Shown: one piece after another, positions 1-64,000 of the stretch
Layout: the number at the start of each line of letters is the position of its first letter
Numbering within the stretch: the stretch's first letter is position 1
Sequence record: NC_004629.1
Reading direction: 5' to 3' (one strand)
Length of the DNA: 64,000 bases
Notes under the pieces: generated by a model
Databases searched by the model: none
Seen by the model: the letters and a program-made list of their open reading frames with translations, nothing else
What the model was told of the DNA's origin: nothing
Made by a program: the position numbers and the translations under genes

Positions 1-1
1 A

Positions 2-2041
2 CATCCTCAACTACAACCATATTTCAATGGTGTAATTGGGCTGTTCCGGCTGAATGCTCAAAATGCTGCTACTACCACCCAGCTTCATGCATTTGCGTAT
101 AATCTGCTATCTAGTAATGGTTTTCAGAATAACTATTATCAGCAGTGGGCTCAGAAAGTTATTGACTTTCTAGAGTTTCTATTTATTCATCGTCAAATGG
201 TGAATAACCCACAGCAGGCAATGCAGCAAGCTGCATCTCTAGTATGGTCTGGTTTTGTTGGTAAATGTGCTCAAACCTTCCCGCAGCTACAAAGTCTAGT
301 TCAACATCTAATGCCGAATATCCAACAGGCACTTGGTGTAATCGGGCAGATTGAATCAGATATCCAAAAGATGCGTATGGGTGGTAACACCATGATGCAG
401 GGTGGATATCAACAACCTGGTGTACAGCCTGGAAGTTTCCCTGGAATGGGTGCAGCAATGGGTCGTCCTGGCATGAGTTCACAACTACCTCCAATTAACG
501 CAGGTATCCAACAGACCTATGGTCAACCGGCTACCATGGCTAATCCGCAGCTGAACATTCCAGGGGCATATACACCAACAACTAATCATGACACTGGTCC
601 ATCAATTGCAAATGCTGCATATGACGTACCTGGTTCTTCTCCTTTCCTGGAAAACAAACCAGTCATGCAACCTAAAGACTCTTGGGGTGCCACTGTTGAA
701 GTATCTCCAAATAGTAGTTATGATACAATCCCTGGTGGAGGTGATGTAATGATTCTACCTGAACTACAACAAAATGCAAATACTGTAACTAATGATAATA
801 CGGATCTACCCATCCCTCAAGATGTGAAAGAACTCGTATTCGATCCGAACTATTATGTACCCAATGGATTTGTAATTAATAAAGATCGTCCGATGGATGT
901 TATCTATAATCCAGGTGGCATTGAAATCCGACCTGCTCATCTAGTTGCAGATAAACCTGATTGGGTACGTACTGCTAGTTCAGCTAATCCATACAGCATC
1001 CTAATGGATCCGGCAGTATATTGTCGCTTCCTTGCTAAATGGCCTGATAACACTGTACATGAAGTATATCGTAAGTGGGAGAATCACATGGAAATGGATT
1101 ATCTAAAGCATGAGCTTCAAGATGATCTCCGTCGTCAAGCACATCGTGGTGGTGGTGCGCGTACTGCAACCAGTTATAAGCTATCTACCATTATGGGTGA
1201 TGCCAAACCGGTTAAAGAAGTAGCCGAAGAGTTTTCACCAAATGATGCTGGGTTAACTGATAATCGTGAACATGATCCAGTTATCCTAGAAGGTTATATT
1301 GCTTGTGCAAATAATCTTGAAGCAGAAGCTGGTGCACTCAATGCAGTTCGTGAAGCACTTGAGCTAAGTGAAGATGATGTAGTTCCGGCACATGAGTATC
1401 GTGCAGCGTCGTCCCATCCATTTGATGCTTCAACTGAAGTTATGTATGAGATCGAGGATATTCGAAAAGAACCCGATCCGCATCTAATTGCAAAGCGCCT
1501 TAAGCAACTAATGCTAGATGGTAAGCTGACTCAACGCTACTATCGGTTCCTAGTTGAAAGGCTAACCAGTGCAGTTAATGAGTTCCTGGCTGATTCAATG
1601 AGTCAGAAGGTAACCATTGATGACTTCTGTGAAGATATCGGTGATCTTATCGCATATCTTATCGGTAAGAAAGGTAAGTCAGTAGCTGATAAATTTACCG
1701 CTAGTATTCCGTTTATTGTTGGACGGAGTATGTGTGTTAATATTGATCCAGAAGAAGGTAATTCTATTCTAGATCTATCAGTGCGTTTCCAAACTGGCTG
1801 GCGCCTTGAGGAACTATCCTGCCTAAATATTTATACCGAGAAAGCAGTACTTATCAGTAAACTTACCGAACCTAAGATTACTCAAGTAATCATGGGGATG
1901 GCAAAGCGCCTAAATAGCTCTAAAGATTCAGATGATGCACGTACACACAAAATGTACATTATCACTGCTGATGGATCTTATCTACAAGTTATTCGTGGCG
2001 CTCTTGTTGATAATGCTGTTCTACTTAAGCTTATCAAATAA
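2..2041 (+). CDS. Hypothetical protein, 5'-truncated by the window edge (probably phiKZ gp124)
   Basis: The frame of the 197..2041 ORF stays open back to position 2 (HPQLQPYFNG...), so the start lies upstream of the window. Q/G/M/P-rich low-complexity region followed by a globular C-terminal part. Confidence 0.8.
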   Translation, partial: HPQLQPYFNGVIGLFRLNAQNAATTTQLHAFAYNLLSSNGFQNNYYQQWAQKVIDFLEFLFIHRQMVNNPQQAMQQAASLVWSGFVGKCAQTFPQLQSLVQHLMPNIQQALGVIGQIESDIQKMRMGGNTMMQGGYQQPGVQPGSFPGMGAAMGRPGMSSQLPPINAGIQQTYGQPATMANPQLNIPGAYTPTTNHDTGPSIANAAYDVPGSSPFLENKPVMQPKDSWGATVEVSPNSSYDTIPGGGDVMILPELQQNANTVTNDNTDLPIPQDVKELVFDPNYYVPNGFVINKDRPMDVIYNPGGIEIRPAHLVADKPDWVRTASSANPYSILMDPAVYCRFLAKWPDNTVHEVYRKWENHMEMDYLKHELQDDLRRQAHRGGGARTATSYKLSTIMGDAKPVKEVAEEFSPNDAGLTDNREHDPVILEGYIACANNLEAEAGALNAVREALELSEDDVVPAHEYRAASSHPFDASTEVMYEIEDIRKEPDPHLIAKRLKQLMLDGKLTQRYYRFLVERLTSAVNEFLADSMSQKVTIDDFCEDIGDLIAYLIGKKGKSVADKFTASIPFIVGRSMCVNIDPEEGNSILDLSVRFQTGWRLEELSCLNIYTEKAVLISKLTEPKITQVIMGMAKRLNSSKDSDDARTHKMYIITADGSYLQVIRGALVDNAVLLKLIK

Positions 2042-2047
2042 GCATAA

Positions 2048-2069
2048 AAGCCCCTCTACGGAGGGGCTT
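2048..2069 (+). terminator. GC-rich hairpin (terminator-like)
   Basis: AAGCCCCTC-tacg-GAGGGGCTT just after the stop, followed by ATTTATG. Confidence 0.75.
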
Positions 2070-2121
2070 ATTTATGAATGATGTGTTGTTTAATCAAATA
2101 TTGTAAAAAAGGAGTAATACA

Positions 2122-2754
2122 ATGCTAGCTAAAATGAATAAATTCTTCAAAGAATTACTAAACAAAAATACGGTGAATATGGCAGGGCTATTCGATGATG
2201 TGGTATTGATGAATAGTTATAATAACTATAAACCAGATTTCAATGACACTGTAGAAGTAAATACAAAATGTGATCTACCGGCAAATGGTAAAGTCCTAGT
2301 TCTATATGTCGTTCAAGATACAATGGATATGTACATTTGGGATGGTCAACAATATCTTTCTTATAATCCATATTCTACTGAGCAATTAGCACCAATGATT
2401 GATGACCCATCAGCATTTATTCCATCAACCAAAGCCAATACCTCTCTAAAAGTAACCTATGGTATCTGGGCACTTAAGAAAGATTTAGAAACTATCCAGA
2501 AGTATTCAATTGGAATGCACACTCTGCTTGATAAACATTCACTAGCAAGAGTTAACGATAAGAATCCTATTAATAAGGTATTCTTCGAAACATGTCATAA
2601 AGCCCTATATACTGCACTTCGTGAATCATACAAAAACAACATGGTTAAACCACAAATTGCAGATGCAGTCACCAAGGAAGGATGTTGGTTTGGGCGAGAT
2701 CATCGATCTAATAAACTGTCATTTAAATGCGGTGAATTTAAGGTTGAATGGTAA
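2122..2754 (+). CDS. Hypothetical protein, 210 aa
   Basis: ORF with AGGAG RBS, bounded by hairpins on both sides. Confidence 0.8.
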   Translation: MLAKMNKFFKELLNKNTVNMAGLFDDVVLMNSYNNYKPDFNDTVEVNTKCDLPANGKVLVLYVVQDTMDMYIWDGQQYLSYNPYSTEQLAPMIDDPSAFIPSTKANTSLKVTYGIWALKKDLETIQKYSIGMHTLLDKHSLARVNDKNPINKVFFETCHKALYTALRESYKNNMVKPQIADAVTKEGCWFGRDHRSNKLSFKCGEFKVEW

Positions 2755-2774
2755 TAATTAAGTAATGGCATAAA

Positions 2775-2796
2775 CCCCTCTCCGCATGGAGAGGGG
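2775..2796. terminator. Bidirectional hairpin terminator between convergent genes
   Basis: CCCCTCTCC-gcat-GGAGAGGGG followed by a T-rich tract on the + strand. Confidence 0.8.
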
Positions 2797-2818
2797 CTAT
2801 GTCTTTATTTTTTTTTAT

Positions 2819-3262
2819 TTAACTGCTTTCAAATTCAAGAGTTACTGGTATTGTTGGTATCCATGACAAATTATTAAAGTATGGATGTATCGTAACCGTA
2901 TTCCCAGTAATAGGCTGCGGTTGTATCTCTTCTATAATAAATGGAATACCGTAAACATCTCTTAATTTTTCAGCTACTTCTAAATTATCAGTATAGTCAG
3001 TTGGTTTACCCGGTACCTTTATGCCAAGACAGTACTCTGGTAAAGAGCGTCTATTAAAGTAAATAACTGCCTCACCTTTAAAATAAAGTGAACTGGTCTT
3101 CGCTCTCATTGTTGTTTTGGCATTTGTACCAGTTGCTAAGAATGTATCGGTTCCTATGAATTCAACATCATCAACAGTTAAATCCCTAGGCCTACCATTA
3201 TTATCTTTAGGTTTATTAGCCACATTCCAAGCAGCTACCAATTCAGCTCTTGTATCATCCAT
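2819..3262 (-). CDS. Putative virion structural protein, 147 aa (member of a small paralog family)
   Basis: ORF. Its YFNRRSL motif resembles FYQRLDF, TYRRLDF and LYNRFNV in three other ORFs here. Confidence 0.7.
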   Translation of the reverse strand: MDDTRAELVAAWNVANKPKDNNGRPRDLTVDDVEFIGTDTFLATGTNAKTTMRAKTSSLYFKGEAVIYFNRRSLPEYCLGIKVPGKPTDYTDNLEVAEKLRDVYGIPFIIEEIQPQPITGNTVTIHPYFNNLSWIPTIPVTLEFESS

Positions 3263-3270
3263 TACACACC

Positions 3271-4146
<876 letters not shown>

Positions 4147-4153
4147 TCGCTCC

Positions 4154-6334
<2,181 letters not shown>

Positions 6335-6354
6335 TTACTCACTTTAAAATTTAG

Positions 6355-9054
<2,700 letters not shown>

Positions 9055-9071
9055 TTTCTAAACAACATAAT

Positions 9072-9092
9072 GCCCTCCCATTACGGGAGGGC
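9072..9092. terminator. Bidirectional hairpin terminator
   Basis: GCCCTCCC-ATTAC-GGGAGGGC between convergent genes; identical to copies at 49802 and 54309. Confidence 0.85.
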
Positions 9093-9100
9093 TTATGACG

Positions 9101-10387
<1,287 letters not shown>

Positions 10388-10481
10388 TTAGTCTCCATGG
10401 AATGATTGGACAATCCTATGTGAATTTCACATCATTACGCTAACAAATTGCGCAATAGCGTTTTATTAAAGGAGGGCAACC

Positions 10482-12797
10482 ATGGCCCACGGTGAAACTG
10501 GGTTATATCCATTCGACCCCAATGGAACAAATCCCCAGAACTTTATTAAAGGTGAGCGCCAAACTCTCCAGGTACCAGATGGTGATGATTATTATTTCAT
10601 TATACCATTTGCTGCACCTTTCTTTGTAGATTCATTACGACTATTTAACCCACTGACCAATCAGACTTATGTAGAAGGTGTTGATTACCTTATTGGGCAT
10701 TGGTTTATTGAAGCTATGGAATCGATAGGTAGACCTATCGCTGGATCTATACGTATCATGAAGCGTTCGATAAACGCTATGATTGGTATGGATTATCGTA
10801 CAATAGGTGGGCAATGGGGATTTAGTAATCAGCAGATCCTGGCTGAGCTTGCACGCAAACAGTATAACCCCTTGATTCGGTCATGGGGTGCAATTGGTCC
10901 ATTACCTGCTTCTTTCCCACCTTTAGAACACAATCAACCTATTGATTCATTAGTAGGTAGTAAAGAGATTCTTGAAGGTATCGAAGGGATTATAGAAGCT
11001 ATCCGTGCTGCGGCTGCCGGTACAACTGACCAACATATTCATGATTATAATAACCCACACAGGGTAACTAAAGCACAAGTTGGCTTGTCACTAGTTCCAA
11101 ACTATGCAATGGCAAGTGATCAACAGCATTTAGATGCTAATCGTAATGATCTATTTACGAACCCACGTGGTACATTAGCATTAGTTAATAAGTTTGCCGT
11201 AAATCCGCTTAATGCCCACATAGCGGCTAGGGGTAACGTACACGGTCTAACAGCAGCTGATATTAATTTAGGTAATGTTCCTAACTACCCAGCTGCAACA
11301 CCAACTACTGCGGTAGACGTAACTAATGATTCGGTATTATTAACACCTTATACTGCATCTATTCTCTATAGTCAGATTGGTGATGCTTCTAGAATTAATG
11401 AACTAGAAGAGAAACTTAATCAACATATTAGTAATGAAAATAACCCACACGTTGTAACTGCCGACCAGGTTAATGCATATACTAAAACACAAGTTGATCA
11501 ACTACTGGCAGGACTAGGTGGTGGTGATGCTTCTACCTTTGGTGGATTAACACCTGAGCAATGGAAAGATGAATTCCCATCATTCGGTGATATTGAAAGG
11601 ATGGCAGCCGGCTATAACGCTAACTGGGATGATGTACAATTAAAGATAGATACATTACCAGTTATTGTGGATGATACTAGTGAATATGACCGAATGGAAT
11701 TAATTCAAGGTGTCACGGCAGGTTTCCATGCTTATGCTGGATTTAATAGTTGGTGGGATTGTACAATTGTCAGAGATGACTGTGTAGTTCATCCTAAATC
11801 GCCAGCTAACCCTTATGCTGTTATACCAGAGCGTTTAGGATATGCTCAGGAATCCTGGGTATCTCACCGATATGGTCAGTATTGGGTAGAGAATGGTGTA
11901 GCCAAGTCAGCATGTATCGATGAAACTAAAGTCGATGAGATGATACCAATTCCAGTAGAATGGACTGCACCTATAGATGGAAATATTCCTTCAAGTATCT
12001 GGGCGAATAAAACATCTCTGTATATGTTAACAGGTAAGTTCATCTTTAGTTCAACAGGTGAATCAGCAATCTTTGAGCACCAAGATCTTTATCGTTGTGT
12101 TAAAGGTGGTACATCTGAACTATTAGTACCTGCTGCTAATAAACCATGGGCTATATTTACCAATACTGAAGACACCTATCCTGGTGAAATGACAGTTGTT
12201 GTAAACATAGGTCCAGCTAGCAGTGCTGACTATGTATATACAGCTTATGGTATCCCAAGCTTCATTAGTGCTTTTAATGATTTTGTTAACAACACAATTA
12301 AACCATTGAATCATGTTATTGATTCAATGTCAATTGGTTGCACCCACATCATCATGCATTCAATAGATCCATTAGTTGCTCCTGAAGATTATACATCTGA
12401 ATCTAGTAAAGTACATGTCATGGAAATCATCCGCAATGGTAATGATACATCCTTTATGGTTATCTCGCCATTATGGTTTGATGGACGTGGTAACGATGTA
12501 ACTGCTAATGTAAATAGTAACCCAATTGGTGGTGTATCAGGATTGTACACACATTACACAGTGATGTATGGTGATGGCCAAATCGCTTTCTTCGGAAATA
12601 ACGATAATGGACAATGTGACGTAGATGACCATGCTGGACCATATATTCAATTGGCAGCAGGGCATAATTTCACTGTGACAGTAAATACTTTGAATCAAGT
12701 CATGTTCTGGGGAGATTCACCTGATAACTCCTTATTATGGAATGGCAGGGGTACACGTGTGAAACATATTGAACCAACTCCACCCACTGGTCCATAA
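10482..12797 (+). CDS. gp131: Tail tip/baseplate fiber protein with C-terminal beta-propeller, 771 aa
   Basis: Three H..D.NNPH.VT..QVGL repeats. C-terminal RCC1-like segments (FFGNNDNGQC, QLAAGHNFTV, FWGDS). Size matches phiKZ gp131 as recalled. Confidence 0.8.
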   Translation: MAHGETGLYPFDPNGTNPQNFIKGERQTLQVPDGDDYYFIIPFAAPFFVDSLRLFNPLTNQTYVEGVDYLIGHWFIEAMESIGRPIAGSIRIMKRSINAMIGMDYRTIGGQWGFSNQQILAELARKQYNPLIRSWGAIGPLPASFPPLEHNQPIDSLVGSKEILEGIEGIIEAIRAAAAGTTDQHIHDYNNPHRVTKAQVGLSLVPNYAMASDQQHLDANRNDLFTNPRGTLALVNKFAVNPLNAHIAARGNVHGLTAADINLGNVPNYPAATPTTAVDVTNDSVLLTPYTASILYSQIGDASRINELEEKLNQHISNENNPHVVTADQVNAYTKTQVDQLLAGLGGGDASTFGGLTPEQWKDEFPSFGDIERMAAGYNANWDDVQLKIDTLPVIVDDTSEYDRMELIQGVTAGFHAYAGFNSWWDCTIVRDDCVVHPKSPANPYAVIPERLGYAQESWVSHRYGQYWVENGVAKSACIDETKVDEMIPIPVEWTAPIDGNIPSSIWANKTSLYMLTGKFIFSSTGESAIFEHQDLYRCVKGGTSELLVPAANKPWAIFTNTEDTYPGEMTVVVNIGPASSADYVYTAYGIPSFISAFNDFVNNTIKPLNHVIDSMSIGCTHIIMHSIDPLVAPEDYTSESSKVHVMEIIRNGNDTSFMVISPLWFDGRGNDVTANVNSNPIGGVSGLYTHYTVMYGDGQIAFFGNNDNGQCDVDDHAGPYIQLAAGHNFTVTVNTLNQVMFWGDSPDNSLLWNGRGTRVKHIEPTPPTGP

Positions 12798-12809
12798 GAG
12801 GATTTAAAA

Positions 12810-13142
12810 ATGGCAGAAGTTACACGTCAAGAGATGGATGCTCAAATAAATGTTTCTATTAGTAATCAAGGCTTATTTACTAAGGCAGTCCTTAATAAAT
12901 TCATAGCCGTTATTAATAGGATCAATGGGCATATTGCAGCTAGAGGTAACCCACATAATCTGCAACCATCGGATATTGGTCTTGGTAATGTGGCTAACTA
13001 TCGTCCAGCTACTAAGAAGCGTGCACAAGAAGGTTTCAATAACACTACGTACATGACTCCTAAACGGACAGATGATTATAATCGAGTGCACATATACGGT
13101 CCACTTGCGAAATTATTTAATGACGCAGCAGACCGTCTATAA
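12810..13142 (+). CDS. Small tail protein, 110 aa, with one NPH repeat
   Basis: Contains GHIAARGNPHNLQPSDIGLGNVANY, a close match to a gp131 repeat. Confidence 0.75.
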   Translation: MAEVTRQEMDAQINVSISNQGLFTKAVLNKFIAVINRINGHIAARGNPHNLQPSDIGLGNVANYRPATKKRAQEGFNNTTYMTPKRTDDYNRVHIYGPLAKLFNDAADRL

Positions 13143-13158
13143 ACATCTGACCTGGCAT

Positions 13159-13190
13159 AAGAGACACAGCCAAAAGCTGTGTCTCTTTTT
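13159..13190 (+). terminator. Intrinsic terminator
   Basis: GAGACACAGC-caaaa-GCTGTGTCTC followed by TTTTT. Confidence 0.85.
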
Positions 13191-13216
13191 GCTGTTTCAG
13201 TTAAAAGGTATTTCTT

Positions 13217-14605
13217 ATGTATAATCCTATTTTACAATTACCATTTGATCCATTAGGTACAAATCCAGATTGTTTCATTGGTAGCGAGCCTCATACTCTA
13301 GTTCAGTATCAGGGATTCGACTATAGAATCATCAAGTTATATCATGGTGGATTCTATACAAAAGGGTTAGAAGTTTATGATGGTAAATATAATCGTTTAG
13401 TTAAAGATATTGATTATATTGTTACTTATTATCACAAAGATGCTAGTGCGTATGTCGGTCAAGAAATATGTTCAGCAATTGTTTTCTTAAAAACACCTAG
13501 TACACCAATAGTGTATACTTCAGCTCACATGGTAGGCGGTGATCTAGCGTTTAGTTTCACAGTTATCGACGATTATATTAACTGGTGGAAAACAAATGGT
13601 AAGCCAAAGCCAAAAGATCTCGACTACACTGGTAACGAACCATATTGGAAAGACGGTGAGTTAGTTGGCGAACGATGGCATCTTGATACGTATCAGCCTT
13701 ATAATAACGAGATGGAGTGGATAACACAGGCACTCATGGCTGGTGATACAAGCGGTGAAGATGAATACCGTAGTAAAGTTAAAGAGATTTATGATGAGTT
13801 CTTAAAGAAATTTAATGATCGCCTAGAAAAACATATTCAAGATAAAGCTAATCCACACAAGATTACCCCAACTAATGTTGAACTAGGTTTAGTTAATAAC
13901 TTTCCATTGGCTACTCCAGCCATTGCTCAACTAGGTCAATCTAATGCACATTATCTAACACCGCAGTTAGCATATGGCGTATTAGATGAAATAGCTATAA
14001 AACCACTTAATGCCCACATAGCTCGCCGTGATAATCCACATAAAGTCAAAAATACGCATGTACAGTCGTATTTGAAAAGTGATTTTGATTCACGAATTAC
14101 TGGTAAATATTTAAAGACTGATACAGTAGCTAATACTAATATGGTTTATTATAAACCTAAAGGGCAACCAACTGCTACTTTAATGGGTTATAGCGATCTT
14201 ATTTGGTGGATGCGTAAGAACTTTGACACAGACGTGAACTTTACAGCTGGCGATGGCCAGAGTAATGTCATCAATATAAATCGGATTGGTTCCGGGGCAA
14301 TGGGACAATGGAAAGCACCACTCCGTGGGAATGGTATTTTTACACACTTTGATCAATTAGCCACAGAGTATTCATATCCGGTTAAGTTAAAGTTTTATGC
14401 ACTAGGATTACAACCATCCGTGCAAGCAGCATTAGATTTCTGTAGAACTAACTTCACTAATCCAGATGCATGGCCTATTAGATCTACTGTATTCTTCACT
14501 ATTAAAGAACAGAAAATCCAGGCAGCTGGTAACGGATTGATTTTCGTTGATTATACTCCTAACTACGTGTGTTTCCGTTCACAAGGTGGCTGGGTAATTC
14601 CATAA
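13217..14605 (+). CDS. Tail fiber-like structural protein, 462 aa (gp131 paralog)
   Basis: Shares the N-terminal LPFDP.GTNP motif and NPH repeats with gp131. Confidence 0.75.
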   Translation: MYNPILQLPFDPLGTNPDCFIGSEPHTLVQYQGFDYRIIKLYHGGFYTKGLEVYDGKYNRLVKDIDYIVTYYHKDASAYVGQEICSAIVFLKTPSTPIVYTSAHMVGGDLAFSFTVIDDYINWWKTNGKPKPKDLDYTGNEPYWKDGELVGERWHLDTYQPYNNEMEWITQALMAGDTSGEDEYRSKVKEIYDEFLKKFNDRLEKHIQDKANPHKITPTNVELGLVNNFPLATPAIAQLGQSNAHYLTPQLAYGVLDEIAIKPLNAHIARRDNPHKVKNTHVQSYLKSDFDSRITGKYLKTDTVANTNMVYYKPKGQPTATLMGYSDLIWWMRKNFDTDVNFTAGDGQSNVININRIGSGAMGQWKAPLRGNGIFTHFDQLATEYSYPVKLKFYALGLQPSVQAALDFCRTNFTNPDAWPIRSTVFFTIKEQKIQAAGNGLIFVDYTPNYVCFRSQGGWVIP

Positions 14606-14616
14606 GGATAGTTTAG

Positions 14617-15990
14617 ATGAATCCATTACTTTTACCTCTTCCATTTGATGAAACTGGAGAGAGTTATAGTAACCGAACAAAGGGTGAATACCATTCACTA
14701 GCAAAACAGAAAGGATTCCCCTATCGCATCATCGTGATGGATAAGGGTTACTTTTACACTAAAGGAATGGTTATCAGAGATGGTAGGCAGAATGAGTTAA
14801 ATCCAGAAATGGATTATCAGTGTACTGGTATTAATCCAGAAGTAATCGAGAAGACTGGACTTGAAGCGTGTTCAGTAATTGTTATTACAAAACAAGATGT
14901 CCACGAGGATATTTACATTGATGCTCAGATGTGCGGTGGTATATACTGTAACCTTGCCCCTTCCATATCTGAGCATGCTAACGCTCTTTTAAATAATACC
15001 CGTAAACCACATTGGTCTAATATTTTAGATATTCCTGACCAATTTAAACCTAATGGACATATGCATGCCTATTGGGAACTTTATGGTTTTACGCCTAGAG
15101 TTGTTAAGTTAAAAGAAATAACTGACTTATTAAAGAAAAGCTCATCAGACTCATATGACTCCATTTTAGATGAGTTTAAATATCAGTTAAGTCTAATAGA
15201 AGCTGATCTTAATACAATTGAAGCACGACTTACTACACACATCAATGATACCACCACTAACCCACACCAGACACGTAAAGGGCAAGTGGCATTAGGTAAT
15301 GTTTATAATGCTGGCATTGCAACTGAAACACAAGCCAAACAGCCAAATGGCGCTATCATGAATGTCTATGCTACGCCATGGTCAATGAAGTTATCAGTTG
15401 ATACCAATTATACAGTTCAATATCTGGCACACGTTAATGATGTCACCACTAACCCACACAGGGTAACGGCTGAACAATTAAATACGTATACTGTTACTCA
15501 AGCTAATATTTTACTAAATCAAAAATTAGATAAAGGTAAAACAGCCAATACGTCTAAACTTTTATTTGGTCAAGATGTTTATAGCATGGGTGAAACAGTA
15601 CGTGCTAAAATGCCTTTAAGTGTATTGACGACTGGTCGACTAGCACCTGGTAGGATTGGTAATTCAGCTACCTGGCCAGGCCGTGATTGGACATTGATGC
15701 CTAATGGTCAATGGACTCATTTCGGTTTTATATTTAATCGCTTCCAAAAAACAGGAACGATGGTCCACTGGAATAACACCAACTTTAAGTCTATTCAAGA
15801 AGCAATTGCTTTCCATAACACATACTTCTCAGATCCTGAACAATGGTGGCCTGGTTCGTTAGCTATTTGCCATTACGATCAAGAATTCGTTATTGGACAT
15901 GGCAATGGTACAACAGCTACTTCCTATAGGAATACTCTATTCCTACGTAAAGTTGGATCAACGTGGACTAATATAGGGGAACCGGCATAA
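14617..15990 (+). CDS. Tail fiber-like structural protein, 457 aa (gp131 paralog)
   Basis: LPFDETG N-terminal motif and two NPH repeats. Confidence 0.75.
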   Translation: MNPLLLPLPFDETGESYSNRTKGEYHSLAKQKGFPYRIIVMDKGYFYTKGMVIRDGRQNELNPEMDYQCTGINPEVIEKTGLEACSVIVITKQDVHEDIYIDAQMCGGIYCNLAPSISEHANALLNNTRKPHWSNILDIPDQFKPNGHMHAYWELYGFTPRVVKLKEITDLLKKSSSDSYDSILDEFKYQLSLIEADLNTIEARLTTHINDTTTNPHQTRKGQVALGNVYNAGIATETQAKQPNGAIMNVYATPWSMKLSVDTNYTVQYLAHVNDVTTNPHRVTAEQLNTYTVTQANILLNQKLDKGKTANTSKLLFGQDVYSMGETVRAKMPLSVLTTGRLAPGRIGNSATWPGRDWTLMPNGQWTHFGFIFNRFQKTGTMVHWNNTNFKSIQEAIAFHNTYFSDPEQWWPGSLAICHYDQEFVIGHGNGTTATSYRNTLFLRKVGSTWTNIGEPA

Positions 15991-17381
15991 TGATTACTTT
16001 TTTACCATTAGATCTAAAAGCTAAATTAGCATCTAATTACATTGTAGATGAGGATCACACACTTATTCAAGTCAATAATAAAACACATCGCGTACTTATG
16101 TGTACACATGGTGGTTTTTATACTAAGGACTTTAATCTACGTGATAAGAAGACTGGTTTATCTTTAAACAAAGATCAATATAAAACAACCTATCTTTATT
16201 CACAGTTATCTGAAATGACTGGCTTAGAAGTAATGGGTATTGTTGTAGTAACTGATCCTAATGTTAGTCCTAATGTCCAAGTTACATATAGAGCAGTTGG
16301 TGGTTTCTTTAGTATTTCAGCATTAGAACTTAAAGCTGTTTTTGATAAACTTGAATTAGATGAATTAAGTTTCACTTGGGATGATATTATTGGTAAACCC
16401 GATGCATATCCGCCTGCACCTCACGGCCATGAATATTGGCAGATTTATGGCACAGATACAATGGTAACTGAATTAAACCGAATAGCACATGCTTATCGGG
16501 TCGGTAGAAGTGCCATGGATAATGCTGCCGATGATTATTATAAAGTTTATCTCACTGATGCAAAAACCGCTGTGGACGATTATAGAGATCGAGTTACAGC
16601 ACACTTAACTGATTATAATAATCCGCATGCTGATGATCGATTCAAGTTAATTCCACCGCTTGATAAGATATCCAACTGGGGTTTTGCTACTGAAGCTGAG
16701 TCAGTTAATAGAAACGTAAATAATAAATACATGCCAATTGGTGGTATTTATCGTATTCTTAATATTGATACGTTGGCTAAACTTGCAGCACATATTAAAA
16801 ACTTTAATAACCCACATGCTGTCACAGCTGACCAAGTTGGATCATATACCAAACCAGTGATGGATTCTAAAATAACTCCATTATTAGGTATTAATGAACA
16901 AGCTGCTAATGCGACCACTATTGGTGCTACTACTAATAGTCAGGGTTATCCAGTTACTGGAACAGGTAAGGTATATCAGAATTTCTGGAATGATGTTCGA
17001 AAAGATATTCCAGCTGAAGAAGTAACTAGTGGCGTATTTAAATGGAATGCATTAGGTAAAGGTAATGCATCAATATTAAATGACCCTGAGAGATATTATC
17101 TAGCGAGCGATGGTACTTGGCAAGACTGGGTTGAAGCTTTTAAAGAGTGGAACAAAGATAAGATTAAAGCCATTACCTTAGGTCAGGTAAATAGTGAAGC
17201 AGAAGCATTAAACACGTTAAATACGATGTTTACAGATAATACCAAATATCCTGAAGGCACTTACGCTGTTGTAGGTGTTAGAACTAATACCCCCTTTGAA
17301 GCCTATTATTACCAGCAATATGTAGCAGTTAGAAATAATGGTACATGGCGTTGGATGATTCGAGCTGGAGCACTTGTATAA
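15990..17381 (+). CDS. Tail fiber-like structural protein, 463 aa (gp131 paralog)
   Basis: Two NPH repeats; TAATG overlap with the upstream gene. Confidence 0.75.
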   Translation: MITFLPLDLKAKLASNYIVDEDHTLIQVNNKTHRVLMCTHGGFYTKDFNLRDKKTGLSLNKDQYKTTYLYSQLSEMTGLEVMGIVVVTDPNVSPNVQVTYRAVGGFFSISALELKAVFDKLELDELSFTWDDIIGKPDAYPPAPHGHEYWQIYGTDTMVTELNRIAHAYRVGRSAMDNAADDYYKVYLTDAKTAVDDYRDRVTAHLTDYNNPHADDRFKLIPPLDKISNWGFATEAESVNRNVNNKYMPIGGIYRILNIDTLAKLAAHIKNFNNPHAVTADQVGSYTKPVMDSKITPLLGINEQAANATTIGATTNSQGYPVTGTGKVYQNFWNDVRKDIPAEEVTSGVFKWNALGKGNASILNDPERYYLASDGTWQDWVEAFKEWNKDKIKAITLGQVNSEAEALNTLNTMFTDNTKYPEGTYAVVGVRTNTPFEAYYYQQYVAVRNNGTWRWMIRAGALV

Positions 17382-17983
17382 TGAATAATCCGTTATCACT
17401 CCAAGAACTATCTTTAGCTACTGCGCCTACTGAAGATAAAGTAAAAGTACTATTAATGTTTAACCGTACTTCTGAGGTATTCCTACAAAGCGTAGGCTAT
17501 CTACCTTTAGATGCATTCGATGCTAAGTCACGTGAGCACACCATTTTTGTTGAAGCAGAAATGGGTACTTATGATGTAGTCGTAAGTAATACACCTGGTA
17601 AACAACCTACACTTTCTGATTGGAAGATTGTTCCTAAAGAAGAAGCGCCACAAGTGATTACTGAAGATCACTTAAATAGTAAAGTGGCCTACAAAATTAC
17701 TGAACGCTATCCAGTGACTGAGCAAATTAATATCCTTGCACGTGCAATTAAACAGCTAGCTGAAAAATATGGTCAAGAGTTAGATGAACTAGAAGAAATG
17801 CTTGATTATATTGATCTTGTTAAACGAACTAATCGCGCGCATAAGGAGGCCCTAATTGAGAGCCCAGACGTTATCTATAAATCCAGGGAAGATCTCGACG
17901 CTGAGAAAGCACATCGATATGCAGGTGGCCTGCATGAGCTTATCGGCCCACGAAAGATCGACCAAGGACGTGTTTTCAGCTGA
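17381..17983 (+). CDS. Hypothetical protein, about 200 aa, possible tail-fiber assembly factor
   Basis: Start moved from 17345 to the ATG at 17381, which forms a TAATG overlap. The chaperone role is inferred from position only. Confidence 0.6.
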   Translation: MNNPLSLQELSLATAPTEDKVKVLLMFNRTSEVFLQSVGYLPLDAFDAKSREHTIFVEAEMGTYDVVVSNTPGKQPTLSDWKIVPKEEAPQVITEDHLNSKVAYKITERYPVTEQINILARAIKQLAEKYGQELDELEEMLDYIDLVKRTNRAHKEALIESPDVIYKSREDLDAEKAHRYAGGLHELIGPRKIDQGRVFS

Positions 17984-18416
17984 ATTTGCAGCTGACCTTG
18001 TATCTTATCTGGATACACTAGGAGATTCCTGGTGGTTTAATCGGAAAAAAATTAATAGTATCCCAACTAAAGGTATCACTGAATGTGATTATTGGTTTTT
18101 AGGTCATAACCAAATGCCAATGGAATTACGGGAATTACTATTTCATATTGCACCTAAGGTAGAAGGTGCTTGGTTAGGCGAAGTTCTAATCAACCGATAT
18201 GAAATTGGTACAGGTATGCCTGAACACATCGACCAAGCTGTTTATCGTTACAACATGGTTATTGCATTAAATGACAATGGCGATGGTATAACGATCAATG
18301 GTGAGTTTTATCAGGATGTACCAGGTAGGGCTACTATTTTTCCAATCCGTTCAGAGCCACATGAAGTCCCTCCAGTTAAAAATAAAAGATACGTCCTTAT
18401 ATATCTCTACGAGTAG
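17934..18416 (+). CDS. 2OG-Fe(II) dioxygenase-like protein (AlkB/prolyl-hydroxylase fold), about 160 aa
   Basis: LINRYEIGTGMPEHID carries the HxD motif, EPHEV the distal His, and KRY a candidate 2OG-binding Arg. Start set at ATG 17934 after an AGGTGG RBS. Confidence 0.7.
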   Translation: MSLSAHERSTKDVFSAEFAADLVSYLDTLGDSWWFNRKKINSIPTKGITECDYWFLGHNQMPMELRELLFHIAPKVEGAWLGEVLINRYEIGTGMPEHIDQAVYRYNMVIALNDNGDGITINGEFYQDVPGRATIFPIRSEPHEVPPVKNKRYVLIYLYE

Positions 18417-18424
18417 GGTACAAC

Positions 18425-18913
18425 ATGGCAATTAAACTTAAGACTCTATCTAAGACAGAACTAAAAACATTAACAAAGCTTAAAGGTGAAGTTTCATTTA
18501 GAGACTCATATGGCCACCGTATGCGAGTTGGCACTAATGGCCTTAAAGCATGTAGTGTTTATAATACTTCAAAATGGTTTAATTGGACTGCTAAACAGCG
18601 TAAAGAAATTAAACCAATTTTAGGCGAAGAACTATTTAACAAAGCACTGCAAGTATGGTTTTTAGATTTCCCCAAAATAGATGGATTTCTAGATGAGATG
18701 AATTATTGGGTAGATAAACCCGAGTCCGGTACTATTCTTGCTTGGAATATTGGACCTGATGCTAAGTTCATTTTAGATGGTGAGGAACTATTAATTGGAA
18801 AAGGTGAAGGATTAGTATTCCATCTATCCCAATTACATGAAGTAAAACGCTCCCATAATGGACAATCATGGATCTGTGTAATGGTACGTGGTGCTCCTGA
18901 AAAATTTGCTTAA
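18425..18913 (+). CDS. Degenerate 2OG-Fe(II) oxygenase/cupin-fold paralog, 162 aa
   Basis: GEGLVFHLSQLHEV aligns with GRATIFPIRSEPHEV of the upstream gene, but there is no HxD. Confidence 0.55.
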   Translation: MAIKLKTLSKTELKTLTKLKGEVSFRDSYGHRMRVGTNGLKACSVYNTSKWFNWTAKQRKEIKPILGEELFNKALQVWFLDFPKIDGFLDEMNYWVDKPESGTILAWNIGPDAKFILDGEELLIGKGEGLVFHLSQLHEVKRSHNGQSWICVMVRGAPEKFA

Positions 18914-18922
18914 CAGCATAAA

Positions 18923-18942
18923 TCCCCTCCATATGGAGGGGA
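18923..18942 (+). terminator. Hairpin terminator-like
   Basis: TCCCCTCC-atat-GGAGGGGA preceded by ACAGCATAA; no T-tract. Confidence 0.65.
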
Positions 18943-18978
18943 ACTCTTACAAATTTACTCAATAGTACAGTGTACTAA

Positions 18979-19905
<927 letters not shown>

Positions 19906-19907
19906 AT

Positions 19908-20471
19908 ATGCTTAAGCTTCCAGCGAGTGATGAGCCATTTCGGGTACTAGCATTAGACCCTGGTTCACAAAACCTCGGCATAGCTATTCTGGAAGATAAG
20001 TTGGATGGAAGTAATAAGGTGGTACGTAATGCATTTACCTGCCACCTTAAAGATACAAATCCGGCATATGCTGCCATCTCCGAGGTTCATGGTAGTAGAT
20101 TTACTAGAATGCAGCAAATGAGTGATGTGGTACTAAATATACTACATACTGAAAAACCACATGCAGTTATTGTAGAGTCTAACTATCTTGGTAAGTTTGC
20201 CCAAAGCTTCGCTGTACTTGTAGAATGTGTGACCTATGTACATAGAGCATTATACGAGTATGATAGATTTATACCTTTATACATGATTGATCCTACTACA
20301 GTTAAAATCAATGCGGGTATGAAAAAAGTAAAGGGTACTACTAAAGATGATGTTAAAGAAGCAATGCGTTCTCGTACTGACATCACATGGAACATCGATA
20401 TAGATAGTCTAGATGACCACTCTATGGATGCTTGTGCGATAGCTTACTACTACCTTACTAGGATTGTTTAA
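19908..20471 (+). CDS. ruvC: RuvC-like Holliday junction resolvase
   Basis: RVLALDPGS..LG, VIVES and HSMDACAIA give the RuvC acidic active-site pattern. Confidence 0.8.
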   Translation: MLKLPASDEPFRVLALDPGSQNLGIAILEDKLDGSNKVVRNAFTCHLKDTNPAYAAISEVHGSRFTRMQQMSDVVLNILHTEKPHAVIVESNYLGKFAQSFAVLVECVTYVHRALYEYDRFIPLYMIDPTTVKINAGMKKVKGTTKDDVKEAMRSRTDITWNIDIDSLDDHSMDACAIAYYYLTRIV

Positions 20472-20486
20472 CAATTCGAGGTAACA

Positions 20487-20993
20487 ATGTTCCTATTAGC
20501 AGGTATACGAAAAATAATTGGTAGCGTGCCATTGCATATATGGTTACTATTAGTTATTCTGATAGGTGCCTTAATTGGTATCATATATTACAAAAATAGT
20601 TATGAGACGGAACTTGTTCGCTCTACAGATTTAATTGGAAAAATTAAATCTTATGAAGCGGCAGAAAAGGTTAGGATTGAATCAGATCGTATCTCCGATA
20701 AAATTCAAGCTGAACTAATTACTAAAAAGAAAGAGATACAAAAAGAGCAGGCGCAATCACGCACTGAGGTGATTGATGAGTACATTAGTTTATCAGGTCG
20801 TGGATATACTCCACCTGTATGGCCTGAGGTTAAAGCTAAAACAACTAATGGGGAAAGCACCACTACTGAGATTAAACATGAAACTGACACAAAAAAAGAT
20901 AACATTAATAAGTCTATTAATGCTATTGCTAAACGGATGTACGAGCACTACTGTGCCGCCTCCCGTGAAAATACCAGTTGCAATCCCAAGTAG
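20487..20993 (+). CDS. Candidate inner-membrane spanin (Rz-like), 168 aa
   Basis: N-terminal TM segment (IWLLLVILIGALIGIIYY), helical periplasmic region and C-terminal cysteines; overlaps a lipoprotein gene. Confidence 0.65.
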   Translation: MFLLAGIRKIIGSVPLHIWLLLVILIGALIGIIYYKNSYETELVRSTDLIGKIKSYEAAEKVRIESDRISDKIQAELITKKKEIQKEQAQSRTEVIDEYISLSGRGYTPPVWPEVKAKTTNGESTTTEIKHETDTKKDNINKSINAIAKRMYEHYCAASRENTSCNPK

Positions 20994-21240
20994 TTTACTT
21001 CTCCCTTGCGATGTGGAAGCCCCACCTACAGCTAATGAGATCATCAATGCATTAGATAGATATAAAGCTGTTGGGGTTACTGATGAGAATGAAGCACGTT
21101 TCTTACTTATGACCGAACATTGGCTTTTACAAACTGATGCACTTGGACTATGTAATATCCAAGTAGACAAATTGCGTGAATGGAACGAACGTCAACGTAA
21201 TTTGGAGAATAGTCATGACCCTAGAGGACGTTCTGATTGA
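20878..21240 (+). CDS. Candidate outer-membrane spanin lipoprotein (Rz1-like), about 120 aa
   Basis: Signal peptide MKLTQKKITLISLLMLLLNG-C with lipobox, Pro-rich mature N-terminus (TVPPPVKIP), extra Cys. Overlaps the 3' end of the i-spanin in another frame. The ATG at 20848 is an alternative start. Confidence 0.7.
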   Translation: MKLTQKKITLISLLMLLLNGCTSTTVPPPVKIPVAIPSSLLLPCDVEAPPTANEIINALDRYKAVGVTDENEARFLLMTEHWLLQTDALGLCNIQVDKLREWNERQRNLENSHDPRGRSD

Positions 21241-21610
21241 GATCGATGGTAATCCTTTATCTTCTTCTAAAGACTATGGAAAGAAGATACGTACCTATTT
21301 GAATAGTGTATTGGAAAAGGAACAACGTATAAATCTAAGTATAACTGGTGAGGAAGTACTTAGTCTAATTTATGCTATTACCGATTCAGATCTTCAATAT
21401 AAAATTCTCAGCCGGGAAATTGCTGAAGTGAAGGCTAAAGATTCTTACCGTAATGCGGTATTGGTATTAGCTGGTGGCGTTACTCTTATTGGGGCATCAG
21501 TATCTACTATGGTAGTTTTATCTGGTGCACCTATGTCAGAAGAAAGTGCCAATGTGTTAAAGACTATTGTGCAAGGTACCTTTGAATTAATAAAGATGCT
21601 TATGCAATAA
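21215..21610 (+). CDS. Membrane protein, holin candidate, about 131 aa
   Basis: Start at ATG 21215 after a GGAG RBS. C-terminal hydrophobic segments; lies between the spanins and the endolysin. Confidence 0.4.
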   Translation: MTLEDVLIEIDGNPLSSSKDYGKKIRTYLNSVLEKEQRINLSITGEEVLSLIYAITDSDLQYKILSREIAEVKAKDSYRNAVLVLAGGVTLIGASVSTMVVLSGAPMSEESANVLKTIVQGTFELIKMLMQ

Positions 21611-21620
21611 AAACTATAAT

Positions 21621-21645
21621 AGCCTTCCTCTTCAAGAGGAAGGCT
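21621..21645 (+). terminator. Hairpin terminator-like
   Basis: AGCCTTCCTCT-tca-AGAGGAAGGCT. Confidence 0.75.
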
Positions 21646-21692
21646 TTATAATGCTATGTGGATTAAACATTTTACCACTATAGAGGTTTGAC

Positions 21693-22226
21693 ATGCAGGA
21701 TATCTTTCCGTATGACATGGCATCGAGGAATGCGCTAGTAAAACTTGCGCGGGATGATTTAAAAATAAACTTCAAACCAGAAACAGTTACATTTGAAGAT
21801 ATGTTTTTTAGTCCAACCACGATTGAGCCTGGACGTACATTTATTGAAATGATCGACATCACTACTGACATTAAGTACATGTTAACTTACCGTCGGTTAG
21901 ATTTTGCTGATCCACGTGCTATTGGTGAAGGATCTATCCTTAAGATAGTTGGTACTTTAACACCTAAAGCAATTGCTGAAGAAATTAACCGTTCACGAGG
22001 TTGGAAGCTTGGTCCAGATGATGTTTCATTTGATACAACACCAATCAATGCAACTACGGATGTTGTTCCATACACGATAGTAGCTATGTCGAGTAGCTAT
22101 GCTTACTATGGTGAATGTAATATACTAATCCAACGTATTGATGATACGTCAGATACTATCCGACTATTAGAGAATGGTGCAGCACGTTATCTAGAAAATG
22201 GTCAAATCCGTTATCTAGAAAGTTAA
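21693..22226 (+). CDS. Virion structural protein, 177 aa
   Basis: TYRRLDF family motif; C-terminal RLLENG..RYLENG..RYLES repeat. Confidence 0.7.
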   Translation: MQDIFPYDMASRNALVKLARDDLKINFKPETVTFEDMFFSPTTIEPGRTFIEMIDITTDIKYMLTYRRLDFADPRAIGEGSILKIVGTLTPKAIAEEINRSRGWKLGPDDVSFDTTPINATTDVVPYTIVAMSSSYAYYGECNILIQRIDDTSDTIRLLENGAARYLENGQIRYLES

Positions 22227-22248
22227 GTAATACCCTCAATGAACCTAA

Positions 22249-23070
<822 letters not shown>

Positions 23071-23153
23071 GATGTAGCAATAGAATGGAGTCTATGGTAT
23101 CATGTGAAACTTCCCCTCATGATAAACCACATCTTGTGCCAATGTAACTTTTT

Positions 23154-23173
23154 GAGAGTCCTTCGGGACTCTC
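23154..23173 (+). terminator. UUCG-loop hairpin
   Basis: GAGAGTCC-TTCG-GGACTCTC followed by TTATG. Confidence 0.7.
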
Positions 23174-23275
23174 TTATGTTGTTAAAATATTACTCATTAG
23201 CAATAGTACATTACTGTATGAGTCTTCTTCGAAAGACTAACATGTTAGTGTTTCTTATACAGCAAGGAAATAAAA

Positions 23276-25645
23276 ATGGCAAATGTTACAGACAAAGGCA
23301 AGATCAGTCAACTGCCGGATCTAGCTACTCTTAACGATAGCGAGTATATTGAATTAATTCATACCGATGCAGCTGGTCAAGTCGATAACTATAAGTTTCC
23401 GCTGTCAAAACTACAGACTGGGGCACCCGGTCTTAGTGCGTACGAGATTGCCGTTAAAAATGGTTTCCAGGGAACTGAAACCGAATGGCTTGATTCGCTT
23501 AAAGGTAAATCTTCTTATCAAATCGCAGTCGATCTAGGTTTCGTTGGTACTGAAGAAGAGTTTATAGCATCCCTTAAAGGTGATGCTGGTAAGAGTGCAT
23601 ATGAAGTAGCTGTGGAAAACGGTTTCCAAGGTACTGAACAGGAATGGTTAACATCACTGCATGCAACCATGACTGCTGAACTACTCCAGTCGCTCTTAAA
23701 TCAACAAGGTTACACAGTTAAAGATGTACTGCGTGTAACTGGCAAGAATGGTGGATTATCATCCAACGCTGCTTTCCATAACTTTGCTTTCCTGTTTGAT
23801 AAGCGTCTAAATCAAGACGACTTAACTGCTGGTGATAAAATACCTCAGCGTATGATGGAACAAGGTCGTATGGAAGCAGAAGGTTATTCTTATCTAAAGA
23901 ACGCTTCTGCGCCCACTACGCAAGGTGCATTACCCGAATTACCTGAGTCTGAAATTCGTATTTATGACAATGGTGAATTCCAGATTGGTAGTTTAACTGA
24001 TTACATTGCATTCAAGAATGACGGTAATATCCGTATTGTTGAAGGCGTTGATGAAACGACCGTTGATCTTAAGAACCTTCCTAAAAATGAAGGTATTAGT
24101 GGCGGTGTATTCGTCAAAGATGTACAAGCAACTGACCCCAGTCAGAACGTAGGTAGTATTGTGCGTACCCCCGATGGGCACAGCGTACAGTCATGCCTAT
24201 CAACTACTAGTAATGTTCGAGTTATCGTTGATGCAATAACTGGACATTCTAGTTATGTACCTAGTGTTAAAATCAATAACATAGATGCAGTTGTAACTCC
24301 TGGCGTTAATCCACCTATGTGGATTGCTACTGCCGATATTGATCTTGGTGCACCCACTACTGAAGGTTATGCTGATATTGTTGTAGAACACGCCGATGGG
24401 GCTAAATTCACTACTAAGGTATTAGCCGATACTCCCGCTAATATTACTAGTGCTGTATTTACTGGCGGTTATCCGTTAGGTCAAACAGAACTTAAAGAAG
24501 ATGACCTTGTTGCAATTAAAGTAGTTACTGATGAAAATATAGTAGCATACGAAATTGCTGACTTTGGTGCACTGAAAGAAAGTAGTGGTACTGTTGCACC
24601 TACTAAAGAACTAGAGGTTACTGGTCTTTACGTAGCTGACCGTGGTAATACTACTAAGGCATATGGTTTCCGTGTACGTGTTCAGAAATCCACTGGTTCA
24701 TGGTCAGAATGGTTTACTTCCAGTGATGCTGGTTCCGAAGATAAAATTAACACCATGCAGTTAAACGATCTTCGCCCAGTTGTTAATATTGGTCAAGTAA
24801 CTTATCCGTCTGGTCAAAGTGCTATTAAAGTAGGTGAAACTGCTACTGTAGCCAATACAGTATCTAATGCTGATAGTGTGGTTTATTCCTCACCAAATGA
24901 TCAGCTCACTATAATCAGTGCAAATGAAGCAGAAATTGCTAAGGTAGTTACTTATAAGTCTGGTACTTATAACGACAGCACTAATAACCTATTAATTACT
25001 GCTAAACGTGCAGCTAATGGTAGTGTAGCTACGGCTACTGCTGTTGTAGCTATTGCAAATGCGGTACCTACTGCGACGGTTACCTACCCTGCTGCTCGCC
25101 TTCGTTCAGGTGGTAACTTTGGAACCCAAGTACAAAGTCATGTCATTACTTTAACCTCTACTCAGAAACTAAGTGCAGCTCCGGCCATGAATGCGCCTGG
25201 CGGTAAGTGGGCTACTGAGGATTGGAAATCTGATGCCACTGGTAAGGTATGGACACGTGCATTACTAGTACATGACGATGATCCTAAAGGAACCTACGAT
25301 TTTAACAGTGTGGTTCTAAAAGGTTTAGCTGGTGTTGAAGCTAATAGTGTAAATGGTGGTACTTACGTACTAGGTGGATTTGTATTCCGCACTCTAAGTG
25401 TGGCTGCTTGGCCGAACCGTGAAACTGATATTGGTACTGAAGTAACCAATACTGGTAAACTACGTTGCAGTAACCTATCTAAAGGTTCTACTGGTAGCTT
25501 AAACTTCACTTATAAGGCGGACGATGCAAATCAAGTTGACACCTACACCATCAAGGATGGCAATAAGTGGTATAACTGTGACTCAGCAAACGCTGTATCC
25601 AACACCACTGGACTGATGAAAATCGAACTTGAGGAAGTAGTATAA
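23276..25645 (+). CDS. Tail fiber/virion appendage protein, 789 aa (gp145-like)
   Basis: KISQLP N-terminal motif, three SAY.IAV.NGF.GTE.EWL.SL repeats, and a Thr/Val-rich beta-sandwich-like C-terminal half. Confidence 0.7.
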   Translation: MANVTDKGKISQLPDLATLNDSEYIELIHTDAAGQVDNYKFPLSKLQTGAPGLSAYEIAVKNGFQGTETEWLDSLKGKSSYQIAVDLGFVGTEEEFIASLKGDAGKSAYEVAVENGFQGTEQEWLTSLHATMTAELLQSLLNQQGYTVKDVLRVTGKNGGLSSNAAFHNFAFLFDKRLNQDDLTAGDKIPQRMMEQGRMEAEGYSYLKNASAPTTQGALPELPESEIRIYDNGEFQIGSLTDYIAFKNDGNIRIVEGVDETTVDLKNLPKNEGISGGVFVKDVQATDPSQNVGSIVRTPDGHSVQSCLSTTSNVRVIVDAITGHSSYVPSVKINNIDAVVTPGVNPPMWIATADIDLGAPTTEGYADIVVEHADGAKFTTKVLADTPANITSAVFTGGYPLGQTELKEDDLVAIKVVTDENIVAYEIADFGALKESSGTVAPTKELEVTGLYVADRGNTTKAYGFRVRVQKSTGSWSEWFTSSDAGSEDKINTMQLNDLRPVVNIGQVTYPSGQSAIKVGETATVANTVSNADSVVYSSPNDQLTIISANEAEIAKVVTYKSGTYNDSTNNLLITAKRAANGSVATATAVVAIANAVPTATVTYPAARLRSGGNFGTQVQSHVITLTSTQKLSAAPAMNAPGGKWATEDWKSDATGKVWTRALLVHDDDPKGTYDFNSVVLKGLAGVEANSVNGGTYVLGGFVFRTLSVAAWPNRETDIGTEVTNTGKLRCSNLSKGSTGSLNFTYKADDANQVDTYTIKDGNKWYNCDSANAVSNTTGLMKIELEEVV

Positions 25646-28600
25646 TGGCTTCTGCATTTGAAGATTATGTAAACGGGGAACTCCCCAAACGGGTATCATC
25701 AATTGATGAACCCACTTCTGTAGTTAATGGACACATCCCGGTTTCTACCGGGGTGGGTCTTAATACCACTTTCGTTGATCCTGTTACTATACCTGGATTA
25801 AAGGGTGAAGATGGTCAGCCGGGTAAAGATGGTGATCAAGGTCCTCCTGGCCCAGTTGGTCCGGCTATTAACATTATCGCTAATGTTGATCTAGCCACAT
25901 TCGAACAAGAAATTAAACCATTAGATACGCATAATGTCGGTGATGCTTGGTTCGTTGAAGATCGGCTATGGGTATGGGAATCACCGCTAGGTAACGAAGA
26001 TCCCCCTGTAAAAGGTCGTTGGGTTGAAACAGGTTCACTTCGTGGTCCAGATGGTACTGGTCTAGTTATCCGTGGTCGTTGGCCTAATAACTTAGAATTA
26101 CCTAAGACTGAAAGTAATAAACCTGGAGATGCTTACTCATGGAATAATCAACTCTGGGCGTGGATGCTTATCTCAGGTAATAATCCGCCAGAGAATCCAA
26201 CTATTGATGACTATGATTGGTTCCCAGTTACACCACAGGGTGAACGTGGACCTGAGGGCCCTGAAGGTCCGCAAGGTAAAGATGGTGAAATTGGTCCTGA
26301 AGGTCCTCAGGGTGAACCAGCAATGCCGTTTACCATTAAGGATTCACTACCATCACCAGCTGATTTACCTGATCCATCTGTAGCTAAAGAATCAGAAGCA
26401 TACTTAGTTACTATGGAAGCTGGTAAACCAGAACATCTATTCATCTTTGTAAAAGGGGCATGGTCAGACCTAGGTACTTTCCAAGGCCCTGAGGGTCCAC
26501 AAGGTAAACCAGGTAATACAGGTGATCCGGGTCCCGATGGTAAACAAGGTGAACCTGGTCCACAAGGTCGTAACTTAGAAGTAGTTAAAGCAGTTGAAAC
26601 TGCTGATGATCTATTAACCACCACTGGTGTAGAACAATACCAAGGTGTTTCAGTACGTTCCACCAATACGGTTTATGTACTGACTGGTCAAGATCCGACT
26701 GTTGATATCTCATGGACAGCCATGGGTTCATTCCGTGGTCCGCAGGGCCCTGAAGGTCCGCAAGGTGAAGATGGCGAACAAGGTCTACCTGGTGAACCAG
26801 GGGCACAAGGTAAATCGGCTTTCCAAGTAGCATTGGACAATGGCTTCACTGGTACTGAGGGTGAATGGTTAATCAGTCTACATGGTAAGAACGTAGTTAT
26901 TACTGGTGCTGTTGCCAATGAGGCAGCCCTGCCGGCAGATGCTCCTGATCAGGCAGCGTACTTCACACAAGACACATCTACCTTATTTGTTAAGATAGAT
27001 GGTAATTGGGTAAATAGTGGTACACATCGAGGTCCTAAAGGTGAAGATGGCGCACCTGGTAAAGACGGTGATCAGGGACCAGAAGGCCCCGAGGGTCCAG
27101 AAGGCCCACAAGGTCCCGCTGGTGAACCTATCCAGATCATCGCAGCGATTGACACTCCTGAAGATACCCCACCAGAAGCACTTGCCGATAACCAATGGAA
27201 AGCATATACTGTTAAGTCCACGGGCGAAGTATTTGTTAACATGGACGGTAGTCGCTGGACTAGCGTTGGTATTATGGCAGGTCCGCAAGGTAAACCGGGT
27301 GAAGGTTTAAACATTAAAGGTGTTTTAACCGATGCTTCACAACTACCAAAGAAAGACACTGATCCTGACTTAGTAACTGGTGATTCATACTGGGTTGAAA
27401 CTAATGAAGGTACAATGCTCTATACTTACCAAGGTCAGGAAATTGATGGCTATATCGGCCCAATTAATCTAAATGGTGAGCAGGGTATCCAGGGTGTCGA
27501 AGGCCCACAAGACCCTGAGGGTAAACAAGGTGGTGGTCTATTAATTATCTATGTTGGTGATGATGCTGGTAAACCAGTAGCATCTACTGATAACGTAGGT
27601 AAAGGTATAGCTATCCATACTGGTACCGAAGGACAAGTAGAAGTATTCGTATGTATTGATACAGCCGGTACATTTACTTGGGAAAGTCTAGGTGTTTTAG
27701 CAATGGGTCCAGAAGGCCCACAAGGACCTGAAGGTAAACAAGGTGTTCAAGGTATACCTGGTAAAACCGGTCAGAAAGGCGAACGTGGATCTTCATGGGT
27801 TATTCTACCAGAAGGTCAAACTGCACCCACTTCTATCGATGGTAATCGTGGTGACTGGTGTATCGACAAAACTGGTACCGTTTGGTATAAAGATGCTAAC
27901 TGGGTTGTATTCTACAAATTAATGTCAGTTCCAGTTAGTGAAGTCGATCCAGAAGATGTCGATAAGAAAATGGTTCGGTACAAACTCGGTTGGACTGAAC
28001 TACCTGTTGATGAGGTGGTAGATGCTGAAGTAGGTGTCTTCTATGGTCGCCGTAAAGCAACCGCTGACGGGGCTGTTGAATGGACTGCTATTGAATTACC
28101 AACACCTGCCATTGATGCTGTACCTAGTCCAGTTGTTAATGCACAATACGTTCGTAAAGGTATTGCAGGTGGTAAAACTGAATGGGCTACCATTACATTC
28201 CCAGAAATTCCTTCAGATGTAGTACGCGATACTGCACAAGCTACTAAGCCTCAAGGTCGTGTAGCTGGTAACTGGGTTGATGTAGCACCTCTGCAAACCG
28301 ATGATACTCTAATGGGTATGCAAAATGGTGAATGGGTAGCTGTACCAGCCGCAGTTATTGGCGAAGTACCTAGTGAAGGCGCTAATGGCACTAACTATGT
28401 ACGTGAGAAAACAGCTAGTGGTTCTAAATGGACACCTGTAACTATTATAGTTGATCAAGCTGATGCTACTAGTGGACAACTATTCCTACGTAACGCTGCG
28501 GCTAAATCATGGACTCTATTCCAAGGTCCGAATAATGATGTAACCGCTGATGGTGATTGGGTACGTAGCCGTACTGGTACTAATATTACTTGGAAGAAGC

Positions 28601-28926
28601 TAGATAAATCATTCGATGTATATAGTCTGAAATCAAGTACATTCACTGGTACAGCTTTAACTCTAACACCAGCTAACCAACAGTGCTATAGGGTTCAAAC
28701 TGCTGCTAACCAAACCATTACACTAGAGAATGGACCTGTTGATCGTATGGTAACGGTTGTTCTTGTACTACTTGGTAAGGTAGCTATGCCAACACTATCT
28801 AGTGCAGTGCTACAGTGGAACAATGGTACTCCATTAATAGTAGATGACCTAGGCGATACTAAAACAATTCTTACTCTCCTATGGGACGGTACTAATTGGG
28901 TAGTTTCCAAAGGTGCTGTTATTTAA
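25645..28926 (+). CDS. Collagen-like tail fiber protein, 1093 aa (gp146-like)
   Basis: Multiple Gly-X-Y runs (e.g. GERGPEGPEGPQGKDGEIGPEGPQGEP) alternate with about eight 50-60 aa globular units. C-terminal EVP...YVRK repeats and a WDGTNW end domain. Confidence 0.85.
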   Translation: MASAFEDYVNGELPKRVSSIDEPTSVVNGHIPVSTGVGLNTTFVDPVTIPGLKGEDGQPGKDGDQGPPGPVGPAINIIANVDLATFEQEIKPLDTHNVGDAWFVEDRLWVWESPLGNEDPPVKGRWVETGSLRGPDGTGLVIRGRWPNNLELPKTESNKPGDAYSWNNQLWAWMLISGNNPPENPTIDDYDWFPVTPQGERGPEGPEGPQGKDGEIGPEGPQGEPAMPFTIKDSLPSPADLPDPSVAKESEAYLVTMEAGKPEHLFIFVKGAWSDLGTFQGPEGPQGKPGNTGDPGPDGKQGEPGPQGRNLEVVKAVETADDLLTTTGVEQYQGVSVRSTNTVYVLTGQDPTVDISWTAMGSFRGPQGPEGPQGEDGEQGLPGEPGAQGKSAFQVALDNGFTGTEGEWLISLHGKNVVITGAVANEAALPADAPDQAAYFTQDTSTLFVKIDGNWVNSGTHRGPKGEDGAPGKDGDQGPEGPEGPEGPQGPAGEPIQIIAAIDTPEDTPPEALADNQWKAYTVKSTGEVFVNMDGSRWTSVGIMAGPQGKPGEGLNIKGVLTDASQLPKKDTDPDLVTGDSYWVETNEGTMLYTYQGQEIDGYIGPINLNGEQGIQGVEGPQDPEGKQGGGLLIIYVGDDAGKPVASTDNVGKGIAIHTGTEGQVEVFVCIDTAGTFTWESLGVLAMGPEGPQGPEGKQGVQGIPGKTGQKGERGSSWVILPEGQTAPTSIDGNRGDWCIDKTGTVWYKDANWVVFYKLMSVPVSEVDPEDVDKKMVRYKLGWTELPVDEVVDAEVGVFYGRRKATADGAVEWTAIELPTPAIDAVPSPVVNAQYVRKGIAGGKTEWATITFPEIPSDVVRDTAQATKPQGRVAGNWVDVAPLQTDDTLMGMQNGEWVAVPAAVIGEVPSEGANGTNYVREKTASGSKWTPVTIIVDQADATSGQLFLRNAAAKSWTLFQGPNNDVTADGDWVRSRTGTNITWKKLDKSFDVYSLKSSTFTGTALTLTPANQQCYRVQTAANQTITLENGPVDRMVTVVLVLLGKVAMPTLSSAVLQWNNGTPLIVDDLGDTKTILTLLWDGTNWVVSKGAVI

Positions 28927-28937
28927 AACGACATATT

Positions 28938-28957
28938 GCCCTCCCTTCGGGGAGGGC
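28938..28957 (+). terminator. Hairpin terminator
   Basis: GCCCTCCC-TTCG-GGGAGGGC followed by TTTATTT. Confidence 0.85.
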
Positions 28958-29025
28958 TTTATTTCGTCGTTTAAGACACTTTTTATATTATCTATACCAA
29001 TGTAGTAATTATAGCTTAAAACAGC

Positions 29026-29052
29026 ATAGAAAGCCCTATTAGGGCTTTCTAT
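29026..29052 (-). terminator. Hairpin terminator-like
   Basis: ATAGAAAGCCCT-att-AGGGCTTTCTAT next to the stop of the minus-strand gene at 29059. Confidence 0.7.
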
Positions 29053-29058
29053 TGGGTA

Positions 29059-29775
29059 TCATGGCTTAAACATGGAAAAGTATTCAGCATCGATGAAATC
29101 AAAGTCGATATTAAGTTTATGCTTTAGCTGGAAATCCATGATAATAAACTGTTTATCTTCAACAGCTAATTCACTTACGTCTTTCTCAAATAGCTTTGGA
29201 CCAATAATGGTAAAGTCAGGCATCAACACTTGTCCTAATTCAAGAACATGGGTTTTACACCATTCTCCAAAATTATACATAATCGCCATCGAATAGATAG
29301 AGTTTAATCTAGAACAAGTAAGGTCTGTTAATTGAGTATTAATCAGGGTGATCTGAATATGATCACCTATGTACTTATGTAAGCAGTATAGTAATTCATC
29401 TTGAGCATCTGGTGTTAATTCATATGGCCAGATATTAACTTCAAGACATGTTTCAAAATTAGCATTAACTATACCGTCTAATCTATTCAAATCTGATTGA
29501 GCTATTAATTGAATAATAAATGGAATGATACCAGTGAATATAGAACTATTGATAGTATCAGCAGTATTTTCGCCACCACGTTTAGAATAAGCTTCGACAA
29601 ATTGTTCATTAGTTACTAAACCATCTGTTAGTTTAGTCCAATCATCCATTTCCCTATGCCAATAAACTTGACCATTGGTAACAAGCTTATTAGCCGCATC
29701 TTTATTTAGTAACCTAATGGTCCCTAACCGTGTATCTAATAGTGAATCAAGATCAATTAAGATTTTACGAAACAT
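29059..29775 (-). CDS. Hypothetical protein with HAD-like N-terminal motif, 238 aa
   Basis: KILIDLDSLLDTR resembles HAD motif I (hhhDxDxxh); the other HAD motifs were not confirmed. Confidence 0.5.
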   Translation of the reverse strand: MFRKILIDLDSLLDTRLGTIRLLNKDAANKLVTNGQVYWHREMDDWTKLTDGLVTNEQFVEAYSKRGGENTADTINSSIFTGIIPFIIQLIAQSDLNRLDGIVNANFETCLEVNIWPYELTPDAQDELLYCLHKYIGDHIQITLINTQLTDLTCSRLNSIYSMAIMYNFGEWCKTHVLELGQVLMPDFTIIGPKLFEKDVSELAVEDKQFIIMDFQLKHKLNIDFDFIDAEYFSMFKP

Positions 29776-30271
29776 TATTATTTACCGCCTTCTTTTTAGA
29801 TGGCTTAGCTTGAACTGGGATAGATTCAACTAGATTAGTAATATAACGGATATTTAAACATTGACAAATAATCCAAACTAACCAATCATTTTGGTATAAA
29901 ATGTCAGTTAATTCTTTTCGTGGAATTAATCGCGCTAACATCTCTTGGTCAACAATAGTTGAATTAGGTTGATAAGGATAAATAGAATTAGCTAGTAATT
30001 CCACCACACCATCCCAATCAGTAACAGCCATCTTAAATCGACTAACTAAACTTAAGATGGGTTGAAGACGATTACCTTTGTTACGGAATAAATTCCAGAT
30101 ATCCCTAATAACTGTTTTATCAGCAATGTGATACCAATGGGTATTAGTACTCCAGTTATTTAGTAAATCCAAAATATCCGCAATGATTTCAGCACTGTAT
30201 CCATTTACTAACTCAGTATTAGATACAATTAAAGCTTCACACATATCTTCGTAAATCTGGCGATTATTCAT
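29765..30271 (-). CDS. Hypothetical protein, 168 aa
   Basis: ORF coupled to neighbours by short overlap/spacing. Confidence 0.7.
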   Translation of the reverse strand: MNNRQIYEDMCEALIVSNTELVNGYSAEIIADILDLLNNWSTNTHWYHIADKTVIRDIWNLFRNKGNRLQPILSLVSRFKMAVTDWDGVVELLANSIYPYQPNSTIVDQEMLARLIPRKELTDILYQNDWLVWIICQCLNIRYITNLVESIPVQAKPSKKKAVNNNVS

Positions 30272-30273
30272 AG

Positions 30274-30948
30274 TTACACCAAGTTATTTTGTAACATCAT
30301 GCCTTTTAGATAACATGCAAATGTTTTATTAGATTGCACAGTAGTATCATAAGTAGACATGATGGAATCAACAGAAGCACTACCAGTTTCGATAATAGAG
30401 CGGTTCATTGCATTATATGCTTTCTGGTCACCACCACGTAGTTTCATGAATTCAATCATGGAATAACGGAGACCTTTTGAAGCGTTAACCTGAATCTCTG
30501 GTGCAGACATACGTGATCCTTTAGAATCACCAGTTACTTGCCCTGACCTCTGGTCAATCACATGACTAGAACCTGGAATACTTTTCTTTTTCTCAAGCAT
30601 TTGTACTTGACGACGGATTGGTATTAAACCAACTAAATGTTTATTAGCAGTTCGATATACCTGGCCAGTACCTGGGTCAGTTAAAATGATGTGTTGGAAT
30701 AAATTATGACCAATCGCTTTAGCAACTTTATAATTTCGCTTAATAGTTAATTTAGGCTTAGCGCATAAGTTAGGGGCATATAACGCCAACATCTCTTCAC
30801 CAGAATCTAACTTATTAATCCACTCCTCAAATTCCTCATCATTCATTCGTGCAAACATTTCTTTATAGATATCAACATTACTACTACCAGGTAGAAACAT
30901 GTCAATAATCCATAGGCATTCTTTTTCTACCAATTCTCGTTTAGTCAT
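30274..30948 (-). CDS. gp149: Virion RNA polymerase beta subunit, C-terminal fragment, 224 aa
   Basis: DQRSGQVTGDSKGSRMSAPEIQVNASKGLRYSMIEFMKLRGGD aligns with the bacterial RpoB C-terminus ([23 protein letters not shown]..YGA...LQEMLTVKSDD). Confidence 0.85.
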   Translation of the reverse strand: MTKRELVEKECLWIIDMFLPGSSNVDIYKEMFARMNDEEFEEWINKLDSGEEMLALYAPNLCAKPKLTIKRNYKVAKAIGHNLFQHIILTDPGTGQVYRTANKHLVGLIPIRRQVQMLEKKKSIPGSSHVIDQRSGQVTGDSKGSRMSAPEIQVNASKGLRYSMIEFMKLRGGDQKAYNAMNRSIIETGSASVDSIMSTYDTTVQSNKTFACYLKGMMLQNNLV

Positions 30949-30980
30949 GGTAATTTCCTTTAAGGTTGTTTAACATACCA

Positions 30981-31301
30981 TTAGCTTGAGCGAGATACCC
31001 CTTGATAGACAGGTATTGAATTCTGGTCAGTACATGGAGGCAACCTATGCCTCTTAAGAATTGGTAATATGTTGGCTAGAAAATTAGCATACCATACTTC
31101 AAAGGTGACTGAATCATCAATGGTAGTTCTAGCTGTCAACGTCTGACTAGGGTATTGAGCTAATAGTTGTTGAAAGCAAGCTGATAAAGTGGGTACATCT
31201 GTACACACTGGTAATCGACGTAATAGATCTTCTGATAGTTCAACATCAAACATTCGTAGACGTTGACAAAGTGTTAAACGATAATCTTCTGTAGTTTTCA
31301 T
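30981..31301 (-). CDS. Hypothetical protein, 106 aa
   Basis: ORF with AAGGA RBS. Confidence 0.65.
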   Translation of the reverse strand: MKTTEDYRLTLCQRLRMFDVELSEDLLRRLPVCTDVPTLSACFQQLLAQYPSQTLTARTTIDDSVTFEVWYANFLANILPILKRHRLPPCTDQNSIPVYQGVSRSS

Positions 31302-31324
31302 TATAGTTCCTTAGGGTCTTTATT

Positions 31325-31675
31325 TTACTTTGATATCTCACCACAGTAAATGACCTCTGTTTTTGTTTCAAGCCATTCTACTAATAAATGCCGGTGACAG
31401 AAATTACCAGCACGACAATAACAACCTAATGCTACTTCCTCTAATTGGAAGAACCATTTAAAGAATTCTGGATTATCAATCAATGATTGCTCTAACATAC
31501 TGAGATATGCTTCAGTGTATTCATCATCTGATATAATTCCTTTCTTATGTCCCATAACCATTAACCAAGTAGGTGCGAGTTGATACGCACCTGATTTAAC
31601 AGTTATGTCTAGAGGTTTTATTCCTTTCTCTATAACTAACTTATATTTAGCTATCTGATAAGTGTAAACATTCAT
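31325..31675 (-). CDS. DUF488-like protein, 116 aa
   Basis: LAPTW...Y...YL and LGCYC....CHRHLL patterns. Confidence 0.55.
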   Translation of the reverse strand: MNVYTYQIAKYKLVIEKGIKPLDITVKSGAYQLAPTWLMVMGHKKGIISDDEYTEAYLSMLEQSLIDNPEFFKWFFQLEEVALGCYCRAGNFCHRHLLVEWLETKTEVIYCGEISK

Positions 31676-31689
31676 ATACCAAACCTGAC

Positions 31690-31720
31690 ATAACTAGGGA
31701 TCTTATTGACCCCTAGTTAT
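31690..31720 (-). terminator. Hairpin between uvsX and the downstream gene
   Basis: ATAACTAGGG-10 nt-CCCTAGTTAT; on the minus strand the stem ends in TTATG. Confidence 0.6.
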
Positions 31721-31751
31721 TTTGAAACTGGCGATAACATCTATACTAACA

Positions 31752-33191
31752 TTAAGCTTTTGCTTTAGCTAGTTCAAGAGGTACAATTTTAGCTTTTTCT
31801 TCGTCAGTCATCCAGTATGGTTTATATTCACTTTTACGCATACGTAGTAGGTCATACGTGGATAGGAATTTTTTATCACTAAACTGTTCGTCTTCTTCGA
31901 ACATCCAATAGCCACGAGTATTATTAAGAATAATATCCCAATCATAACCCATTACTTTAAGATCAGCATATAGCTCAGCTGGCGTTACTACATAATCTCC
32001 AAGATTCCAACGTTGGAATTGAATTAATTGTAGCATTTCAGATTGGATTTCAACAGCTCGTTGTAGAGCAGGGTTATCCATCAATTTCTTACGAACAGTG
32101 GTCCGACTTAGTTTGATATCAGGACATAGCTCAACGAAGTAGTTAATGTTATTACCACCAATCCCCCAATCATTTTCACGGCAATAATGGAATTCTGATA
32201 GTGATGGAAGAATACCTTCAGTTTGTGAAACAATGAGATGGAATGGTAGACCAGTAATTCCACCTTTACCACGTAAGTTAATAACTTCTAGAATACGTAG
32301 ATCTGTATCGCCTTCAATAGCAGTTGAATTGTCAATTGGATATAAAGGCATTTTTTCTTTATTGACTAACGGTTTATTAGATTCAATAGAAAACACATTA
32401 TTCGGTAGAGAGTAGAAACCACCTGACACCCCTTTAAGAACCGTATCCTTCTTCATATGCGATAGATTACGTTTATCAGTAGGGTACATCTCAATTTGAA
32501 TGATATCTCCAACGTGTGCAGTGAGAATCATGTATGTACTGGTTTTAGCACAGATCTGCGGTAGCTGGTTAAATAACTGATTCTTAGCTTTACCATTAGT
32601 CATTGCATCAGTGTTTACTTTAGAATCACCGATAGCATTTTTAGCATACATTTCAGACACAGCTGAGACAATGAACTTTGAGAAACTATCAATGAACCCG
32701 CCAGTTGGGTACAGTGCTTTCTTATTATTACCATTCACATCAAGAAATGGGGTAGTACGTAGATAATCTTTTTCAGCCTTTTCTTTTTCAGATAATGCAT
32801 CGCGGAAGATTTTGAACCACTCATCCCCAGTATAACGAGATAAGTCAGTAAACATGTATTGCTCATCATTTTCCCAATCGATAGCAGCTAGCTCAGGATA
32901 AGCTTGTGCTAAAGATGTAAATCGAGCACCTGGGTTTAATGTACCTTCTGTATCGTAAGTCATTGCATGTGCACCGGGGAAAGCACGGCGCATCATTGCC
33001 ATGAGGTAGATACCTAATGCAGTTTTAAAATTGTTAGGTCGTGAAGCAATACCAGTTAGTGATCCCATACCACCATTTAGAATCATTTCACCATGCTTAC
33101 CTTGTTCATACTTACCAGTTGAAATGTCCATAAGGCATCCGATGTTAAGAGCCGGTCGGAAAGCTGGACGTTCGAAATGTTTACCAAACAT
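31752..33191 (-). CDS. uvsX: UvsX/RecA-like recombinase, 479 aa
   Basis: Walker A-like GIASRPNNFKT, YDTEG, FIDSFS (Walker B) and MILTAHV fit a RecA fold. Position matches phiKZ gp152 as recalled. Confidence 0.8.
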   Translation of the reverse strand: MFGKHFERPAFRPALNIGCLMDISTGKYEQGKHGEMILNGGMGSLTGIASRPNNFKTALGIYLMAMMRRAFPGAHAMTYDTEGTLNPGARFTSLAQAYPELAAIDWENDEQYMFTDLSRYTGDEWFKIFRDALSEKEKAEKDYLRTTPFLDVNGNNKKALYPTGGFIDSFSKFIVSAVSEMYAKNAIGDSKVNTDAMTNGKAKNQLFNQLPQICAKTSTYMILTAHVGDIIQIEMYPTDKRNLSHMKKDTVLKGVSGGFYSLPNNVFSIESNKPLVNKEKMPLYPIDNSTAIEGDTDLRILEVINLRGKGGITGLPFHLIVSQTEGILPSLSEFHYCRENDWGIGGNNINYFVELCPDIKLSRTTVRKKLMDNPALQRAVEIQSEMLQLIQFQRWNLGDYVVTPAELYADLKVMGYDWDIILNNTRGYWMFEEDEQFSDKKFLSTYDLLRMRKSEYKPYWMTDEEKAKIVPLELAKAKA

Positions 33192-33288
33192 GTTGACTCC
33201 ATTTTTTAAGTTAAACAGTCAATTAATTGATTTGGAGAGTAATTTTATGTCTACATATTCAACAATCCTTGCGCAAGGAAATTAAGAC

Positions 33289-34203
33289 ATGTTTAACATC
33301 CATAAATACGCTAAAAGTATTTCACTAGAAAATGATTGTCAGGATCTAATTGAATCTGACAATATTGTTAATGATGATATTAGTTTAGTACAAGTTGATC
33401 CAAAACAACAGCTTGTAGATATTACTGAGACTATTTCTCAAGAAGCTAATTTCGCAACAAACGCTATTAACATTATCAATAAACGCGGTGCTAATTTTGC
33501 TATCGCTGCTCGTAATGCATTTACGTCGATGACTAACTGGAGTAATCAAATTATTCCTGAGTTCCATCCAGCGCAGATGCGCCATTTAGTTTCACACATT
33601 GATTATTTAGAAGTAGCAAATACAATCGTGCCACAACCAGTTGGTTTTAATGGTGAGATTCCAGACTATGTTGATTATCTATTAACAGAAGCTAAGGAAA
33701 TGGCCACTATTATTCCAGCAGTATTAGACCCGGTTAAAGCACAACTTGGGTATTACCTACAACAGCGTGCTGATCGAATGGATAAGCGTGGCTTTGCTAA
33801 TTCATTTGCAATGGCATCGATCAATGACCTTGCTAAAGATGCTTCCTTCTATGACAGTGACAACCGGTCAAGTACAGCTGAGTTTGGTAAGCTTTACCCA
33901 TCATTAAATTCATTTGTTGATGCAACAAAGAAAATGAACGATATTCGTAGCATTTTATCACGTGTTCGTCCAAATGATGTAAAACGTGCTTCAGAAGCGC
34001 TTAGTCAATTAATTGATAGCTTTATGGAGGATGTTAAGGATAGTAACTCTGACACCTCTCCAGAGCTGTTACAGACATTAATTGAAGGGGTTACATGGGC
34101 AGCAGACCATGTTGAACGTTATTCAACACTCTTCACTAAGATTGTTGAGACTGCGAACACAATGAAAGCCACTGAAGATATTCTTCGTGAAATCATTGGA
34201 TAA
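33289..34203 (+). CDS. Putative head protein, 304 aa
   Basis: ORF with N-terminal SLE motif (S/A/G-X-E protease consensus). Confidence 0.6.
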   Translation: MFNIHKYAKSISLENDCQDLIESDNIVNDDISLVQVDPKQQLVDITETISQEANFATNAINIINKRGANFAIAARNAFTSMTNWSNQIIPEFHPAQMRHLVSHIDYLEVANTIVPQPVGFNGEIPDYVDYLLTEAKEMATIIPAVLDPVKAQLGYYLQQRADRMDKRGFANSFAMASINDLAKDASFYDSDNRSSTAEFGKLYPSLNSFVDATKKMNDIRSILSRVRPNDVKRASEALSQLIDSFMEDVKDSNSDTSPELLQTLIEGVTWAADHVERYSTLFTKIVETANTMKATEDILREIIG

Positions 34204-34211
34204 CAGCATAA

Positions 34212-34234
34212 GCCCTCTCCCAAAAGGAGAGGGC
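34212..34234. terminator. Bidirectional hairpin terminator
   Basis: GCCCTCTCC-caaaa-GGAGAGGGC flanked by CATAA and ATTATG. Confidence 0.8.
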
Positions 34235-34249
34235 ATTATGTCGTACCAA

Positions 34250-34669
34250 TCAATTTGGAATACACTTCTCATGTAAACTTAATTTAAAGAGGGTTTTCAA
34301 ATCCTTTAAAAAAGTTGCATCATCAGCATATTTCATCCAACACGGAGTCTTACGAATAAGCCTCATGAAAAATTGATCAGTGGTTAGATCTGCTTTATCA
34401 ATCTTATCGATTGCTATCACGCCTTTCCATACGTACGGCCCATAATGAATAGGGAGTCGTAAGGCAGCTTCATCGCGTACTAGTTTCATGTTAGAATTCA
34501 AATGAGAGATCTTTTCACACTCATTTGTCTTACACTGTACTATAACGGAGTACAGTGACGCCATGACGCACATCCGCTTTAGTTCGGGATCAGCATAGTC
34601 CCAGAGCTTAATCCAAATTGCCCTGAAACCATTCTTAACCGACTTTTTGAATCTGCTAATAAGGTTCAT
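34250..34669 (-). CDS. Hypothetical protein, about 139 aa
   Basis: Start moved to ATG 34669 (MNLISRF), which avoids the overlap with the RNase H gene. Confidence 0.6.
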   Translation of the reverse strand: MNLISRFKKSVKNGFRAIWIKLWDYADPELKRMCVMASLYSVIVQCKTNECEKISHLNSNMKLVRDEAALRLPIHYGPYVWKGVIAIDKIDKADLTTDQFFMRLIRKTPCWMKYADDATFLKDLKTLFKLSLHEKCIPN

Positions 34670-34679
34670 GGAATACCCA

Positions 34680-36128
34680 CTATTTTGGGAGAATAAATTG
34701 TGTATAGGGTGATTGATAGATAGCTGAGCCATCATCCGTCACGAACACAATTGAATATGAATAAGAATATGGGCCTTCAGCTACTACAAGAATTTCCATT
34801 TTAACTTTATTAGCTCCAATACGAGCTAATTGGTTTCTACTTGGAATATCGATATTTAATACAAGCTTTAATTTTATCTTACGATCTTTAAATGTGATCG
34901 GAACTTCTACAAAGCCTGTATTAGATGTAATCGTCTTAAGTAGTTGATAGCCAACTTTCTTACCCTTTGCGACTTCCTCGAAGAAGTGCTCGGTAATATC
35001 AATAATACCAACCGACTCTCCAAGTTTACCAGCCAAGTAATCTTCAAGACGACTGCGCATAACATTAAATGTAGCTACAGCATCATTTGCCATACGTGGT
35101 GGATTAAGAGTCCGACTAATGAGTTCATCTGTTGGCGTTGACAAAACATTGATATCTTTCCATACGACTAGAGCAGGTAGTCCCATGGATTCAATTTTCT
35201 GTCGAATGGTTGCACGGTATGCGTTTGCCAAATTGATGATACCCAGTTCTGGATTTTCAGTACCCAGTGCTTCTGTATGCATATTAATTAGTAACTGGAG
35301 ATACTCATCTGGCTCATTTGCCTTATATACACTGAAGGTTGCTTCAGAGATACGACGCCCTAAAATTAAATCAGCTTTAGCTAATTTATCTTTAGCAGTG
35401 TCTTTTGGTTTATGACCATAGTTATGCATACGACCTAAATTATAGGTGTAATAGAACCCATCTGGTTCTTCTCCAGAGTTAATGGCGAAGAGTAACCTAC
35501 TTTCGAGGATAAGTGGATTAACAACTTGTTTTTTAAGTTTGTTAATTTCTTCGCCTTTAACCGAAACCATCACTGGCTTATCATTATTCTGTCCCGAACC
35601 AAGCTTAGCATTAGCATCAGCTTTTTCATTACCAATGTCTCCGTTATGACCGCGGACCCATTGGATGCTTAATGGTTTATTAGTTTCTTCCCATTTAGCT
35701 TTTAGTTCGACCATCTGTTTCCATAGGTCCTGGTTTGCTACCGGTGTACCGTCTGATTTAATCCAATTGGACTTAATCCATTTGGGTAAATATGCGGTCA
35801 TACCTTTTCTAACGTATTCACTATCCATGAGCATCGTTAGTCTAGGTGCATCTGCTTCATGGGCTATTTTGAAAGCCTCAATTGCAGCGGTTAGCTCACC
35901 TGTATTATTAGTAGGGTTATTAGTTACACTACCAAATGCATCAATATAATTTAAAACAGTGCATGTCTCATCTGCACCTACATCTAAGTATCCCTTAGCT
36001 GTTGGTTGCTGTTTGGTGGCTGCTTTAGATTTCATTGCAACATTTTCATAGGTATAACCATGAATACCCCAACCAGCTTTACCCTGTCGGAATGATCCGT
36101 CAGTGTATAAAACCATACCGTCTGACAT
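34680..36128 (-). CDS. rnhA: Ribonuclease HI with long C-terminal extension, 482 aa
   Basis: LYTDGS, TNNTGEL.AAIEA, MDSEYV, WVRGHNG..GNEKAD: the complete RNase HI DEDD/H motif set. Confidence 0.9.
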   Translation of the reverse strand: MSDGMVLYTDGSFRQGKAGWGIHGYTYENVAMKSKAATKQQPTAKGYLDVGADETCTVLNYIDAFGSVTNNPTNNTGELTAAIEAFKIAHEADAPRLTMLMDSEYVRKGMTAYLPKWIKSNWIKSDGTPVANQDLWKQMVELKAKWEETNKPLSIQWVRGHNGDIGNEKADANAKLGSGQNNDKPVMVSVKGEEINKLKKQVVNPLILESRLLFAINSGEEPDGFYYTYNLGRMHNYGHKPKDTAKDKLAKADLILGRRISEATFSVYKANEPDEYLQLLINMHTEALGTENPELGIINLANAYRATIRQKIESMGLPALVVWKDINVLSTPTDELISRTLNPPRMANDAVATFNVMRSRLEDYLAGKLGESVGIIDITEHFFEEVAKGKKVGYQLLKTITSNTGFVEVPITFKDRKIKLKLVLNIDIPSRNQLARIGANKVKMEILVVAEGPYSYSYSIVFVTDDGSAIYQSPYTQFILPK

Positions 36129-36183
36129 TATTGTTTCCTCATGTGATCGATTACTAAACTAGATAATAATTCTAGCAAGTAAA

Positions 36184-36585
36184 TTACTCATCACACTTTG
36201 CACGCCATTCTTCATATGCTTGCTCAATTTTAGCGCGCTCAGATACAATATGTGACTTTAATTCTTTTATATAGTCAGTCAACAAGATATCGATTTGTTC
36301 CGGAGTTTCTATAAACTCTGTAATAATCGGTGTTGGCGGTACCGGTTTCTTTCTTGGTAGTTCGAAAACCATACACTTCTTACTAGTATCCTTACTATAT
36401 TTTTTAGGTGTAGGCAGAACTTTTTGTATTACCTCTTCTTTAGTTGTAACAACAGATGTATGATCATCTGTAGAAGAGGAGTGCTCATATTGGACCACAG
36501 TCGTGTTGTGCGTGTGGTACTCATGTGGCGTATAAACACAGCCACTGATAAGTGGTAGGAGTATTAGAAAGAACTTTCTTGACAT
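36184..36585 (-). CDS. Lipoprotein, second o-spanin-like candidate, about 133 aa
   Basis: MSRKFFLILLPLISG-C lipobox, Pro-rich segment (PRKKPVPPTP), additional Cys, helical C-terminus. Confidence 0.6.
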   Translation of the reverse strand: MSRKFFLILLPLISGCVYTPHEYHTHNTTVVQYEHSSSTDDHTSVVTTKEEVIQKVLPTPKKYSKDTSKKCMVFELPRKKPVPPTPIITEFIETPEQIDILLTDYIKELKSHIVSERAKIEQAYEEWRAKCDE

Positions 36586-36605
36586 GTGATCCACCAATTT
36601 GGTAC

Positions 36606-36896
36606 TTACTTTAGCAAGTCATTTAAACGACGGCGGCGCTCAAGCATTTCAGCCTTCTCAGGCGTCATTTTCTTGAGTCGATCCATTTCGGCTTTAACGG
36701 CCCAGTTGCTTGCTTTAACTGACTTCAACTCACTAGTCACTATGAATAAGGTACCTAGTAATATTACAACTAGGATTAACATTGCCGTGACATGTTTGTT
36801 TTCCAGCAACACTTCCTTAATTGTTCTATCACCAAAGATAGCCCTCTTAAGGAATGGCCAAACGAAGAGCAAGGCTTTAATAGTCAAACCGAGCAT
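36606..36896 (-). CDS. Single-pass membrane protein, second i-spanin-like candidate, 96 aa
   Basis: TM segment VTAMLILVVILLGTLFIV followed by a charged helix; immediately upstream of the lipoprotein. Confidence 0.5.
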   Translation of the reverse strand: MLGLTIKALLFVWPFLKRAIFGDRTIKEVLLENKHVTAMLILVVILLGTLFIVTSELKSVKASNWAVKAEMDRLKKMTPEKAEMLERRRRLNDLLK

Positions 36897-37071
36897 GATG
36901 ACCTCTGTTAGTACTATGCCTACCCATAAAAGCCAGTATTGGCATTTCTATCAATAGACTGTTACAAGGGTATTACGTAAAGCTCATAATACCAGACTTT
37001 TTATTTTAACACAACTAGAACAGACTGATTTTATAGATGGAAACCCATCGCGCTCTAATTATGAGGATTAA

Positions 37072-38412
<1,341 letters not shown>

Positions 38413-38423
38413 TGCATAAATGA

Positions 38424-38443
38424 GAGAGGGCAAAGGCCCTCTC
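38424..38443 (+). terminator. Hairpin terminator-like (purine arm first)
   Basis: GAGAGGGC-aaag-GCCCTCTC flanked by CATAA and TTATA. Confidence 0.65.
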
Positions 38444-38467
38444 TTATATTAATCTAAAGGTGGCGCA

Positions 38468-39418
38468 ATGCGTAGATTCACTCTTAATCTGGCGGATAAC
38501 CCGCGTGGACAAGATCCACGAATAGGTTTCTTCAAAGCAGTTACAACAGCATATCCGGATTTAGGTTTATCTGAAGATAAGTCCATTATCGTAATGGTAA
38601 TGGATAGTGCAACTATCGATGAGCCTAATAGGGCATTTGTTCGTATTCAAAAAGATGCAACTAATAGTGCTGTTTATTACGACTTTCTTTATAATCGTTT
38701 TAATGTTAATGATTATATTAAAAATCCATATTGGACAGCATCGGAAGTAACGGTTGTTCAAGGATTAAAAAATAGCGAAGCTTTAGTTGCGTATGTTGCT
38801 AATAAAGCTAAATTAAATTTTACTGCTAGTGACATATGGTTAGAAATATCTAATATAACGTATACCGGTGGTAAGAAACAACCAAACTTTTTATTTAAAG
38901 CTATTGATTCATCACTATGGTGGAGAGGATGGTTAAATCTATGGTTACATTCAGGTGGTGATGTTGACCCTGATCCGCCGGACCCAGATCCAGATCCTGA
39001 TCCAGAACCAACAGATGGCTATCAGATATTCCCGCAATTGCTTGTACCATTTACAATTACAGTTGATAATGAAACAGGTAAATTTGGTAATTGGATTTGT
39101 CCGCCTTATGATCAAGCTATAGGTAGGCTATTGGTACTAATGCCTAAACCAGATGGTGCTCAAATAGCAGAGTCACCTAAAGGTGTTATACTACCTTCTG
39201 GCAATAGCGAGAAACTTAAGGCTGGTGCTGAATATCGAATACTGAATTTAACTAATGAAGATGTTGATATAGCTACTGCTTATCAACAGAGTATCATTAG
39301 GCCAATGTATACAAGTACTGGTTTCTTACCTAATAATGGCTATACTCGATTTATCTGTTATAATGAAACAACTAAAGCGATGTATACACTTGGTCTGTCA
39401 TGGTGGATGCAATCATGA
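38468..39418 (+). CDS. Two-domain putative virion protein with Pro/Asp linker, 316 aa
   Basis: N-domain has the LYNRFNV family motif; linker DVDPDPPDPDPDPDPEP. Confidence 0.7.
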   Translation: MRRFTLNLADNPRGQDPRIGFFKAVTTAYPDLGLSEDKSIIVMVMDSATIDEPNRAFVRIQKDATNSAVYYDFLYNRFNVNDYIKNPYWTASEVTVVQGLKNSEALVAYVANKAKLNFTASDIWLEISNITYTGGKKQPNFLFKAIDSSLWWRGWLNLWLHSGGDVDPDPPDPDPDPDPEPTDGYQIFPQLLVPFTITVDNETGKFGNWICPPYDQAIGRLLVLMPKPDGAQIAESPKGVILPSGNSEKLKAGAEYRILNLTNEDVDIATAYQQSIIRPMYTSTGFLPNNGYTRFICYNETTKAMYTLGLSWWMQS

Positions 39419-39819
39419 GCGAATTCTGTTATATCTACCCACCTATGAAAGTAATTGACACGTCTAAAGCAACTGGACGTAAGTTTGATATTGACTCAAC
39501 TTATCTTAATGCGCACATTATCGTTGAAGATCCTAATTATACTGATAATGATAATTCAGATAGTCCATTTATAGTAAATTTACCAGCTACTGCCTATGAT
39601 ACTAAAAAAGGTAAATATGTATTTACTATTGCTAATAAGACAAATGGATTATTGGTGATTCGTGCTTATGGTAATCGTTTAGTTGGTAACCGTGTATTCA
39701 AAGTTGACTGTCAATTAAACAAAGGTGAGGCATGTGAATATAGAACGGTTTATGATTCATTAGAAAATGAATTATACTGGTCTATCGAAGGACGTGTAAT
39801 GACGGATGTACAGGAGTAA
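39415..39819 (+). CDS. Hypothetical protein, about 134 aa
   Basis: ATGA overlap with the upstream stop supports a start at 39415. Confidence 0.65.
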   Translation: MSEFCYIYPPMKVIDTSKATGRKFDIDSTYLNAHIIVEDPNYTDNDNSDSPFIVNLPATAYDTKKGKYVFTIANKTNGLLVIRAYGNRLVGNRVFKVDCQLNKGEACEYRTVYDSLENELYWSIEGRVMTDVQE

Positions 39820-39822
39820 ATC

Positions 39823-40296
39823 ATGGCAGATACATCAAAATGTGATAATTTCATTCCTGGTGCATTTTACACAACAATAAATAAATATCCATTAAAAATG
39901 AAACACCCTCTTTATGGAGATGATGTTATTTATAATCTGTTAGATGTTAAAGATTATTTTGATACTAACATTATCTTTAAAGAAGAAGATGGATATGTAT
40001 CATCACCAACAACACCTACATTTATTGGCACTGTTATTAAATATAATACATCATTGCCAAATGGATTTACTTTCGTATTGAGTTTCTATGAAAAAGATCC
40101 TATTAATGGCAAAGAGACTAGGGACTCATTAAGTTTTTGGGCACAAGACAAAGATGGTAAATTAGTTATACCTAGAGGTTTTCCATTTGAAGATGCTTCT
40201 GTGCGCGGTACGGTTGGACAACGATTTATATTAGTCAGACCTAATGGCCAAACAACTGGTGATTATATTTGGGTTTGTCCTGGTCAAGCATTTTAA
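39823..40296 (+). CDS. Hypothetical protein, 157 aa
   Basis: ORF with AGGAG RBS. Confidence 0.7.
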   Translation: MADTSKCDNFIPGAFYTTINKYPLKMKHPLYGDDVIYNLLDVKDYFDTNIIFKEEDGYVSSPTTPTFIGTVIKYNTSLPNGFTFVLSFYEKDPINGKETRDSLSFWAQDKDGKLVIPRGFPFEDASVRGTVGQRFILVRPNGQTTGDYIWVCPGQAF

Positions 40297-40301
40297 TTTA
40301 A

Positions 40302-40329
40302 AGCGGATCTGCTTTAAAGTGGATCCGCT
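40302..40329 (+). terminator. Hairpin terminator-like
   Basis: AGCGGATC...GATCCGCT followed by ATTATTT. Confidence 0.6.
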
Positions 40330-40370
40330 ATTATTTCGTCTTAAAGTAACTATAGTGCTCAATTGAATGA

Positions 40371-41030
<660 letters not shown>

Positions 41031-41065
41031 CAACCTTATGAACTTTAATACTCCGGAGTTTTAAA

Positions 41066-42634
41066 ATGGCTAAGAAAAAAACAGTTCCCGCAATGGATTT
41101 CTTTGCAAGTCTTGAGCGCGTTTCTGATGCTGAAGATAAGAATGTCAATCTTGATGTTGGTAAAGAATTACCAGAACAATTAAAAGATGATGAAGATGGT
41201 AAAGTAAATCCATGTGATGAAGTTACCAATGTCGTTACCAATACCCCAATTGACGTATGCAAAGGTCCAGATGTTGATGGAACTGCTGATAAGATCAATG
41301 ATAAGAAGATTCATGTTAGTCAAGGGCTAAAAGAATTCCAAGTAGCTAAAGGTGATCGTGTTGAAAATGAAATCACTGAAACAGCTGATGAAATGATCAC
41401 TAAAGTAAGTGATACTAAAGATCTTAATGTTAGTACCAAAAAACCACACCAAATTGCAGATGTCCCATCGAATGAAGACATTTCTATTATGGAAGCCAAT
41501 GAGACTGAGCAGCTAGACCATGGCTATGATGCCACCGCACTACTGGAAACTACTGAAGATATCATCACTGGTGAACTAGATGATCATCTAGAATCATTAT
41601 CAGTTGAAATGTTTACAATTGTAAATGAACTGACTAAAGTAGAATCTGTTCAAACTGCATTAGAAAACTATATTGGTTTAGTTAGTAACCGCCATCATCG
41701 CGGGCATGATGTCGATCATGATCTAGCTAAAGCTATTAGCATCGCGCTAGAGTCATTTGACTATAAATATTTTAATAACACTGTGCCATCAATGGAATCC
41801 TTTATATCACCGCTAACTCGGCCTAAAGCTTCTATTGAAGTATTAGATAATCTACAAGCTAAAGCAAAAGAAGTATCTACTGTTGCATTAGATTTCATTA
41901 AGAAGCTAATTCGCATTGTTGTAGAAACTTATCAACGTATTCGCCAGAATGTCAGTAATCAAATAGAACGCGTTAATAAGATCATGAAACGCGTTAAAGA
42001 GAATGAACTACCCGATGAAGTTCGTACTATCGCAATTCCACGCGATCTGATTCTAGGTGACACTGGTGAGAGTTGGGTTGGTGTAGACCCTGTTCAGGGG
42101 GTTACTGTAATCCGTAATCTATTTGACAGCATTGAAAAGAATGGACTGCGTGCTCTTAAAGCAGCCTTAGCTGGAAAAACAACTGATGATAAAGCACTGG
42201 CTTTAGCTAAAGGTATGTTTGGAACAGCTACCAAAATTAATGCTAATGGTGTCCGATATGCTAGCCCGGTTGTGCCCGGTAATCGTGTTTATACCTTTGG
42301 TAAAGACAAAGCTGCGGTAGACTTCTCCATTCTTGATGCACCGGGTAAACCCAACTATGGAATTACTGTTGAACTATTAGTTGATAAGAATGTTGTTATG
42401 GCTCAGCTAAAAGCAGTTCATAACCTCCTAAATCATCTAAATAATATTCGCGGTATCTCTAAAGAGTCAACTGCTGAAATCATTGCACAGATGACTGATA
42501 AAGAAGCAACCAATGTTGGTAAGGCTTATCTAACTGGCACCACTGAAGCTAGTAATGATCTGTTTAAATGTGTGATGATCTGGATCACCGTACTTGAGAA
42601 ACTAGTTGATAGTGAAATCAAGGAAACTGAATAG
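41066..42634 (+). CDS. gp162: Internal head (inner body) protein, 522 aa
   Basis: Acidic N-terminal propeptide with SLE/ALE motifs; VVPGNR motif shared with the neighbouring paralog. Confidence 0.75.
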   Translation: MAKKKTVPAMDFFASLERVSDAEDKNVNLDVGKELPEQLKDDEDGKVNPCDEVTNVVTNTPIDVCKGPDVDGTADKINDKKIHVSQGLKEFQVAKGDRVENEITETADEMITKVSDTKDLNVSTKKPHQIADVPSNEDISIMEANETEQLDHGYDATALLETTEDIITGELDDHLESLSVEMFTIVNELTKVESVQTALENYIGLVSNRHHRGHDVDHDLAKAISIALESFDYKYFNNTVPSMESFISPLTRPKASIEVLDNLQAKAKEVSTVALDFIKKLIRIVVETYQRIRQNVSNQIERVNKIMKRVKENELPDEVRTIAIPRDLILGDTGESWVGVDPVQGVTVIRNLFDSIEKNGLRALKAALAGKTTDDKALALAKGMFGTATKINANGVRYASPVVPGNRVYTFGKDKAAVDFSILDAPGKPNYGITVELLVDKNVVMAQLKAVHNLLNHLNNIRGISKESTAEIIAQMTDKEATNVGKAYLTGTTEASNDLFKCVMIWITVLEKLVDSEIKETE

Positions 42635-42643
42635 GTAAACATA

Positions 42644-43831
42644 ATGTCCACATATGCAGAACTATTAATTACCAATAATGAACTCAAAGAGGCTATTGTT
42701 TCTGTTGAAGCATATCGCCATCGATTAGCTCGTTATCAAGATCTGCTAGATGGACGTGACGTAGCATCTGAAGACCTGTCTAAAGCGATGTCATTTGCTT
42801 TAGAAAGTATCGATCCCGCCTTCTCCATAAAAGAAGGCGGTATAATTACACTACGTGCTTTAAAAGATGCATTAGTTCGAGCTGCTAAGGCTGCACGAGA
42901 TATTGTGCGGATGGTAATCGAAACACTCACGGCATTCTACGTCAAGTTTACTGGCAGTATTTCACATGTGCGTAAAACACAGCAAAAATTATCTAGGCGA
43001 CTTGCAAAACTAGGTAATCGTACGACTAATACTCGATTGACTGTTTCTGGTTTACAGCGATTATCTATTAACGGTGAATTCATTGGTGATCGACCAGATA
43101 ATCTTTTAGATATCAAAGAAGTCACTAATTATATTTTAATGACTTATCCTAAAATGACTTCTAATATTGCTCGAAATATTAGTAGACAAGCATTGAATAT
43201 CTTAGATAATCAAGGCGAAGATACCACTACAGAAATCATTGATGAGTTATTACAATCTTTTGCCGATATAGTGCGTCGTGATTTTAAAGCGCCGCCAGGG
43301 GATGAGCCATTAAAGAAAGGTGAGACTACTTCTACTGGTACCCATAGAAGTTATATTTTACCAGCTAATCGTGCATTTGTTTATACTGATGCTGACCATA
43401 TAGCTACATCAGTTACTAATAAACAATCTGCACTAGAAATGGTTCGCAATACATTTACAATGGAATTTACAGAGTTACAAATCAATGCAATTGATAGCAC
43501 TGAACGAGATATAGAAGTACCTTCTGTAACTACGCTAAGTGATATTGTAACTGGTATTGCTAATATTTTAACGATCGCTGAACGTGCTAAACAAGGCGAA
43601 GTAGAATATAAAACAGTTAAGGTAGTTGTAGATGATTCAATTCGACAGCTAGCTGAACGTAGTGAGTTATTGGGAAGGGCAAATGGCGAGGCAATTAATA
43701 TGCTCGCTGAGATATCCCGAAAATTAGCAGAACCTGTTGGTAACTACACCCATTGGTTAGCAGTAACTCTTAAAGTCTGGTTAACATTTGTTAGTCACTG
43801 CATTACTCATTATGAGAATGAAGGTATTTAA
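42644..43831 (+). CDS. gp163: Internal head (inner body) protein, 395 aa, paralog of gp162
   Basis: FALESID matches IALESFD of gp162; ILPANR matches VVPGNR. Confidence 0.75.
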   Translation: MSTYAELLITNNELKEAIVSVEAYRHRLARYQDLLDGRDVASEDLSKAMSFALESIDPAFSIKEGGIITLRALKDALVRAAKAARDIVRMVIETLTAFYVKFTGSISHVRKTQQKLSRRLAKLGNRTTNTRLTVSGLQRLSINGEFIGDRPDNLLDIKEVTNYILMTYPKMTSNIARNISRQALNILDNQGEDTTTEIIDELLQSFADIVRRDFKAPPGDEPLKKGETTSTGTHRSYILPANRAFVYTDADHIATSVTNKQSALEMVRNTFTMEFTELQINAIDSTERDIEVPSVTTLSDIVTGIANILTIAERAKQGEVEYKTVKVVVDDSIRQLAERSELLGRANGEAINMLAEISRKLAEPVGNYTHWLAVTLKVWLTFVSHCITHYENEGI

Positions 43832-43839
43832 CAGCATAA

Positions 43840-43860
43840 GCCCTCCCATAGTGGGAGGGC
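43840..43860. terminator. Bidirectional hairpin terminator
   Basis: GCCCTCCCA-tag-TGGGAGGGC flanked by CATAA and ATTATG. Confidence 0.85.
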
Positions 43861-43870
43861 ATTATGTTCT

Positions 43871-45043
<1,173 letters not shown>

Positions 45044-45092
45044 TTACTAGGGTTATTAACTCTATAGAGTAAGACATTATTAAGGGTTAATC

Positions 45093-47585
45093 ATGCAGAT
45101 CAAGCTACTTAAGCTAATTGGCTATACTAGGTTGATGGCCAATAATACACATTATTTTGAATGGACTCCAAGCAAACAGATGATGGTTATACTTGGTAGT
45201 AATGGTTCTGGCAAATCATCTATTATTAGTGAACTGACACCTGTTGTATCTAGCAGTTCAAACTTCAAGCAAGGTGGCGAGAAACATTTCCATTGTCATG
45301 CAAATGGTAAAGACTATAAATTAATTTCTAAATATAACCGTGGCACTGGACATCATTCCTTTTTATGTAATGATGAAGAATTAAATAGTGGTCATACCTT
45401 TAAAGAACAAGAAGAACTTGTAATGGCGCATTTCGGGTTAAACCGAGAACTGCATGAAATGTTGACAGGTAAGATGCGTTTTACAAAGTTAAAACCTAAT
45501 GAACGTAAAGCATGGTTAACTAGAATGTCTGTAGTTAACCTTGATTATGCATTTAATGTTTATAACAAAGTACGTAAAGAATTATCTAACCAGCAAGGTA
45601 CTGTTAAAACAATTAATAAGCGATTGGTCACAGAACACCATGGGGTATTGAATGATTCAGAAATGACACAGTTGAAAGAAGTGAAACAACGGTTAGTTAG
45701 TCGTATTGATTTACTTTATAAAACACGTGATAAGAAAGGTGTCCTTCATTTTAGAGATGAAACCACTGCACGTAAAGAATTAGATTCTATCTTAGATGAA
45801 GCTCGTTCATTGTTAATGTCATTTCCAATGTTACCTATTCAAGTTAAAGTAGATGGGTATGAATCTTTCTTAGAACTAAATAATAAGAAGATTGAAGAAT
45901 ATAAATCTATACAAGCAGTTATTGCACGTTTAGTTGAAGAATTAGAAGAATTAAAAAGCTCTAATCCGAATACAGCTGAACGTATGTCTCCAGAAGAAAT
46001 ACAAGAACTTAAGGACAGACATGAACATCATACACGCATTGCTGAAGAAGCTATTAGTAAATATAAGAAGTATACCGGTAGATTTCCTTTGGTTGACATT
46101 TCTGTTAACGGTGATCCATCTGGTAAACTTACTGATCTCTCAGATCGTTGGATCAAACTTCTCACTACATTTCCTAATAATGAGAATGGTTACTTAAGTA
46201 AAGAAACTGCTATTAAAAATGCAGAAAGGCTAAAAGAATTAAAAAGTAAATACTCAACCATGGAAGGCATGTATTTACAAATTAATCAACGCCTAAATTC
46301 ATTTAAGGAATGCGCATCTATTACTTGCCCATCATGCACTCATTCATTTAAACCTGGTGTTAGTGAACAAGATATCACAATAGCAGAAGAGCGCAAAGCT
46401 AAGTTAGATGAAGCGATGGATAGCTGTTCAAATGAGATCAAGGTTCTTGAACAGTACATGACTGACTTCAATGAATATGTAAGTTATGTACATGGCTACG
46501 TTCAATTAACGAAAGAGTATAACGAATTTGATACATTATGGAACTATGTAGCTGAACATGTCGTAATGTATCGCACACCAGCAAAATATATAAATGATGC
46601 ATTAGACTGGCGAGATGCAATGCAGCAACTCATTGTCTCTAAGCAAGCTCATGCGGAAGCTACTTTATTAGCTCAACGACTACGTGTTATTGCTGAGATG
46701 GATCAAGATGCATTAGGGTTCATTAAGGCACGTACAACTGCACTAGAAACTGAAATTAATAATAAAACACATGTAGCAGCTGACTTACAAAGAAAAGCAT
46801 CTCATTTCAATAAAGCTGGTAATGCTATTCGTGAATGGGAAGATAAGTATCATTCTTTTATTGAACGATGGGAGCAGTTTATTAAAAAGATAGTGGATAC
46901 AGCTGATAACTTTGTAGATAAGGCATACCAAGCAGAGATTGATGCTGTTAACTTAGAACTATCTAGTGTGCATAGTCGTTTAAGTGAAATGGAACGTCAT
47001 GAAGAACGTATTAAAGTTTTAGAATCAGAAGTTAACCATGCACAACAAATGGCTACTGATTTAGCTATTCTTGAAAAAGCATTATCACCAAAAAGTGGTA
47101 TTCTTGGTCGCTATTTATTAGGTTTCTTACAAGGAGTAGTTAAACTAGTAAATGCATACATCAATGAGATTTGGACTTATAGGTTAGAAGTATTACCTTC
47201 TAATGTTGACAAAGATGGCATGGATTATAAGTTCCCAATGCATATTGCAGGTGGTGACGTTCAGCCACCGGACATTGAATACGGGTCTGACTCACAATTA
47301 GAGATTGTTGATTTTGCTTTTAGAATGGCTATCTTGAAATTTTTACATCTAGATGACATGCCCCTTTTCTTAGATGAATTTAGCAGGACTTTTGATGAAC
47401 AACATCGAGCCAATGCTATTCCATTCATTAACAGGTTAATTGAAAATGGCATTGTTAATCAAGTGTTCTTCATCAGCCACTTTGAATCAACACACGGTGC
47501 ATTTAACCAAGCTGAATTTATTGTACTTGATCCAGCTAATATTAGTACTCCAGAAGTATTTAATAAAAATCTAGTATTAAAATAA
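45093..47585 (+). CDS. sbcC: SbcC/Rad50-like SMC ATPase, 830 aa
   Basis: Walker A GSNGSGKS, central CPSC zinc hook within coiled coils, Walker B FLDE, FISH H-loop. Confidence 0.9.
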   Translation: MQIKLLKLIGYTRLMANNTHYFEWTPSKQMMVILGSNGSGKSSIISELTPVVSSSSNFKQGGEKHFHCHANGKDYKLISKYNRGTGHHSFLCNDEELNSGHTFKEQEELVMAHFGLNRELHEMLTGKMRFTKLKPNERKAWLTRMSVVNLDYAFNVYNKVRKELSNQQGTVKTINKRLVTEHHGVLNDSEMTQLKEVKQRLVSRIDLLYKTRDKKGVLHFRDETTARKELDSILDEARSLLMSFPMLPIQVKVDGYESFLELNNKKIEEYKSIQAVIARLVEELEELKSSNPNTAERMSPEEIQELKDRHEHHTRIAEEAISKYKKYTGRFPLVDISVNGDPSGKLTDLSDRWIKLLTTFPNNENGYLSKETAIKNAERLKELKSKYSTMEGMYLQINQRLNSFKECASITCPSCTHSFKPGVSEQDITIAEERKAKLDEAMDSCSNEIKVLEQYMTDFNEYVSYVHGYVQLTKEYNEFDTLWNYVAEHVVMYRTPAKYINDALDWRDAMQQLIVSKQAHAEATLLAQRLRVIAEMDQDALGFIKARTTALETEINNKTHVAADLQRKASHFNKAGNAIREWEDKYHSFIERWEQFIKKIVDTADNFVDKAYQAEIDAVNLELSSVHSRLSEMERHEERIKVLESEVNHAQQMATDLAILEKALSPKSGILGRYLLGFLQGVVKLVNAYINEIWTYRLEVLPSNVDKDGMDYKFPMHIAGGDVQPPDIEYGSDSQLEIVDFAFRMAILKFLHLDDMPLFLDEFSRTFDEQHRANAIPFINRLIENGIVNQVFFISHFESTHGAFNQAEFIVLDPANISTPEVFNKNLVLK

Positions 47586-47600
47586 TTATAAGCAACATAA

Positions 47601-47621
47601 GCCCTCCCGCAATGGGAGGGC
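47601..47621. terminator. Bidirectional hairpin terminator
   Basis: GCCCTCCC-gcaat-GGGAGGGC flanked by CATAA and ATTATA. Confidence 0.85.
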
Positions 47622-47627
47622 ATTATA

Positions 47628-47804
47628 TTAGTAACTATCTTTATAAGTGCTATTAAGTGAAACACTTTCAAAACTCTTTTTATTTTTATCAGCCTCAACA
47701 AAGTCTTTACCAACTGATTGTGGTACACCAACTTTCTTAGCAAACTTCTTATCATTGGCTACAGCAGCCATGAAGTTATGTTGTTTTTTACTTTTACTAG
47801 GCAT
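47628..47804 (-). CDS. Small basic protein, 58 aa (below the ORF-track cutoff)
   Basis: Read by hand: GAGGA RBS, then MPSKSKKQHNFMAAVANDKKFAKKVGVPQSVGKDFVEADKNKKSFESVSLNSTYKDSY*, ending just before the terminator. Confidence 0.75.
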   Translation of the reverse strand: MPSKSKKQHNFMAAVANDKKFAKKVGVPQSVGKDFVEADKNKKSFESVSLNSTYKDSY

Positions 47805-47830
47805 CGTATATTCCTCTAAGTTTTCACAAC

Positions 47831-47861
47831 TACACTAAAAAATAATTAAGATATATATTAC
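47831..47861 (+). promoter_or_regulatory. phiKZ-type early promoter (TATATTAC)
   Basis: TATATTAC at 47854-47861 matches the recalled phiKZ early consensus; 27/31 nt identical to the copy at 48347. Confidence 0.75.
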
Positions 47862-47895
47862 TACTATGCATACAATATCTTAAGAGGTTAATGAC

Positions 47896-48291
47896 ATGTT
47901 TAATCAACAATATAATCCAAATAGTTCAGCTAAGGTAATGGAGACATTACATGCCTGTGCTAAACTTATTAAGGAAATGTTTTATTATAATGATCAATAT
48001 GTTCAAGTAGAATCGGCTTATACAGATGATCCAATCCAAGCATCCATTGAAACAGTAAATGATGGGTATTACAGATTAGTTATTCAAGACACCACACCAG
48101 ATAGTACGTGGCCAGTGTGGGCAGTTGTTTTTATCAGACAACGTGGTGGAGATATTAAGTGTCTCCATATTATCAATCGTATTACTGGAGTATCTGCAAA
48201 TATAGATACGCAATTCAACTGTGATTCTTTTTACTCTGTTATTGATTTACTATTAGATCATTATCGAGTATTAACTTCGATGGAATACTGA
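47896..48291 (+). CDS. Hypothetical early protein, 131 aa
   Basis: GAGG RBS; downstream of the early promoter. Confidence 0.75.
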   Translation: MFNQQYNPNSSAKVMETLHACAKLIKEMFYYNDQYVQVESAYTDDPIQASIETVNDGYYRLVIQDTTPDSTWPVWAVVFIRQRGGDIKCLHIINRITGVSANIDTQFNCDSFYSVIDLLLDHYRVLTSMEY

Positions 48292-48301
48292 TATACATAT
48301 T

Positions 48302-48323
48302 ACCCTCTCCTTCGGGAGGGGGT
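48302..48323 (+). terminator. Hairpin terminator
   Basis: ACCCTCTCC-TTCG-GGAGGGGGT. Confidence 0.7.
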
Positions 48324-48346
48324 TTATATCGCATTAATTTTTTTAT

Positions 48347-48377
48347 TACACTAAAAAAAGTTTAAGATCTATATTAC
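48347..48377 (+). promoter_or_regulatory. phiKZ-type early promoter (TATATTAC)
   Basis: TACACTAAAAAAAGTTTAAGATCTATATTAC, with TATATTAC at 48370-48377. Confidence 0.75.
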
Positions 48378-48432
48378 AGACATGTATCTATATTGGATAC
48401 TTATTAAAACTTAATGATTAGGAAAATAGAAA

Positions 48433-48639
48433 ATGAAAGTACTAAAGATCGCAGCTGCAATTATCTCAACTGGTGCCCTCGCTGTTGCCGCTATTAATCT
48501 ATATAAGGCCGTTTCTAAATCAACCGTTATTGATGACACCGTAGCTGATGATGATACGGTACTAGACAGTGAAGTAGATATTCTAACTGATGAGCTAGAT
48601 AAAATCGATATTGATGATAGTGCTCAACAAGTCGATTAA
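48433..48639 (+). CDS. Small membrane-anchored acidic protein, 68 aa
   Basis: N-terminal hydrophobic helix and Asp-rich tail; AGGA RBS. Confidence 0.7.
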   Translation: MKVLKIAAAIISTGALAVAAINLYKAVSKSTVIDDTVADDDTVLDSEVDILTDELDKIDIDDSAQQVD

Positions 48640-48657
48640 ATAATAGGGTTATCGCTA

Positions 48658-49086
48658 ATGGCGGCATTCACTTTAGCAAACTTAATGGGTGAGCTAAAGA
48701 AGAGTTCCGTCATTGACTTATTCAACGATGGAAAGGTCAAGGCAGAACTCTATCCAGCTCATATGACATATATGGGTAGTGTGGTTGACTTACATCGTGT
48801 AGGCGATACATTCAGCTTCTATGTTGCAGATGGACATGGAGGCGTCACACGCTATCCATGTAGTAATCAGATTCTTGAATCGATAACATTAGAACCAGAT
48901 GTTTATTATAAGTTAACTGGTAAAAAAGTTATTGAGAAAAGAATTGAATTACCAGCTGTTACAGTACCAATTGAAGAACCCGCTAAGCGCATGCCGCTGG
49001 AAACAATCACATCAGTTGCTGTTATTGGCGGGTTTATTTTGTACGTTGGTACACGGTTTTATAAAGCATGTAAAAAATTAAAATAA
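48658..49086 (+). CDS. Hypothetical protein with C-terminal TM anchor, 142 aa
   Basis: ITSVAVIGGFILYVG followed by a basic tail. Confidence 0.7.
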   Translation: MAAFTLANLMGELKKSSVIDLFNDGKVKAELYPAHMTYMGSVVDLHRVGDTFSFYVADGHGGVTRYPCSNQILESITLEPDVYYKLTGKKVIEKRIELPAVTVPIEEPAKRMPLETITSVAVIGGFILYVGTRFYKACKKLK

Positions 49087-49093
49087 TACGGTC

Positions 49094-49792
49094 ATGCAGT
49101 ATACTTTAGGTACAATAACCCTAGAGGAAACTGCAATGGCCGTATTAGACCGTCAATTTAATATTCGTTTAAATGGTGCTGATTTAGATAAACAAAAGCG
49201 AATTATTAAAGAAATTTATACCAGGATTGCAAATGTGAATAACACAGTAATCAATGGTACTACTGTAAGACTGATTTTATTTGTTAAAGCTAATGGCCAA
49301 GTGGCTACTGGAAGCGATGCTATTAAACTAATCAACGATGCAGAAACTAATCTACAGGCGTGGGTTCTTTCTAATCGCTTTATCTTTAAATGGATGTTTA
49401 GCCATGCTAGTGATTTTGGTGCAATCTCTTCCAATTTTGAAGAAGTTTCACCAGGTGTTTATGATTGGAGTAAACGCCGTAGCTTTAATAAAGAATTTGA
49501 TGATGAGCTAGCTAAAGCAAAAGAACGAAAACTAATTCGTCAAAATAAACCTACTCTATTTAAAACTATTAAGAAAGTAGGTAAAGCTGCATATGAAACT
49601 ATTTCAGATAACTCAACTGCAATCGTAAGTTTAACTGCTATTGGACTATTAGCTCTTAAAGTAACATCTGATCATAATCAAGTTATTAACCAAATGAATG
49701 TTATTAAGAAATCAATTGGTAATATTGAGCTACCACCTGTTGAAGTAATCGTAAATACAGTTGGTGATGTATTAGATATCGATTTGTATTAA
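49094..49792 (+). CDS. Hypothetical membrane protein, 232 aa
   Basis: Hydrophobic segment STAIVSLTAIGLLAL near the C-terminus. Confidence 0.7.
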   Translation: MQYTLGTITLEETAMAVLDRQFNIRLNGADLDKQKRIIKEIYTRIANVNNTVINGTTVRLILFVKANGQVATGSDAIKLINDAETNLQAWVLSNRFIFKWMFSHASDFGAISSNFEEVSPGVYDWSKRRSFNKEFDDELAKAKERKLIRQNKPTLFKTIKKVGKAAYETISDNSTAIVSLTAIGLLALKVTSDHNQVINQMNVIKKSIGNIELPPVEVIVNTVGDVLDIDLY

Positions 49793-49801
49793 GTGCATAA
49801 C

Positions 49802-49822
49802 GCCCTCCCATTACGGGAGGGC
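49802..49822. terminator. Bidirectional hairpin terminator
   Basis: GCCCTCCC-ATTAC-GGGAGGGC, exact copy of the hairpins at 9072 and 54309. Confidence 0.85.
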
Positions 49823-49837
49823 TATATGTCGTTAATA

Positions 49838-50353
49838 TCAATCGTTTTCTAATTCTTTTTCTCGCGCAGCATCCATCCGCTCCATAAATGCATTGGATTC
49901 CTCCATGATGATACCGATTTCAGTTTCACCTTCTTCAATAGTGTAATTCTCAAATTCCTCATCAGGAATATCTGGAATCTCACGTGGTGTTGCAGGGACA
50001 TCATTCGGATCACGTATTAATGGATTACGGTTCATTTGCATCTTAACGAATTCAGCAAAGCCTTCAGCAAGTTCACGGTTAGAGCGTGCACCCTCAGAAT
50101 CAACTTGAATACGACGGTTAGCAATTGTTGTCTTATCCATTGAATCTGTTAATTTAAGAATCATATCAACTGATTCTTTATCAGTAGGTACTTTACCAGT
50201 TGTATTTTCTAATACAGCTTTTAGTACTTTCTCTTTAACTGATTGTGTATACCGTATCTGCTGCTCATATTCTAGATCAGCATATACCTTTTCTTCTGTA
50301 GTTGATGATTTCTTTTCTAAAGGCTCATCAGATAAATCTGCACCATGGAACAT
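49838..50353 (-). CDS. Hypothetical acidic protein, 171 aa
   Basis: ORF with GAGG RBS. Confidence 0.7.
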   Translation of the reverse strand: MFHGADLSDEPLEKKSSTTEEKVYADLEYEQQIRYTQSVKEKVLKAVLENTTGKVPTDKESVDMILKLTDSMDKTTIANRRIQVDSEGARSNRELAEGFAEFVKMQMNRNPLIRDPNDVPATPREIPDIPDEEFENYTIEEGETEIGIIMEESNAFMERMDAAREKELEND

Positions 50354-50432
50354 TTTATTATCCTCTAATTAGTAATAGTAATACCTAACATACTTACCAT
50401 ATGCTAAGTATCTGAAAAATAGGTCCTATATC

Positions 50433-50957
50433 ATGTTTAAGAAACTTATTCAATATTTCCGGGGCTTCCAAAAGGAAGTTGGTAAAGAACAACTTCTAAC
50501 TGAATTAGAACGGATAGATAAAGATATTATTTCAGGTGAAGAACGATTAAAAGCTATTAATAATTTCTGGCAATTAATTAATCTGGATGAATTAAAAACT
50601 CTGACCATCAGGAAGATGATAGGTGTTCCTGTCTATCTAAGACATTACAGTATTGGTTATTTATTAGATGCTCTAACTAGGTTAAATGATCATATTGCAA
50701 ATGAAGATGATCTAAAGATTAGTGAAATGTGTCGTACTGAGTTTATCGACAGGAAATCAATTGACCTTGATGAATATTTTATAAACAGTAATGATAGTTT
50801 TATTGATGTATGTAAATCTATTGAAACTATGCGTGACTTAATTTGGCAACAAACTGAATATCTTGAACAGATTAACCATCAAGCATATCAGCGCCAGATG
50901 GATAGAATGTACTATGATATTATTGAACTATCAAGAGCAATTATTAAGTTACTATGA
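50433..50957 (+). CDS. Hypothetical protein, 174 aa
   Basis: ORF, predicted helical. Confidence 0.7.
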   Translation: MFKKLIQYFRGFQKEVGKEQLLTELERIDKDIISGEERLKAINNFWQLINLDELKTLTIRKMIGVPVYLRHYSIGYLLDALTRLNDHIANEDDLKISEMCRTEFIDRKSIDLDEYFINSNDSFIDVCKSIETMRDLIWQQTEYLEQINHQAYQRQMDRMYYDIIELSRAIIKLL

Positions 50958-51027
50958 GGTGCAGACTATACAAGTATAAATTAATATAAAGTGTGTTTAT
51001 TATCAATTCACCGTAGGTGTAAAAAAG

Positions 51028-51789
51028 ATGGAATCTGTAAAAGACTTATTAAGCGATCCTCAAAAAGGATTAAGGCAGGCAGAAGGGGTTTTGTGTTATG
51101 TTTTCCGGGAAGTACTACTGTGGCGTAATATGACACAGTTTGCTTGGGATAAACGTTTGAATGCATACTTTCAAAAACCACATAACAAGAATAACCCAGA
51201 TAAAGGTAATCTTAATAAAGCACTTAAAGCTGATACAATGAGTTGGGATGGCTTTAAGAAAGCTATTGATTTCTTATCACCTGTTAAAGCAACATTAGAG
51301 GTACGTCTGATTTGGGGTACATCAAAACCTGATTCAGTTTATACGATCAATATCGATCCAACTGAAGATGAGGTAACTTGCTCTGCAAATGATTTCCCCT
51401 ATGAAGAATGTGAAATTTTTAAGAATCAAAAACCAGCTACAACTACAATGGCCCATCTGTATAGGCATATTCTCTGGAAAGAAGGAATTAACCAGGAGAA
51501 GTGGGATAAGCTATGGGAAGAGTTTTTAAATAATCCAGTCAACCTTGTAGGATTGGATAAAAAGAAACTTACCTCATTGGCTAATACACAAAGGCGTGGT
51601 TTACTATCGCCCAATATGTCTTGGAATACATTAAGACGTGGATTCCTACTACTACGGCCTAAAGAGGAGAGATACACTCTTTCTCTACAATGGACTGATG
51701 ATCCTAATCTTCGAGATAAACTAGAGGACAGTGTGCATATTGTTCCTGTACCTGATCCTCATTGGGTGGAGCCTAATTCAAATGAATAA
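51028..51789 (+). CDS. Hypothetical protein with internal domain duplication, 253 aa
   Basis: Two similar halves, each containing W...W/L...N......MSW..F/L...F/I..L.P. Confidence 0.7.
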   Translation: MESVKDLLSDPQKGLRQAEGVLCYVFREVLLWRNMTQFAWDKRLNAYFQKPHNKNNPDKGNLNKALKADTMSWDGFKKAIDFLSPVKATLEVRLIWGTSKPDSVYTINIDPTEDEVTCSANDFPYEECEIFKNQKPATTTMAHLYRHILWKEGINQEKWDKLWEEFLNNPVNLVGLDKKKLTSLANTQRRGLLSPNMSWNTLRRGFLLLRPKEERYTLSLQWTDDPNLRDKLEDSVHIVPVPDPHWVEPNSNE

Positions 51790-52222
51790 TCCAGAAACCC
51801 CATGGGTACAAAATAATTATCCTGTAGATAGCATCATTGTAGATCAGAGCGGTAATACACCGCTCCCTGATCTATTTCAGTTTAATGGAAAAGAGAAGAA
51901 GACCACACTTGATAATGAGAATTTCTTTTCATTCAAAGGTCTTCGGATGTATCTCATCACTGGTAAAAAAGAAAAGGCTTTTCTTCAACCAGAGGTTAAT
52001 TCCCATTATAAATTAGACTATGGTTTAAAGTATCAATACGTAGATGGACTTACCAATATCCTTCGTGATACCCTATTATTAAATCTTAATAGTCGACCAT
52101 TCGTTTTATTTAAAGCAAAAAGTTTTGGTCCATTAGTTTTATCAGGAGCAAACCTAACCATTCAAGAAAAAGAATGGTTTGAAATTGTTTGTGATGTTAT
52201 TAAATCAATCAAACAGAGATAA
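51782..52222 (+). CDS. Hypothetical protein, about 146 aa
   Basis: ATG at 51782 overlaps the upstream stop. Confidence 0.65.
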   Translation: MNNPETPWVQNNYPVDSIIVDQSGNTPLPDLFQFNGKEKKTTLDNENFFSFKGLRMYLITGKKEKAFLQPEVNSHYKLDYGLKYQYVDGLTNILRDTLLLNLNSRPFVLFKAKSFGPLVLSGANLTIQEKEWFEIVCDVIKSIKQR

Positions 52223-52226
52223 CTTA

Positions 52227-53153
52227 ATGCATACTGAACATAGCCTTAAAATCAGTAAAAAGATTAACTTCCTTGTGCAAGTAGAAGCACGTATTAATGA
52301 ACTATATCAGCAAAGACAAAATATGTCAATTGATCAATTCTCAAAAGAATTTTTCAATGAATCACCTGATGTAGTTAAACAAGCTATCACTGAGCTATAT
52401 ACAACATATCCATTCCAAGATGAAACTAATCCAAAACGGCAAAACCTTCGTTTAGCTATATTTATCCACGATAATGATGTTAGTTGGATTAGTTCAATTC
52501 TAGGCGTAGATGAATTTAATAATGTTTTAAGGCACGCAGATATTTTTTATAATTATGTTAGTAGTTGCGAGACTGTTGTTCAGCGTAATTATTATGCGTC
52601 TTTACCAGATTACCGTGGCTACATGTATGCTATCTATGAAGAGGCATTCAACCGCGTTGCCCCACTAGTCAATAAGTATTTAGATATTGATGCACATGAC
52701 AGTGTTTCATTTTTAGAAACACCCCATGTTCTACCAAAAAAGAGTGTATCTATTAAAGATATTATTGATCCATTTGGTCCATATAAACCTAATTACTGTA
52801 TTAGTGATATTTATAGTGCACAAGCTACACAAGTAACAGAAAATACATATATCGCAGTTAATACATTTATCCGTACTGAGGTATATGAAAGACTATGTGC
52901 TGAAGGCGATACTGTAGATAAGATTGTTATTTCAGATAAACAAAGTATTATTAATGATGAGGATTATATTAAACTAGTCCAAGATAAGATTAATGCATTC
53001 CATAAAGAAATGGTAGATAATGATTTTATACTTTATGCGCCGTTTAATATGTCCAGGTTAATTTATGTAATGAAGGCTAAATATCCGATTAAAGTTACTA
53101 TTAGTTGTAAGGGATTCAAGCATATTGGAAAATTTATTGCTTATAAAAAATAG
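52227..53153 (+). CDS. Hypothetical protein, about 308 aa
   Basis: First ATG (52227) lies just after the upstream stop. Confidence 0.7.
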   Translation: MHTEHSLKISKKINFLVQVEARINELYQQRQNMSIDQFSKEFFNESPDVVKQAITELYTTYPFQDETNPKRQNLRLAIFIHDNDVSWISSILGVDEFNNVLRHADIFYNYVSSCETVVQRNYYASLPDYRGYMYAIYEEAFNRVAPLVNKYLDIDAHDSVSFLETPHVLPKKSVSIKDIIDPFGPYKPNYCISDIYSAQATQVTENTYIAVNTFIRTEVYERLCAEGDTVDKIVISDKQSIINDEDYIKLVQDKINAFHKEMVDNDFILYAPFNMSRLIYVMKAKYPIKVTISCKGFKHIGKFIAYKK

Positions 53154-53163
53154 TAGTTTTTAA

Positions 53164-54300
<1,137 letters not shown>

Positions 54301-54308
54301 CAGCATAA

Positions 54309-54329
54309 GCCCTCCCATTACGGGAGGGC
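54309..54329. terminator. Bidirectional hairpin terminator
   Basis: GCCCTCCC-ATTAC-GGGAGGGC, then ATTATG and a T-tract. Confidence 0.85.
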
Positions 54330-54349
54330 ATTATGTCTTTTTTTTATTT

Positions 54350-55162
54350 TTAACGCATGAAGCCAGGGCGCCTATGTTTAACTGGTGAAATATCCCAGCC
54401 AAGACTTTTCGCTAGATCTGTCACATTGGTGATATCAGAACATTCAAAACCCATGTTAATTTGACGTTCACGTTCACGCTGTACCTGATATAGAGTATCA
54501 GGCGTGATAACCATTAATTGATCTTCATAGTTCTCTAATGCAGGGGAATTCCATTTATTAGCACCGTAAATACCACCTTCCCCAACCATATCCCAAGTTG
54601 AAATCTCACGGGTATATTTGATACCGCGCATAGGATCATCTTGAGTTATTGACCTTACCGAGCAATAAGTATTCTGAGAAGGATTGGTAATAGATGCTTC
54701 GAAGTACTTACCAAAAGGACCGTATGGTTTGCATTTGCCAAGTACTAGTTTAATAGGAAGACCTTTCTCATCTGTAGAATCAACCAGAATAAGTTCCTTA
54801 ATATGCGCACACACACGATCATCATCGATTTGACGAATTCGCATTAGGTACTCATGTTCATTCATCCGTGTGCCATCTTTACGATAGGGTTCAGGGTGTT
54901 TGTATTCCATGAATAGAACACCCTTTTTAACACGGCGCATTAAAGGTGAGTCTGGATTAAACATAGATACGCCGGATGCCATTTCATAGAACATACCAGC
55001 TGAATTTCGGGTACCATAAGCTCCTAGTGGAGTTAGATAGTAACCATCCGCATCAGGTACTAATACACCTTTTTTATTAGTACCGGCTAACATATCACTG
55101 CCGATAACTACTTGGTTATTAGTACGCTGTTGCAAACCAGAAAAATTAGAATATGGTTGCAT
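54350..55162 (-). CDS. gp175: Prohead (head maturation) serine protease, 270 aa
   Basis: VCAHI (His), CSVRS (Ser) and TWDMV.E (Asp) fit the T4 gp21-like fold; size matches phiKZ gp175 as recalled. Confidence 0.85.
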   Translation of the reverse strand: MQPYSNFSGLQQRTNNQVVIGSDMLAGTNKKGVLVPDADGYYLTPLGAYGTRNSAGMFYEMASGVSMFNPDSPLMRRVKKGVLFMEYKHPEPYRKDGTRMNEHEYLMRIRQIDDDRVCAHIKELILVDSTDEKGLPIKLVLGKCKPYGPFGKYFEASITNPSQNTYCSVRSITQDDPMRGIKYTREISTWDMVGEGGIYGANKWNSPALENYEDQLMVITPDTLYQVQRERERQINMGFECSDITNVTDLAKSLGWDISPVKHRRPGFMR

Positions 55163-55173
55163 AACGCAACTCC

Positions 55174-55902
55174 TTAGGTCCTGAGGAGTTCTTCAATAAG
55201 CTCTACTGACTCAGATGGGTTAACAAGTGCTGATGTGATACCTTGATCAAAATAAGCCCCATTGAGTTTTGATGTTGTGTCTGAAGTATTCCAGATAACT
55301 GAACGGAATGGTACGTCGACTGGTGGATTATCCACGATATCACTGTGTCTAGTTAACACATGTCGATATAGTTGTGATATATCATCCGAGGCACGCTGAG
55401 TGGTTGAAATAATAAGTTGTAATGTAGGCCATCCACCAAGGTTAACACCAGCGTGTAAATTAGCTGTCTCAAATAATTTGGCTTTGTCATAATAGTTAAT
55501 ATACCAAGGGAAGTTTCCTTTGTTAATTAACTCATCATAGACATAGTAAGTTAATGTATCATTAACAACTAAGTAAGTATTCTGGAAAATCTTACTACCT
55601 TTATCAAAATGAAATTCTAGATAAACTTCACCATTGATGTGGACGCGTTCAGTAGAGATTGGATTTATCCGCATCATTGCAATGGTATTATTTACTGCGT
55701 AATATTCATCATTAAAAATAATAGGAAATATACCAATAGTGAATACTTCACTACCAATAACAGCTAGATGTCTTCCTGTAAATCTTTCTGGAATCTGTAT
55801 TTTACATGGGGCATTAGTTACTACTGAATTATCTTCTAAATCAGTTAGATGACTGTGGACCCGTTCTGGATCCCGTCGAAGAGAACGTACGTCCATTATC
55901 AT
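55174..55902 (-). CDS. Head protein, 242 aa (gp176-like; homolog proposed as an extra virion-RNAP subunit)
   Basis: Synteny between the protease and RNAP genes. The function is recalled from literature and cannot be seen in the sequence. Confidence 0.55.
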   Translation of the reverse strand: MIMDVRSLRRDPERVHSHLTDLEDNSVVTNAPCKIQIPERFTGRHLAVIGSEVFTIGIFPIIFNDEYYAVNNTIAMMRINPISTERVHINGEVYLEFHFDKGSKIFQNTYLVVNDTLTYYVYDELINKGNFPWYINYYDKAKLFETANLHAGVNLGGWPTLQLIISTTQRASDDISQLYRHVLTRHSDIVDNPPVDVPFRSVIWNTSDTTSKLNGAYFDQGITSALVNPSESVELIEELLRT

Positions 55903-55975
55903 GTCCTAATTGTTCATTTATGTAAAGATTAAAATACTTAATCAAAATCATGCACCTTTAAATATTCGCTGTATT

Positions 55976-56003
55976 ACTCCGGTATCCTTCCAAATACCGG
56001 AGT
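55976..56003 (-). terminator. Hairpin between two minus-strand genes
   Basis: ACTCCGGTAT-8 nt-ATACCGGAGT. Confidence 0.55.
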
Positions 56004-56049
56004 TTATCATCGATTGCATGTTTTAATGATTATTAACCATTAAGATAAT

Positions 56050-57609
56050 TTAATTAGAAACTTCTTCTTCGATTTCAACATCATCTAAAGTTTCAGTGCT
56101 ATCATCTTCTACAGTTTCAATAACTTCTTTTACTGGTAGTTTTGCATAAGGATCAACAACACCAGTGAACCGCTCAACTTTAATCTGTTGAGACAGCCAT
56201 GCTGCCATTAGTGAAATTAGTGATTGTGTATTGAGTTCACGTAGAGTGGCCTCAGGATACATTTGACTAAATTCATCAACTGCTAGCAGATATTGCCAGT
56301 AAACATTTTCTGTAAAGAATGTTTTACAGATAAGTTTACCAAAGGTGATATAAGGATTCTTAAGATCTTCAGTCGTCATCGTACTCATTGCTTCTTTAAT
56401 ACGATATTCGAGTTCATTAACATGGCGATCTTTAAGTTCAGTATTAATGACACCATCCATAAATGATTCATGAATGTCATTGCGTAGTTTACGTAAACCT
56501 TTATCCATAGCCGATTGTTTAATCAGCGGATATACTGATAGCCAACGTTGAATAAACTGTTCTGAGTTATTAAGAATCTGTTCTAGGTAAATGTTATTAC
56601 TACCTGCTACAGCTGCACCAAGGATAGCTTGGATGTCACCACCGGCTAATTCAAATTGAGGTGCAACATCACCATTAATGATTACTTTGCAACGAGAATT
56701 AGCAACTACATTATTAGCTTCTGAGGCTAGGATGAGTAGACCCGCATCACGATCAGCTTGACGACGTTCATAAGCACGCTTGAGATAGAATCCAAACATC
56801 TCATGTAGTTTACGAATAGTTAGTGACCATGTTTCTAGGTCAACATCACTCTCGCCAATAACTTCAACCGGGTTATCGATGTAGTGACCGCAAATCATGT
56901 AAGCCAGAGCTAGTGAATCAACAGTGAATGGGAAGGACCTACCCACAACATATTCAAGTTCACCTGGAATGAGAAGACGACCATCATTGAAGATAGAATT
57001 CCACACACCTTCAATAACAGCGGCACTATTAGGAATAGATAGTAGCCATTCTTCAACTTCAGTTTGATCTAGATGCGGATTACCCATTGACACTAACCGA
57101 ATAATTTCATTAGCATCAATTGATTCTAGAATAAAGGTACGATACTCAGGTAGCGGCTGTAAATTATTGTATCGTGTACTAACGTGTGCAGTTAAGCGGG
57201 GATCACTATGAACTGCATTATAGTGGTAGAATGTAGCGCTTACATCTGGTTGACAACTAATGCTTTGACGCTCATTAAAAACACGTACCATATATTCAAT
57301 TGCAGGGCAAATAACATTCTGCGTATTGAATTGGATCTTTTGTAATGATGAGCAGACATGTGCAATCAGAGCTTCTTGCTCTTCTTCTACACTAACAGGT
57401 TGCTCTTGGTTAGCTTCCTCGAAGAACTCTTCTACAGATGCTTCCAGCTCTTCAGAGAGGGCAACTTTATTAGAGTTGCCATCTACACTGAAACCATCTG
57501 CAAAGACCGCAAGGGGATATGTTTCATTAGGGATAACTAGAACAAGGTTATCCTCAGTTAGACTACGTGCTGAGCCAACAATCGCAGCTTGGGTTTCTTT
57601 ACAGAACAT
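56050..57609 (-). CDS. Internal head protein, 519 aa (gp177-like)
   Basis: ORF with GGAG RBS and acidic termini; synteny. Confidence 0.65.
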   Translation of the reverse strand: MFCKETQAAIVGSARSLTEDNLVLVIPNETYPLAVFADGFSVDGNSNKVALSEELEASVEEFFEEANQEQPVSVEEEQEALIAHVCSSLQKIQFNTQNVICPAIEYMVRVFNERQSISCQPDVSATFYHYNAVHSDPRLTAHVSTRYNNLQPLPEYRTFILESIDANEIIRLVSMGNPHLDQTEVEEWLLSIPNSAAVIEGVWNSIFNDGRLLIPGELEYVVGRSFPFTVDSLALAYMICGHYIDNPVEVIGESDVDLETWSLTIRKLHEMFGFYLKRAYERRQADRDAGLLILASEANNVVANSRCKVIINGDVAPQFELAGGDIQAILGAAVAGSNNIYLEQILNNSEQFIQRWLSVYPLIKQSAMDKGLRKLRNDIHESFMDGVINTELKDRHVNELEYRIKEAMSTMTTEDLKNPYITFGKLICKTFFTENVYWQYLLAVDEFSQMYPEATLRELNTQSLISLMAAWLSQQIKVERFTGVVDPYAKLPVKEVIETVEDDSTETLDDVEIEEEVSN

Positions 57610-57620
57610 TTTAACACTCC

Positions 57621-57818
57621 TTAGATATTGAGGTTCTTCATTAAGCGAGCGTTTAAAGCTGCTGCAATATCAGCCTCAGTTAAAAACTCCCCATTCAGAG
57701 ATGGGGAGCTGGTGGTGCCACCAAGCGATTGTAGAATTGCTTGAGTACCTAGTTTAACAGCAGCATGAAGAACAGCAATGTTCTGACCATGTGCTACATT
57801 ATTACTTAGCTTTTGCAT
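57621..57818 (-). CDS. Small hypothetical protein, 65 aa
   Basis: Overlaps the end of the RNAP gene and fills the gap before the 519-aa gene. Confidence 0.55.
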   Translation of the reverse strand: MQKLSNNVAHGQNIAVLHAAVKLGTQAILQSLGGTTSSPSLNGEFLTEADIAAALNARLMKNLNI

Positions 57819-60800
57819 TAGTGTTTCCTCTATATACAGCTACAAGATGTTTTCCAGCTGCCCACAAGATACCAGTTGTTGTAGCAATGATTTTAGGAGA
57901 TAGAACCATTCGTTCTTCTACCGATGTATTACCGAATAGTAGATCAATATTACGGCCATCTTCAGTTTCATTACGTCCAGTCATTACACGGGAGAATACC
58001 GTTTTCATCTGGTTAGCTACTACGCCTTTATCTCCAACACCACATGGGATATCATGATCGATATACACTCGAATAATCATGTGGTCATATTCTAAGGCTC
58101 GTCCTTTCACTCGATAGTTAGCATCTACTTGTCCAGTGAAAGTAGGTTCTTTCAATGATTTAGCTCGTTCAGCGCGTTGTTTATCTGACGTATTAGCTAA
58201 TGCTTGTAAACTTGGTGTCATATCGTCTATTTCACCATGATAGAAGCATTCAATCTTTGATACTGTACCTACGAGCTTAGCACGTGGCGAATATGCTGAT
58301 AGTTTGCGTAATGTCTCAATAGATGCCTCGTCATATAGTGAGTGAGCAGCTGTTTCAGGATCTTCAATTATACATAGAATTGAATTTAAGTCGACATGAT
58401 CCCCAACTTTCACCATATCTCGAATAGTCTGATCAAACCTAACATCGATATTCTTGATTGCAGTTGTTTGAGTATTTAACCTTTTAGCTAGGTCTTCAGA
58501 AATAACTGAACCGTCTTCTAAAGTGTCAAGGTTATCATCAAATGCTACAACAGCCATACAACCGGCTTTCCATAATACTTGCCCAGGCGTATACCTATCT
58601 TCAGAGAAATAACGTTTGTTATATGTGATAGTATCTCCACGTTTAAACTTATCACCTTTCTTTAATGAGGTAACAAGAATGTGTGGATAGTTAACACCAG
58701 CTGCTGTGCCATGAACTGTACCTAATTGATATCCAAATACATTACCATCGGCATATTTAACTTGGATACCATATTCATCAATAGCTACAACCTCACCATC
58801 TTGTTCTGCTGCTACAGCAAAGATAGAACTAGTCCTTTGGGCTATGATTTGTTCATAGCCTGTACGAACTGGTGTAACTGTATACCCATCAGCATAAATA
58901 CCTTGCTGCTGCTGAATTGAGATAAAGTTAATTCGCTTAGGGTCATCATGTTCGGTTGCAACACCAAGCAGTGCACTAGTTGAGAGTAGTCTAGCTGGCC
59001 CATCTGTCTTTGGATCAAACATACGCGTAACACCACGCATGTTTACAAAGTTAGCATCAGGTACTAAGTAAGCAATAACACCAACGTCACCTGAGTCCAC
59101 AGTTGATTCACTAACCACACCAACATCCGCTTCACCGTAAATACGTGTACGTGCAACCATTGAAGTTGGACCGCGTCCACCATCTCCACGATAAGTCATC
59201 GCTTCTTGTTCACGGATATTTGCAATGGGGTTAGAATCTTCAATAGTGGCTACTGTCGGATCTTGTACAATCTTGCGCCAGATCACGTGTGGATCTAACT
59301 CGACAGTTTGCACTGACCCACCATTACGCATATTAAATACACGTACCGCTCTATTGAGTTCATTAAAAATAGCCCCTGCCATGCGCTCATAACCACGATA
59401 GCGCATATATGCACCATCTACTTCTGCTGGACTCCAGTCGTTCGTTAATAACTCGACAGACCGATAAAGCAATCCTTCAAAAGTAGTTGGTTCACCCATC
59501 TCCTTGAGTAGACCCTCAGTGATTGGATCGACCCATGCTGAGAAGAGTGTATCAATATCACGTGTAAATCTATTACTTAATCCAGCTTCTTCAAGAACCC
59601 TGAAGTAAACATCTCGTTTATTGAAATCATAAACAGAATAACGCCGCAGTGATTTATGATAACGTTTGAGTCCACTTAATACAAGCATTGCTTTATAATC
59701 AGCTCGATCAAATACTAGGATCTCATCAGCGAACGCTAATGTATAATCCGTACTATTGACAACAATCCTGGTACCACGCTGATGACGCTGATAATTAACA
59801 TTCAACTTCTTAAGTAGATTGTTTAAGCCATGGTGATATGCTAAAATGAAACCTAATGGTAGCTCTTTACCACCAATTGACATTAGAATAGCTTCTAACG
59901 GCGCTTTGGTTAGATCTAAGCCAAGTATATCTGTAATGGTACCAATAGGTTCTAGCTCATTACCTGTTTTCATGTAAAAGATGGAATTCTTATCTAACAA
60001 GATAGCATCAGTGCCATTGAACCCCACCATTATCAAATCATCAGTTTCATAATCTTCGATATGTAATCCTTGTTTTGCAAAGAATTCATTACGATCTTTG
60101 AAATTAAAATAGAACACATTACGGTGATTATGGAAGCCTTTAAAAGCTGTTCCTAAAGTAGTGTACACCCTTGGTAGAACATAGTTGGATTGATCTAATT
60201 CAGCATAGGTAACTGAATGTACAGACATATCACTTCCATCTAATGCACGGTTGGTAATCGCTCTGATTAACCAATTATCAAAGTTGTTTTCAGCACGTTC
60301 AGATCTGGTCACAAAGGTCTTATTATAATAAGAGGTCAATGCAACTTTACGTGGATTAACTTTACGAATTGGAATATCAGCACGTTGTAAACGTTGGCGA
60401 TATGTTACCCCATTAGACATGAACCTACCGTCATTATCAATGACAGGGATACGGAACATTACTTGTGAACTTCTACCACGAATAGGCTTTAATGTAACTT
60501 TGTGGATTTGGTAATGGTTACCAGAATCGCGTACAGTTTCAATTTTGTAATTAGTTACTGATACGCCTTGTTTCTGAACAGATAACACACTGTTTAAAAT
60601 ATCTTTCTTTAATAAGACCTTGTTGTATTTGCGTTGGATGGCTTTTAACTTACTACCCAACATTGATTTATCAACAATGGTTGGCTTATCTTCAAAAGTG
60701 GTGTCTTCTGGAATCTTAAGATCATCTGGATGATATTCCATCGCCTCAGCGATCGTCATAGGTTCTACTGATTCATCATTAGGATCGGTAAATGGATCAG

Positions 60801-62157
60801 GTAGACGACGATACATAATCGAATCTTCTTGAGCTTGCTCGAATGTATTCGCAGAAATCATATTCACGCGATACATGTCGTATGCTTTAGCTCTAATGGC
60901 ATCGATTAGTTTATCTTCTTCATCAACTTCAGTATTGATGAATAACTCATCTTCTGGTACATCTGTTACAATGAGTTCCTTCTCTTCTTTAATTTGGCGA
61001 GAAGGTGAAGATTCCAGTGGATCTTTTTCAATGATAAGCTTTGTTACCTCAAGATCACTTTCTGGTGGTGGGGTATATGTTACCTCAATTGCGCCAATAT
61101 CAATTAAGTTAGTTAAGTTGGTTGGGTCAAATTGAACATCATCAATAACATCAACTTCAGTTACTTCTTCTTCAACGTTATTAGACTCAACATCCTCAAC
61201 CTCTTCTGCTTCACCTTCTTCATAACTAACCGGAGTTTCTTCATCAACAATAATATCTTCATTAAAGATAGGCGTATCTTCTTTAATTAATGAAGTATTA
61301 CCTTGGTTATATTCAACCATCGCTGATACTAGTGAAATAAGGCGCCTAGCTATTTGCTGGGTATCATAACCTTTATCATCTTTAATTTCTGGATCACGAC
61401 GCCATTGATCAAGCATCCCTAAGTTAATAACAAAGAATGAACTTTGTACACGGAATAAAAGATTAATGTTACCGTAATACTTAGCATCGATGACATTCAT
61501 GAAAGAACTTTCACGATCATCAGAAACCCAGCGAACTAAATCAAATATATTTAGAATATCAGGTGTATTGAATTGATTAGCTAGATCTTGAGTTAAACCC
61601 CCTCGTAGTTTATTAAAAGAAGAAGGAGGTGGAACTAACTCAGGTAAGTGTACATCAATGAACTGGTTCCAACCAGGAAAACGTTCACATGCAGCCGCTA
61701 CGCCACTCCAGAATGTACGCATGTCATTTGACCAACGGAACCATGTAGCTTTATAAGAAGCCATATAATTCCATTGAGGGTTAATTAAATTATAATTCAT
61801 TACCAGAATGTTCTGGTTTGATAATTTAAAACCGGTATCACTGCGTAAAGGTTTAAAGAAACGGTTCTGGCGGCGAAACTCTTGAATCATTGTTGCTGGG
61901 ATATTTGAAGTCCTACGTGGATTACCTTCAAATGTAAGCATATCAGTAACATGCTCAATATATACTTTACCTTGATGTTTGGAGAATAATGGGTCTGTTT
62001 GACTAGGACCCATTACTGCATTATTACCATCGAAGAACTGATAAATGGATTCGAAAGGTAGATCAAGTTTATTTAGAGCATGCAACTTAGGTGACTGAAG
62101 TTTAGCATATTCGCGTACACTATAATTTTTCAGAAACTGTGTAATATTTAAGCGCAT
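57802..62157 (-). CDS. gp178: Virion RNA polymerase beta subunit, main (N-terminal) part, 1451 aa
   Basis: RpoB-like motifs: ESTVDSGDVG (cf. ETPEGPNIG), HDDPKRINFISIQQQQ (cf. HDDANRALMGANMQRQ), LEDGSVISE, VGDKGVVANQMKTV (cf. GDKMAGRHGNKGV), IDLLF. Confidence 0.9.
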   Translation of the reverse strand: MRLNITQFLKNYSVREYAKLQSPKLHALNKLDLPFESIYQFFDGNNAVMGPSQTDPLFSKHQGKVYIEHVTDMLTFEGNPRRTSNIPATMIQEFRRQNRFFKPLRSDTGFKLSNQNILVMNYNLINPQWNYMASYKATWFRWSNDMRTFWSGVAAACERFPGWNQFIDVHLPELVPPPSSFNKLRGGLTQDLANQFNTPDILNIFDLVRWVSDDRESSFMNVIDAKYYGNINLLFRVQSSFFVINLGMLDQWRRDPEIKDDKGYDTQQIARRLISLVSAMVEYNQGNTSLIKEDTPIFNEDIIVDEETPVSYEEGEAEEVEDVESNNVEEEVTEVDVIDDVQFDPTNLTNLIDIGAIEVTYTPPPESDLEVTKLIIEKDPLESSPSRQIKEEKELIVTDVPEDELFINTEVDEEDKLIDAIRAKAYDMYRVNMISANTFEQAQEDSIMYRRLPDPFTDPNDESVEPMTIAEAMEYHPDDLKIPEDTTFEDKPTIVDKSMLGSKLKAIQRKYNKVLLKKDILNSVLSVQKQGVSVTNYKIETVRDSGNHYQIHKVTLKPIRGRSSQVMFRIPVIDNDGRFMSNGVTYRQRLQRADIPIRKVNPRKVALTSYYNKTFVTRSERAENNFDNWLIRAITNRALDGSDMSVHSVTYAELDQSNYVLPRVYTTLGTAFKGFHNHRNVFYFNFKDRNEFFAKQGLHIEDYETDDLIMVGFNGTDAILLDKNSIFYMKTGNELEPIGTITDILGLDLTKAPLEAILMSIGGKELPLGFILAYHHGLNNLLKKLNVNYQRHQRGTRIVVNSTDYTLAFADEILVFDRADYKAMLVLSGLKRYHKSLRRYSVYDFNKRDVYFRVLEEAGLSNRFTRDIDTLFSAWVDPITEGLLKEMGEPTTFEGLLYRSVELLTNDWSPAEVDGAYMRYRGYERMAGAIFNELNRAVRVFNMRNGGSVQTVELDPHVIWRKIVQDPTVATIEDSNPIANIREQEAMTYRGDGGRGPTSMVARTRIYGEADVGVVSESTVDSGDVGVIAYLVPDANFVNMRGVTRMFDPKTDGPARLLSTSALLGVATEHDDPKRINFISIQQQQGIYADGYTVTPVRTGYEQIIAQRTSSIFAVAAEQDGEVVAIDEYGIQVKYADGNVFGYQLGTVHGTAAGVNYPHILVTSLKKGDKFKRGDTITYNKRYFSEDRYTPGQVLWKAGCMAVVAFDDNLDTLEDGSVISEDLAKRLNTQTTAIKNIDVRFDQTIRDMVKVGDHVDLNSILCIIEDPETAAHSLYDEASIETLRKLSAYSPRAKLVGTVSKIECFYHGEIDDMTPSLQALANTSDKQRAERAKSLKEPTFTGQVDANYRVKGRALEYDHMIIRVYIDHDIPCGVGDKGVVANQMKTVFSRVMTGRNETEDGRNIDLLFGNTSVEERMVLSPKIIATTTGILWAAGKHLVAVYRGNTNAKAK

Positions 62158-62159
62158 GA

Positions 62160-62345
62160 TTAATCCCTTTGTTTGGGTTCCCCAGTCATGTACCGAAGAG
62201 TTAAATTGAGTGTATGGACACCAACACTAAATGCCAGTCGACCATCGGCATGTATATATGCAATACGTTTCTTAAAGAAAGCATCTGTTTCAGCGATAGC
62301 TTCCTCTGAATAAACTGCGTTAAATGATACAGTGTCCCCGTCGAA
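62160..62345 (-). CDS. gp180: Virion RNAP beta' subunit, 3' exon (61 aa: FDGDTVSFNAV...KQRD*)
   Basis: Starts with TTC GAC GGG GAC directly after the intron's terminal G; the stop lies 2 nt before the gp178 ATG. Not in the ORF track. Confidence 0.9.
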   Translation of the reverse strand, partial: FDGDTVSFNAVYSEEAIAETDAFFKKRIAYIHADGRLAFSVGVHTLNLTLRYMTGEPKQRD

Positions 62346-63788
62346 CGTTATGTTCAGTATCAGTCGTTAATTGATACCCGCACCATTACGTGCAGCTCTA
62401 GCTCTCGCTAGAAGACCAGACTATATCTTCACCTACAGCATTATCTGTTTAGGTGCTCTCCATTTCGAGTCACTTGACCCTACGGGGCGCAACCCCCTAG
62501 TCGTTGAACGTTCCACATATTACAGTTAAGTAACTTAGCGGCTTCGCTGCTGATTGTCTCTACCTAATCATTTTCAAACATTCGCACTTACTGTTTCCAG
62601 TTATGCTGTAGTTGATTAGTTTAACGAGAGTTTCCAGCAATTAAAAGAGTAAAACATATTCATTTCGGAATATGTGGACTTATGTATTTTACTGCATAAT
62701 TTCTAAAAATACAACCATGTTCAGATTTCCTTAGATGATAACCTAAGCAACCTGGTGTGACATTGAAAAACTCAGCAGCTTCCTTCAGTGAGTTTTTTAT
62801 TAATACAGCTTCAGATTCTAATGATTCAATATGAATTCTACGATGGGTTTCCACATATACGAGATTATCATTATTCCATGGCGTATCGTCATCTTCGTAT
62901 TTAAACTGTAATGACTGATTGTAAACAAGATTACTATTTTTAGTTAAACGTAATCTTAAAGTTTCACCATCTACACCAATTTCTCGGGCGCAGTGTTCTA
63001 TGCTGTAATAACGAGTTATATTGGTAGTTATAAGGTCTCTGACCAAAACTGCTTTGGAATTATGAAGTCCATTGATATGCGCATGTTCGCAATTTCTTTT
63101 ACGGGTAGCCCATTCAAGGTTTGTTAAATCATTACAATCTTTAATTGTATTTAAATGATTCACATCGAGTGAATCAACATTACCTGGATATTTTAAGAAA
63201 GCTAGACTAAGAAGACGGTGCATTCCTACAATTGTACGTTTACCTACATCCGGCTGAACACCATACATCAGATAACCATCTTCATTCATGTATGGTGAAA
63301 GATGATTACTGTTAACAGTGCTAAGTACTTGTCCAGCGCGATTAATCATGTATCTACTATATCCGGGAATATAACAGTATTCTTTTATTAATGGATGAGT
63401 AAGTTCGCCTTCAGGACACGCCCAAATAAAATTAGTTAGGCGATGATTACTTTTATTACCGTCTTTGTAAATAACGCGTAGTTTATGTAGTAACCGCATT
63501 GGTAATATGCAGTTTCTATACGTAACACCTAATACAACAGATAGTGACAAACCGTCAAACCATTCACCTGTTATATGTTCAGGAAAAAGATGTTCTCCTT
63601 CATCACTAACCATTGTGGTCAGTACGCGTTTACTTATACTTTCTCTAGCGATACCACTACAGCTGATTTCATACATGCCACCAGTATGTGGTATCTTTTT
63701 AAATCCTGGATTTTCAATGAATTTTTTTAACATGGTTGTTATCCTATTTATTTCCTATAGGATAACTAGATATACAGTATTACAATTA
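62346..63788 (-). mobile_element. Group I intron (IA2-type), 1443 nt, self-splicing ribozyme with embedded homing endonuclease
   Basis: Minus-strand elements: P AATTGCTGGAAAC, Q AATCAGCAG, R GTTCAACGACTAG, S AAGATATAGTC. P7.1/P7.2, P8 and P9 hairpins are present. The 5' splice site follows U and the 3' end is G; removal restores an in-frame ADFDGD. Confidence 0.92.
62660..63733 (-). CDS. gp179: Intron-encoded HNH homing endonuclease, 357 aa (NUMOD4-HNH-NUMOD1-like)
   Basis: HRLLSLAF...VNHLNTIKDCNDLTNLEWAT.KRNCEHA HNH motif, NUMOD4-like IPGYSRY.INRAG.V, and C-terminal HTH repeats (YSIEHCAREIG, SLKEAAEFFNV). Confidence 0.9.
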   Translation of the reverse strand: MLKKFIENPGFKKIPHTGGMYEISCSGIARESISKRVLTTMVSDEGEHLFPEHITGEWFDGLSLSVVLGVTYRNCILPMRLLHKLRVIYKDGNKSNHRLTNFIWACPEGELTHPLIKEYCYIPGYSRYMINRAGQVLSTVNSNHLSPYMNEDGYLMYGVQPDVGKRTIVGMHRLLSLAFLKYPGNVDSLDVNHLNTIKDCNDLTNLEWATRKRNCEHAHINGLHNSKAVLVRDLITTNITRYYSIEHCAREIGVDGETLRLRLTKNSNLVYNQSLQFKYEDDDTPWNNDNLVYVETHRRIHIESLESEAVLIKNSLKEAAEFFNVTPGCLGYHLRKSEHGCIFRNYAVKYISPHIPK

Positions 63789-64000
63789 ATCCGCCCCCAA
63801 TGGCGCGAGAATAGAAGGCGATATGGATACTGAGTCGTGCCACTGGGCTGGTTTATTTAATTCAAACACAGGGAATTCTAAGGCTGGTTCCAACGTATCA
63901 TCACGTTCCCATTGATCATTTAACGGATAACGTAATTCACCCACTACAGTTGTTTTAACATACATCTTACAGGGGATAGAGCTATTGTAGTTTTCTACAG
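63789..64000 (-). CDS. gp180: Virion RNAP beta' subunit, 5' exon (partial; continues beyond the window)
   Basis: Open frame ...VENYNSSIPCKMYVK...SISPSILAPLGAD ending at GAT, followed by the intron's TAA. Confidence 0.9.

Follow-up and report, generated by a model that had tools for sequence, protein, structure and literature searches.

Tail-fiber assembly chaperones, e.g., T4 gp57A and gp38 and the Tfa proteins of phages Mu and P2, are non-virion or loosely bound proteins whose genes lie directly 3' of fiber genes. 2-Oxoglutarate (2OG) oxygenases are common in phages, and the substrate is known for almost none of them; it is likewise unassigned for the phage 2OG-Fe(II) oxygenases of PHROG 61 (PMC12774648). 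The phiKZ genes encoding gp136, gp137, and gp138, referred to here as the trio, resemble the T4, Mu, and P2 chaperone genes in occupying the post-fiber position, but the sequences are unrelated: gp137 and gp138 have an oxygenase fold, with a complete catalytic site in gp137, and gp136 has no Pfam match. Like the PF13640-type hydroxylases with which it was compared (PBCV-1, 5c5t; mimivirus L230, 6ax7/9nev; human LH3; the Pseudomonas putida EF-Tu prolyl hydroxylase, 4iw3; and PHD2), gp137 combines a double-stranded beta-helix, an HxD...H triad, and a basic 2OG-binding residue, and its best Foldseek matches are enzymes of this type, some of them virus-encoded (E = 1e-6 to 1e-5, TM 0.6-0.7). It differs from them in being much smaller (160 aa), in sharing 14-19% identity, in possessing a conserved N-terminal region of its own, and in always being accompanied by a dead paralog and by gp136; furthermore, collagen-like substrates do not co-occur with it. 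With the AlkB family gp137 shares an N-x-Y...H-x-D segment that aligns to ALKBH8, and the top fold matches of gp138 are ALKBH7, NMAD-1, and ALKBH5. Unlike AlkB proteins, gp137 is acidic, falls far under the PF13532 cut-off, and is found in a tail-fiber rather than a DNA/RNA metabolism context. The 2OG-Fe(II) oxygenases of cyanophages and other phages (BFVD: S-RIM50, S-T4) are, like gp137, small and prolyl-hydroxylase-like, whereas gp137 is set apart from these and from the PHROG 61 proteins by its membership of a separate group, PHROG 2297, by its association with a pseudo-oxygenase and gp136, and by its fixed site in fiber clusters.

A three-gene locus downstream of the phiKZ tail-fiber paralogs

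The window, i.e., the whole stretch of 64,000 nucleotides that was analyzed, corresponds with 100% identity to bases 124001-188000 of Pseudomonas phage phiKZ (NC_004629/AF399011), and the record coordinate is the window coordinate plus 124000. The relevant features, in window coordinates, are as follows.

10482..17381, + strand: PHIKZ131-135, paralogous baseplate/tail-fiber proteins directly 5' of the trio (RefSeq features, with virion mass-spectrometry notes)
17381..17983, + strand: PHIKZ136, 200 aa, 5'-most gene of the trio (RefSeq CDS; PHROG 13209)
17923..17936, + strand: Shine-Dalgarno-like aggtgg (17923-17928) and the gp137 ATG (17934), read directly from the sequence
17934..18416, + strand: PHIKZ137, 160 aa, predicted Fe(II)/2-oxoglutarate oxygenase of minimal size, all catalytic residues present
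18425..18913, + strand: PHIKZ138, 162 aa, diverged gp137 paralog that keeps the fold
25645..28926, + strand: PHIKZ146, collagen-like fiber protein (Pfam Collagen, E = 6.4e-24), on the same strand as gp137 and 6.7 kb downstream

The first-pass annotation had proposed that an active and a degenerate oxygenase follow the fiber paralogs and together hydroxylate fiber or collagen residues. Both reading frames do lie 3' of the paralogs, the RefSeq features giving the order gp131-135, gp136, gp137, gp138. The gp136 and gp137 reading frames overlap by 50 nt, and the aggtgg element and ATG of gp137 fall within the gp136 codons for a conserved C-terminal G-G-L-H-E. On the basis of homolog alignment, the ATG at 17934 was preferred as the gp137 start to an upstream TTG at 17856.

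gp137 is a small predicted Fe(II)/2OG oxygenase

The HxD...H...R signature initially read in gp137 is real and comprises N87-x-Y89, H98-x-D100, H143, and R152. All six residues were invariant in 27 of 27 relatives and then in 51 of 51 distinct relatives, which argues that catalysis by gp137 matters; strict purifying selection acts on the metal- and cosubstrate-binding residues. The protein scores 25.8 bits (E = 2.1e-5) against Pfam PF13640, for which the cut-off is 27 bits, and 19 of the 27 relatives match this family (E < 0.01). An AF2 model of gp137 (pLDDT 92.3) has a double-stranded beta-helix core and gave 258 PDB matches with Foldseek at E ≤ 0.001; the top ones are all 2OG oxygenases with a probability of 1.0, and both protein hydroxylases and AlkB-type enzymes are found among the matches. 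Searches of the PDB with single sequences returned only noise. The N-terminal region is strongly conserved and peculiar to the gp137 family. The RefSeq record calls gp137 a "DNA endonuclease", a label that derives from PHROG 2297 and has been copied into many derived records.

gp138 is very probably a pseudo-oxygenase

The second frame had been described as keeping the fold of the first while losing HxD, and this description holds. The gp138 AF2 model (pLDDT 96.9) matches 2OG oxygenase structures, with ALKBH7, NMAD-1, ALKBH5, and PHD-type enzymes found by Foldseek at E = 4e-6. The position of the first His of HxD is Trp in 45 of 49 relatives (or 48 of 56) and His in none, the distal His is aligned and is present in 45 of 49, and the position of the 2OG-binding Arg is occupied by Arg in 5 of 49. 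Because the first metal-binding His is lost, and the 2OG-binding Arg usually so, gp138 is very probably not an oxygenase.

BLASTP of gp137 against gp138 gave no match, and the paralogy is visible only with profiles. The two families align by hhalign (94.7%, E = 6e-8, 136 columns, distal His aligned), the gp138-family HMM matches gp137 at E = 1.9e-5, and the gp137 model superimposes on PhiPA3 gp157, an ortholog of gp138, with a TM of 0.73. We class gp138 as a remote paralog of gp137 and very probably a pseudo-oxygenase. The catalytic plus scaffold heterodimer suggested in the first-pass annotation is plausible, the one hint of it being opposite charges: gp138 is basic (pI 9.2) and gp137 acidic (pI 5.2; median of the gp137 family, 5.9). 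A word-based homolog search recovered only near-identical gp138 proteins, and further relatives came with an exhaustive search, from whose output two long hits were dropped: P0131, an RTX repeat protein, and P0107, an odd sequence.

The third protein, gp136, is acidic (pI 5.1) and mostly helical, and its family is unassigned in Pfam. Neither 16 gp136 relatives nor their profile found a Pfam or PDB relative. By sequence gp136 is not a member of the tail-fiber assembly chaperone families (Caudo_TAP etc.); its gene position alone is analogous. The sequences of the trio show neither a signal peptide nor a membrane segment.

The trio is linked to tail-fiber genes in unrelated Pseudomonas phages

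The genes for gp136, gp137, and gp138 are neighbors in 59 of 59 loci examined, with a gp136 homolog beside the gp137-gp138 pair wherever a contig end does not intervene. The order 136-137-138 is found in most of the 59 loci and 136-138-137 in six. Carriers include chimalliviruses, uncultured lineages, the T4-like phage Milchi, and QdP_Psa3, a phage of 115 kb. In a set of 50,697 phage records, the three genes were found in 71, 72, and 72 records, respectively, every one a Pseudomonas phage. Two genome scans with reduced alignments yielded one 633-bp MAG contig and nothing else.

The proposed tie between the gp137-gp138 pair and the tail module is borne out by these loci: the invariant trio is situated within the tail-fiber clusters of several unrelated phage lineages. 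It lies among fiber genes in phiKZ and 201phi2-1, in the baseplate cluster of Milchi immediately 3' of a collar-fiber gene, and 3' of a tail fiber gene in QdP_Psa3. On metagenomic contigs it is found 3' of PF12571 tail-fiber proteins, and in the IMG/VR loci it is flanked on both sides by proteins matching PHROG tail-fiber families. Across the unrelated phage loci examined, the trio was never beside DNA-metabolism genes, and no small-molecule biosynthetic genes are near it in phiKZ, Milchi, or QdP_Psa3.

Expression, virion status, and mutagenesis data

At 15 min of phiKZ infection, transcripts of gp136, gp137, and gp138 reach 1712, 1419, and 1809 RPKM, a level comparable to that of the fiber genes gp131 and gp133-135 (773-2621 RPKM). 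The notes in the 201phi2-1 and phiKZ records cite mass spectrometry for the flanking fiber proteins and not for gp136-138, which are non-virion in the sense that phage records do not list them as virion components. In published TnSeq data, orf137 has 577 reads at 2 sites, and orf136, orf138, and orf131-135 have zero. A separate TSS is located 5' of orf139, and polar effects could be a partial cause of the absence of insertions in orf136 and orf138. Three antisense oligomers had no effect, a null result that carries little weight, as those directed at the portal and terminase genes were also ineffective. PHIKZ136, PHIKZ137, and PHIKZ138 are unmentioned in the main text of any publication found in our literature search, and a search on tail-fiber hydroxylases returned nothing relevant.

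A candidate accessory module for fiber maturation

Because the trio is confined to the tail-fiber gene clusters of unrelated Pseudomonas phages, it most likely aids fiber maturation. The explanation we favor, tentatively and at slightly less than an even chance, is that gp136-138 form a single non-virion accessory module of tail-fiber clusters, in which an oxygenase and its pseudo-oxygenase paralog act with a helical protein in the maturation of fibers. In such a scheme, gp136 and gp138 would hold the fiber polypeptide during tail-fiber assembly, either as a chaperone or as a substrate-presenting partner, and gp138 may pair with gp137. The gp137 enzyme would then oxidize, and most likely hydroxylate, a side chain of the fiber protein or of a partner; the target would not specifically be collagen. 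The modification would be useful under some conditions and not essential, given that disruption of gp137 is tolerated in laboratory infection.

As clients of the trio, gp131-135 are the likeliest candidates. A C-terminal domain is common to phiKZ gp133-135 and the QdP_Psa3 fiber that precedes the trio (E = 2.5e-9); this domain was found in chimalliviruses, in QdP_Psa3, weakly in two IMG/VR loci (L038 and L047), and nowhere else. An N-P-H repeat of the fibers is confined to chimalliviruses and one contig, and pairwise similarity among the remaining trio-adjacent fibers is weak. We sought a client motif universal to trio-adjacent fibers and found none, which counts against the favored explanation, as do the dispensability of gp137 in TnSeq and its closest profile match, ALKBH8.

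A bolder proposal, which we consider possible but on the doubtful side, is that the trio is the first phage system to oxidize a tail-fiber protein enzymatically, consisting of an active oxygenase, a pseudo-oxygenase paralog, and a helical adaptor. It would be horizontally exchanged with fiber modules among unrelated Pseudomonas phages and, in particular circumstances, would tune how stable the fiber is or how it binds its receptor. The fixed three-gene architecture, the fiber-adjacent position, the enzyme/pseudoenzyme pair, and the well-studied model phage make the trio a sharply defined, testable case. If fibers are oxidatively modified, this would add a new layer to the building of receptor-binding organelles, would bear on the interpretation of fiber structures, and would matter for annotation of a protein that now carries an endonuclease label.

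Alternative explanations

The trio might be near fiber genes for some other reason, which we judge to be unlikely, although it fares better than the remaining alternatives. The gp136 and gp138 proteins might be pure folding chaperones, with gp137 acting on a small molecule, or the module might alter a component of the host envelope or a receptor. Receptor-blocking genes adjoin receptor-binding genes in other phages, e.g., llp of T5, and the trio occupies the usual site of tail-fiber assembly chaperones. Among cultured phages the carriers, which are of unrelated lineages, are limited to one host genus, suggesting a host-specific role, and the TnSeq pattern, with gp137 dispensable and gp136 and gp138 free of insertions, is also in favor of this alternative. 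The invariance of the gp137 catalytic site in all 51 relatives argues against this alternative, as do the lack of a visible signal peptide or membrane segment and the lack of nearby small-molecule biosynthetic genes.

We consider it very unlikely that gp137 belongs to the AlkB-type enzymes that demethylate or repair nucleic acid and lies in the tail module by coincidence; the first-pass annotation had named an AlkB-type demethylase as its alternative. Profile searches place ALKBH8 (E = 0.009), and not a protein hydroxylase, nearest to gp137 among solved proteins, and the N-x-Y...H-x-D segment that aligns to it also aligns weakly to ALKBH5. The N-x-Y 2OG-binding motif before HxD is present, with N87 and Y89 invariant; PF13532 is touched weakly by 4 of the 27 gp137 relatives; and AlkB and ALKBH5 are among the fold matches of gp137, as AlkB homologs are at the top of those of gp138. 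Set against these similarities, gp137 itself scores 13.3 bits against PF13532, for which the cut-off is 31.2, and its acidic net charge, shared by the family, argues against the nucleotide-recognition lid and basic nucleic-acid-binding surface of AlkB enzymes. The strict linkage to gp136 and fiber genes across unrelated phages, with DNA-metabolism genes never adjoining, also speaks against it, and gp137 is absent from a survey of jumbo-phage DNA-modification genes. The AlkB alternative is thus disfavored by gene context and charge.

The least probable reading makes gp137 a prolyl (or lysyl) hydroxylase of collagen, scaffolded by gp138 and stabilizing the triple helices of gp146: the best structural neighbors of gp137 include LH3, the collagen prolyl hydroxylase of PBCV-1, and L230 of mimivirus, and the collagen-like fiber noted downstream is present, but the distribution of the trio is against collagen as the substrate. 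The six collagen-like runs of gp146 contain 57 G-X-Y triplets in total, with 24 prolines at X and 11 at Y. The fibers that adjoin the trio are non-collagen, and the complete genomes of Milchi and QdP_Psa3 contain the trio and no collagen-like gene. Phage 201phi2-1 has kept the trio, and its collagen-like segments have a Y-position Pro in 1 of 27 triplets. In approximately 26 uncultured non-chimallivirus trio loci, a collagen-like gene within 7 kb is absent except in one (L056), and the collagen-like protein encoded there has 0 prolines at Y. Co-occurrence of the pair with collagen fibers, expected from the original proposal, therefore fails; the intact oxygenase, the degenerate paralog, and the tie to the tail module are supported, and the collagen substrate is not. 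In bacteria and phages, collagen-like proteins assemble into stable triple helices that lack hydroxyproline, which we also count against a collagen hydroxylase. A G-X-Y run in QdP_Psa3 was rejected as collagen, since it arises from reading a Pro/Thr-rich linker on the antisense strand.

A fibre-linked three-gene module in Pseudomonas phages

Window positions 17300-19000 are 100% identical to bases 141300-143000 of Pseudomonas phage phiKZ (AF399011/NC_004629), so the window corresponds to phiKZ 124001-188000. The relevant genes, in window coordinates, are:

10482-17381: PHIKZ131-135, paralogous baseplate/fibre proteins upstream of PHIKZ136
17381-17983: PHIKZ136, preceding PHIKZ137
17934-18416: PHIKZ137, 160 aa
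18425-18913: PHIKZ138, 162 aa
19009-19905: gp139, full-length DUF7208 protein (E 1e-117)
19908-20471: gp140, PHROG 159, RuvC-like Holliday junction resolvase (E 1e-38), with a weak Pfam RuvC match
25645-28926: PHIKZ146, collagen-like

As the first-pass annotation stated, the gp137-gp138 pair directly follows the fibre paralogues and a putative chaperone gene (PHIKZ131-135, then 136-137-138), a context repeated elsewhere. In 201phi2-1 the fibre paralogues are likewise followed by gp221, gp222, and gp223. In the T4-like, 175-kb Pseudomonas phage Milchi, the trio belongs to the baseplate cluster and immediately follows a collar-fibre gene; in the 115-kb QdP_Psa3, the gene just before it encodes a tail fibre. 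Both phages have gp136 homologues (E 4e-27 and 4e-13, respectively). A domain found at the C-terminus of phiKZ gp133-135 and of 201phi2-1 gp218-220 is also present in the fibre that precedes the trio in QdP_Psa3 (E 2.5e-9). On metagenomic contigs with distant gp138 relatives, a gene for a PF12571 tail-fibre protein is followed by a gp136-like gene and then by the pair, whose two members are in some cases swapped (138-137).

Scanning IMG/VR with the gp137 alignment gave 51 loci. The three families are contiguous in 59/59 loci examined, three of them cut by a contig end; most have the order 136-137-138, and six have 136-138-137. In the non-chimallivirus loci, the genes flanking the trio on both sides match PHROG tail-fibre families. 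A search of 50,697 phage records places gp136, gp137, and gp138 in 71, 72, and 72 of them, all Pseudomonas phages, and distant queries retrieve the same set. In 185,579 bacterial and archaeal genomes, pattern-limited scans yielded a single 633-bp MAG contig. The trio is an invariant, fibre-linked module, horizontally shared among unrelated Pseudomonas phages. Its architecture and fibre linkage appear to be undescribed, and our literature search did not find a paper discussing the PHIKZ136-138 genes.

The overlap between the gp136 and gp137 genes is 50 nt long in both phiKZ and 201phi2-1 (locus L002, 11447-11496) and 35 nt in QdP_Psa3 (L004, 9995-10029). The gp137 ribosome-binding site aggtgg (17923-17928) and ATG lie within codons of the conserved C-terminal G-G-[LIV]-H-E motif of gp136, which may therefore be doubly constrained. 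The predicted pI is acidic for gp136 (5.1) and gp137 (5.2) and basic for gp138 (9.2), and family medians agree.

The neighbouring fibre proteins gp131, gp133, gp134, and gp135 (10482-17381) each carry two copies of the repeat H-x-x-[DN]-x-x-x-N-P-H-x-[VT], and the translated gp134 and gp135 also show an H-x-H pair. Other chimallivirus fibres and one metagenomic fibre (L005) share the N-P-H repeat, which the remaining trio-adjacent fibres lack. Milchi also has a distal long-tail-fibre subunit encoded separately; a small gene comes next, and the trio is missing there (L064, 29736-33369). Elsewhere in its genome, a further cupin-type protein is annotated as 'cysteine dioxygenase' (L066, 12255-12707).

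Expression and proposed role of the module

At 15 min post-infection, transcripts of gp136, gp137, and gp138 (1712, 1419, and 1809 RPKM) match those of gp131 and gp133-135 in abundance (773-2621 RPKM). In the record notes, virion mass spectrometry is given as evidence for the neighbouring fibre proteins, and no such entry accompanies gp136-138 or the corresponding 201phi2-1 proteins; on these records the module is non-virion. In a phiKZ transposon screen, orf137 received 577 reads at two sites, and orf131-135, orf136, orf138, orf139, and orf140 received none (bioRxiv 10.1101/2025.11.23.690004, Table S2). Three antisense oligomers against PHIKZ137 left plaque counts unaffected, which is weak evidence because portal and terminase oligomers were likewise without effect (PMC12571901). 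A separate transcription start site lies upstream of orf139, whose counterpart in 201phi2-1 has been detected in the virion by mass spectrometry; gp140, also free of insertions, is placed between structural and lysis genes.

We infer that the module aids fibre maturation: gp136 and gp138 would be holding or presenting partners, and gp137 would add an oxidative modification, useful but dispensable in laboratory infection. We consider a chaperone-only or host-directed role for the trio less likely.

gp137 is a predicted intact oxygenase

Both sequence and modelled fold identify gp137 as an intact, small Fe(II)/2OG oxygenase with predicted turnover. Its PF13640 (2OG-FeII_Oxy_3) match, 25.8 bits with E 2.1e-5, falls just short of the 27-bit cut-off. 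Of 64 homologues recovered, 27 were aligned, and N87, Y89, H98, D100, H143, and R152 are invariant; the same six positions are conserved in 51/51 distinct sequences from all lineages collected, at identities down to ~30%, bearing out the HxD...H...R signature previously read in this ORF. The AlphaFold2 model (pLDDT 92.3, pTM 0.87) best matches a PiuC-like oxygenase (3dkq), lysyl hydroxylase LH3, the PBCV-1 collagen prolyl hydroxylase, a P. putida prolyl hydroxylase, and mimivirus L230 (E 1e-6 to 1e-5, TM 0.6-0.7), with ALKBH5 and AlkB ranking slightly below. The nearest solved protein by sequence profile is ALKBH8, via the N-x-Y...H-x-D segment (E 0.009), which would favour an AlkB-type nucleic-acid enzyme; however, AlkB-type PF13532 scores only 13 bits, and we regard this reading as highly improbable. 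Since fold neighbours and profile match disagree, the sub-family is ambiguous and cannot alone name the substrate.

The RefSeq name 'DNA endonuclease' for gp137 traces to PHROG 2297 (E 4e-56) without other support, and nothing in its sequence, fold, or residues is nuclease-like. The label has propagated into many phiKZ-like records. The enzyme family is known. The phage Churi record and UniProt (Psa21) already name the protein a 2OG oxygenase.

gp138 is a predicted pseudo-oxygenase paralogue

gp138 matches neither gp137 by BLASTP nor any Pfam family. An exhaustive search yielded 73 cluster representatives, and a profile built from 56 of them aligns with the gp137 profile over 136 columns (94.7% probability, E 6e-8), distal His residues included; the gp138-family HMM also matches gp137 directly (E 1.9e-5). 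The gp138 model (pLDDT 96.9) matches ALKBH7, NMAD-1, ALKBH5, ABH2, and PHD-type oxygenases, and superposition of the gp137 model on gp138's PhiPA3 orthologue gives TM 0.73. At the H98 position the family has Trp in 45/49 sequences and His in 0/49, Arg occupies the Arg152 position in only 5/49, and the distal His is retained in 45/49, in agreement with the earlier description of a degenerate second ORF with the same beta-strand pattern. Certain positions are conserved (S44 49/49, D90 46/49, W95 45/49; G127 55/56 and F132 52/56 in the 56-sequence alignment) while the H98 and R152 equivalents are lost, which argues that the scaffold is under selection and oxygenase chemistry is not. gp138 is thus classed, from sequence and model, as a putative pseudo-oxygenase paralogue of gp137.

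Several relatives of 207-229 aa (among P0107 and P0116-P0133) match in two stretches, indicating an insertion, and one 534-aa protein has eight matches to the N-terminal third of gp138. A match to a 1916-aa RTX protein was spurious.

The module and collagen-like fibres

The downstream gp146 is a genuine collagen-like protein (Pfam Collagen, E 6e-24), and its six G-X-Y runs (57 triplets) contain 24 X-position and 11 Y-position prolines, as the first-pass annotation had recognized in part. The collagen part of its proposal, that the pair hydroxylates fibre or collagen residues, did not hold. The complete QdP_Psa3 and Milchi genomes contain the trio, and a collagen-like gene was not found in either; the one G-X-Y run in QdP_Psa3, of 12 triplets (L009, 30321-31499), is an artefact, being antisense to the part of a 392-aa minus-strand gene that encodes a Pro/Thr/Asp-rich linker. 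Within 7 kb of the trio in uncultured non-chimallivirus loci, a collagen-like gene was found only in L056, and its product has no Y-position proline. In 201phi2-1 the collagen-like segments are rich in Thr, Asn, and Asp, and proline takes the Y position in 1/27 triplets. Because the trio occurs without collagen-like genes, or with ones poor in Y-position proline, the conserved function of the gp137-gp138 pair is not collagen prolyl hydroxylation, and a collagen hydroxylase is scarcely credible despite the gp146 prolines. In 201phi2-1, gp230 (L002, 16514-20956) joins gp145-like and gp146-like parts in a single protein, with collagen-like segments of mainly G-T-N and G-T-D triplets, in contrast to the proline-rich triplets of phiKZ gp146.

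Follow-up and report, generated by a model that had tools for sequence, protein, structure and literature searches.

Group I introns interrupt essential genes in several phages, among them the DNA polymerase gene of SPO1 (I-HmuI) and td, nrdB and sunY of T4. These introns are of the IA type with P7.1 and P7.2, and in T4 td a stop codon directly follows the 5' splice site, as it does in the gene 180 intron of phiKZ considered here. The phiKZ intron differs from the SPO1 and T4 examples in that its host gene encodes an RNA polymerase (RNAP) subunit and is transcribed in a phage nucleus, away from ribosomes, and also in the placement of its ORF, since in T4 the intron ORFs emerge from P6a or P9.1 and not from P1. 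A closer counterpart is the gp210 intron of PhiPA3 (Birkholz et al. 2024, PMC11620839), likewise a group I intron that lies in a virion RNAP gene and encodes an HNH nicking endonuclease. Both phages are nucleus-forming jumbo phages, and both introns sit at conserved catalytic-site aspartates, but the PhiPA3 intron lies in the gene for the beta-like subunit (a gp178 homologue), after HDD. Its endonuclease nicks and confers a competitive advantage (PMC11620839); nicking is thus demonstrated for PhiPA3, whereas for phiKZ gp179 it is predicted from sequence. HNH introns are also found in the virion RNAP beta gene of 201phi2-1 (gp273/274) and of Pectobacterium vB_ParM-25, and their ribozymes align with that of gp180, with P4, P7 and junction sequences in common.

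The gp180 intron is already known in outline. According to Putzeys et al. (PMC10914365), the group I intron endonucleases gp56, gp72 and gp179 were predicted by Mesyanzhinov 2002, and a later paper (PMC11512511) credits the introns in gp55 and gp180 to earlier work, Ceyssens 2014. The first-pass annotation of this DNA had supposed a previous description, which exists as a prediction only; our literature search found no paper giving the fold, junction or population data for this intron.

The window analysed is the whole stretch of 64,000 nt, corresponding to phiKZ 124001-188000 (AF399011 / NC_004629; window position = phiKZ coordinate - 124000); by megablast, positions 62000-64000 are 100% identical to phiKZ 186000-188000. 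Near its end, gene 180 is interrupted inside the DFDGD motif by an IA-type group I intron that is very probably mobile and self-splicing. The features of the locus, in window coordinates, are:

63786-65258, minus strand: PHIKZ180 as annotated, 490 aa, 'RNA polymerase beta subunit, structural head protein'
63789..64000, minus strand: 3' end of exon 1 of PHIKZ180 (the beta'-like N-terminal, catalytic subunit of the virion RNAP), ending ...APLGAD with its final U at 63789; the gene extends past the window
62346..63788, minus strand: group I intron, 1443 nt; the first bases, UAA, are a stop in the exon frame, and the last base is G at 62346
63738..63766, minus strand: 10-bp hairpin GUUAUCCUAU/AUAGGAUAAC, just ahead of the endonuclease start
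62660..63733, minus strand: PHIKZ179, predicted HNH homing endonuclease ORF, 357 aa, out of frame with exon 1
62160..62345, minus strand: exon 2 of PHIKZ180, 61 codons (FDGDTV...KQRD) and a stop
57802-62157, minus strand: PHIKZ178 as annotated in the phiKZ records

On the minus strand, exon 1 ends ...CCA TTG GGG GCG GAT, with T at 63789, and runs directly into TAA, while exon 2 starts with TTC GAC GGG GAC at 62345 and stays open to the TAA at 62162-62160, which lies 2 nt ahead of the PHIKZ178 start at 62157; both exon ends are as first read from the sequence. Exon 2 carries no annotation in AF399011 or NC_004629, and the stretch 62158-62659 holds no annotated feature in the phiKZ records. From the upstream stop to codon 53, exon 2 contains no in-frame ATG, GTG or TTG, and no ORF is listed for it. 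Joining the exons gives a protein of 551 aa (63.1 kDa, computed), compared with 490 aa (56.2 kDa) for the unspliced reading. The joined protein is identical to the uninterrupted KTN4_220 at 544 of 551 positions, including the junction ...APLGAD|FDGDTV. The profile phrog_2986 (539 positions) is matched end to end by the intact KTN4 protein (E=6e-229), and exon 2 alone aligns to its positions 485-538 (E=2e-15). A scan of viral contigs for interrupted homologues found five more distant loci at 67-99% identity, all five uninterrupted. Neither exon, nor the intact KTN4 protein, had a match in Pfam. The predicted tryptic peptides of exon 2 include IAYIHADGR and LAFSVGVHTLNLTLR, and the junction falls within a tryptic peptide of 63 residues.

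An intein, or the insertion of a free-standing endonuclease gene, instead of an intron acting at the RNA level, would also place an HNH ORF between two gene halves. The sequence refutes both: a stop codon follows the junction immediately, the ORF begins 55 nt downstream of the 5' splice site and in another frame, and a complete ribozyme flanks it.

Natural alleles define the boundaries of this intron. A 2001-base query matched 47 phage records, all of them Pseudomonas phiKZ-like, and the intron occurs in some form in 12. Ten records match over all 2001 bases and carry the full intron (two phiKZ records, LC, T2P, U1B, U5, phi9_PA9, PhiPizzaParty, Wadjak 1 and Wadjak 2). OMKO1 and fMGyn-Pae01 match the last 726 bases only, with a 481-nt intron copy that has kept the ribozyme and lacks the endonuclease gene. 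The other 35 alleles are intron-less and match in two pieces totalling exactly 558 bp, that is, 2001-1443; in KTN4, GGG GCG GAT TTC GAC GGG GAC lies within a single 550-aa gene. The junction GAT|TTC proposed in the first-pass annotation is borne out by all 35. The deletion comparison leaves an ambiguity of one base, the first intron base and the first base of exon 2 both being T, and the GAT|TTC register was chosen because it alone gives what group I chemistry requires, a U as the last base of exon 1 and a G as the last intron base. A deletion of about 960 nt of the ORF (roughly window 63699-62726) has shortened the OMKO1 intron to 481 nt and left a stump of nine codons. The population shows the classical cycle of empty site, full intron and intron with its endonuclease gene deleted, and this presence/absence polymorphism among near-identical phages is consistent with intron mobility without proving it. 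A co-conversion tract was sought and could not be called, because near-junction exon sequence does not separate intron-plus from intron-minus alleles: Wadjak 2, which carries the intron, has KTN4-like flanks.

It is extremely unlikely that the intron stays in place, with gp180 being the annotated 490-aa protein and the 61 residues containing FDGD made separately or dispensable. RefSeq and GenBank do annotate exactly 490 aa, and an ONT-cappable-seq survey found no splicing (PMC10914365). Set against this, exon 2 has neither a listed ORF nor an in-frame start before codon 53, the protein would be short of two of its three catalytic aspartates, and in 35 relatives and five more distant homologues the gene encodes one continuous protein. 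The ribozyme, moreover, has been conserved through compensatory changes, also in copies that have lost the endonuclease gene. Its complete retention in the endonuclease-deleted copies would count for selection for splicing.

The motif restored by joining is GADFDGD. When the C-terminal 101 aa of the intact KTN4 protein were compared with the PDB, seven of the eight best matches were largest subunits of multisubunit RNAPs (plant Pol V, archaeal Rpo1N/A', Pol II), each a weak match (E 0.07-0.8) in which NADFDGD aligned on ...PLGADFDGD.... The full-length KTN4 protein reached an E of about 0.5 at best against PDB sequences, among which there is no solved gp180 structure. Gp180 and Gp55 carry the Mg-binding DFDGD according to Antonova et al. 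(PMC10612078). Together, this statement and the PDB alignments place the intron between the first Asp and the Phe of DFDGD, and the equivalence to bacterial NADFDGD claimed in the first-pass annotation agrees with the alignment on the largest-subunit site of cellular RNAPs.

Group I identity, initially read from the letters, is confirmed by Rfam: RF00028 matches 62396-62717 on the minus strand with 92.2 bits (E=2e-23) over the full model, 1-253 of 253, compared with a gathering score of 50 bits. This is the only Rfam family to reach threshold across the 64-kb window, and homologous introns at six related phage loci score 74-90 bits. The helices of the core are:

62674-62668 / 62661-62655, minus strand: P2 hairpin CAUAUUC/GAAUAUG (alignment, covariation), with the ORF stop UGA at 62662-62660
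62649-62644 / 62461-62456, minus strand: P3 (Rfam and covariation)
62639-62634 / 62553-62548, minus strand: P4 (Rfam and alignment)
62629-62626 / 62560-62557, minus strand: P5 (Rfam and alignment)
62619-62613 / 62570-62564, minus strand: P5a (Rfam and alignment)
62541-62538 / 62516-62513, minus strand: P6 (Rfam and alignment)
62534-62530 / 62523-62519, minus strand: P6a (Rfam and alignment)
62502-62498 / 62423-62419, minus strand: P7 (Rfam and alignment)
62497-62494 / 62487-62484, minus strand: P7.1 (Rfam and alignment)
62480-62476 / 62471-62467, minus strand: P7.2 (Rfam and alignment)
62455-62450 / 62435-62430, minus strand: P8 (Rfam and alignment)
62412-62407 / 62402-62397, minus strand: P9 (alignment)
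62395-62390 / 62383-62378, minus strand: P9.1 (alignment)
62377-62372 / 62362-62357, minus strand: P9.2 (alignment)

We aligned the phiKZ gp180 intron with nine relatives, namely OMKO1 and Wadjak 2 (same site), four gp55-site copies, phiKZ gp72, and 201phi2-1 and vB_ParM-25 (beta-like gene). The structure tested, P2-P9.2, was written from the phiKZ sequence and comprises 77 pairs in 15 helices (720 cells). Across these 10 introns 92.4% of the cells are paired, compared with 37-46% when the structure is slid by 1-3 columns, and both sides have changed in 40 of the 77 pairs, these introns being related. No shuffle out of 500 reached the observed value on four of five measures, and one did on the fifth. 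Most of the covariation lies in P2, P5a, P7.2, P8 and P9.2; P7.2, for example, reads GGGUC/GACUC in phiKZ and GGAUC/GAUCC in OMKO1, with three of its five pairs doubly changed and 98% of its cells paired. P4 and P7 are invariant in the alignment and therefore uninformative by themselves. The P3-P8 and P4-P6 domains with the P3/P7 pseudoknot are present and supported by covariation, the core helices are complete, and nothing is missing from the conserved sequences of J6/7, P7 and J8/7. Thus P2, P3, P7, P7.1, P7.2, P8 and P9 all lie where the first-pass annotation had drawn them, and P2 (62674-62655) does overlap the end and stop of the ORF. Since the P7 5' strand is followed by P7.1 and P7.2 before the P3 3' strand begins, the intron belongs to subgroup IA. 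The hairpin at 62714-62693 with which the Rfam alignment opens is broken in OMKO1 and was replaced by a long-range P1, with these predicted strands:

63788..63792, minus strand: P1 5' strand GGAU|U, 4 exon nt and 1 intron nt
63784-63781 (UGUA) and 63779-63771 (UACUGUAUA), minus strand: predicted 5' strands of the P1 extension; 3% of shuffles are as good
62699-62690 (P1b), 62686-62683 (P1a) and 62680-62676 (guide AGUCC), minus strand: 3' strands, within the 3' end of the ORF

When the 481-nt OMKO1 intron is folded without constraints, the minimum-energy structure pairs GGAU of the exon and the first intron U with AGUCC directly upstream of P2, and two more helices join the first ~20 intron bases to bases just upstream of the guide. 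A two-strand cofold of phiKZ returns the same P1, together with P1a (UGUA/UACA) and P1b (UACUGUAUA/UUAUGCAGUA). The duplex energy of -19.5 kcal/mol, compared with -13.2 ± 3.0 for shuffles, is modestly unusual, 3% of shuffles equalling it. In the unconstrained folds, U63789 at the splice site pairs with G62679 as a U·G wobble. The six letters GUCCAC proposed as guide in the first-pass annotation are indeed present at 62679-62674, but the last C belongs to P2 and the pairing contains a C·A mismatch; the folds give GGAU|U with AGUCC instead. The guide tracks the exon at three insertion sites, with GAU/GUC in gp180, AAU/GUU in gp55 and GGU/GCC in gp71; in the gp72 intron, exon GGU and AAUU pair perfectly with AAUUGCC, followed by a long contiguous helix across the ORF. 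The last ~40 nt of the gp179 ORF double as P1b, P1a, guide, P2 5' strand and P2 loop, its UGA stop falling at the boundary of the P2 loop and 3' strand. As predicted by these folds, P1 and its extension close over the ORF, which is in the loop of an extended P1, where it had first been placed.

With the steps taken from the established chemistry of the group I family, splicing of gp180 would proceed as follows. In the pre-mRNA, GGAU of the exon would pair with the guide AGUCC upstream of P2, with the U·G wobble at the splice site, and an external guanosine bound in P7 would attack after U63789. The terminal G62346 would then enter the same P7 site, and the freed exon 1 would attack after G62346, joining GAU to UUC and yielding the 551-aa, 63-kDa gp180 with DFDGD intact. 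Unspliced RNA would give a 490-aa protein that ends right after GAD. Because this product would have lost two of the three catalytic aspartates, we infer with good reason that an active virion polymerase needs splicing. For its part, gp179 would presumably nick the intron-less alleles of co-infecting phages, leading to homing by recombination.

Some group I introns splice with protein assistance, as is established for systems other than this one. The 5-bp P1 is short and P10, read directly from the sequence, has at most about 2 bp, as might be expected of a decaying intron that needs the help of a protein from phage or host, or that splices so inefficiently that it limits the supply of virion polymerase. 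One transcriptome without splicing (PMC10914365) would fit such decay. We nevertheless consider it very unlikely, since no core helix is damaged, J6/7, P7 and J8/7 are intact, and the intron far exceeds the Rfam gathering score, while phiKZ grows vigorously as a laboratory phage and its packaged polymerase is said in the literature to be necessary for early-gene transcription.

Our literature search found no demonstration of gp180 intron splicing, and it found one survey, the only long-read phiKZ transcriptome, whose authors state that for the gp56, gp72 and gp179 introns it 'did not provide evidence' that splicing occurs (PMC10914365). In the native non-virion RNAP, gp55 runs at 56 kDa and gp71-73 form a single polypeptide (PMC4666361). 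The computed masses of gp55 are 55.7 kDa spliced and 47.9 kDa unspliced, and chain A of PDB 7OGP carries the joined gp55 junction ...KAPN|ADFDGD.... The sister introns are therefore spliced in vivo, and the negative survey carries little weight because it also missed these two introns with demonstrably joined products. The authors of that survey report for LUZ24 a false 'start site' at an intron 5' end, derived from the excised intron (PMC10914365). A six-frame proteomic search of phiKZ gave four new ORFs, all lying away from the 186-kb region, and turned up no peptide of exon 2.

The phiKZ genome contains three related introns, with RF00028 scores of 92, 88 and 76 bits. The one in the paralogous DFDGD subunit gene is:

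phiKZ 49168-50539: gp55/gp56 intron in the non-virion RNAP beta'-like gene, RF00028 75.6 bits

This intron interrupts the same motif as the gp180 intron but 6 nt further upstream, at N|ADFDGD as opposed to AD|FDGD. Both introns have an HNH ORF in the P1 loop, a stop codon in P2 and an IA-type core next to it, although the stop falls in the P2 terminal loop in gp56 and at the boundary of P2 loop and 3' strand in gp179. Their similarity is mosaic: they are identical at 81 of 83 positions from J8/7 through P9.2 to the terminal G and at all 18 positions of P7.2, whereas P2, P6, P7.1 and P8 are unrelated in sequence, the endonucleases gp56 and gp179 are 30% identical, and the guide is GUU in the gp55 intron and GUC in the gp180 intron. 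Phage 124.01 has no gp180 intron, and its gp55 intron has a gp180-type P5a (58/58) and P6 (33/35). This mosaicism points to module exchange between the sites. All 48 Phikzvirus records that match an intron-containing gp55-locus query cover at least 44% of the query, and none of them spans an intron-sized gap; this hints, without proving it, that the gp55 intron has become fixed and that the gp180 intron is a younger colonist. We give about an even chance to the proposition that the two are sister introns that colonised the same motif of paralogues and still exchange ribozyme modules by recombination, the guide having been retuned from GUC to GUU. If so, they would represent a natural ectopic intron transposition between paralogues, with ongoing modular gene conversion inside the phage nucleus. 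The sister gp55 intron and the module exchange are possibly new side findings.

The main value of the locus lies in the missing annotation, the splicing question and the sister-intron mosaicism. The Wadjak 2 record, the only other intron-carrying feature table checked, also truncates gp180 at 490 aa. Because these phiKZ and Wadjak 2 records lack the 61 residues that start with FDGD, the subunit that protein databases offer, and on which proteomic searches and structure predictions for the virion polymerase rely, is catalytically incomplete. With junction, fold and intron-less alleles now given, a splicing test is straightforward, and the full, endonuclease-deleted and empty alleles are ready material for homing and competition work of the kind done for PhiPA3 gp210, for which import specificity matters (PMC11620839).

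In phiKZ the encoded protein, gp179, is a predicted I-HmuI-like HNH endonuclease. It matches Pfam HNH_3 over residues 177-214 with 35.6 bits (cut-off 24.8) as well as HNH endonuclease PHROGs, and it aligns with I-HmuI (PDB 1U3E) over residues 121-229 (E=5.5e-8), keeping the catalytic His and the 'vnH ... N ... N' positions. A degenerate second HNH module considered for its N-terminal 117 aa was rejected as non-significant (E=0.23). Because phiKZ transcribes inside a protein-bounded nucleus that contains no ribosomes, the long-range P1 would presumably fold in their absence; more speculatively, gp179 would need to be made in the cytoplasm, from RNA that has been exported, and then re-imported. 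A P1 closing over a 1-kb ORF may thus offer a convenient way to probe how RNA folds and is exported and how the endonuclease returns to the nucleus. In T4, the ribosome-binding site of I-TevI is occluded. The hairpin upstream of gp179, whose 3' arm holds an AGGA Shine-Dalgarno-like sequence ahead of the AUG, recalls this arrangement and by analogy may have a regulatory role.

The gp180 site is not the only position in phiKZ at which this type of intron is found. The non-virion polymerase gene gp55 is interrupted at N|ADFDGD by a group I intron related to that of gp180, with an insertion point in the same motif, 6 nt upstream of the gp180 position, and a third related intron lies between gp71 and gp73:

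L004 4168-5539 (phiKZ 49168-50539): group I intron splitting gp55 and carrying gp56, an HNH gene
L004 19454-20671 (phiKZ 64454-65671): related intron with HNH gp72, between gp71 and gp73

The joined gp55 sequence is the one used in PDB 7OGP; in RefSeq, gp55 exon 2 is a separate small ORF (PHIKZ056.1) begun at an internal ATG. The gp72 intron splits gp71/gp73 at FHGG|KGV, and its P1, in which GGU|AAUU pairs with AAUUGCC, runs on as a long contiguous helix enclosing the ORF.

Judged from their aligned sequences, the gp180-site and gp55-site introns are mosaics. In an alignment of related intron cores (window 62346-62685, L004 5181-5539, and L006 1756-2118), the 3' domain is near-identical between the two phiKZ introns (81/83), and P2, P6, P7.1, and P8 are not alike. 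Phage 124.01 carries a gp55 intron with gp180-type P5a and P6, although this phage lacks the gp180 intron. Introns with the endonuclease deleted are found at both sites, and the following copies keep the ORF start, the ORF end, and the entire ribozyme:

L003 2898-3378: gp180 site, OMKO1, 481 nt
L007 ~1635-2114: gp55 site, phage 30-1, 480 nt

Several features of the gp180 locus bear on its annotation and expression:

window 62160-62345: gp180 exon 2, bearing FDGD
window 62157-62162: gp180 stop codon and gp178 start codon, 2 nt apart
window 63738-63766: 10-bp hairpin upstream of the gp179 start codon, AGGA within the 3' arm

Exon 2 is unannotated in the feature tables of AF399011, NC_004629, and the Wadjak 2 record, and two of the three catalytic aspartates are missing from the deposited gp180 protein. 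In joined gp180, the tryptic peptide spanning the junction comprises 63 residues (about 453-515), including a Lys-Pro at which cleavage is unlikely; the splice junction would be invisible to standard tryptic proteomics, even with exon 2 in the database. The 2-nt spacing suggests translational coupling of gp180 and gp178, two virion polymerase subunits, and the hairpin may occlude the ribosome-binding site of gp179.
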